From positions 2,735,766 through 2,767,765 of the forward strand of contig NZ_CP045650.1 in NCBI RefSeq assembly GCF_009557235.1: 32,000 bases of DNA, written 5' to 3'. This stretch comes from Acinetobacter wanghuae (GTDB lineage: Bacteria > Pseudomonadota > Gammaproteobacteria > Pseudomonadales > Moraxellaceae). Made by a program: the position numbers and the translations under genes. Below the pieces are notes generated by a model. It was not told the DNA's origin. It saw nothing but the letters and a program-made list of their open reading frames with translations, and did no database searches. This document shows positions 1-32,000 of this stretch, piece after piece. Position 1 is the first letter of the stretch. Every line of letters starts with the position of its first letter.

Positions 1-310
1 AAAAGGTAAAACCACTGAAAATAAAAACACAGATCAAAATAACATTTTTGCGCCCAATTTTATCGGCAAGCGTACCGAATAACATCGCGCCAAACATCAT
101 GCCCGCAAGTGCTGTACTTGCCAACATACCTGCTTGAACTGCGCTTAAAGACCATTGCTGCATCAGTAAGGGTAAAGCTACCCCATTAATCGCAAGATCA
201 TAACCATCAAATAAAATAATGATCAAACACCAAAAAACAACTTTAAAATGAAATGGCGTGAATTTCGCTGTATCAATAACATCATTCACATTAATTCTAT
301 TTATGACCAC
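1..310 (-). CDS. MFS transporter, aromatic acid:H+ symporter (AAHS)-like; N-terminal part only, gene runs off the window start
   Basis: Not in the ORF track (edge, GTG start). My minus-strand translation from GTG at 310 gives VVINRINVNDVIDTAKFTPFHFKVVFWCLIIILFDGYDLAINGVALPLLMQQWSLSAVQAGMLASTALAGMMFGAMLFGTLADKIGRKNV... This is clearly paralogous to the N-terminus of the 635..1984 protein. AGGAGG (322..317) lies 6 nt upstream of the GTG. Confidence 0.8.
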   Translation of the reverse strand, partial: MVINRINVNDVIDTAKFTPFHFKVVFWCLIIILFDGYDLAINGVALPLLMQQWSLSAVQAGMLASTALAGMMFGAMLFGTLADKIGRKNVILICVFIFSGFTF

Positions 311-587
311 GTCCCACCTCCTGTGAGTATTGTGATTATTTGAATTGCGATCGATGACAATCAGGATGTTATTATTTGAATGATGGAGATCGTCATGACG
401 CATCGAAATCACAGTTGACCATAGTGAAAACTGAGTAAACACGCGACGAAAGTCGAAAAAACACCCAAATAACTAGACCGATGCGTTCAGTTTTTAATCA
501 AAATATTTGTCATTTTTAAAGTGTTATTATTTTCAAAATAGTTATATTTGCCTTGTTTTTAAAAGCTAAATCCAGCAAATAATAGCC

Positions 588-618
588 AAAAAAAAAGCCC
601 CCTTTTCGGAGGCTTTTT
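588..618 (-). terminator. Rho-independent terminator of the 635..1984 transporter gene
   Basis: The minus strand reads GCCTCC-GAAAA-GGGGGC followed by a run of 9 T, about 20 nt after the stop codon. Confidence 0.75.
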
Positions 619-634
619 CTAAATTAACATCACT

Positions 635-1984
635 TTATGCTTTAGCAGAGACAACATCCGATGAGCTAACTTGATCAGATTCGTTATCATGCATAATTAA
701 AGCGACCGCAATAGCCGTAATCAGTACAGGTAAACCGACCGCCATAAAGTTAAAGTGCGCAGGAAGGTTCATACCAAGCAAGCCACCAATTAAGATTGGA
801 CCGACAATCGCGCCCATACGACCAATTGCAGACGACCAACCAATGCCTGTCGAACGTACCGCAAGTGGGTAGAACTGAGCCACATAACTATATAAAAGCA
901 TTTGCGAACCGATCGAAGCCGCGCCTGCCAAGAACACTAAAACATAGAGTAGGAATTGGTTAGATTGGAAGCCCATTAAGCTCATCACAATCGCCCCCAT
1001 AATTCCAAGGAACATCAAAACAGGCTTTAAGTGGAAACGATCCGCTAAAATACCACCACCAACAATGCCGATCACTGCACCAATGTTCATGACCATCATA
1101 AACATTAAACTGTTATCCATTGAATAACCTGCCGCCATCATCAATTTCGGCAACCAACTGCTCAGCGCATACATCGTCAATAGACAGCTAAAGAACGCGA
1201 TCCAAAATAAAATCGTATTCATTGCACGACCACGACGGAATAGACTGACCACATTGGCAGCTTCAGGCACATTTTCCTCAGGCAGCGTGAACGTCGTTGC
1301 ATCCGTTACTTTTACATTGGGCGCTAAACGTTTCACAATTTTACGTGCTTCAGCTTGTTTGTTTTGTTTCACCATAAAAGACAGTGATTCAGGTAAAAAT
1401 TTCCAAATCAAAGGCAATAAAAATAATGGAATGCCAGCAATAAAGAACATGATCTGCCATCCAAAATTCGGCGTAAACCATGAACCTAGCAGTGCAGCCA
1501 TTACGCCACCCACCGCATAACCACTAAACATAGTCGTTACCAATGTACTGCGCAATTTTTTAGGTGCATATTCAGAAGTTAAAGCCACAAGGTTTGGCAT
1601 AACACCGCCAATCCCTAAACCAGCCAAGAAGCGTAAAATACCAAATTCAGTCGGATTTGAAGCAAAACCACCCGCAAATGTGAGTCCACTAAACAGTACA
1701 ATACAGATCATAATCACTTTCTTACGACCAATTTTGTCCGCAAGAGAGCCAAAAATCATTGCACCAAACATCATACCTGCAAGTGCAGTGCTCGCGAGCA
1801 TACCGGCTTGAACTGCCGATAAGCCCCAGTCATTCATCAATAGTGGTAAAGTGACACCATTAATGGCTAAATCATAACCATCGAATAAAATAATCAGTAA
1901 ACACCAAGCGACAACATTCATGTGAAATGGGGTCAATTTCGCATGGTCTACGATAGAATTTACATCCATATGTTCCGTTTTCAT
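635..1984 (-). CDS. MFS transporter, aromatic acid:H+ symporter (AAHS) family (PcaK/BenK/MhpT-like)
   Basis: The ORF is 462 aa with 12 predicted TM helices. It has the MFS signature GSLADKIGRKK after TM2 and a mid-protein hydrophilic loop. The ORF track starts at 2023. I prefer ATG at 1984 (MKTEHMDVNSIVDHAKLTPFH...) because GGGAGA lies 8 nt upstream and the upstream paralog aligns from this point. Confidence 0.88.
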   Translation of the reverse strand: MKTEHMDVNSIVDHAKLTPFHMNVVAWCLLIILFDGYDLAINGVTLPLLMNDWGLSAVQAGMLASTALAGMMFGAMIFGSLADKIGRKKVIMICIVLFSGLTFAGGFASNPTEFGILRFLAGLGIGGVMPNLVALTSEYAPKKLRSTLVTTMFSGYAVGGVMAALLGSWFTPNFGWQIMFFIAGIPLFLLPLIWKFLPESLSFMVKQNKQAEARKIVKRLAPNVKVTDATTFTLPEENVPEAANVVSLFRRGRAMNTILFWIAFFSCLLTMYALSSWLPKLMMAAGYSMDNSLMFMMVMNIGAVIGIVGGGILADRFHLKPVLMFLGIMGAIVMSLMGFQSNQFLLYVLVFLAGAASIGSQMLLYSYVAQFYPLAVRSTGIGWSSAIGRMGAIVGPILIGGLLGMNLPAHFNFMAVGLPVLITAIAVALIMHDNESDQVSSSDVVSAKA

Positions 1985-2362
1985 CGTTCTCATCTCCCAT
2001 GAGTACTTGTCCACACTTAACACTCATTGTTAAGCTATTTTTTAAATTGCTAAACAATATAATGTGATACAAATAAGCACTCAATAAGACCAAAGAATAA
2101 AAAAGTAGGAAATATATGCTTTATAGGTAATTGTATTTGAAAGATATATTTAAATACTAAATGAAAATAATCTCTATATTTTTGAAGATGATATAAAGCA
2201 AAAAATACGTTTATTTAATATTCGATTTAAAGCAATTTATTTACTATTTTTACAGAATATCTTTTTATAAATTGAGATAAAATCGAAAAAACCCTTTAAA
2301 TGACGCTCATAATTTTTTGTTTATTACTTTGCTGATTATAAAAAACTTTCTTTCCTGCATAG

Positions 2363-2398
2363 AAAAACCCCCTCAATCATTTGATTGAGGGGGTTTTT
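2363..2398 (-). terminator. rrn operon terminator (bidirectional-looking hairpin)
   Basis: AAAAA-CCCCCTCAATCA-tt-TGATTGAGGGGG-TTTTT sits immediately downstream of the 5S gene on the minus strand. Confidence 0.8.
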
Positions 2399-2406
2399 GA
2401 ATTAAT

Positions 2407-2523
2407 GAGCTGGCGATGACTTACTCTCACATGGGTAATCCCACACTACCATCAGCGCTAAGAGGTTTCACTTCTGAGTTCGGGAAGGGATCAGGTGGTT
2501 CACTCTTGCTATTGTCGCCAGCA
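2407..2523 (-). rRNA. rrf: 5S ribosomal RNA
   Basis: The reverse complement reads TGCTGGCGACAATAGCAAGAGTGAACCACCTGATCCCTTCCCGAACTCAGAAGTGAAACCTCTTAGCGCTGATGGTAGTGTGGGATTACCCATGTGAGAGTAAGTCATCGCCAGC. It contains the canonical 5S core motifs CCGAACTCAGAAGTGAAAC and GATGGTAGTGTGGG. Ends are +/-3 nt. Confidence 0.95.
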
Positions 2524-2702
2524 CAACTGTTTATGATTACTCGCTATGGTCTTAGTTGCTTTCGCATGCCTAGCTTTGGTCAAAAGAGTTATTAACAGAG
2601 ATATTTGAGTATCGATGTGTTGCTTAATTTTACTTAGCTTTCAAACTAAATCAAGTTGTTTTGTAGTGATTTCGACTACAACACCAACTGTTTGGGTGTT
2701 GT

Positions 2703-5597
<2,895 letters not shown>

Positions 5598-6056
5598 ATA
5601 CAACCCCAAACAGTCGACGGTACCTACAAGGAGCACCTTCAACATACAGTTCGAAGTACTGTGAATCTAATCACTGTACAGCTTCAATCAAAATCATATA
5701 CCAAAACGCTTGATTCAGTTAATCGCTAGTTTCTCATCACTTCTTATTCAACCACTCACTTAGCTTACGCTTTGTAAGTTGTTGTTTAATTAGCTCTGAG
5801 CCTTAAACAATTTATTTCAACTCAAATATATTCTGTTAATGATTGTCTACGTCCTCATCGGATCGTAGCAACTGTGATAAATCACAGAGATTACCAAGTG
5901 CGCGTATCATAACGCTTATACTTGTTAATCTCTAGAATCTAAACACTTGACAGCTCAAGGACTAATCAACCTCAGCACCGTATGATCACATACTGCGCGA
6001 AGCGTAGCTTCTTGCCTAAATTTCAAGGAAAAGCATGCTTTTCTTGTCTTGAAATT

Positions 6057-6132
6057 TGGTGGAGACTAACGGAGTCGAACCGTTGACCTCCTGCGTGCAA
6101 AGCAGGCGCTCTACCAACTAAGCTAAGTCCCC
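6057..6132 (-). tRNA. tRNA-Ala (anticodon TGC), in the 16S-23S spacer
   Basis: The reverse complement is GGGGACTTAGCTTAGTTGGTAGAGCGCCTGCTTTGCACGCAGGAGGTCAACGGTTCGACTCCGTTAGTCTCCACCA. It folds as a cloverleaf with the G3:U70 Ala identity pair, anticodon loop CTTTGCACG and an encoded CCA. Confidence 0.95.
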
Positions 6133-6175
6133 AGCTTATCATTTAGATCAATGTATCTGATTTCTGTTTTGCAGA

Positions 6176-6252
<77 letters not shown>

Positions 6253-6312
6253 TCAGGTACATCGTATGAAGAACAACTTGTTGTGGATTCTTACCAATCG
6301 TCAATCTTTCGT

Positions 6313-7841
<1,529 letters not shown>

Positions 7842-8108
7842 AAAATCAGTAGTAGCTTAAAGGCTACCAATCTTGGCTCATCAATTTTCTGACAAATATT
7901 TCTCAAATAAACTTCGAGTAATTTCTACCATCAATCAATGAAAATAATTTCGATCAATCAATCAGTAAAAATCCACACAAGTTGTTCTTCATAATCTCTT
8001 AATGATCTTCTTAATACTTCGTCAGTATTAAGAGCTGGACTTCGATAAACTTAACAACTCAGCACTTCGTGCTTCGTTCGTTTCCGTCTATCTCGTCGGT
8101 ATGGGTGC

Positions 8109-8136
8109 ATTCTAGAGGATTTCAGAATCATTGCAA
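8109..8136 (-). promoter_or_regulatory. Candidate rrn promoter (sigma70 -35/-10)
   Basis: The minus strand reads TTGCAA (8136..8131), a 16-nt spacer, TAGAAT (8114..8109), then the GC-rich discriminator GCACCC. An A/T-rich UP-like stretch lies upstream. The site is about 270 nt upstream of the mature 16S 5' end and resembles E. coli rrn P1 architecture. It is not experimentally anchored. Confidence 0.55.
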
Positions 8137-8558
8137 CCCCTAATTCACTATATTTTTCACGTATGTATCTTTTTTCTACAAAAACCATAAAAAAACTGCT
8201 TTTTTACCTATTTTTTGCACATTTTTATTAAAAAATATCGTATTCACTGATGAAAAACCATTTTCTTATTGATCAACAATGAGCTTCATTTAAAGGTTTT
8301 AAGTCTTAATCTATAGGATTTTTTAACTTATATCTTCTATTCCACCCTTCTCGCCCACTTTTTTGGCTAATAAACCATTTTTAACTCACTCGAATTTCTT
8401 TCTATACATATAACTTAGCTTTGTTATGCGCAATTAATGGATAGATCTCGTGAATCTCGACAATCTCACAAGCTTTTTATATTTAGATGGCTTTTTTGTG
8501 TATATCCACATTGCTCGTATTTACTTAGACTATCCGCTTTATACCTAATGTCAGCAAA

Positions 8559-9188
8559 ATGCCAACATCATATATAGCAAGAGTCATTATTTTAGTGATT
8601 GGGTTATTTCTTATGGCTTTTGGGGTGGTGCTCTCCATTCACTCTGCTTTGGGCACATCTCCCATTTCATCTTTACCCTATACCTTAAGCTTTATCTTTA
8701 ATATGAGTGTCGGGATGCTGACGATCCTCATGCATATTGTGATGATTCTTCTACAAATGCTTTTATTACAAAAAAACTTTCAATGGCATCAGTGGTTACA
8801 ACTTCCTGTTGGGCTTATTTTTGGATTGATGATTGATGCGCTCATGTGGCTGACACAAGCGTGGCAGATTCAAATCTACTCACTGCAAATTGCAATGTGC
8901 TTACTGAGCTGCTTATTCACCGCATTTGGCGTGTGTTTTGTGATTCAAGCCAATTTAGTATTTTTAGCTGGCGAGGGACTATATGCAGCTGTGTCACAAC
9001 GCTTCAAGATCAGTTTTGGCAAATGTAAAACATATGGCGATCTGATCTTGGTCTTCATTGCTGTAATTATAAGTGCCTGGATGCTCAGCGAAATCGTGGG
9101 TGTTCGTGAGGGCACGATCATCAGTGCATTATTGGTCGGCACAATGGTGAAATTTCTATTAGAAAAATTCAAACGTTTTCATTTTTAA
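8559..9188 (+). CDS. Integral membrane protein, YczE/YyaS/YitT-like (DUF6198-type)
   Basis: The ORF is 209 aa with about 5-6 TM helices. The N-terminal motif GLFLMAFGVVLSIHSALGTSPISSLPYTLS resembles what I recall for this family. The family call is from memory only. Confidence 0.7.
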   Translation: MPTSYIARVIILVIGLFLMAFGVVLSIHSALGTSPISSLPYTLSFIFNMSVGMLTILMHIVMILLQMLLLQKNFQWHQWLQLPVGLIFGLMIDALMWLTQAWQIQIYSLQIAMCLLSCLFTAFGVCFVIQANLVFLAGEGLYAAVSQRFKISFGKCKTYGDLILVFIAVIISAWMLSEIVGVREGTIISALLVGTMVKFLLEKFKRFHF

Positions 9189-9565
9189 TGGTGATCATTC
9201 AAATGATATGTAAAAGAAAGATATTGTTCGAGAAAAACAAGCTAGAAATTTAGGAAATAAAAAAGGAAGAGATCTCTCCCAAAATCTCCTCCTTAGAATG
9301 AATCTTTACCCGATCCAACATATCATTATTATAGTTATTCGATTTAAATCTTTAAAAAGAGTCTCTTGGGGAAGAGACTTTTAAATTGTGGAGTTCATTA
9401 TTATGTACCACGTTTACCCTCTAGATGTGCTTAACGCGAATTCTCTAGATGAATAAATCTTATACACAATATTTTATAAACGCAAGGCATTTGGGAAAAA
9501 TTAATCGTTGTTTTTATAAGGTTTTTTTGAATTTGCTTATTCAAAATAGTAATATAGCTTTTCAT

Positions 9566-9593
9566 AAAAAAAAGCAGACCGAAGCCTGCTTTT
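9566..9593 (-). terminator. Rho-independent terminator of tyrS
   Basis: The minus strand reads AGCAGGC-TTCG-GTCTGCT followed by TTTTTTTT, about 25 nt after the tyrS stop. Confidence 0.75.
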
Positions 9594-9616
9594 AATTCAA
9601 TAACTTATAACAACAC

Positions 9617-10831
9617 TTAGTCAACAAAGGTCACTTTTGCGATGGCTTTTTTACTTGCCTGAACAATCAAAGTCACTTTATCTTTCACAGAAAAACTGGT
9701 ATCAACCGCATTCCAGTCTACTTTTACAGCACCACGACCCAAAGCATCTTTTGCTTGCGCTGAATTCTTAGTCAAACCTGCTTCACGTAGAATTGACGTA
9801 ATGAAAATCTCACCACCAAACTCAGACAATGAAATCGTCACTTCAGGCGTACCTTCAGGAAGTTCACCTTCTGTAATGATATTACCTGCACCTTTATGCG
9901 CATGAGCCGCAGCTTCCGCCCCGTGGAAACGCTCAACCAATTCAAGTGCAAGAATCTTTTTCACTTCTTGTGGGTTACGACCATCTTCAATTTCTTTTAA
10001 TAAGACTTCAATGTCTTCAAGTGACTTAAAGCTTAAAAGCTCGAAGTAACGTTCAATCAATGAATCTGGCATTGAAAGTACTTTTTGATACATTGCACCT
10101 GGTGCATCAAACACACCAATATAGTTACCCAAAGATTTAGACATCTTATTGACGCCATCCAAACCTTCAAGAATTGGCACTGTAATACACACTTGCGGCT
10201 CTTGATCATAACGACCTTGCAGTGTACGCCCCATCAACAAGTTGAAAGTTTGGTCTGTACCGCCCATTTCAACATCGGCTTCAAGCGCAACAGAGTCATA
10301 ACCCTGAACCAATGGATACAAGAATTCGTGAATTGCGATCGGCTGTTGATTGTTATAACGCTTGGTAAAATCATCACGTTCAAGCATACGTGCAACTGTT
10401 TGTTGCGATGCCAATTGAATTAAATCAGCAGCAGATTTCTCTGCAAACCATTCAGAGTTGAAGACAACCTTGGTTTTATTTGGGTCAAGAATTTTAAACA
10501 CTTGTTCTTGATATGTTTTTGCATTCGCTAACACTTGTTCACGTGACAATGGTGGACGTGTCGCACTTTTACCTGTTGGGTCACCAATCATGGCAGTATA
10601 GTCGCCAATCAAGAAGTAAACTTCATGACCTAAATCTTGGAAAACTTTTAATTTATTAATTAAAACTGTATGACCTAAGTGCAAATCAGGGGCTGTAGGA
10701 TCAAAACCCGCTTTAATTTTTAATGGACGATTCAGCTTTAATTTTTTCAGAAGATCTTCTTCAGAAATAATTTCGTGGGTGCCTCGTTGAATGAGGGCAA
10801 GTTGTTCTTCAGCCGGCAGGAAATTTGACAT
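9617..10831 (-). CDS. tyrS: Tyrosine--tRNA ligase
   Basis: It has the class I HIGH motif (DLHLGHTV), a KMSKS motif and a C-terminal S4-like domain, and looks TyrS-like end to end. The ORF track starts at a TTG (10843); I use the ATG at 10831 ([17 protein letters not shown]). Confidence 0.93.
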
Positions 10832-10912
10832 CACAAAATCCAAATAGATCAGTTATACAATTTGTGCGATATACTAACACTTTTTCAGCACATTGCAGGC
10901 TTAAGAATAACC

Positions 10913-12040
10913 ATGACAGCGATCTATATTGGGGTAATGACCGGCACAAGCATGGATGGTGTCGACATCGTTGCTGCTTCTTTTGATCCTCTACAACTTC
11001 ATGCCACCCTTACTCTTCCATTCGATCCTGACCTTCGTGATGAACTCATGGCGCTGACTTTGCCAGATGACAACGAAATTGATCGCATGGGCAAAGCCGA
11101 TGTTGCTTTAGCTAAAATGATTGGGCATGGTATTAATGCGCTGATTGAAAAAAATAATCTTGATCGCAATCAAATTAAAGCCATTGGTTCACATGGACAA
11201 ACCATTCGCCACCGTCCAGAACATGCGTTTACCTTACAAATTGGCGATCCAAATATCATTACAGAAATTACGAACATTCCAGTGATTTCAGATTTCCGTC
11301 GTCGTGATTTAGCCGCTGGCGGACAAGGTGCGCCTTTAGTGCCTGCTTTTCACCAAGATATTTTCCAACACGAATCAATTCACCGCGTCATTTTAAATTT
11401 AGGCGGTATCGCCAATGTAAGTTTGTTGCCTGCCGGAAAGCCTGAAGATGTCTATGGCTTTGATACTGGACCTGCCAACATTTTGATGGATGCATGGTGC
11501 GAACGTTATACCGGCCAGCCTTATGATGAAAATGGCAATTGGGCAGCTTATGGAACCCCAATTCGCAGCTTACTTGACCGTTTACAAGAACATGAATTTT
11601 TCTCGAAAGAACCCCCAAAAAGCACAGGACGTGAAGATTTCAATCTTGAATGGCTTGATGAACAAATTTTAGATTGGCGTAATGATCTACAATATGATGA
11701 ATTAGAAGACACGCCTGAAAATGTGCAGGCCACTTTAATGAAACTCACCACGCGTGCGATTAAAAAAGCAATTTATCGTTCAGGTATGGAAACAGGTGAA
11801 GTCTACGTTTGTGGAGGTGGTGCCTATAATTCAAACCTACTTGAACAATTACGCTGGCGTTTACGCAAACACAATTGGAGCGTACAAACCACAGCAGATT
11901 TAGGTTTAAGTCCGACATGGGTTGAAGGTACTGCTTTTGCTTGGTTGGCTATGCGCTTTATGAATCAACTGAGTGGTAATTTACCTGCTGTAACCGGTGC
12001 TTCAGGTTATCGGGTATTGGGTACCATTACTTCAGTTTAA
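10913..12040 (+). CDS. anmK: Anhydro-N-acetylmuramic acid kinase
   Basis: It has the typical AnmK N-terminus YIGVMTGTSMDGVDIV and the motifs GSHGQTIRH and GGGAYN. The ORF track starts at a TTG (10862); I use the ATG at 10913 (MTAIYIGVMTGTS). Confidence 0.9.
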   Translation: MTAIYIGVMTGTSMDGVDIVAASFDPLQLHATLTLPFDPDLRDELMALTLPDDNEIDRMGKADVALAKMIGHGINALIEKNNLDRNQIKAIGSHGQTIRHRPEHAFTLQIGDPNIITEITNIPVISDFRRRDLAAGGQGAPLVPAFHQDIFQHESIHRVILNLGGIANVSLLPAGKPEDVYGFDTGPANILMDAWCERYTGQPYDENGNWAAYGTPIRSLLDRLQEHEFFSKEPPKSTGREDFNLEWLDEQILDWRNDLQYDELEDTPENVQATLMKLTTRAIKKAIYRSGMETGEVYVCGGGAYNSNLLEQLRWRLRKHNWSVQTTADLGLSPTWVEGTAFAWLAMRFMNQLSGNLPAVTGASGYRVLGTITSV

Positions 12041-12068
12041 GTTTCAAAAAGTACCTATATATAGTCAT

Positions 12069-12098
12069 AAAAAAGGTCTGCAAACGCAGACCTTTTTA
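12069..12098. terminator. Bidirectional terminator between the convergent anmK and transglycosylase genes
   Basis: The sequence is AAAAAA-GGTCTGC-AAAC-GCAGACC-TTTTT. Confidence 0.8.
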
Positions 12099-12107
12099 AA
12101 TAAGCCG

Positions 12108-13397
12108 TTATCTTAAAATTTTCTTGGCATTTTCATCCCGAAAAGCTTTTAAAATTTGCTGTCCTGCACGCCCTGTTAGACTTAAGCCCAAACGACTTTG
12201 CTCTTGACGAATAGCTTGACGAGATTTATCACCAATCAGACCATCGACCTCACCAATATCATAGCCGCGGTTTAATAAAAACTGTTGAATTTCACGACGC
12301 TCTGCACGCGAAGTACCGGCATCAGCTGTTGGCCAAGTTTGTTTGAAGCCACCCTGTCCTTGTAAACGATCGGATAAATGTGCAATCGCTAAAGCATAAC
12401 TTTCAGCAGCGTTATAACTATAAATCGCATCGAAGTTTTTAAACACGAGGAAGACAGGACCGCTTGCACCGGCAGGTGCCATAAGTCCCGCTTGTGAATA
12501 TTCAGACAAACTACCTTGAATAAGTGGCGAACCATCAGCCCGCACCACTCCACGACTCATCCAAGTATTTAAAGCCTTTTTATTTTTACGACTTTCTCCT
12601 GAAATTGACATATTTTCAGGAATTTTGACTTCAAATCCCCATGGCTGACCATTTTGCCAACCGCGCTTATTCAAAAAATTGGCGGTCGAAGCCAATGCAT
12701 CTGGAATACTGCTCACTAAATCACGTCGACCGTCACCATCAAAGTCAACTGCGAGCTCATCATAAGTCGAAGGCATAAACTGCGTATGACCGAAAGCGCC
12801 TGCCCATGAACCTTTTAATTGATCTTCACTGACATCGCCACGTTGTAATAATTTTAACGTCGTGAAAAATTCACCACCGAAATAGCCTTGTCGACGCCCT
12901 TCACAACTCAACGTCCCGAGTGACTGCAATAAAGGATATTTTCCTGCGATATCTCCAAAATTACTTTCTACTCCCCAAACTGCAACGACTGTTTCTGCAG
13001 GTACGCCATAACGCGCTGCAACACGATCTAAGACGCTTCGATGCTGTTGTAATTTTTGGCGCCCCAATTGCACACGCTCTTCGTCAACGAGACCAGATAA
13101 ATAGTCCCAAATAGGTGTCGAAAACTCAGGTTGATAGTTGAGTTTCTCTATAACTGAATAATCAGGCGTTAAATTTTGCGTATAACGATCATACGTTGCA
13201 GCACTCACACCTTTCGAGATGGCTTGAGATTTTAAGTTCGCCAAGCAATTTTGAAACGTATTAGAAGTTGGTGAATAAGAGACACCACGAGTTGATAAGT
13301 CAGCAGGTGCTACTCGCTGCCCATTCATAATTAATTCAGCATGTGCCTGTGAAGCTGCCAAAACCACACAACCAACAAAAAGTGCAAGCCGTTGCAT
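12108..13397 (-). CDS. Lytic murein transglycosylase (MltB/SltB family 3 catalytic domain plus C-terminal peptidoglycan-binding domain), secreted
   Basis: The ORF is 429 aa. It has a signal peptide MQRLALFVGCVVLAASQAHA, the catalytic-region motif VWGVESNFG and a C-terminal PG_binding_1-like repeat (LLNRGYDIGEVDGLIGDKSRQAIRQEQ). Confidence 0.88.
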   Translation of the reverse strand: MQRLALFVGCVVLAASQAHAELIMNGQRVAPADLSTRGVSYSPTSNTFQNCLANLKSQAISKGVSAATYDRYTQNLTPDYSVIEKLNYQPEFSTPIWDYLSGLVDEERVQLGRQKLQQHRSVLDRVAARYGVPAETVVAVWGVESNFGDIAGKYPLLQSLGTLSCEGRRQGYFGGEFFTTLKLLQRGDVSEDQLKGSWAGAFGHTQFMPSTYDELAVDFDGDGRRDLVSSIPDALASTANFLNKRGWQNGQPWGFEVKIPENMSISGESRKNKKALNTWMSRGVVRADGSPLIQGSLSEYSQAGLMAPAGASGPVFLVFKNFDAIYSYNAAESYALAIAHLSDRLQGQGGFKQTWPTADAGTSRAERREIQQFLLNRGYDIGEVDGLIGDKSRQAIRQEQSRLGLSLTGRAGQQILKAFRDENAKKILR

Positions 13398-13534
13398 AAG
13401 ACCCTTTCATACTTAGATTTCGAATTATAGATTTACCTTAACAGCTCAAATTAAAAATGAAAGCATGCAAACGTAACTTTAAATTCATAATTCCTGTATT
13501 TTTAAATTCATTTTGTTGTTTTGAATTCAAAACC

Positions 13535-13543
13535 TTATCCACA
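13535..13543 (+). promoter_or_regulatory. Perfect consensus DnaA box TTATCCACA outside oriC
   Basis: This is an exact 9/9 match to the consensus DnaA box. It is followed by 6 nt and TTTAAATTTAAA, the same arrangement as at 31965-31991. Confidence 0.6.
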
Positions 13544-13682
13544 GTATTTTTTAAATTTAAAAACCGCGATATCTTTTGAATTTAAAATTAAAAATTGGCG
13601 CTAATAGTTATGAATTCAAAATACTACCTGTGAGTAACTTTGATACTATTTTTTTAATTGGATATTTATCAAAATCTTAAGC

Positions 13683-13691
13683 TGTGTATAA
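13683..13691 (-). promoter_or_regulatory. DnaA box-like site TTATACACA (E. coli R2-type, 8/9)
   Basis: The plus strand reads TGTGTATAA, located in the spacer between the two repeat clusters. Confidence 0.4.
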
Positions 13692-14000
13692 AAAATAAAG
13701 CGCGATCCAATTATTTTAAATTTAAAACTTTGAATTCATAGTAGTGATTTGAATTTAAATTCATAACTTGCATGTCTCAGACTTTAAATTCAAAACGTAT
13801 TTTTTAAATTTATTATTTTGAATTCAAAACCGTCACATTCTTTTAAATTCAAAGTATTTCTCTTGGAACAAAAAAGGTCTGACTGGGCATTTTTTATTTA
13901 TTATTGATTGTATATTTTTTAGACTATTGAAATATATCGTGATCCGATAAATGGATGTCATATTTTCAAGAGGCGCAATCATGCCTGAATCAAAGCAAAT

Positions 14001-14033
14001 AAAAAAGCGACCACTGGAGTGATCGCTTTTTTT
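14001..14033 (-). terminator. Rho-independent terminator of purEK
   Basis: The minus strand reads GCGATCAC-TCCA-GTGGTCGC (one mismatch) followed by a T run, about 20 nt after the purK stop. Confidence 0.7.
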
Positions 14034-14049
14034 ATCAGCAAGTTAACGC

Positions 14050-15171
14050 TTAGATGCTCATATCTTCGCTCAATGCCAATGGATTCGGTAAAATTTTCGC
14101 CAATTGACGACATAAAGTGGTGAGTTCTGCACTGTCATTCGGCATTAAAGTGATATGACCAATTTTACGACCTTCACGCTCTGACTTATTATAAAGATGC
14201 AGATGTGCGCCTTCTAAAGCCAATACATCTTCAGTCTTTGGATGCTGACCAATAATATTCACCAGAACCGTTGGACGAATGATGTCAGTCGAACCTAGGG
14301 GTAAACCTGCAACGGCACGAATATGATTTTCAAACTGCGAGCATACTGCGCCTTCAATCGACCAATGTCCTGAGTTATGTACGCGTGGCGCCATCTCATT
14401 GGCATATAAGCCTTTGTCTGTCACAAACAGCTCAAGCGTTAACACACCGACATAGTTCAAATGATTGAGCAGGCGAGTGATGTAATCTTGCGCCACAGGC
14501 TGTAAATCTGCACTGTTCGGTGCAGGTACAATCGAGTGCGACAAGATGCCATTATGATGATGGTTTTCAGCCAATGGCCAAGTTTTCACATCACCATTTT
14601 GACCACGCACCGCAATAATCGACACTTCACGCGAGAAAGTCACAAAACTTTCTGCAATCAGTTCACCGGCAGGACCAAGTTCCGCCCATGCTTGCCCAAT
14701 TTGATCGGCTGTACGCAGTACAAACTGACCTTTACCATCGTAACCACCACGTGAGGTTTTTAACACGATCGGTAGACCGAGTTCAGCGACGACGCTTTGT
14801 AAGCTTTCAATTGAAGTCACGGCTTTATACGGCGCAACTGGAATATCAAGTTCATCAAATAAGGCTTTTTCAGACAAGCGATGTTGGGCAATCGCGAGTG
14901 CCTGACGTGGTGGATGCAGGTCTTTGTTTTTGGTTAATACATCAACATCAGCAAGTGGGGTATTTTCAAACTCAAGTGAAAATACTTCTGCGCTATTGAT
15001 AAAATCTTGCAGACCATTTTCAGCTTTGGTCGAAATGACTTGACCTAAGGCAGCTGAAGGGCAGTCAGTACTTGCTTCAAAAAAGGTACATTGAATGTTT
15101 AAAGGCAATGCAGCTTGCGCCATCATACGACCAAGCTGACCACCACCAAAAATACCAATGGTTTTATCCAT
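14050..15171 (-). CDS. purK: N5-carboxyaminoimidazole ribonucleotide synthase
   Basis: The ORF is 373 aa. It has the ATP-grasp N-terminus IGIFGGGQLGRMM, a PurK-like length and sits immediately downstream of purE. Confidence 0.92.
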   Translation of the reverse strand: MDKTIGIFGGGQLGRMMAQAALPLNIQCTFFEASTDCPSAALGQVISTKAENGLQDFINSAEVFSLEFENTPLADVDVLTKNKDLHPPRQALAIAQHRLSEKALFDELDIPVAPYKAVTSIESLQSVVAELGLPIVLKTSRGGYDGKGQFVLRTADQIGQAWAELGPAGELIAESFVTFSREVSIIAVRGQNGDVKTWPLAENHHHNGILSHSIVPAPNSADLQPVAQDYITRLLNHLNYVGVLTLELFVTDKGLYANEMAPRVHNSGHWSIEGAVCSQFENHIRAVAGLPLGSTDIIRPTVLVNIIGQHPKTEDVLALEGAHLHLYNKSEREGRKIGHITLMPNDSAELTTLCRQLAKILPNPLALSEDMSI

Positions 15172-15199
15172 GAGAATCTTTCCTTATTTAAGCGTTGAC

Positions 15200-15712
15200 T
15201 TAGGCTTGACCCGGAATGTTTTTGCTTGCCACTTTCTCAGTTTGTGCTGCACGGAAATCTGCGACATTTTTGGCGATGCTAGGGCGTGTCAAACCTAAAA
15301 TTTGTGCTGCCATAATTGCAGCATTAGTCGCACCTGCAGGACCGATTGCGAGTGTACCGACTGCAATACCAGCAGGCATTTGTACGATTGAAAGCAATGA
15401 ATCAACACCGTTTAAAATCGATGATTTCACAGGCACACCCAAAACAGGAAGATCAGTCTTCGCGGCACACATGCCCGGTAAATGCGCAGCACCACCAGCA
15501 CCGGCAATAATCACTTGAATCCCACGCTCACGTGCTGTTTCGGCATATTCAAATAAACGATCTGGAGTACGATGTGCAGAAACCACTTCCGCTTCAAATG
15601 GGACACCAAGTTGCTTAAGCATATTGGCAGTGTGTTCGAGCGTTGCCCAGTCTGACTGAGAACCCATGATAATTCCAACGAGAGGAGTGTCTTGTGAAGC
15701 GGCCGCATTCAT
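15200..15712 (-). CDS. purE: N5-carboxyaminoimidazole ribonucleotide mutase
   Basis: The ORF is 170 aa with the PurE motifs [17 protein letters not shown] and [10 protein letters not shown]. Confidence 0.95.
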
Positions 15713-15906
15713 TGCAATGTTTCCAGAGATTAGTTAAGAGAGATAAATCCCGACTAGCGCCAAGCTTTAATAAGAGCCGATATTATAGACTGAAAATTCA
15801 ACTTCTTAAAATTTAACGGTCAAAGCAAGGCTCGATTTTTATTGTTTTTTTCTACGTTTTTTAAAATATTGCTGAAAAATAGCCGACTAATGTCTGAACA
15901 CTGCTA

Positions 15907-16257
15907 TTACTGACTTCGGAAGACAAAATACACACATCCACATAGGCACAGTGCCGCCCATACATAGTCTAATTTAAACGGTTGTTTAAACAGGAAAATC
16001 ATAAATGGAACGAAGACGAGCAGCGTCACCACTTCTTGGGTGATCTTCATTTCTCCGACTGCCCACCCATTTTGAGCCAGTAAACGTGTCGCAGGAATCA
16101 TCAGACTATATTCAAATAGTGCAATAAACCAACTGAATAAAACTGCCTGCCAAATCGGGGCATCATGCGGTAAAAACTTTAAATGTCCGTACCAAGCCAA
16201 CGTCATAAAACAATTGGCACAGATTAATAATAAAAGCGGCCACGCCATGAAAATCAT
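15907..16257 (-). CDS. DMT-superfamily small membrane protein (DUF486)
   Basis: The ORF is 116 aa with 4 TM helices. The FMTLAWYGHLKF motif is typical of DUF486 as I recall it. The start could be M4 (16248). Confidence 0.75.
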   Translation of the reverse strand: MIFMAWPLLLLICANCFMTLAWYGHLKFLPHDAPIWQAVLFSWFIALFEYSLMIPATRLLAQNGWAVGEMKITQEVVTLLVFVPFMIFLFKQPFKLDYVWAALCLCGCVYFVFRSQ

Positions 16258-16478
16258 CTATCTTTTAAAATGAAAATCTATTTTACGTTGCTTTTAACTT
16301 AAACAGTGAATACCCCATCAATTTTTTAAACAGATCAATGCCAAACAATACTGAGAATTTTCCATCACGCTGATGCTATCTTTTCGCTTTAAGCCTTGCT
16401 ATCGTTGCCTGTAAATCGAATAAATCATGACAACAGCACAAAAACAAAGTGATGTGTCAGCAAAATGGAGTGAAGTCG

Positions 16479-17843
16479 ATGCATCTGCATATCTTGGGCA
16501 TTTGTGGCACCTTTATGGGCTCGTTGGCATTATTGGCACGCGACCTCGGACATAAGGTGACAGGTTCTGATCAGAACGTTTATCCACCGATGTCGACCCA
16601 ATTGGAAAGTGCAGGTATCACACTAATGCAAGGCTATGACCGTAGTCATTTACAGCCGCATCCCGATTTAGTGATTGTCGGTAATGCCATGAAACGTGGG
16701 ATTGATGCGGTAGAATACATGCTGAACGAAGGTCTGCCGTATATTTCAGGACCACAGTTCCTTGCTGACCATGTATTGCAAGGCAAACACGTGTTAGGCG
16801 TTGCCGGTACACACGGTAAAACCACAACGACTACGATGCTGGCTTGGGTATTGGATCAAGCAGGGCTTGAACCGGGCTTCTTGATTGGTGGTGTACCGCT
16901 TGGTTTTAGTGAAAGTGCACGTCTAGGTGGTGGGAAATTTTTCTGCGTTGAAGCTGATGAATATGATTCTGCGTTCTTCGACAAACGCTCGAAGTTTGTG
17001 CATTACCACCCCAAAACCGCGATTTTAAATAACCTTGAATTTGACCATGCCGATATTTTTGATGACTTGGCTGCGATTCAAAAACAGTTCCATCATTTGG
17101 TGCGTACGATTCCATCCGAAGGTCGCATTATTGCCCCAATTACTGAAACCAATATTGATGAAGTCTTAGAACAGGGTTGTTGGACACCTGTGGTTCGTAC
17201 ATCTTTAGATGCCAATGAAAAATCTGAACTGTATGCCGAGCAGCTCTCTGAAGATGGTTCACATTTTAAAGTGCTGCAACATGGCGTGGTTAAAGGTGAA
17301 GTTCGTTGGAATATGACAGGGCAGCACAGTGTTGCCAATGCCTTAGCGACGATTGCAGCCGCAGAACATGTAGGGGTTTCCATTGAAACAGCATGCCAAG
17401 CCTTGTCAAACTTTGGTGGTGTGAAACGCCGTATGGAATTGCTTGATACTGTACGTGGCATCGAAGTTTACGATGACTTTGCTCACCACCCAACTGCGAT
17501 TGATACCACGCTTGAAGGCGCACGTAAGCGTTTAGGTGAGCGCAAACTGTGGGCGATTATTGAGCCACGCTCAAACACCATGCGTATGGGCAGCCACAAA
17601 GATGGCTTAGCACATTCAGCACGTTTAGCCGATGAAGTGATTTGGTATCAACCTGAAGGTCTAGATTGGGACTTACAACCCGTGATTGATGCATCTCCAA
17701 ATAAAGCCGTCGTTGCGCGTACCTTGGATGAGATCATTCAAACAGTTGTTGATGAAGCAGGCGAGGGCGATGCTGTCGTGATTATGTCGAATGGCGGTTT
17801 TGGTGGTTTACATCAAAAGCTGATTACAGCGTTAAAAGCCTAA
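16479..17843 (+). CDS. mpl: UDP-N-acetylmuramate:L-alanyl-gamma-D-glutamyl-meso-diaminopimelate ligase (murein peptide ligase)
   Basis: It is a Mur-ligase with the motifs GVAGTHGKTTTT and HILGICGTFMGSLALLA, and a typical Mpl N-terminus and length. The ORF track starts at a GTG (16449); I use the ATG at 16479, which has GGAG 8 nt upstream. Confidence 0.9.
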   Translation: MHLHILGICGTFMGSLALLARDLGHKVTGSDQNVYPPMSTQLESAGITLMQGYDRSHLQPHPDLVIVGNAMKRGIDAVEYMLNEGLPYISGPQFLADHVLQGKHVLGVAGTHGKTTTTTMLAWVLDQAGLEPGFLIGGVPLGFSESARLGGGKFFCVEADEYDSAFFDKRSKFVHYHPKTAILNNLEFDHADIFDDLAAIQKQFHHLVRTIPSEGRIIAPITETNIDEVLEQGCWTPVVRTSLDANEKSELYAEQLSEDGSHFKVLQHGVVKGEVRWNMTGQHSVANALATIAAAEHVGVSIETACQALSNFGGVKRRMELLDTVRGIEVYDDFAHHPTAIDTTLEGARKRLGERKLWAIIEPRSNTMRMGSHKDGLAHSARLADEVIWYQPEGLDWDLQPVIDASPNKAVVARTLDEIIQTVVDEAGEGDAVVIMSNGGFGGLHQKLITALKA

Positions 17844-17856
17844 TTTATATATAAGA

Positions 17857-17886
17857 AAAGAGCCCGCGAAGCGGGCTTTTTTTATT
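17857..17886 (+). terminator. Rho-independent terminator of mpl
   Basis: AGCCCGC-GAA-GCGGGCT followed by TTTTTTT, about 15 nt after the stop. Confidence 0.85.
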
Positions 17887-18138
17887 TTTGAAATATCATA
17901 TTTAAAAAAGAAAGCGATGTATTTTAAGTTTTTTTGCCAATGTCATTGGGTAAGGACTATGTTGTTATAGATGAAAGATCAAAACGTATGCAACTTTTGT
18001 TGAATAGTAAAAAATACAAATAAGATATTAAATTCAGCTGTCTAAAAATAAGGGCAAACCTCAGCGAATCTTGCTAAAAGCGATGAGTGTTTTGTCACAA
18101 TAAAGCTTTATAAAAGTAATAAATCAAGGGGTGAACAT

Positions 18139-18495
18139 TTGCTCAAAGATCTGATCATAACGTTGGTGGTTCTATGCAGCTTTTTCCTACTACTCATTAG
18201 CTTGAATTTGTCCGCCCTGTGTATCGGCATCAATTTGTTACTTAGCTCATTATTTGTGAGTTGGTCACTTTCAACATTTGTGCAACATCGCGCATTTTAT
18301 CAAACAAGTAGCTTACTGATTTTAGCCGTTATTACTTTCTTAAAACCTTATGAAGATATGATTTGGACCTTGCTTGGACTGATCATAGGGCGTTGTATAT
18401 ATAAATTTTTCCAAGCCAATATCTTGCAACAGATCAAATGCAATTTTTTCAAAATTTATAGTAAATATACTCAAAGAAAACGCTTAAAGAATTGA
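18139..18495 (+). CDS. Hypothetical small membrane protein (orphan)
   Basis: The 118-codon frame is open in AT-rich DNA where stops are frequent. It has 3-4 hydrophobic helices, a TTG start with GGGGTG about 5 nt upstream and a basic C-terminus. I recognise no family. It overlaps the 3' end of the convergent 18484..18774 gene by 12 nt. Confidence 0.45.
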   Translation: MLKDLIITLVVLCSFFLLLISLNLSALCIGINLLLSSLFVSWSLSTFVQHRAFYQTSSLLILAVITFLKPYEDMIWTLLGLIIGRCIYKFFQANILQQIKCNFFKIYSKYTQRKRLKN

Positions 18496-18774
18496 TGCAT
18501 CTACATCTGCTAAGCTCGGATCACGTCTAAATATCACATCGACATATGAACACTGTGGAATAATTTTAAGATGTTTTTCTCGAGCAAAGCTAACCAAGGC
18601 ATCAAGTAACTGCCGCGCCAAACCTTTCCCACGCAACAGCGGATCAACCCAAGTATGATCAGCAATCATGGTCTGTGCATCACGTTGTTGATAGGTGATT
18701 TCAGCAATACGCGCCTGATCGCGCTCAATATAAAACACACCACCATGTTTGGTATTTTGATGTTCAATCTGCAT
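18484..18774 (-). CDS. YjdJ-type small GNAT-like N-acetyltransferase
   Basis: The ORF is 96 aa with AAGGA 9 nt upstream of the ATG. It resembles E. coli YjdJ as I recall it (..HTWVDPLLRGKGLARQLLDALVSFAREKHLKIIPQCSYV..). Confidence 0.8.
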   Translation of the reverse strand: MQIEHQNTKHGGVFYIERDQARIAEITYQQRDAQTMIADHTWVDPLLRGKGLARQLLDALVSFAREKHLKIIPQCSYVDVIFRRDPSLADVDASIL

Positions 18775-19020
18775 ATATCTTATTCCTTATTCATTGAAGC
18801 AAAAAGTTAAAACCTCATCGCTACTGTTTACACTTTTATATTCAAAATACCCATTCTTAGGGATAGGCTGCCATATCGCTTTATTCGTATATTAAGATCG
18901 AGTTCTGAATAAAAGAAAGCGCATGGATATTTATATTGCACTGATAAGCTTGTTAATTTTATTGGCTATCCTTTGGGGAATTACCTTATTTAAAAACCGT
19001 AAGCGTCAAGCATTTAAAGA

Positions 19021-19332
19021 TTAATGCAACACATCTCGAATCTCAGGATCTTTATCAAAGACAGATTTTGCAAAAGGGCAGAGTGGAATAATTTTGACAC
19101 CTTTTTCACGTGCAAATTTGACTGCTTCATCTAGTAAATAACGTCCCACGTGTTGACCACGTAAACTATCATCCACCCAGGTATGATCAATAATAAACTT
19201 ATCATCTCCTGCCCATGAATAACTCATTTCAGCCAAACGCTGCTCATTCGGTTCTACATACCATTCGCCTTTGCTACCATTTTCCTGATGTGAAATCTGC
19301 ATAGTTGTATCTGCTGTCATGTTGTCAGTCAT
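19021..19332 (-). CDS. YjdJ-type small GNAT-like N-acetyltransferase (paralog of 18484..18774)
   Basis: The ORF is 103 aa and contains HTWVDDSLRGQHVGRYLLDEAVKFAREKGVKIIPLCPFAKSVFDKDPEIRDV, which is close to E. coli YjdJ. The start is uncertain: M1 at 19332, or M11 at 19302, which aligns with the paralog's MQI start. Confidence 0.8.
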   Translation of the reverse strand: MTDNMTADTTMQISHQENGSKGEWYVEPNEQRLAEMSYSWAGDDKFIIDHTWVDDSLRGQHVGRYLLDEAVKFAREKGVKIIPLCPFAKSVFDKDPEIRDVLH

Positions 19333-19468
19333 CTCTGAAGATTTGCATATTTTGATTTTTTACACTGTTGGTTTTGTATAAACAAATAAACCATCTTCCG
19401 AGCTTAAAGATGTGAATCTAGCAGAATGGCGTATAAAATACCGCCACGTTTTTCTGTATTGATTTGTT

Positions 19469-20662
19469 ATGCCCCAATCTAACACCAAGCCCAACACAAC
19501 CCGTCAATGGATTTGTGTCATTGCCTTGGCCTGTGCTGCTTTTATTTTTAATACCACTGAATTTATTCCTGTTGCCTTACTGAGTGATATTGGTCGTAGT
19601 TTTACCATGTCACCCACCCAAGTCGGACTCATGCTGACGATTTATGCGTGGGTGGTCGCGCTATTATCGTTACCAATGATGCTGCTCACCAAGAACATTG
19701 AACGGCGTTTTTTACTGACGGTTTTATTTGGCGTGTTTATTGTGAGCCATGTGCTGTCTTATTTCGCTTGGAGCTTTAGTGTCTTGGTTGTCAGTCGTAT
19801 CGGCATTGCGATCGCGCATGCTTTATTTTGGTCCATTACCGCATCTTTAGCGATTCGTGTTGCACCTAAAGGCAAAGAGTTCCAAGCACTCGGATTGCTC
19901 TCTACGGGTACCGCTATGGCAATGGTCTTGGGTATCCCATTTGGTCGTATGATTGGTGAGGCATATGGTTGGCGTAATAGCTTCGCCCTCATTGCTGTAG
20001 TTGCTACAGTGGTCTGCTTAATTTTGGCCAAAACATTACCTTTACTGCCAAGCGTAAATTCTGGTTCGATCAGCAGCTTAAAAAGCTTAATTAAACGTCC
20101 GAGCCTAATGCTCATTTTTGCATTAACAGTGATTGTGATCAGTGCGCAATTTACCGCTTATAGTTATATTGAACCCTTTACCTTAACTGTCGCTGAATTT
20201 AGTTCTTCACAAACCACGACACTATTACTGATTTATGGTGGCGCAGGTTTTATCGGCTCGTATTTATTCGGTAAATTTGCTCCGCAATTCCCACGTTTAA
20301 CCATTCCATTATTTACTTGCGGACTAGCCATTTCAATGGCGCTGTTATTGCCACTTTCTCATCATGTGCTTGGTTTAAATGGCTTAAGTATTCTATGGGG
20401 TGTAAGCATTATTGGCTTTAGTTTAGCCTTACAAGCCAAATGTTTAAATTTAGCTGCCGATGCAACCGATGTAGCAATGGCAATTTTCTCAGGCTTATAC
20501 AATGTCGGCATTGGCGGAGGTGCGCTTTTAGGAGGTGTCGTTGCAGCAAATATCGGTCTAAATGGGATTGGTTGGGTCGGCGCAAGCATCGCATGCGTTG
20601 GATTTATCTTGACTTTATATTTAGTCAATCGTCATGACTTTTTATCACAAGCGATAAGGTAA
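19469..20662 (+). CDS. sotB: MFS sugar efflux transporter, SotB/YdeA-like
   Basis: The ORF is 397 aa. It looks collinear over its length with E. coli SotB as I recall it ([23 protein letters not shown]...[18 protein letters not shown]...[14 protein letters not shown]...[10 protein letters not shown]-like [12 protein letters not shown]). Confidence 0.85.
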
Positions 20663-20755
20663 GTGAGTATGTATCAGACCATACTCAAAGAATTAGACCT
20701 ACTCATAAAAACTTTAAAAATATAAGGGCATTAAAACTTCACGTTAGTCTTTGAT

Positions 20756-20795
20756 AGATATTAAGTTTGACTTTGGCCTTTCAAACTTAATATCT
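20756..20795. repeat. Perfect 15-bp inverted repeat with 10-nt loop
   Basis: AGATATTAAGTTTGA (20756-20770), loop ctttggcctt, TCAAACTTAATATCT (20781-20795). It lies about 95 nt downstream of sotB and has no T tract. Confidence 0.85.
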
Positions 20796-21124
20796 CTTGG
20801 CCTAGCTGAACAGTTCATATTATAGAGCAATAAATAGCCATATTTTATGTGAAATTGATTACTTTAAAACCAAAAACATTAGTTACAAAAATAATACTAT
20901 AAGATACAATTAATAACATAATAGTATTTTGAGTTTTTTGAATGGACTTTACAATTATTTTAATATGCATTTTACTCATTATTAGTGTCCTTCTCATTGT
21001 TTCTCTAATGAAGGATAGATTTAATGACCCGTTTAGAAAAAGCAATCGGTGATTGAATTTTCTTCAATTCTATGCGACTCTTAGCATCGAATTTTGGATT
21101 TAATCCAAATCAAATGAATTTGAA

Positions 21125-21264
21125 CAAGGGGAGTAGCCTCCTCCAAACGTTTAAGAACATTGTTCTAAACGTGTCAGAATATCGTCATTACACTTCTTTT
21201 GAAGTCGGTATCTGAGCATTTGCAGTGTTATCACATATAACTGACAAATGTAGGCAAGACCTTG
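21125..21264 (+). promoter_or_regulatory. yybP-ykoY (Mn2+) riboswitch aptamer
   Basis: The conserved 5' element is CAAGG-GGGAGUAG... (21125-21136). The conserved 3' elements are CUGACAAAUGU and AGGCAAGACC-CUUG (21241-21264). P1 would be CAAGG/CCTTG, with internal stem-loops between. It sits directly upstream of a TerC/Alx-family gene, the classic genomic context for this riboswitch class. Confidence 0.75.
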
Positions 21265-21315
21265 ATCATGTTGTTATAGATGTTTTTTCATCTAGCAACT
21301 GGTCGAGGTTTTTTT
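21260..21315 (+). terminator. Riboswitch expression-platform terminator
   Basis: CCUUGAUCA (21260-21268) can pair with UGGUCGAGG (21300-21308; 9 bp including 2 G-U). It is followed by UUUUUUU (21309-21315). The 5' arm shares CCUUG with the aptamer P1 3' strand. Confidence 0.55.
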
Positions 21316-21345
21316 ATGGCCAATTGTTAGATGTGGAGGATTCAC

Positions 21346-22308
21346 ATGGAAACAATTGGTACGCTTTGGCTGTATCTGGCATTTTTTGGCATCGTACTTG
21401 TGATGCTTGTGATCGACTTTTTAGGCTTTAAACAAAAACAAGGTCAGGAAATCAAACTTAAAACCGCAGCGTATTGGAGCATCGCTTGGGTGAGCGTTGC
21501 AACTTTATTTGGTGGTGGTTTATGGCTTTACTTGCAACAAACTGCAGGTGTCACGATTGCCAATGCAAAAGTCATGGAATACTTTGCAGGTTATCTCTTA
21601 GAAAAATCCTTAGCGATTGATAACGTCTTTGTTTGGCTGATGATCTTTGCTGCATTTGCGATTCCACCCGCTTTACAACGTAAATTGCTGCTCTACGGTG
21701 TACTGGGCGCCATTGTTTTACGTACCATTTTTATTTTTATTGGTGCGTGGTTCGTTCAAGAGTTTTCTTGGGTGCTGTATATCTTTGGAGCATTCTTGGT
21801 CTATACCGGTTTCAAATTCCTCAAAGGACAAGAAGACGATCCCAATATCGAAGATATGGCAATTTTAAAATGGCTACGTAAGCGTATGCGCATTACACCT
21901 ACCATGGAAGATGACAAATTCTTCGTTCGTAAAGATGGCTTACTTTGGGTCACGCCGTTGTTCTTGGTTCTGATTTTGGTTGAAGCATCGGATGTGATTT
22001 TTGCGGTCGATTCCATTCCTGCCATTTTCGCGGTCACCACCGATCCCTTCATTGTGTTAACCGCAAATTTGATGGCAATTTTAGGTTTGCGCGCAATGTT
22101 CTTCTTGCTTTCTGGTGCTGCATCGAAAATGCATTATTTACCTTATGGTCTCGGTATTATTTTATTGTTCATTGGCTTCAAAATGTTGATGCTCGATGTG
22201 TTCCATATGCCAATTTGGATTTCCTTAAGCTTTATTGTGCTTGTGCTTGCCATCACCGCATTTTTATCAATTCGACATAGTAAAAAGCATCACGAAACAA
22301 CACTATAA
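21346..22308 (+). CDS. TerC/Alx-family integral membrane protein (putative Mn2+/redox-related exporter)
   Basis: It has the TerC-family motifs (EKSLAIDNVFVW, VEASDVIFAVDSIPAIFAVT) and about 9 TM helices. The ORF track starts at 21331; I use the ATG at 21346, which has GGAGGA 5 nt upstream (METIGTLWLYLAFFG). Confidence 0.9.
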   Translation: METIGTLWLYLAFFGIVLVMLVIDFLGFKQKQGQEIKLKTAAYWSIAWVSVATLFGGGLWLYLQQTAGVTIANAKVMEYFAGYLLEKSLAIDNVFVWLMIFAAFAIPPALQRKLLLYGVLGAIVLRTIFIFIGAWFVQEFSWVLYIFGAFLVYTGFKFLKGQEDDPNIEDMAILKWLRKRMRITPTMEDDKFFVRKDGLLWVTPLFLVLILVEASDVIFAVDSIPAIFAVTTDPFIVLTANLMAILGLRAMFFLLSGAASKMHYLPYGLGIILLFIGFKMLMLDVFHMPIWISLSFIVLVLAITAFLSIRHSKKHHETTL

Positions 22309-22324
22309 ACATTCTTATTCAATC

Positions 22325-22352
22325 AAAAGCCTTCCGTTCGGAGGGCTTTTTT
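22325..22352 (+). terminator. Rho-independent terminator of the TerC-family gene
   Basis: GCCTTCC-GTTC-GGAGGGC followed by TTTTTT. Confidence 0.8.
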
Positions 22353-22493
22353 AGCTTTGGAATAACCATACTATATAAATGCATGGCAGCAAATTTTGAT
22401 AAAAAAGGCTCTATTTAAAATCAATACAGCAGGTTTTCATCACAGAACTTCAGGTACAATCAATTGAAAAAATGACAAAGTAAAGGGTTAAAA

Positions 22494-23819
22494 ATGTCTT
22501 CTTTAGTTGCAACGACGGCAGTCCGCGGTCGCTTCCTCGATATTCAAAATACGGTTGCCCAAGCGCGTGATATTCACGCCCAAGTGCGCTATGTAGAAGA
22601 TGGTTTACTCATCACACAAAATGGTAAAATTCAGTGGTTTGGGACATGGCAAGAAGGGCAATATCAACTTTCTCCAAACACCCAGGTTGAGCATTATCCA
22701 GAACAACTCATTATTCCCGGTTTCATCGATACACACATTCATTTCCCACAAACCGAAATGGTCGGCGCTTATGGTGAACAGCTTTTAGAATGGCTCAACA
22801 CCTATACATTCCCCACCGAAATCCAATTTAAAGACCCAGACTATTCAGCGAAAATCGCACAGTTCTTTATCCAAGAATTACTAAAAAATGGTACTACAAC
22901 TGCACTCGTGTTTTGTACGGTGCATCCTGAATCGGTGAATGCGTTATTTGAAGCAGCCACCGCGCAAAATATGCGTCTGATTGCCGGTAAAGTCTTGATG
23001 GACCGTCATGCACCTGAAGCGCTAATGGATACCGCAGACACAGCTTACAGTGAATCTAAAACGTTAATTGAAAAATGGCACGGCAATGGGCGTAATCTGT
23101 ATGCCATCACGCCTCGTTTTGCTCCGACATCAACTTCTGAACAACTCGAAAAAGCAGGGCAGCTGAAAGCTGAATATCCAGATGTTTATGTGCATACCCA
23201 TTTAAGTGAAAATAAAAATGAAGTTGCATGGGTGAAAGAACTCTTCCCTGAACGTCAAGGCTACCTCGATGTTTATGACCATTATGGATTAACAGGTTCA
23301 AAATCGGTCTTTGCACATTGCGTACATTTAGAAGAAGACGAATGGCAATGTATGCATAAAACTGATTCTGCCATCGCATTTTGCCCAACCTCAAACTTGT
23401 TCTTGGGCAGTGGTTTATTCCCATTGAAAAAAGCATGGCAAGCAGGCGTAAAAGTCGGCTTAGGCACAGATATCGGGGCAGGGACGTCATTTAACCAATT
23501 ACAAACTTTGAATGAAGCCTACAAAGTGCAACAACTTCAAGGTGATAAGCTTTCGGCATTTGAATCGCTTTATCATGCAACCATCGGTGGTGCAAAAGCC
23601 TTAAGCTTGGATGATAAACTCGGTAACTTTAATGTCGGAAAAGAAGCAGATTTTGTTGTTTTAGATTTGAATGCAACCGCGTTACAGCAACTGCGTCAGT
23701 CCAAAACTAAAAATATAGAAGATGCATTCTTTGCCTTAATGACCCTAGGTGATGATCGCAATATTGCTGCGACTTATATTTATGGACACAAAGCATATGT
23801 CAAAAAATCAAGTGACTAA
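22494..23819 (+). CDS. guaD: Guanine deaminase
   Basis: The ORF is 441 aa. It is an amidohydrolase with PGFIDTHIHFPQTEMVGAYGEQLLEWLNTYTFPTE, HLSEN and GTDIGAG, which look guanine-deaminase-like throughout. Confidence 0.9.
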   Translation: MSSLVATTAVRGRFLDIQNTVAQARDIHAQVRYVEDGLLITQNGKIQWFGTWQEGQYQLSPNTQVEHYPEQLIIPGFIDTHIHFPQTEMVGAYGEQLLEWLNTYTFPTEIQFKDPDYSAKIAQFFIQELLKNGTTTALVFCTVHPESVNALFEAATAQNMRLIAGKVLMDRHAPEALMDTADTAYSESKTLIEKWHGNGRNLYAITPRFAPTSTSEQLEKAGQLKAEYPDVYVHTHLSENKNEVAWVKELFPERQGYLDVYDHYGLTGSKSVFAHCVHLEEDEWQCMHKTDSAIAFCPTSNLFLGSGLFPLKKAWQAGVKVGLGTDIGAGTSFNQLQTLNEAYKVQQLQGDKLSAFESLYHATIGGAKALSLDDKLGNFNVGKEADFVVLDLNATALQQLRQSKTKNIEDAFFALMTLGDDRNIAATYIYGHKAYVKKSSD

Positions 23820-24031
23820 AGGGCAGGGTCGACAACTGCTTTTATTGGCTATTGTGGCGATCGCCACGTTTGGCTTGAAGCGCGATTCGCAAAAACCTAA
23901 AAAATGATTACATTTACAGCAAGCAAAATAGGTGCATCTACCCCATGGATGTATTAAAATTGCAGATATAACAGGTGTTGCAAGTCAACGCCTTTTTTAT
24001 TTTGCTATTTTTACTTTTTAGGTATCTACCC

Positions 24032-24559
24032 ATGACCGTTCAAATGAGCGTAATGATTTCCGCTGAAGAAATTCATGCTAAAGTCAAAGAGCTTGGTGCT
24101 CAAATCGATGCACACTATGCCAATAGTGACAAAGAACTTGTGCTCATCGGTTTATTACGCGGTTCAGTGATTTTCATGGCTGACTTATGTCGTGCCATTA
24201 CAAAGCCTCATGAACTCGACTTCATGACTGTCTCAAGCTACGGCGGTAGTACAGTATCTTCACGTGATGTAAGAATCTTAAAAGATTTGGACGGTGAAAT
24301 CCGTGGTAAAGATGTATTGGTGGTTGAAGATATTATCGACTCAGGCAATACCTTGAGCAAAGTATTAGAAATTTTAGAAACACGCCAACCTAACTCAATT
24401 CAATTATGTACGTTGGTCAGCAAACCTTCACGCCGTGAAATTGAGCTTGATGTGAAATTCCTTGGTTTTGAAGTAGAAGATAAATTTATCGTGGGCTACG
24501 GTTTAGACTACGATCAAAAATATCGTCATATCCCATTTATTGGTGAAATTGGTCTTTAA
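24032..24559 (+). CDS. hpt: Hypoxanthine phosphoribosyltransferase
   Basis: It has the PRPP-binding motif [14 protein letters not shown] and a C-terminal [17 protein letters not shown]. The ORF track start (23975) is a non-ATG extension through a hydrophobic artefact. I use the ATG at 24032; the ATG at 24044 is also possible. Confidence 0.9.
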
Positions 24560-24570
24560 GATCATGTGAT

Positions 24571-24599
24571 AAAAAAAGTGGCTTTATGTCACTTTTTTT
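24571..24599 (+). terminator. Rho-independent terminator of hpt
   Basis: AAAGTGGC-TTTAT-GTCACTTT followed by a T run. Confidence 0.7.
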
Positions 24600-24730
24600 A
24601 TGCCTAAAATTCACTATCAGAATGAACAAAAAAACAACACGACGTTGCAGTAATCCTCTGTTTCAAGAGCCTATTTCCCTTCAAGATGAAATTATCCAAA
24701 TATATTTTCATGATAATAAGGAGTCTGTTT

Positions 24731-24988
24731 ATGTGGTCAATTATTGTTGCCATTGTTATCGGTTTTATTGCAGGTTTAATCGCACGTGCAATCCATCCGG
24801 GGAATGATAAAGCAGGCTTTATTATGACGACCGTTCTCGGGATTGCAGGTTCATTGGTTGCGACCTTTGCAGGACGCGCACTTGGTTTATATTCTGAAGG
24901 TTCAGCAGCTGGATTTATCGCATCTGTGATTGGTGCCATTATTATTCTGTTTATCTATAACATGGTCACCAAGAAGAAAACAGTTTAA
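24731..24988 (+). CDS. GlsB/YeaQ/YmgE-family (transglycosylase-associated) small stress membrane protein
   Basis: The protein is 85 aa from the ATG at 24731, with AAGGAG 8 nt upstream. The sequence MWSIIVAIVIGFIAGLIARAI.PG....GFIMTTVLGIAGSLVATFAG is the typical family pattern. The ORF track start at 24686 is over-extended. Confidence 0.85.
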   Translation: MWSIIVAIVIGFIAGLIARAIHPGNDKAGFIMTTVLGIAGSLVATFAGRALGLYSEGSAAGFIASVIGAIIILFIYNMVTKKKTV

Positions 24989-25010
24989 ATATAAAACTTT
25001 ATTTTTCATT

Positions 25011-25040
25011 AAAAAAAGCACCTAAAGTGGTGCTTTTTTT
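25011..25040. terminator. Bidirectional terminator between the convergent YeaQ-like and dsbC-like genes
   Basis: AAAAAAA-GCACC-TAAAGT-GGTGC-TTTTTTT. Confidence 0.8.
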
Positions 25041-25070
25041 AATATCAGGTATTTAAGAAAAATACATCTT

Positions 25071-25772
25071 TTATAGACCTAATTCTTTAAACATTTTTTC
25101 AATTTCTTCAGCAGGGTAGGCACCCATTACTTTAAAGCCATTTGAGAAAATAATGGCAGGGGTTCCGTTTAGATTGAGAGATTTAGCTAAATCGATATTG
25201 CGTTGAATCGGGTTAGCACATGTTTTACTGGTTTTCGGTTGCAAACCGCTCACAATTAAATCATGCCATGCTTGAGCCGGATTTTTTTCACAGAACAATT
25301 GTTTTGATGGCGCAATAGATTGAGATTTTAACGGCAATACAAAGGTATAAATGGTCACATCATTTAACTTCGCTAGCTCTAACTCAAGTTGTTTACAATA
25401 TGGGCAATTTGGATCAGAAAAGATCGCAATTTGACGTTTTCCGTTTCCTTTAACCGTTTTTAAAGCATCACTGAACGGTAGTTTTTTCCAATCCACACTA
25501 TTTTGCTTTAAGACCAAATCACGGGTTAGATTATGCTGATCTTGAATGCGGAGCATTGAGCCCGCGATGATATGTTTAGCATCTTGATTTAAGTAAACCA
25601 CTTGTCCTTGTATAGAGCCGCTGTAAATACCTTGCATCTCGGTGGTTTGAATATTTTCAATTTTTAAATTTGGACTATTTTTTATTAGATTGGCTTTTAC
25701 AGTTTCCACATTAGCAGAAGCAAAAGATGACATCAGGGCGGCACATGCCAACAGCATGGTTTTCTTATACAT
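25071..25772 (-). CDS. Periplasmic thiol:disulfide interchange protein, DsbC/DsbG family
   Basis: The ORF is 233 aa. It has a signal peptide MYKKTMLLACAALMSSFASA, an N-terminal dimerisation domain and a thioredoxin fold with active site CPYC. Confidence 0.88.
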   Translation of the reverse strand: MYKKTMLLACAALMSSFASANVETVKANLIKNSPNLKIENIQTTEMQGIYSGSIQGQVVYLNQDAKHIIAGSMLRIQDQHNLTRDLVLKQNSVDWKKLPFSDALKTVKGNGKRQIAIFSDPNCPYCKQLELELAKLNDVTIYTFVLPLKSQSIAPSKQLFCEKNPAQAWHDLIVSGLQPKTSKTCANPIQRNIDLAKSLNLNGTPAIIFSNGFKVMGAYPAEEIEKMFKELGL

Positions 25773-25876
25773 TAATGATTACTCATGATACAGAGGATGA
25801 TGCTGTTGATTCTAATCTTGAAATCAACAAAGTTAAGCGTGTTTTATGTTTCAGCGACGATAAAAATGAATACTTA

Positions 25877-25892
25877 GGTTCCACGTGGAACA
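25877..25892. promoter_or_regulatory. parS centromere-like ParB binding site
   Basis: GGTTCCACGTGGAACA has a perfect 14-bp palindromic core GTTCCACGTGGAAC. It matches 15/16 to TGTTCCACGTGGAACA, the parS form I recall from Pseudomonas, and belongs to the TGTTNCACGTGAAACA consensus family. It lies about 6 kb from the oriC DnaA boxes. Confidence 0.7.
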
Positions 25893-26142
25893 TGCATCGT
25901 ACTTTAATATTTTCTTTAGACAGTTTTTTTCCTCAAATTTGCATGATAGGAATAAATATCCGAGACAAAGATACCAACATAATCTCAAAATTATTTTTAT
26001 CTTATTATTCAATTCATTACATAAATAAAAACCAATTCCATGGATTATACATTGATCTCAAAATGATTAACACTTAACCTTGATTTTCAAGATAAAAATG
26101 ATGATTCAAGTTTTATTGAATCCAAAGCGATAAGTTAAAAAT

Positions 26143-27339
26143 ATGAATCAACAATCATGGCAGCCTTTTCTCATGGTCAGCCTCACGCTCATTATGGGAA
26201 TGATCGGTACTGCTCTTGCAAGTCCACTCTATCCAATTTATCAAGAAGTATGGCAACTCGCACCAAGTCAGATTACCTATATCTTTGTTGCCTATATGTT
26301 TGGCTGTTTATCCACTTTACTGTTTTTTGGTCGAACCAGTAACAGTATTGGTTTTCTGAAAACCTTAAAAATTGGCATGTTACTTGTTTGTTTTGGCTTA
26401 ATTTTATCAATATTCGCACAAGGTGCTATTAGTTTATCCCTCGGTCGATTTGTGATTGGGATTGCATCAGGTCTGATTACGACTTCTGCTTTGGTCGGTT
26501 TGATGCACACCATGCCCACAAAATTTCAAGCGGCTTCATCACAAATTATTTCTATTATTACCGTCATTGGTTTCGGTTTAGGACCTTTTGTCGGAGGATT
26601 GATTGGTCAATTCTCCAAATATCCTTTAGTGATGCCTTATATTCCAGTCACTATCGGTGCCGTATTGTGTTTTATCGGACTCTGTCGCATGCAAGCGCCT
26701 GTATTTAAAGCACAGCCTTTTAGCATGGCACCAAAACTTGAACGACCCAAAGTAGAATTTAATTCCACATTTGCCATTGTAGTCATGACTGCCTTTTGTA
26801 CCTTTGCTGCGTTTAGTTTATTTGCCTCATTATCGCCGTCTTTTGCACGTGAAGTTTTGCCTTGGCATGGCCCACTCATTACAGGCTCATCCATTACGGT
26901 TATTTTGATCGTTTCAGGTCTATCGCAATGGTGTGCCAGACATCTCAAAGCTGTTCATTGCTTGAGTCTGGGATTATTTGGCATGTCGATGAGTCTCATT
27001 GTTCTTGCATTGTGTATGTACTTAAAAATCAGTCTCTTATTCTTTATCAGCGCAATACTTTTTGGGATCGGACATGGTATTGCACTCATGGGGGCTTTTG
27101 GTTTAATTCAAGTGATGACAGATAGTGCCAACCGTGCTGCTGTGACCTCGACCTATTTATTTTGTGGCTATCTAGGTGCAATTATTCCGATTTTATTGGC
27201 AGGTTGGTGTGCAGACCATTATGGTTTAAGTCTGAGTGTCATCCTGTATTGTGTGATTATTGCCACAATCTGTTTTGCTTTATGGTTAACCTTTAAAACC
27301 ATACTGAAATCAAATGCATTAAAAAAAGCCCTCGATTAA
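26143..27339 (+). CDS. MFS transporter (12-TM; substrate unknown)
   Basis: The ORF is 398 aa and hydrophobic throughout. It has an MFS-like loop motif GRTSNSIG after TM2. I cannot assign a specific subfamily by eye. Confidence 0.8.
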   Translation: MNQQSWQPFLMVSLTLIMGMIGTALASPLYPIYQEVWQLAPSQITYIFVAYMFGCLSTLLFFGRTSNSIGFLKTLKIGMLLVCFGLILSIFAQGAISLSLGRFVIGIASGLITTSALVGLMHTMPTKFQAASSQIISIITVIGFGLGPFVGGLIGQFSKYPLVMPYIPVTIGAVLCFIGLCRMQAPVFKAQPFSMAPKLERPKVEFNSTFAIVVMTAFCTFAAFSLFASLSPSFAREVLPWHGPLITGSSITVILIVSGLSQWCARHLKAVHCLSLGLFGMSMSLIVLALCMYLKISLLFFISAILFGIGHGIALMGAFGLIQVMTDSANRAAVTSTYLFCGYLGAIIPILLAGWCADHYGLSLSVILYCVIIATICFALWLTFKTILKSNALKKALD

Positions 27340-27350
27340 GGGCTTTTTTT
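27321..27350. terminator. Bidirectional terminator between the convergent MFS and mnmE genes (overlaps the MFS stop codon)
   Basis: AAAAAAA-GCCCT-CGATTA-AGGGC-TTTTTTT. Confidence 0.8.
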
Positions 27351-27365
27351 AATCTGGTTTAAAAA

Positions 27366-28721
27366 TTACTTTCCAATACAGAATGAGCCGAAGATTTTGC
27401 CGAGCAAATCATCTGCACTGAAATCACCGGTAATTTCGCCTAAAGCATTTTGAGCAAGACGCAATGACTCAGCGACCAGTTCACCTGCGTTATAGACGAC
27501 TAATTGTTCACGTGCTTCCGCCAAATAGATTTGTGTGCGCTTCATTGCGTCCAAATGGCGTGTGCGCGCAATAAAGGTATCTTCTTCAGGTTGGAAGCCT
27601 GCATGCGCTGTAATCGCATCTATGAGCGATTGAACACCTGTTTCGAGCTTCGCTGAGACAGTAATGTGACGGAAACCTTTTAAATCACCTATTGCAGCAT
27701 CGATTCCCGTTAGATCACATTTATTACCAATTAACATTAAGCGTTTTGGTTCAATGTGTTCAGCGAAATATTCTTGAGCCAATTGCAGCGGATCATCACC
27801 TTGGCTTAAGTCATACACCAAGAGCAGCAAATCGGCCTGTTCAATTTCCTTGATTGCGCGGCGAATCCCTTCTTTTTCCACAACATCACCGGTTTCACGT
27901 AAACCCGCTGTATCGGTGAGGGTCATTGGCAAGCCATTTAAACTGATTTTTTCATGCAGTACATCACGCGTTGTCCCAGCAATATCAGTCACAATAGCGC
28001 GTTCAACGCCTGCTAAAGCATTCAGTAAAGATGACTTTCCGGCATTAGGTTTACCTGCAATGACCACTTGTAAACCTTCACGTAGCAATTGCCCCTGACG
28101 TGCCGATTGTTGGACTTGGCTGACCGCTGTGGTCACACCATCCAATAATTTTAAGATTTTACCATCCGCTAAAAAGTCGATTTCTTCTTCTGGGAAATCA
28201 ATCGCGGCTTCCACATGTAAACGCAAATGGATGAGTTGCTCAAGCACCGTATTCACTTTGCTTGAAAATGCGCCTTGCAATGAACGCACGGCAGAACGTG
28301 CAGCTGCCTGAGAACTAGCATCAATCAAATCAGCAATGGCTTCTGCTTGAACCAAATCCATTTTGCCATTTTCAAATGCACGCATGGAAAATTCACCGGC
28401 TTTGGCTGCCATCGCACCGAGTTCAAGCACGCGTGCGAGCAAGGTATTCTGAATAACAGGTCCACCATGACCTTGGAGTTCCACCACATCTTCGCCCGTA
28501 AATGAATGCGGATTAGGGAAGCACAGCACCAAACCTTCATCCATAATTTCGCCTGAGGCATAGTAAAACTTACGGAAACCCGCGAAGCGTGCTTTAGGCA
28601 ATTCTTGTTGTGTCAGTGCTTGCGCAATGGCATAAGATTTTGGACCGGATAGGCGAATCACACCGACGCCACCACGACCGGGTGGTGTGGCAATTGCAGC
28701 AATCGTGGTTCGGTTTTGCAT
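27366..28721 (-). CDS. mnmE: tRNA uridine-5-carboxymethylaminomethyl modification GTPase
   Basis: It has the G1 motif GKPNAGKSSLLNAL, DTAGLR, NKCDL and the C-terminal signature FCIGK. The ORF track starts at a GTG (28730); I use the ATG at 28721, which has AGGTG 6 nt upstream. Confidence 0.95.
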   Translation of the reverse strand: MQNRTTIAAIATPPGRGGVGVIRLSGPKSYAIAQALTQQELPKARFAGFRKFYYASGEIMDEGLVLCFPNPHSFTGEDVVELQGHGGPVIQNTLLARVLELGAMAAKAGEFSMRAFENGKMDLVQAEAIADLIDASSQAAARSAVRSLQGAFSSKVNTVLEQLIHLRLHVEAAIDFPEEEIDFLADGKILKLLDGVTTAVSQVQQSARQGQLLREGLQVVIAGKPNAGKSSLLNALAGVERAIVTDIAGTTRDVLHEKISLNGLPMTLTDTAGLRETGDVVEKEGIRRAIKEIEQADLLLLVYDLSQGDDPLQLAQEYFAEHIEPKRLMLIGNKCDLTGIDAAIGDLKGFRHITVSAKLETGVQSLIDAITAHAGFQPEEDTFIARTRHLDAMKRTQIYLAEAREQLVVYNAGELVAESLRLAQNALGEITGDFSADDLLGKIFGSFCIGK

Positions 28722-28756
28722 AAAATTCACCTAGAAAAAAACAGAAAATACAGACA

Positions 28757-28794
28757 AAGAAAAATCCGCCTAAGATTACCATCTTAAGCGGATT
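28757..28794 (-). terminator. Terminator-like hairpin after yidC
   Basis: The minus strand reads AATCCGCTTAAGAT-GGTA-ATCTTAGGCGGATT (one mismatch) followed by TTTTCTTTG. Confidence 0.65.
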
Positions 28795-28815
28795 TATTCA
28801 GCTCATCAGCAAGAC

Positions 28816-30582
28816 TTAGTTTGCTGGGGTCGCTTCATCACGTTTAGCACGATCTTTTTCAACTGATTTGTTGATCAAACTTTGCTGCAAAATGGTAATA
28901 CTGTTGTTACAGATCCAGTACAAAACCAAGCCCGCAGGGAAGAACAACATAAATACAGTGAAGATGATCGGCATGATCTTGAACACCTTCGCTTGCATTG
29001 GATCAGCAGGTTGTGGATTCAACATTTGTTGGATGAACATCGTCGCGCCCATCAACAACGGTAGAATAAACCACGGATCCATAGAAGATAAATCTTGAAT
29101 CCAGAGCAACCATGGCGCATGACGAAGTTCAACAGACTCCATCAATACCCAATACAATGCTAAGAAAATTGGCATTTGTAGAAGTAACGGTAAGCAACCC
29201 GCAAGTGGATTCACTTGTTCACGTTTGTACAATGCCATCATTTCTTGAGAGAAGCGCATACGGTCTTCACCGAATTCTTCTTTCATACGTTGCATTTCAG
29301 GTGCAATCACACGCATTTTAGCCATTGAGCGATAGCTCTTCGACGACAATGGCCACAGGATCAGTTTTACTAGAATGGTCAATAAAATAATTGCCCAACC
29401 CCAGTTACCCACTAAACCGTGGAAGAATTCAAGACCAACAAATAACAACTTCGCAATTGGCCATAACCAACCGTAATCTACAGTTTGGTTCAAGCCCGCT
29501 GCCAAATCTTTTAATTCAGATTGAATTTTAGGACCTGAATAGAACTGCGCATCAATCTCAGCCACAGTACCTGCAGGTACATTAAATGCTGGAGATGTAA
29601 AACCAATGATATTCATATCATCAGTTGATTTGCGTGATTCTAATTTCGCTGTATATGCTTCACCATTGGCTTGAGTCAGCTTTAAGTTACCTGGAATCCA
29701 TGCACTCACGAAGTAATGCTGAACCATAGCAACCCAACCACCTTTCGCTTCAGTAGTTAATTTTTCTTCAACAAAATTGTTGAATTTCAATTTATTGTAC
29801 TGCTCGTCTGGTGTACCCCATGCGCCGCCAAGGAATGTACCTAGCGTGAAGATACCTTGGTCTGATTTACCTGGATCTTCAGAGTTATCACGTTTGAGCT
29901 GACCAAACATTTGACCTTGCCAGTTTTGACCACTGCGGTTCACCACTTTGTGGTTCACAACAACAGGGTATTCACCCGCGGTAAAGTTGAAGGTCTTAAT
30001 GATCTCGATGCCATCAGCAGTTTTAAGGACTAGAGGAACAGATAAAACTTGAATATCTTTACCGTCTTTACCTTTTGCTGGTTTTGCATCTGCCAATGTA
30101 TAAGCTGTTTTTTCTAACTCATACGTTGGACGACCATTACGGCTGCTGTCAGGCCCATTTAAGCCCACTAAACCAGATTGAGCGACATAAGTACGTTTTG
30201 CATCACTTTCAAGCATAACAAAGGGCTCATCGCTGTCTTTGTTTTTGTCATGATTGAGCAATTCAACACGAACAATATCACCACCTTTTGGACTAATCCA
30301 AAGGTGATACAGGTCAGTTTGAACAGAAATAAGCTGTTGACTTACAGGTGCGGTGGCATCCGTAGCTTGCTGTGCTGGCATATTTGCTTGTGGCACATCA
30401 GACGCTGCTGTTGCAACGGTCTGACTATTTGGCAGATCTGCAGATACTTCATGCGAAACAACCGCAGCTTCTTGCTGAGGTTTGGTTTCTGCTGTTCCGT
30501 AATCTTTTTGCCAAGCCAAAATGAGCAAATATGCGACAACAAACATGGCTCCGAGAATGGCAATCCTGGCCCATTGTTGCAT
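28816..30582 (-). CDS. yidC: Membrane protein insertase YidC
   Basis: The ORF is 588 aa with an N-terminal TM, a large periplasmic P1 domain and the conserved C-terminal 5-TM core (..KMRVIAPEMQRMKEEFGEDR..YKREQVNPLAGCLPLLLQMPIFLALYW..). It sits in the conserved rpmH-rnpA-yidD-yidC-mnmE context. Confidence 0.95.
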   Translation of the reverse strand: MQQWARIAILGAMFVVAYLLILAWQKDYGTAETKPQQEAAVVSHEVSADLPNSQTVATAASDVPQANMPAQQATDATAPVSQQLISVQTDLYHLWISPKGGDIVRVELLNHDKNKDSDEPFVMLESDAKRTYVAQSGLVGLNGPDSSRNGRPTYELEKTAYTLADAKPAKGKDGKDIQVLSVPLVLKTADGIEIIKTFNFTAGEYPVVVNHKVVNRSGQNWQGQMFGQLKRDNSEDPGKSDQGIFTLGTFLGGAWGTPDEQYNKLKFNNFVEEKLTTEAKGGWVAMVQHYFVSAWIPGNLKLTQANGEAYTAKLESRKSTDDMNIIGFTSPAFNVPAGTVAEIDAQFYSGPKIQSELKDLAAGLNQTVDYGWLWPIAKLLFVGLEFFHGLVGNWGWAIILLTILVKLILWPLSSKSYRSMAKMRVIAPEMQRMKEEFGEDRMRFSQEMMALYKREQVNPLAGCLPLLLQMPIFLALYWVLMESVELRHAPWLLWIQDLSSMDPWFILPLLMGATMFIQQMLNPQPADPMQAKVFKIMPIIFTVFMLFFPAGLVLYWICNNSITILQQSLINKSVEKDRAKRDEATPAN

Positions 30583-30587
30583 ATGTT

Positions 30588-30908
30588 TTACCCCAAGTGG
30601 TTAGAGTGATTTTGGTTCATTAAACGATCACGAAAGGGTACAACAACGTGACGCGTTTGAGAATCTATTTGCTGAAATGAAATAAAACGAATCGCTTTTG
30701 GGGGAACAGGGTCAAATCCTGAGCCACCCCACGGATGACAACGGCAAATACGCTTTGTAGCGAGCCACACACCACGTACAGCGCCATGTGTATGGACTGC
30801 TTCCAATGAATATTGAGAACAAGTTGGAATATAGCGACAGCGCGGTCCAAGTAAGGGACTGATCGCAATCTGATAGAAACGAATGAACCAATGTAGTAAA
30901 CGTACCAT
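30588..30908 (-). CDS. yidD: Membrane protein insertion efficiency factor YidD
   Basis: It has the YidD signature [29 protein letters not shown]...G.WLA.KRI.RCHPW. At 106 aa it carries a C-terminal tail about 25-30 aa longer than the ~85-aa E. coli protein. Confidence 0.9.
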
Positions 30909-30917
30909 TGGCTGTCT

Positions 30918-31310
30918 CTACTTTTGTGGGGAGGGTGCTATTTTTGTATGCTTTTTGGCAAGACGATTAAGCTTCTGCCAAGCAAATTGTAATTGCTCAT
31001 GCAACTCTGCATTAGTCACTGTATCAATGCCCATTTTTGGCAGAATCACAATGTCTAAGTCATTTAATTGCTGTTGATGCAGGCGAAAACTTTCGCGAGC
31101 AAGTCGTTTTACTCTATTTCGTTCGTGTGCGCGGCGCACTTTCTTCTTAGCAACAACTAAACCCAAACGGCTATTGGCCAGTTCGGAAGGTTTTGCAAGA
31201 AATAAGAAATGGGGTTGATGCACTTTAAAAAGCGCACCATCAAACACACCTTTATAATCCGCAGCACAGCGTAAACGAACGTCTGTACCGAAGCTATAAA
31301 GTTTTGTCAT
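30918..31310 (-). CDS. rnpA: Ribonuclease P protein component
   Basis: It has the basic RNR-like motif [22 protein letters not shown] and sits between rpmH and yidD. The ORF track starts at a TTG (31319); I use the ATG at 31310. Confidence 0.92.
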
Positions 31311-31339
31311 AACACCCAAAATCGACTTAGCGAAACTGA

Positions 31340-31474
31340 TTAAACAGTTAAGCTATGACGACCTTTTGCACGACGGCGAGCTAATACTTGACGACCAGCT
31401 TTAGTAGCCATACGAGCACGGAAACCATGAACGCGCTTACGCTTTAATTCAGACGGTTGGAATGTACGTTTCAT
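31340..31474 (-). CDS. rpmH: 50S ribosomal protein L34
   Basis: [44 protein letters not shown] (44 aa) with GGAG 8 nt upstream. The 67-aa ORF-track version is an upstream over-extension. Confidence 0.97.
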
Positions 31475-31543
31475 ATCGAAACTCCAAAAAATGATCTTTC
31501 TATGAAGGTCCGCGATTTTAGTGCTCATTGCTTGAGCTGTCAA

Positions 31544-32000
31544 TGCAAATCAGATTTTCTTTTTTAGATAGGACTGATATTCAATAAATATGATGAACTT
31601 TTCTAGAAAGGTTTTAAATGTCATAAATGGAATTAATCACAAATTAAGTATTTGTTTTAAATAAATTAAATAATTACCAACATGTATATCAACAGAGTTA
31701 TCCACATAGTTATTATTAGTTCATCTCTGAAACCCTAGATTTAAATTTAAAACACTGCAAATTATCCACAGAAATCTCTTTTGTTATTATTAAATTCAAA
31801 TTTATAAATTTAAGTATATTACTATTAGGGCGGCTTTTTTCTGTGGAGATGTACATTTTAATATTTTAAATTAATATTTTACACTGTGGATAACATTGTT
31901 TTTAATATTCTTATACTTTGTGGATAACTTTATGATATATTTTATCCACAGCATGCGGATAAACTTATCCACATGTGATTTTAAATTTAAATTTATTCAC
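31544..32000. other. Chromosomal replication origin region (oriC / dnaA upstream region), truncated by the window end
   Basis: Perfect DnaA boxes TTATCCACA lie at 31698-31706, 31762-31770, 31942-31950 and 31965-31973 (+). Perfect boxes TGTGGATAA lie at 31885-31893 and 31919-31927 (-). There is an 8/9 box TGCGGATAA at 31954-31962 and a very AT-rich stretch at 31786-31882. The position next to rpmH is canonical for Pseudomonas/Acinetobacter-type origins. Confidence 0.85.

Follow-up and report, generated by a model that had tools for sequence, protein, structure and literature searches.

Why does a gene-free gap between purK and a lytic transglycosylase gene of Acinetobacter wanghuae carry one 12-bp palindrome 14 times over, and what would such an array do there? 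Within the window (the whole 32,000-nucleotide stretch of DNA that was analyzed), the gap is framed by two features already recognized in a preliminary description of the sequence. On one side is the start, at 13397, of a minus-strand lytic murein transglycosylase gene of the MltB_2 subfamily (12108–13397; TIGR02283, 3e-109), referred to here as mltB, which lies downstream of the array and whose A. baumannii counterpart appears as 'mltA' in the study discussed below. On the far side is the purK terminator, a minus-strand hairpin with A- and T-runs on either side (14001–14032). The longest open reading frame between them encodes 49 aa, in line with the earlier claim that none reaches 60 aa. The stretch adjoining mltB (13398–13477, minus strand) is conserved as a block and contains a TATAAT-like hexamer at 13424–13429 when read on the minus strand, and the mltB promoter is probably located there. 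A scan for promoters and terminators returned fewer promoter-like sites than were found in shuffled sequence, and the purK hairpin was the only terminator.

The palindrome array in the purK–mltB gap

The array occupies positions 13478–13853 and comprises 14 sites, eight exact copies of TTTRAATTYAAA and six near copies, each of which was confirmed where the preliminary description had placed it. The sites also fall into the two clusters, of six and eight, that it had described. The first cluster (13478–13620) begins with two degenerate sites, site 1 (TTTAAATTCATA, one mismatch, 13478–13489) and site 2 (TTTAAATTCATT, two mismatches, 13501–13512), continues with three exact ones, site 3 (TTTGAATTCAAA, 13520–13531), site 4 (TTTAAATTTAAA, 13550–13561), and site 5 (TTTGAATTTAAA, 13575–13586), and ends with site 6 (TATGAATTCAAA, one mismatch, 13609–13620). 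After a motif-free central spacer of 94 bp (13621–13714), the second cluster (13715–13853) includes the exact sites 7 (TTTAAATTTAAA, 13715–13726), 9 (TTTGAATTTAAA, 13748–13759), 11 (TTTAAATTCAAA, 13783–13794), 13 (TTTGAATTCAAA, 13817–13828), and 14 (TTTAAATTCAAA, 13842–13853), sites 8 (TTTGAATTCATA, 13729–13740) and 10 (TTTAAATTCATA, 13754–13765) with one mismatch each, and site 12 (TTTAAATTTATT, 13803–13814) with two. Sites 9 and 10 overlap by 6 nt, and site pairs overlapping in this way are also seen in other species' arrays. Both two-mismatch sites match the 10-mer WTRAATTYAW, which fits all 14 copies and occurs 14 times in the gap, five times in the part of oriC that falls within the window, and once elsewhere in the window. 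All RAATTY hexamers in the gap lie within copies, and the 71 found elsewhere in the window lack the flanks.

Such a density is not a product of AT-richness, as had been argued from the outset. In 2000 dinucleotide-preserving shuffles of positions 13398–14049 (GC 0.26), exact copies of TTTRAATTYAAA averaged 0.02 and never exceeded one, compared with the eight observed, and copies with up to one mismatch averaged 0.37, compared with 13. Shuffles of the whole window gave an expectation of 0.06 exact copies per 32 kb, and seven other AT-rich intergenic regions within the window contained none. The only remaining exact copies in the window start at 31740 and 31980, both in oriC, which bears out the earlier impression that the sites are confined to the gap and the origin. 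An easily melted element had been offered as one explanation for the gap; ease of melting does not set the gap apart, as the window has two more stretches of equal or higher AT content in which the motif is absent.

Larger units do recur at the positions first reported (TTTTGAATTCAAAACC at 13519 and 13816; CGCGAT-N4/8-TTTRAATTTAAAA at 13565 and 13701) and had been taken as a sign of local duplication. These units share only 62–86% identity, most of it contributed by the motifs themselves, and recent tandem duplication was rejected as the source of the array. The repeats are palindromic and irregularly spaced (6–140 bp), with spacing peaks at 25, 20, 36–37, 19, 26, 44, and 30 bp that do not fit a single helical phase.

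AamA recognition sites and their conservation

The preliminary description knew of no regulator or element with this site. In fact, TTTRAATTYAAA is the target of AamA, the core orphan N6-adenine methyltransferase of Acinetobacter, studied in A. baumannii ATCC 17978, which modifies base 6 of the motif on both strands (Yang et al., 2023; PMC10483419). SMRT sequencing detected methylation at 59 of 66 strand occurrences in the wild type and at none in an aamA mutant (PMC10483419). The genome has only a few dozen strong AamA sites, and over half of the positions found methylated fall in two places 19 kb apart, which also show the highest IPD ratios (PMC10483419). One is Region 1, adjoining a lytic murein transglycosylase gene, with about 15 fully methylated palindromes and 29 methylated positions within 612 bp; the other, 19.4 kb away, is Region 2 at rnpA/yidD/dnaA, i.e., the oriC cluster (PMC10483419). 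The aamA mutant grew more slowly, with dnaA and rnpA up 1.5–2.4-fold and 'mltA' up 1.6-fold, the latter being restored by complementation (PMC10483419). Region 1 was read as a promoter switch in that study, which mentions neither oriC nor DnaA boxes (PMC10483419), and we found no literature linking AamA sites to either in Acinetobacter. Related m6A motifs have been reported from further Acinetobacter species.

The array in the window, made up of 14 sites of the type W-TTTRAATTYAAA-W, is very probably a dense cluster of AamA recognition sites and the orthologue of Region 1. It shares with Region 1 the motif and its subtype, the position between purK and the transglycosylase gene near oriC (18.2 kb away, compared with 19.4 kb in ATCC 17978), and the layout of two clusters around a central gap, and its site 6 equals the published 'Motif II', which is methylated in ATCC 17978. 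It differs in belonging to another species, in having eight exact and six degenerate sites rather than about 15, and in the turnover of individual positions. In vivo m6A at its sites is predicted from the aamA-dependent methylation measured in A. baumannii. No methyltransferase gene is present within the 32-kb window. In A. baumannii, the D12-class methyltransferase gene aamA belongs to a core operon, nrdR-ribD-aamA-ribE, located approximately 255 kb from oriC. When the sequence of the AamA candidate was searched against the PDB, no relative emerged. The preliminary description had compared the array to an operator for a dimeric protein, and the sites are indeed dyad-symmetric protein recognition sites; since TTTRAATTYAAA is a published methylation target, however, the known recognizer is a methyltransferase and not a repressor-type operator protein.

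A motif-level array is present upstream of mltB in approximately 60 Acinetobacter-type loci, and also in Alkanindiges; among the 55 best Acinetobacter loci, 52 have 4–15 exact sites there (7–15 in most). Many of the genomes behind these counts are related to one another, and the counts lack phylogenetic independence. Upstream of mltB, the array is missing from the A. marinus and A. qingfengensis loci and from related MAGs. In aligned relatives, motif columns are 84% identical compared with 47% for the spacers, so the motif-level conservation on which the preliminary description had staked its reading was borne out. Site positions turn over among species and site number is maintained. The gene order of the window is the same as in A. 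baumannii X4-300, in which 14 exact sites lie between mltB and purK, 19.4 kb from oriC, with the spacings of Region 1 (105, 25, 37, 25, 20, 140, 25, 37, 36, 36, 37, 25, and 63). The surroundings of the array are rearranged in a few genomes. In A. rudis, purK has been lost and the array remains with mltB; in Alkanindiges, an RlaP-family gene lies between the array and mltB; a desaturase gene lies inside the array of Acinetobacter sp. ANC 4805, the purK-side half of which retains four exact sites; and in one A. haemolyticus strain the array is split by an IS element. None of the loci examined has a regulator gene linked to the array.

Outside these chromosomes, a triple-motif scan of metagenome contigs showed that all non-tandem arrays of at least seven copies represent the Acinetobacter purK–mltB locus, the other matches being low-complexity DNA or unrelated repeat families (e.g., L330 and L325). 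A motif-pair scan of viral contigs yielded chance-like single pairs or (AAATTT)n runs with at most four copies, and no phage arrays. A distant BLAST search of plasmids with the array gave four matches, at least three of which are A. baumannii chromosomes mislabelled as plasmids, and no plasmid origin carrying the array was found in plasmid records.

DnaA boxes in the array and at oriC

The array also contains a perfect DnaA box, TTATCCACA, which the preliminary description had overlooked. It lies on the plus strand between sites 3 and 4 (13535–13543), with 3 nt between the end of site 3 and the box and 6 nt between the box and the start of site 4. Apart from those of oriC, the window has no other perfect box. 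This box is 100% conserved in seven relatives, in which the flanking bases have diverged. Two degenerate boxes are located in the central spacer, TTATACACA with one mismatch (13683–13691, minus strand) and TGTGAGTAA with two (13630–13638). The spacer further contains one match to the IHF consensus (13667–13679), of a kind that is frequent in AT-rich DNA and that recurs in some but not all of the other species' arrays.

In nearly all species the arrays enclose DnaA boxes, one to four per array, in variable position and orientation. The usual module is motif-N3-6-TTATCCACA-N5-7-motif, the box typically lying 3–7 bp from a motif. A central gap of roughly 95–170 bp is common to other species, often with a perfect box at its mltB-side edge. 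Perfect boxes number 90 in 30.6 kb of arrays (2.9 per kb), compared with 24 in the remaining 506 kb of the same loci (0.047 per kb), an enrichment counted, like the conservation above, over many related and hence not independent genomes. Virtually no perfect box lies outside the array and oriC, either in the window or across some 290 kb of one A. baumannii chromosome.

The same juxtaposition of motif and box occurs in the origin itself. Six perfect DnaA boxes make up the oriC cluster (31698–31973), which lies 18.2 kb from the array, past the minus-strand gene rpmH (31340–31474) and before the window ends. One exact motif (31740–31751) lies 10 nt ahead of the box at 31762, and another (31980–31991) lies 6 nt past the box at 31965, which is the box-N6-motif spacing seen at 13535/13550. 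The part of oriC in the window has two exact motifs and one near motif, and the complete oriC regions of 10 Acinetobacter loci have two to four exact and two to four near motifs among their DnaA boxes. Methylation sites are thus situated within oriC among DnaA sites, as in SeqA-type systems, both in the window and in the complete origins. The genus-wide conservation of the array, its embedded DnaA boxes, and the matching arrangement in oriC go beyond the publications consulted.

Coupling to DnaA was also considered as a general trait of AamA clusters. A. baumannii has a third multi-site region, Region 12, whose orthologue is inside an smtA-like gene and lacks a DnaA box even at one mismatch; therefore, DnaA coupling is not general to AamA sites, and this idea was rejected.

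A proposed replication-coupled element and its alternatives

Taken as a whole, the locus seems best explained as an AamA array combined with a replication-coupled, DnaA-linked control element, an explanation that we hold to be fairly probable. That the array acts as such an element near the origin is a more tentative proposition, somewhat less likely than not, for which the following course of events can be suggested. The array would be an epigenetic element paired with oriC, more than a promoter operator. Once initiation has taken place, a fork departing from oriC would soon leave the sites at both loci hemimethylated instead of fully methylated, the array being reached early because it is only 18 kb from oriC. 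Transient hemimethylation might then alter the occupancy of the embedded boxes by DnaA or, alternatively, the occupancy of the array by a hypothetical hemimethyl reader, or AamA itself might act as a sink. Altered occupancy could in turn act back on re-initiation and the expression of dnaA and, as a secondary effect, on how strongly the neighboring mltB is transcribed. Observations that count against this mechanism include the following: the boxes of the window's array (one perfect, one with one mismatch, and one with two) are fewer than those of datA/DARS-type loci, the site spacings follow no single helical phase, and the IS-split array in A. haemolyticus shows no obvious loss of either half.

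In its farthest-reaching form, array and oriC together would constitute a methylation-gated control of initiation that arose independently of Dam/SeqA, which we consider conceivable but doubtful. A core methyltransferase specific for 12 bp would then have most of its best targets at the origin and in one origin-proximal array, and hemimethylation behind the fork would govern DnaA binding, resulting in datA-like titration or inactivation or in SeqA-like occlusion by a hypothetical reader. The likeness to Escherichia coli Dam/SeqA lies in an orphan adenine methyltransferase whose targets are concentrated at the origin among DnaA sites, and in the change of dnaA expression upon loss of the enzyme, as seen in the A. 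baumannii aamA mutant (PMC10483419). By contrast, AamA recognizes a 12-mer with tens of sites per genome, compared with about 19,000 GATC sites, and its main cluster is outside oriC. Dam methylase has been reported absent from the genus Acinetobacter. Furthermore, we know of no hemimethyl-binding protein or SeqA-like reader in Acinetobacter.

Other known systems offer partial parallels. The datA and DARS1/2 loci of E. coli are clusters of DnaA boxes away from oriC by which DnaA is inactivated or reactivated. Like them, the Acinetobacter locus is non-coding, origin-linked, and equipped with high-affinity DnaA boxes, with back-to-back box pairs in some species (e.g., A. calcoaceticus and A. rudis); unlike them, it has one to four boxes rather than at least three in a fixed arrangement, its IHF site is putative, and its dominant feature, a methylation array, is absent from datA and DARS. 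As in the CcrM (GANTC) ratchet of Caulobacter, promoters near the origin would shift methylation state early, timed by fork passage; however, CcrM is cell-cycle regulated and has one or two sites per target, compared with the 14-site array here. Vibrio cholerae ori2, whose RctB sites require Dam methylation, resembles the locus in having arrays of 11/12-mers with a methylatable adenine beside a DnaA box, and differs in that its iterons are direct and phased and its initiator is encoded nearby. In Pseudomonas aeruginosa, which belongs to a related order, oriCII is described as a second region with DnaA boxes that lies close to the true origin and controls a neighboring operon (PMC13438810); its neighbor genes differ from those here, and no methylation array is involved.

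The strongest alternative extends the published interpretation: AamA methylation would tune only the transcription of the transglycosylase gene, with DnaA acting there as an ordinary transcription factor. In nearly all species the array directly precedes mltB. Its retention with mltB in A. rudis despite the loss of purK fits simple promoter control, as does the 1.6-fold change of 'mltA' in the aamA mutant, reversed by complementation (PMC10483419). A precedent may be found in oriCII/gidA of P. aeruginosa, a DnaA-box cluster described as regulating its neighbor operon (PMC13438810). We nevertheless think this reading rather unlikely to be sufficient, as 8–15 sites and one to four DnaA boxes over 350–650 bp seem excessive for an effect of that size. 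It is also at odds with the RlaP-family gene that parts the array from mltB in Alkanindiges and with the four exact sites kept in the purK-side half in ANC 4805, and it leaves unexplained why the sole other dense cluster with the highest IPD ratios is oriC.

It is improbable that a separate dimeric protein, either a regulator or a nucleoid-associated protein, uses the array as its operator or for nucleation, with AamA methylation being incidental or modulating. The perfect dyad symmetry of the 12–14-mers, their high local density, and selection at the motif level would suit such a protein, and 12 bases is long for a methyltransferase, relatives having been reported with motifs of 6–9 bases (RAATTY, WTRAATTYA, and WYRAATTYA). 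However, no protein of this kind is known, no array-linked regulator gene is present in the loci examined, and methylation of these exact sites requires aamA (PMC10483419).

More improbable still is an iteron-type or secondary origin, whether left over from a plasmid origin that integrated or akin to oriCII. Repeats, a DnaA box, and AT-rich DNA give a superficial architectural likeness, and V. cholerae ori2 likewise pairs methylated 12-mers with a DnaA box, but the repeats here are palindromic, irregular, and out of phase rather than direct and phased, the adjacent genes are mltB and purK rather than an initiator gene, the locus shows vertical conservation with core genes on both sides, and neither plasmid records (apart from the mislabelled chromosomes) nor viral contigs contain such an array. 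A small RNA with the palindromes as structural elements, for which a gene-free gap of 650 bp beside a bidirectional terminator would leave room, can practically be set aside, as no Rfam match came near any gathering score (gathering and E-value thresholds) and a strand-symmetric motif with site positions unconserved in distant species is unlike a structured RNA. Equally negligible is the view that the gap is low-complexity AT DNA, locally duplicated DNA, or curved or easily melted DNA of no specific function: its low GC content and weak larger repeats would agree with this, but it is effectively refuted by the shuffles, by equally AT-rich gaps without exact copies, by motifs conserved between diverging spacers, and by a site number kept through positional turnover.

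None of the literature that we found addresses how Acinetobacter limits initiation to once per cycle. A genus-wide conserved array interleaved with DnaA boxes, formerly a line in a supplementary table, is a candidate cis-acting regulator of replication that can be put to the test. In aamA mutants, the pleiotropic effects on growth, envelope, and antibiotic susceptibility may, in part, reflect misregulated replication or cell cycle rather than many separate promoter switches. Even if mltB alone were controlled by the array, this would still be an unusually elaborate case of epigenetic promoter control.

Probable AamA target sites between mltB and purK

A 652-bp gap with a GC fraction of 0.26 separates the lytic transglycosylase gene mltB (MltB_2 subfamily; 12108-13397, minus strand) from the purK terminator hairpin (14001-14032, with A- and T-runs on both sides). 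It contains no ORF above 49 aa, in agreement with the earlier remark that it holds no ORF of at least 60 aa. All 14 copies of the 12-bp palindrome listed in the preliminary description (13478-13853) are present, including eight exact copies, four with one mismatch, and two with two mismatches. Their density does exceed what AT-richness would give, as had been claimed: the eight exact copies compare with a mean of 0.02 and a maximum of 1 when the gap is shuffled 2000 times with its dinucleotides preserved (0.06 are expected from shuffles of the whole window), and exact copies are absent from seven further AT-rich intergenic regions of the window. The only remaining exact copies, at 31740 and 31980, are in oriC, amid its six perfect DnaA boxes by rpmH. 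The pattern WTRAATTYAW fits all 14 copies and has 14 occurrences in the gap, five in the oriC part, and a single one in the other 31 kb, while the other 71 RAATTY hexamers of the window lack these flanks.

A full-text search with the motif string located Yang et al. 2023 (PMC10483419), in which the target of AamA (A1S_0222), an orphan N6-adenine methyltransferase of A. baumannii ATCC 17978, was identified as TTTRAATTYAAA by SMRT sequencing. The preliminary description was partly right, in that the sites are real, selected, and recognized by a protein, but not in holding that no described regulator or element has this site. In the wild type, 59 of 66 strand occurrences are methylated, at the sixth base, vs. 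none in the aamA mutant, and the sites group into 12 regions, among which Regions 1 and 2 are dense and have the highest IPD ratios (PMC10483419). Region 1 (612 bp, 29 methylated positions, 15 palindromes) has “mltA, lytic murein transglycosylase” as its listed neighbor, and Region 2 is located 19.4 kb away at rnpA/yidD/dnaA (PMC10483419). Related m6A motifs were detected in every A. baumannii strain tested (PMC10287943), and have been reported from further A. baumannii isolates, Acinetobacter sp. NCu2D-2, and A. equi. The earliest evidence of AamA activity, as cited in PMC10287943, is in vitro methylation of a GAATTC-containing fragment.

The chromosome of A. baumannii X4-300 was sampled via PLSDB plasmid records that are whole A. 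baumannii chromosomes; the “plasmids” NZ_CP064203.1, NZ_CP077849.1, and NZ_CP104448.1 (3.66-4.09 Mb) are mislabelled in this way. X4-300 has the order mltB, 14 exact sites, purK, with site spacings (105, 25, 37, 25, 20, 140, 25, 37, 36, 36, 37, 25, 63) that match the published Table S1 pattern exactly, and 19.4 kb separate its array from the oriC motifs. The gene order is identical in the window (tyrS-anmK-mltB-array-purK-purE) and the distance from array to oriC is similar (18.2 vs. 19.4 kb), so the window’s array is the orthologue of Region 1 in a different species. Judged by motif and orthology, it belongs to the AamA “Region 1” class, and its sites are, on sequence grounds, AamA targets; in A. 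baumannii, both strands of the orthologous array are fully methylated, and AamA loss slows growth and raises dnaA and rnpA 1.5-2.4-fold and “mltA” 1.6-fold (PMC10483419).

No methyltransferase gene is present within the 32-kb window. The locus tag predicts how far from dnaA the enzyme gene should lie, and at that distance X4-300 has an AamA candidate, an ORF of 430 aa that contains FAGSG and DPPY motifs (6093-7385 of stretch L332, minus strand), a D12-class methyltransferase (Pfam match MethyltransfD12) for which a sequence search against solved structures returned no relative. On the C-terminal side of the Pfam match, about 140 residues have no family assigned. The genomic context (nrdR-ribD-methyltransferase-ribE, with holC and pepA nearby) agrees with the neighbors named for methyltransferase genes in PMC10483419, and the candidate has a 4-nt overlap with the ribD stop codon, suggesting a core gene that is co-transcribed.

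Conservation of the array and its surroundings

Relatives were gathered by an MltB search, which returned 80 loci. Among the 55 best Acinetobacter loci, 52 carry 4-15 exact copies (mostly 7-15) within 350-650 bp upstream of mltB, and so do Alkanindiges (L063) and a further relative (L061), with none in any of the non-Moraxellaceae loci from this search. Individual site positions turn over between species, while site number and the two-cluster layout are kept. The preliminary description had made motif-level conservation in relatives a test of the array, and in an alignment of seven close relatives identity to the window is 84% in motif columns and 47% in spacers, with a possible slight bias toward repeated motifs; a logo built from 565 sites reads W-TTTRAATTYAAA-W and shows no conservation further out. 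This pattern points to selection on the motif itself.

Several loci depart from the common arrangement. A DDE-transposase insertion interrupts the array at the central gap in A. haemolyticus CIP 64.3 (L041, 2712-3644), a fatty-acid desaturase gene splits it in Acinetobacter sp. ANC 4805 with exact sites left in both halves (L066, 2433-3410), and an RlaP-family gene lies between array and mltB in Alkanindiges (L063, 2933-3742). The divergent Acinetobacter-type loci of A. marinus, A. qingfengensis, and several MAGs (L056-L060, L062) have no purK and, upstream of mltB, no motif copies; guaB occupies the upstream position in A. marinus. Read in the mltB direction, sites of the window and of L001-L066 have G at position 4 in 53% and C at position 9 in only 29%, and TTTGAATTTAAA is commoner than TTTAAATTCAAA, a strand asymmetry, in a site that is palindromic otherwise, that could reflect mutational skew or function. 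Two metagenome contigs carry unrelated repeat families that share the core, namely about ten tandem 27-bp units each with TTTGAATTCAAA (L330, 2246-2527) and inverted copies of TGTTCCATTTTAAATTCAAAA (L325, 5510-5885), which may serve other elements as iterons or operators.

The proteins flanking the array are 91-97% identical to those of the A. lwoffii/variabilis group (PurK, PurE, AnmK, TyrS) and MltB only 83%, indicating faster evolution or exchange of mltB. Beside the purK terminator, in the stretch 13968-14022 (plus strand), a 13-codon ORF, MPESKQIKKRPLE (ATG at 13981, preceded by AAGAGG), runs into the hairpin. The block AAGAGGCGCAATCATGCCTGAA is invariant in seven lwoffii/variabilis-group relatives amid varying surroundings and absent from A. 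baumannii, where the array extends almost to purK; this element could be a small gene or the 3′ end of an sRNA. A complete rRNA operon (16S, two tRNAs, 23S, 5S; 2408-7841, minus strand) lies about 5.6 kb past the array in the direction opposite to oriC, and probably accounts for the many draft contigs of relatives that stop shortly after tyrS.

DnaA boxes in the array and at oriC

The window has one perfect DnaA box outside oriC, TTATCCACA at 13535, located between the array copies at 13520 and 13550 and 100% identical in the seven aligned relatives. Across the loci, which are not phylogenetically independent, 90 perfect boxes occur in 30.6 kb of arrays (2.9/kb) vs. 24 in 506 kb elsewhere (0.047/kb). 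The usual module is motif-N3-6-box-N5-7-motif with diverging linkers, and boxes recur at about -145 and -240 relative to the mltB start. The box-N6-motif spacing is identical in the window’s oriC (31965/31980) and array (13535/13550). Ten complete oriC regions, retrieved via RpmH, each have 2-4 exact and 2-4 near sites amid DnaA boxes, and in A. baumannii-type origins the sites are 122-128 bp apart, matching published Region 2.

This coupling of motif and DnaA box is specific to the array and oriC. In about 290 kb of X4-300 sampled outside both, a single perfect box was found, along with a few 12-mers that are isolated or intragenic. The Region 12 orthologue (X4-300 stretch L336, 45837-46130), within an smtA-like SAM-methyltransferase coding sequence, has four exact motifs (spacings 174, 16, 92) and a fifth 1.1 kb away, with no DnaA box even when one mismatch is allowed. 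As far as our literature search could tell, both the genus-wide conservation of the array and its DnaA-box interleaving are new; neither oriC nor DnaA boxes are mentioned in Yang et al. 2023 (PMC10483419), and no paper was found tying AamA sites to either in Acinetobacter.

Replication coupling and alternative functions

Since one of the two dense clusters is the origin and the other lies 18-19 kb from it, and both interleave methylation sites with DnaA boxes, we tentatively favor a replication-coupled element, short of calling it probable. Fork passage would leave array and oriC hemimethylated shortly after initiation, and this state might change occupancy by DnaA, a reader protein, or AamA itself, with possible effects on re-initiation, dnaA expression, and mltB transcription. 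We know of no SeqA-like reader in Acinetobacter. The array may act like Dam/SeqA sequestration, although Dam is reported absent from the genus (PMC10287943), or like datA/DARS, although it lacks their defining feature, a fixed arrangement of at least three DnaA boxes. As in the Caulobacter methylation ratchet, timing would follow distance from the origin. In V. cholerae ori2, methylated 12-mers lie beside a DnaA box. The array shares this placement, but it has palindromic, unphased repeats and lacks an initiator gene; an iteron-type origin is a less likely reading. Pseudomonas oriCII, a DnaA-box region upstream of gidA, offers a precedent for an origin-proximal DnaA-box cluster regulating a neighboring operon (PMC13438810).

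The main rival, that the array tunes the mltB promoter and nothing more, appears somewhat unlikely. In its favor, the array of A. rudis still adjoins mltB after loss of purK. Against it, a 1.6-fold effect on “mltA” is small for so large a number of sites, a gene intervenes between array and mltB in Alkanindiges, and ANC 4805 has retained the purK-side half after the desaturase gene insertion. A separate dimeric regulator binding these palindromes, low-complexity DNA, and an sRNA are each less probable. Conservation across the genus and DnaA-box interleaving together provide a testable link from AamA methylation to replication control.

Follow-up and report, generated by a model that had tools for sequence, protein, structure and literature searches.

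Control of replication initiation from outside oriC, by datA, DARS or SeqA sequestration, is understood almost only in Escherichia coli and its relatives. In E. coli, Dam GATC sites are clustered at oriC and in the dnaA promoter, where they are read by SeqA (sequestration). The datA locus is a non-coding, origin-proximal cluster of DnaA boxes, which is duplicated early in the cycle and adjoins amiB, the gene of a cell-wall hydrolase. It requires an IHF site between its boxes and promotes the hydrolysis of DnaA-ATP, and its deletion leads to over-initiation. The core of DARS consists of three closely packed boxes, and DARS1 lies in the promoter region of uvrB. Intergenic clusters of DnaA boxes are also found in B. 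subtilis: these are mostly origin-proximal, bind DnaA and regulate their neighbours, with more numerous, degenerate boxes and no methylation sites. In Caulobacter, the cell-cycle promoters that depend on CcrM, DnaA and GcrA carry both methylation sites and DnaA boxes; the CcrM sites are short, with a few in each promoter. To our knowledge, Acinetobacter lacks SeqA. Dam is absent from the genus as well (PMC10287943).

A different orphan N6-adenine methyltransferase, AamA, is found in A. baumannii ATCC 17978, where its target is the palindrome TTTRAATTYAAA, as shown by SMRT sequencing of the wild type and the mutant (Yang 2023, PMC10483419). The A. baumannii chromosome contains only 66 strand-copies of the motif subtypes, in 12 regions (PMC10483419). 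Region 1 has 29 methylated adenines over 612 bp beside a lytic transglycosylase gene named 'mltA', and Region 2 has 9 at rnpA/dnaA; these two regions are the densest, and their IPD ratios (the SMRT methylation signal) were the highest in both runs (PMC10483419). The aamA mutant grows slowly, shows surface holes and can filament, and has dnaA, rnpA and 'mltA' up 1.5-2.4-fold (PMC10483419). In an independent study of methylomes, this motif was seen to be partly methylated in every A. baumannii strain tested (PMC10287943). The repeat family, its methylation and the Region 1 and Region 2 loci are therefore known. In the literature that we searched, we found no account of conserved DnaA boxes inside the Region 1 array, nor of the conservation of the array across the genus or of the recurrence of the same arrangement of motifs (hereafter grammar) at other loci. 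Here we describe these features, starting from an array in a relative of A. lwoffii.

Sequences compared

The window is the whole 32-kb stretch of DNA that was analysed. We identified oriC at its right end by the rpmH-rnpA-yidD-yidC-mnmE genes and six perfect DnaA boxes; the array lies about 18 kb away, between mltB and purK. Annotation of the 32-kb window revealed no methyltransferase gene. We sampled 80 loci around guaD from Acinetobacter, together with the gap of A. baumannii and those of three close relatives. From these we obtained a comparison set of 22 complete mltB-purK gaps of 584-755 bp, in which MltB is 68-83% identical to that of the window. The only near-identical relative found (MltB 97% identical) is represented by a 2.3-kb contig that covers no more than 88 bp of the gap. 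The A. baumannii reference was NZ_CP077849.1, a chromosome mislabelled as a plasmid in PLSDB. The 12-mer was generalised to the palindrome TTTRAATTYAAA, and its oriented variants, TTTRAATTCAT / ATGAATTYAAA, were counted separately. To look beyond the array, a metagenome collection was scanned for a box followed by two 12-mers, which yielded 80 loci; since the scan selects for the combination of box and 12-mer, it shows recurrence and not frequency. The unselected control was a stretch of 400 kb of A. baumannii left of the array.

Motifs of the array and of oriC

The palindrome TTTRAATTYAAA has 10 exact matches in the window against 0.06 expected, eight at 13520-13853 and two in oriC, and no exact match elsewhere in the window. 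An initial sequence-only reading had proposed that the 12-mer family is specific to oriC and to this locus, and within the window the location of all 10 matches bears this out. When variants are counted, the mltB-purK gap contains 14 sites (8 exact and 6 variants) arranged in two clusters (Table 1). One of the variants, TATGAATTCAAA, corresponds to 'Motif II' of Yang 2023, a methylated sequence in A. baumannii (PMC10483419). The repeats are 12 nt long and irregularly spaced by 6-37 nt, and the array extends over about 400 bp. The gap has a GC content of 26%, and the two clusters 20-21%.

Table 1. Features of the array and of oriC in the window, and positions of the array boxes across Acinetobacter.
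Feature	Position	Strand	Remarks
Lytic murein transglycosylase gene (mltB), MltB_2 family	12108-13397	-	TIGR02283, 3e-109; directly downstream of the array
Intergenic gap, mltB start codon to purK stop codon	13398-14049	.	Contains the entire array; from ORFs and family matches
Predicted extended -10 element of the mltB promoter, TGTTAAGGT	13435-13443	-	TGnTAnGGT conserved in a 21-species alignment
Repeat cluster 1, six sites	13478-13620	.	
Cluster 1 variant TTTAAATTCATA	13478-13489		
Cluster 1 variant TTTAAATTCATT	13501-13512		
Cluster 1 exact 12-mers	13520-13531, 13550-13561, 13575-13586		
DnaA box 1, perfect TTATCCACA	13535-13543	+	12-mers 3 nt upstream (13520) and 6 nt downstream (13550)
Cluster 1 reverse variant TATGAATTCAAA	13609-13620		
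Decayed box 2 orthologue TGTGAGTAA	13629-13637	-	2 mismatches from TGTGGATAA
One-mismatch DnaA-box-like site TTATACACA (window letters TGTGTATAA)	13683-13691	-	Spacer between the clusters
Repeat cluster 2, eight sites	13715-13853	.	
Cluster 2 exact 12-mers	Starts 13715, 13748, 13783, 13817, 13842		
Cluster 2 variants	13729-13740, 13754-13765, 13803-13814		
Two-way terminator hairpin, purK 3' end	14001-14032	.	
purK gene	14050-15171	-	Stop codon borders the gap
oriC DnaA-box cluster	31698-31973	.	Layout common to the genus
oriC perfect boxes	31698, 31762, 31942, 31965	+	
oriC perfect boxes	31885, 31919	-	
oriC 12-mer between the first two boxes, left of the AT-rich core	31740-31751	.	Position conserved in other species
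AT-rich oriC core, GC about 16%	31783-31832	.	12-mer-like units 14 nt apart
ATTAAATTCAAA in oriC	31789-31800		
TTATCCGCA in oriC	31954	-	
oriC 12-mer beyond the last forward box (31965-31973)	31980-31991	.	Spacing 6 nt in 11/13 species, 5 nt in one
Box 1 across the genus	134-143 nt from mltB ATG		Recognisable in 20/22: perfect 13, one mismatch 3, two mismatches 4
Box 2 across the genus	216-244 nt from mltB ATG		Orientation differs between clades
Box 3 across the genus	400-530 nt from mltB ATG		In nine species

We compared the array with the methylated regions of A. baumannii. The 12-mers in the mltB-purK gap of NZ_CP077849.1 are spaced by 105, 25, 37, 25, 20, 140, 25, 37, 36 and 36 nt, and those of its oriC by 122, 123 and 128 nt. 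Both series are identical to those of Regions 1 and 2 in the published Table S1 (PMC10483419). A tblastn search of A. baumannii retrieved mltB (75% identity) and purK (85%), with dnaA 20.3 kb away. Given the matching spacings and the flanking mltB, purK and dnaA, the array of the window is the orthologue of Region 1, and oriC that of Region 2. The array sites fit TTTRAATTYAAA or Motif A (TNTNAATTNAAA) and lie in the expected place, so that motif and position both place the array in the AamA Region 1 class.

In all species compared, oriC has one 12-mer between its first two boxes and another past the last forward box. Its core, ttataaataaattcaaatttataaatttaaatttatta, is a pair of 12-mer-like units 14 nt apart, a spacing that is also common in the array. 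This agrees with the earlier suggestion that the 12-mer is an origin-associated element. The AT-rich core is likely the unwinding element, and it recalls the 13-mers of E. coli oriC, each of which starts with a Dam site. The dnaA promoter appears, from its sequence, to be ATGACA-N17-TAGAAT with a DnaA box within the spacer, and in some species there is a 12-mer 19 nt upstream of the dnaA ATG.

The window contains 7 perfect DnaA boxes, six in oriC and box 1 of the array. The sequence-only reading had placed correctly this forward box (13535-13543) and the TTTAAATTTAAA that follows it after 6 nt (13550-13561), as well as the oriC box at 31965-31973 with the identical 12-mer after 6 nt, the 12-mer 10 nt ahead of the 31762 box, ATTAAATTCAAA in oriC and TGTGTATAA between the clusters. 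One perfect box in 31 kb is unsurprising by itself (we estimate that about 0.4 are expected). Box 1 is beyond chance because it is kept at the orthologous position in most other Acinetobacter species. The site at 13683-13691, which had been taken for a second DnaA site, fared differently. The window has 19 one-mismatch matches to the DnaA box against 9.4 expected, and with such a background this site alone lacks significance. It has no counterpart in close relatives and is the sole sequence other than TTATCCACA among the 40 TTATNCACA boxes of the 22 arrays. It is lineage-specific, and may result from chance or from a lineage-specific replacement. The true orthologue of box 2 is TGTGAGTAA at 13629-13637, at the end of cluster 1, where A. 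schindleri, A. variabilis and the loci L047, L048 and L077 have a perfect reverse box and A. lwoffii a box with one mismatch. Hence, the array of the window has one perfect box, one site with one mismatch and one decayed box, compared with two perfect boxes in most other species.

Conservation across Acinetobacter

Every one of the 22 gaps contains 10-18 sites of the 12-mer family. The array lies about 18-20 kb from the origin in all Acinetobacter examined and is 400-550 bp long across species. Perfect TTATCCACA boxes number 39 in the 22 arrays (14.9 kb), i.e. 2.6 per kb, compared with 11 in 1.52 Mb of flanking DNA (0.007 per kb). In the same 1.52 Mb, only three 12-mers lie off the array and oriC, all at locus edges where they are the ends of cut-off arrays. 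A census of all 8- to 10-mers, made with no preset motif, revealed TTATCCACA as the sole 9-mer outside the 12-mer family that is present in at least 21 of the 22 arrays. Perfect boxes are absent from one species (A. faecalis), single in four, double in 16 and triple in one.

The alignment of the 185 nt proximal to mltB shows that the nine columns of the box and the columns of the 12-mers are at least 80% conserved, whereas the intervening spacers are not. Box 1 always lies 2-6 nt past a 12-mer and is missing in A. faecalis and A. baumannii. Boxes 2 and 3 shift place and orientation between clades, yet at least two perfect boxes are found in 17/22 species. Boxes are thus gained and lost while two are kept in most species, which suggests selection for having boxes rather than for one exact site. 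Neighbouring boxes within arrays are 85-360 bp apart.

The sequence-only reading had attached particular weight to box 1 and to the 6 nt that separate it from the next 12-mer. The box stood the comparison, being recognisable in most species. The spacing held in oriC, where it is nearly invariant (Table 1), and in the array it is restricted to the lwoffii clade (the window, A. schindleri, A. lwoffii and A. variabilis; 6-7 nt). Beyond this clade, the gap between array box and 12-mer is 7-9 nt at the second box of another clade and otherwise 14-35 nt. The genus-wide constant of box 1 is on its opposite side, where a 12-mer ends 2-6 nt before the box. When all distinct contexts are pooled, the distances between boxes and 12-mers cluster at 5-7 (mode 6), 18-19 and 28-31 nt on the CACA side and at 3-5, 13-16 and 39-41 nt on the TTAT side. 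These values are suggestive of helical phasing, with an apparent periodicity of 10-12 nt, and should be read as suggestive because related species inflate the counts.

These patterns bear on whether the module is a product of chance, a decaying partial copy of oriC, a cryptic second origin or a plasmid origin. A single perfect box in 31 kb is not unlikely by itself, and the region is AT-rich, as origins are. But the array was kept in 22 species with MltB identities of 68-83% while the spacers between motifs diverged, there is no homology to oriC past the motifs, neither a rep nor a par gene is found beside the array (the neighbours are mltB and purK), and the core repeat is a palindrome, unlike the directional repeats of iterons. 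These four points already largely refute this class of explanations, which we regard as extremely improbable. Two of the hypotheses offered by the sequence-only reading fall with it: coincidence is contradicted by the conservation across the genus, and a duplicated or vestigial origin by the fact that array and oriC share two motifs only, with a longest match of 21 nt.

We also rejected other known types of repeat loci. The palindromic core and the neighbours mltB and purK do not fit an iteron origin or a centromere, and the matches to oriC, at the level of motifs and of at most 21 nt, do not fit an oriC duplication. CRISPR arrays have repeats of 23-47 nt, unique spacers and cas genes, unlike the 12-nt repeats with irregular 6-37 nt spacing found here. 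Over the gap, no Rfam family reached the gathering threshold, and a permissive E-value gave sub-threshold chance matches only; the sole CRISPR match scored 14.9 bits against a threshold of 50. The orthologous A. baumannii array was labelled a mini-CRISPR in a published screen (PMC8891609). Viral contigs with three 12-mers in a row amounted to 17 loci, none with the layout of the array; most were giant-virus bins or contigs of 16-30% GC whose tandem repeats are unrelated. In the plasmid search, all matches were A. baumannii chromosomes entered under a plasmid label.

Other loci with the same grammar and the mltB promoter

The mltB-purK array accounts for 53 of the 80 loci of the metagenome scan, and some of these have four boxes. 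About 21 others correspond to a third locus, outside the window, in the gap past gyrB and a conserved gene of 120-129 aa, before a convergent gene for an ABC-F ATPase. Its distance from oriC, on the dnaA side, is 7 kb, and within about 200 bp it has 2-3 perfect boxes, among them a divergent pair 16-45 nt apart, and 2-4 12-mers. A. johnsonii, A. pragensis and strain YH12138 have this locus; A. equi and A. baumannii do not. A fourth context is common to six loci, and in the annotated one (L125) it is a convergent gap beside serC. The 400-kb control contains 8 exact 12-mers at 5 loci and 4 perfect boxes, with no pair of 12-mer and box within 4 kb. Its site in the trmD operon has a one-mismatch box, TTATCCGCA, 2 nt away, the sole such case. 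Region 12 of A. baumannii has 4 sites within a gene and no box, the nearest being 32 kb off. We therefore rejected the idea that clusters of AamA sites are always accompanied by DnaA boxes: the pairing is specific to oriC and to a few loci, mostly near oriC, and is not general for AamA sites.

The predicted -10 element of the mltB promoter lies at the array's mltB-proximal end. Most species have a 12-mer immediately downstream of it, about 19 nt ahead of the mltB ATG; in the window and its clade, a half-site alone is left at this position. The array might then be purely cis-regulatory, with DnaA as an ordinary transcription factor of mltB and methylation by AamA tuning expression, without feedback on replication. 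In E. coli and B. subtilis, many of the DnaA boxes that lie outside oriC belong to promoters, and the distance between box 1 and the mltB ATG is fixed to within 10 nt or so (134-143 nt) in 20/22 species. A 12-mer adjoins the predicted -10 element, and its position is similar at dnaA in some species. Consistently with such a role, 'mltA' is up 1.6-fold in the aamA mutant and this is complemented (PMC10483419). However, 10-18 sites over 400-550 bp far exceed what is found in known methylation-sensitive promoters, and cluster 2 and box 3 are separated from the promoter by 300-500 bp. The array also survives the loss of single elements, as there is no promoter-proximal 12-mer in the window and no box 1 in A. 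baumannii. In addition, the same grammar occurs past gyrB in a convergent gap, a place in which a promoter would serve no annotated gene. The size of the array, its distal boxes, the dispensability of single elements and the convergent third locus all count for a role wider than the control of mltB. We consider purely local control a real possibility, but one against which we lean.

Function of the array

Our analysis of the sequence indicates that the array is probably a site where the timing of replication is read out. Its most likely role is that of a methylation-gated DnaA-binding locus that acts on the mltB promoter, on the supply of DnaA, or on both. DnaA would occupy the boxes of the array, as suggested by the fact that 39 of the 40 boxes match the consensus perfectly, like those of oriC. 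The flanking 12-mers would be fully methylated during most of the cycle and become hemimethylated once the leftward fork from oriC has passed. At usual fork speeds, the distance of 18 kb implies that the fork would arrive tens of seconds after initiation. Hemimethylation might then alter binding beside DnaA through a reader protein, through AamA itself or through the ease of DNA opening, and the locus would in this way report that initiation has just occurred. We know of no SeqA-like reader of the hemimethylated 12-mer. The high IPD ratios of Regions 1 and 2 argue against a protein that stably covers unmethylated sites. The output would be local, on the mltB promoter that forms part of the array's mltB-proximal end, and free DnaA would probably be buffered in addition, as by datA in E. 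coli.

Several observations count for a methylation-gated DnaA locus. These are the enrichment of the 12-mer, the conservation of the boxes, the grammar shared with oriC, the top methylation of Regions 1 and 2, the recurrence at two other loci and the phenotype of the aamA mutant. Others count against it. There is a single perfect box in the window and none in A. faecalis, A. baumannii lacks box 1, and one to three boxes make a small sink for DnaA. Boxes are 85-360 bp apart, in contrast to the DARS cores, and there is no conserved IHF site such as those of datA and DARS2: the E. coli IHF consensus, WATCAANNNNTTR, is found 7 times in the 22 arrays, compared with 3.8 expected, at no conserved position, and a perfect match in the window (13667-13679) is not conserved in other arrays. 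Region 12 is a cluster of AamA sites without a box, and the fixed distance between box 1 and the promoter suits plain promoter control equally well. On balance, we tentatively favour a methylation-gated DnaA locus with some effect beyond mltB, to which we would grant slightly less than an even chance.

The array could also serve as a sink or loading pad for AamA or for another protein that binds the 12-mer, e.g. an organiser of the origin region, with the boxes as secondary passengers. Clustered AamA sites are much better methylated than isolated ones, with IPD ratios of 3.5-6.4 and 1.6-3.3, respectively (PMC10483419). The variant sites of the arrays are oriented (95 forward and 16 reverse) and the spacings from site to site peak at 14, 19-21, 25 and 31 nt. 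Against such a role, the boxes are perfect in 39/40 cases and form the sole other conserved motif. The TetR-type protein EppR, whose gene is divergent from an HlyD-like gene, binds TTTAAATTTAAA-type repeats in vitro and has TTTAAATTTAAA in its operator. But EppR, of the CecR/YbiH type, regulates a neighbouring efflux operon and is patchily distributed, and we rejected it as a general reader of the 12-mer while keeping it as a lead. Taken together, we find it quite improbable that the boxes are mere passengers of such a binding platform.

A broader version of the methylation-gated reading is that Acinetobacter times replication by the AamA-marked 12-mer, with a reader of hemimethylation that gates DnaA at arrays flanking oriC, which would act as replication-timed sinks or inactivators of DnaA. 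The arrays would then be an independently evolved analogue of SeqA sequestration and datA combined, with the gyrB-side locus on the other flank in some lineages. We regard this broader version as rather unlikely. For the largely open question of how bacteria without Dam and SeqA avoid re-initiation, the array provides a defined sequence in a priority pathogen. A. baumannii already has an aamA mutant and a methylome, the two motifs of the array can be mutated independently of each other, and the array is conserved throughout the genus. Even with a purely local role, the array would link cell-wall remodelling (mltB) to the replication cycle via DnaA and DNA methylation, and would explain why an orphan methyltransferase with about 66 strand-copies of its motif has most of them at two places.

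Comparison with known systems

The closest described locus is Region 1 of Yang 2023. Both arrays have the motif TTTRAATTYAAA, lie in the gap between the transglycosylase gene and purK, form two clusters and are 18-20 kb from oriC. The window belongs to another species, related to A. lwoffii, and there has been turnover of individual sites. That study describes, in its text and supplementary files, a methylation hot spot near 'mltA', with no mention of DnaA boxes, of conservation in the genus or of the grammar shared with oriC (PMC10483419).

Among the systems of other bacteria, the clusters of B. subtilis and the promoters of Caulobacter each share part of the layout: intergenic boxes near the origin in one case, methylation sites combined with boxes in the other. 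The array differs from the former by its fewer, consensus boxes and the presence of methylation sites, and from the latter by the length and number of these sites. It shares with DARS1 and DARS2 the presence of DnaA boxes in an intergenic or promoter region outside oriC, but its boxes are too far from each other to form a DARS core, to which the gyrB-side pair is nearer. Like datA, the array is non-coding, near the origin and beside a gene for a cell-wall enzyme, here mltB; unlike datA, it has fewer, wider-spaced boxes and no conserved IHF site. The earlier suggestion of an analogue of datA or DARS is thus upheld in part: the conserved boxes make a role in the regulation of DnaA plausible, whereas the lack of a conserved IHF site and the distance of at least 85 bp between boxes set the array apart from both.

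The likeness to Dam and SeqA is of another kind. The sites of an orphan adenine methyltransferase are dense at oriC and at a second origin-proximal locus, where they are interleaved with DnaA boxes, and the AT-rich repeats of the origin carry the methylation site. This density at oriC and beside DnaA boxes is what characterises systems of the Dam/SeqA type, and the methylation is documented in A. baumannii. There are differences: the motif is a 12-bp palindrome with about 66 strand-copies per chromosome, compared with about 20,000 for the 4-mer of Dam, and the second locus in Acinetobacter is not the dnaA promoter. By analogy, the array would work most like the Dam sites and DnaA boxes of E. 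coli at oriC and the dnaA promoter, with a logic that resembles that of datA.

Orientation and spacing within the mltB-purK arrays

We examined the orientation and spacing of the 12-mers in 22 arrays, comprising the one in the window and its orthologues. The asymmetric variant TTTRAATTCAT has the same orientation in 95 of the 111 cases, even though the full site is a palindrome. Distances between sites peak at 6, 14, 19-21, 25 and 31 nt.

Further DnaA-box and 12-mer clusters

A third cluster, about 7 kb from oriC in the direction of dnaA, falls outside the window. It occupies the gap behind gyrB and a conserved gene of 120-129 aa, ahead of a convergent ABC-F ATPase gene, and holds 2-3 perfect DnaA boxes and 2-4 12-mers; two of the boxes form a divergent pair with 16-45 nt between them. 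A. equi and A. baumannii lack this cluster; it occurs in A. johnsonii, A. pragensis and strain YH12138. The sequence cgTATAATt directly adjoins the forward box in several species, two of which are A. johnsonii and A. pragensis, and this makes an unannotated transcript controlled by DnaA possible. A fourth context combines a pair of perfect DnaA boxes with two 12-mers. In L125, one of the related loci, which comes from an organism of GC 0.42, it is a gap of 720 bp between convergent genes, adjoining serC, with a short ORF downstream of the cluster. Past the window end, related loci carry what appears to be the dnaA promoter, a predicted ATGACA-N17-TAGAAT with a perfect DnaA box within the spacer. 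This layout is kept across the genus, and some species have an extra 12-mer 19 nt ahead of the dnaA ATG.

Coordinates of the features discussed
Feature	Locus	Position
mltB-purK array	window	13478-13853
Conserved block ahead of the purK terminator	window	13940-14033
Non-coding stretch (668 bp)	window	20663-21330
Third cluster	L173	3940-4108
Third cluster	L161	11352-11493
Third cluster	L169	391-537
Third cluster	L186-L187, L189	
Fourth context, boxes and 12-mers	L125	6150-6224
Fourth context, 45-codon ORF	L125	6461-6598
Fourth context	L121, L130, L137, L146, L165	
Predicted dnaA promoter (example)	L001	19540-19600
Single AamA site with variant box	L196 (NZ_CP077849.1)	804491-804516 (numbering of NZ_CP077849.1)
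EppR operator	L104	2501-2557
Inverted repeat of a viral contig	L092	3934-4265

Other non-coding elements

Immediately ahead of the shared purK terminator we observed a conserved block, CCGATAAATGG ... AAGAGGCGCAATCATGCCTGAA. It resembles a Shine-Dalgarno sequence and ATG, and the ORF that follows is very short and varies in length between species (13 codons in the window). A + strand small RNA or leader is one possible interpretation. The block is missing in A. baumannii and matches no Rfam family. The non-coding stretch upstream of a TerC/Alx-family gene (NCBIfam model name 'R_switched_Alx') likewise has no Rfam family at or above threshold. In a viral contig of GC 0.30, which by base composition is unrelated to Acinetobacter, TTTAAATTTAAATTCAAA-type sites are densely arranged in a long inverted repeat that lacks a DnaA box.

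AamA sites elsewhere in A. baumannii

Three 'plasmid' records of PLSDB (NZ_CP077849.1, NZ_CP104448.1 and NZ_CP064203.1) are 3.7-4.1 Mb long, which matches a whole A. baumannii chromosome in size; a further record, CP040042.1, has 539 kb. The loci concerned are L086, L185 and L190-L197 (NZ_CP077849.1). Since the chromosomal genes mltB, purK and dnaA are all on NZ_CP077849.1, this record is a chromosome mislabelled as a plasmid. Upstream of its trmD operon, a single AamA site, probably Region 10 of Yang 2023, is preceded at 2 nt by the one-mismatch DnaA box TTATCCGCA. This variant box is also present in oriC; taken alone, its position beside the trmD-operon site could be due to chance. At the A. 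baumannii eppR promoter, the published operator of EppR, a TetR regulator of the CecR/YbiH type divergent from an HlyD-like gene, consists of abutting AamA-type 12-mers, a composition suggesting that AamA methylation and EppR binding may compete there.
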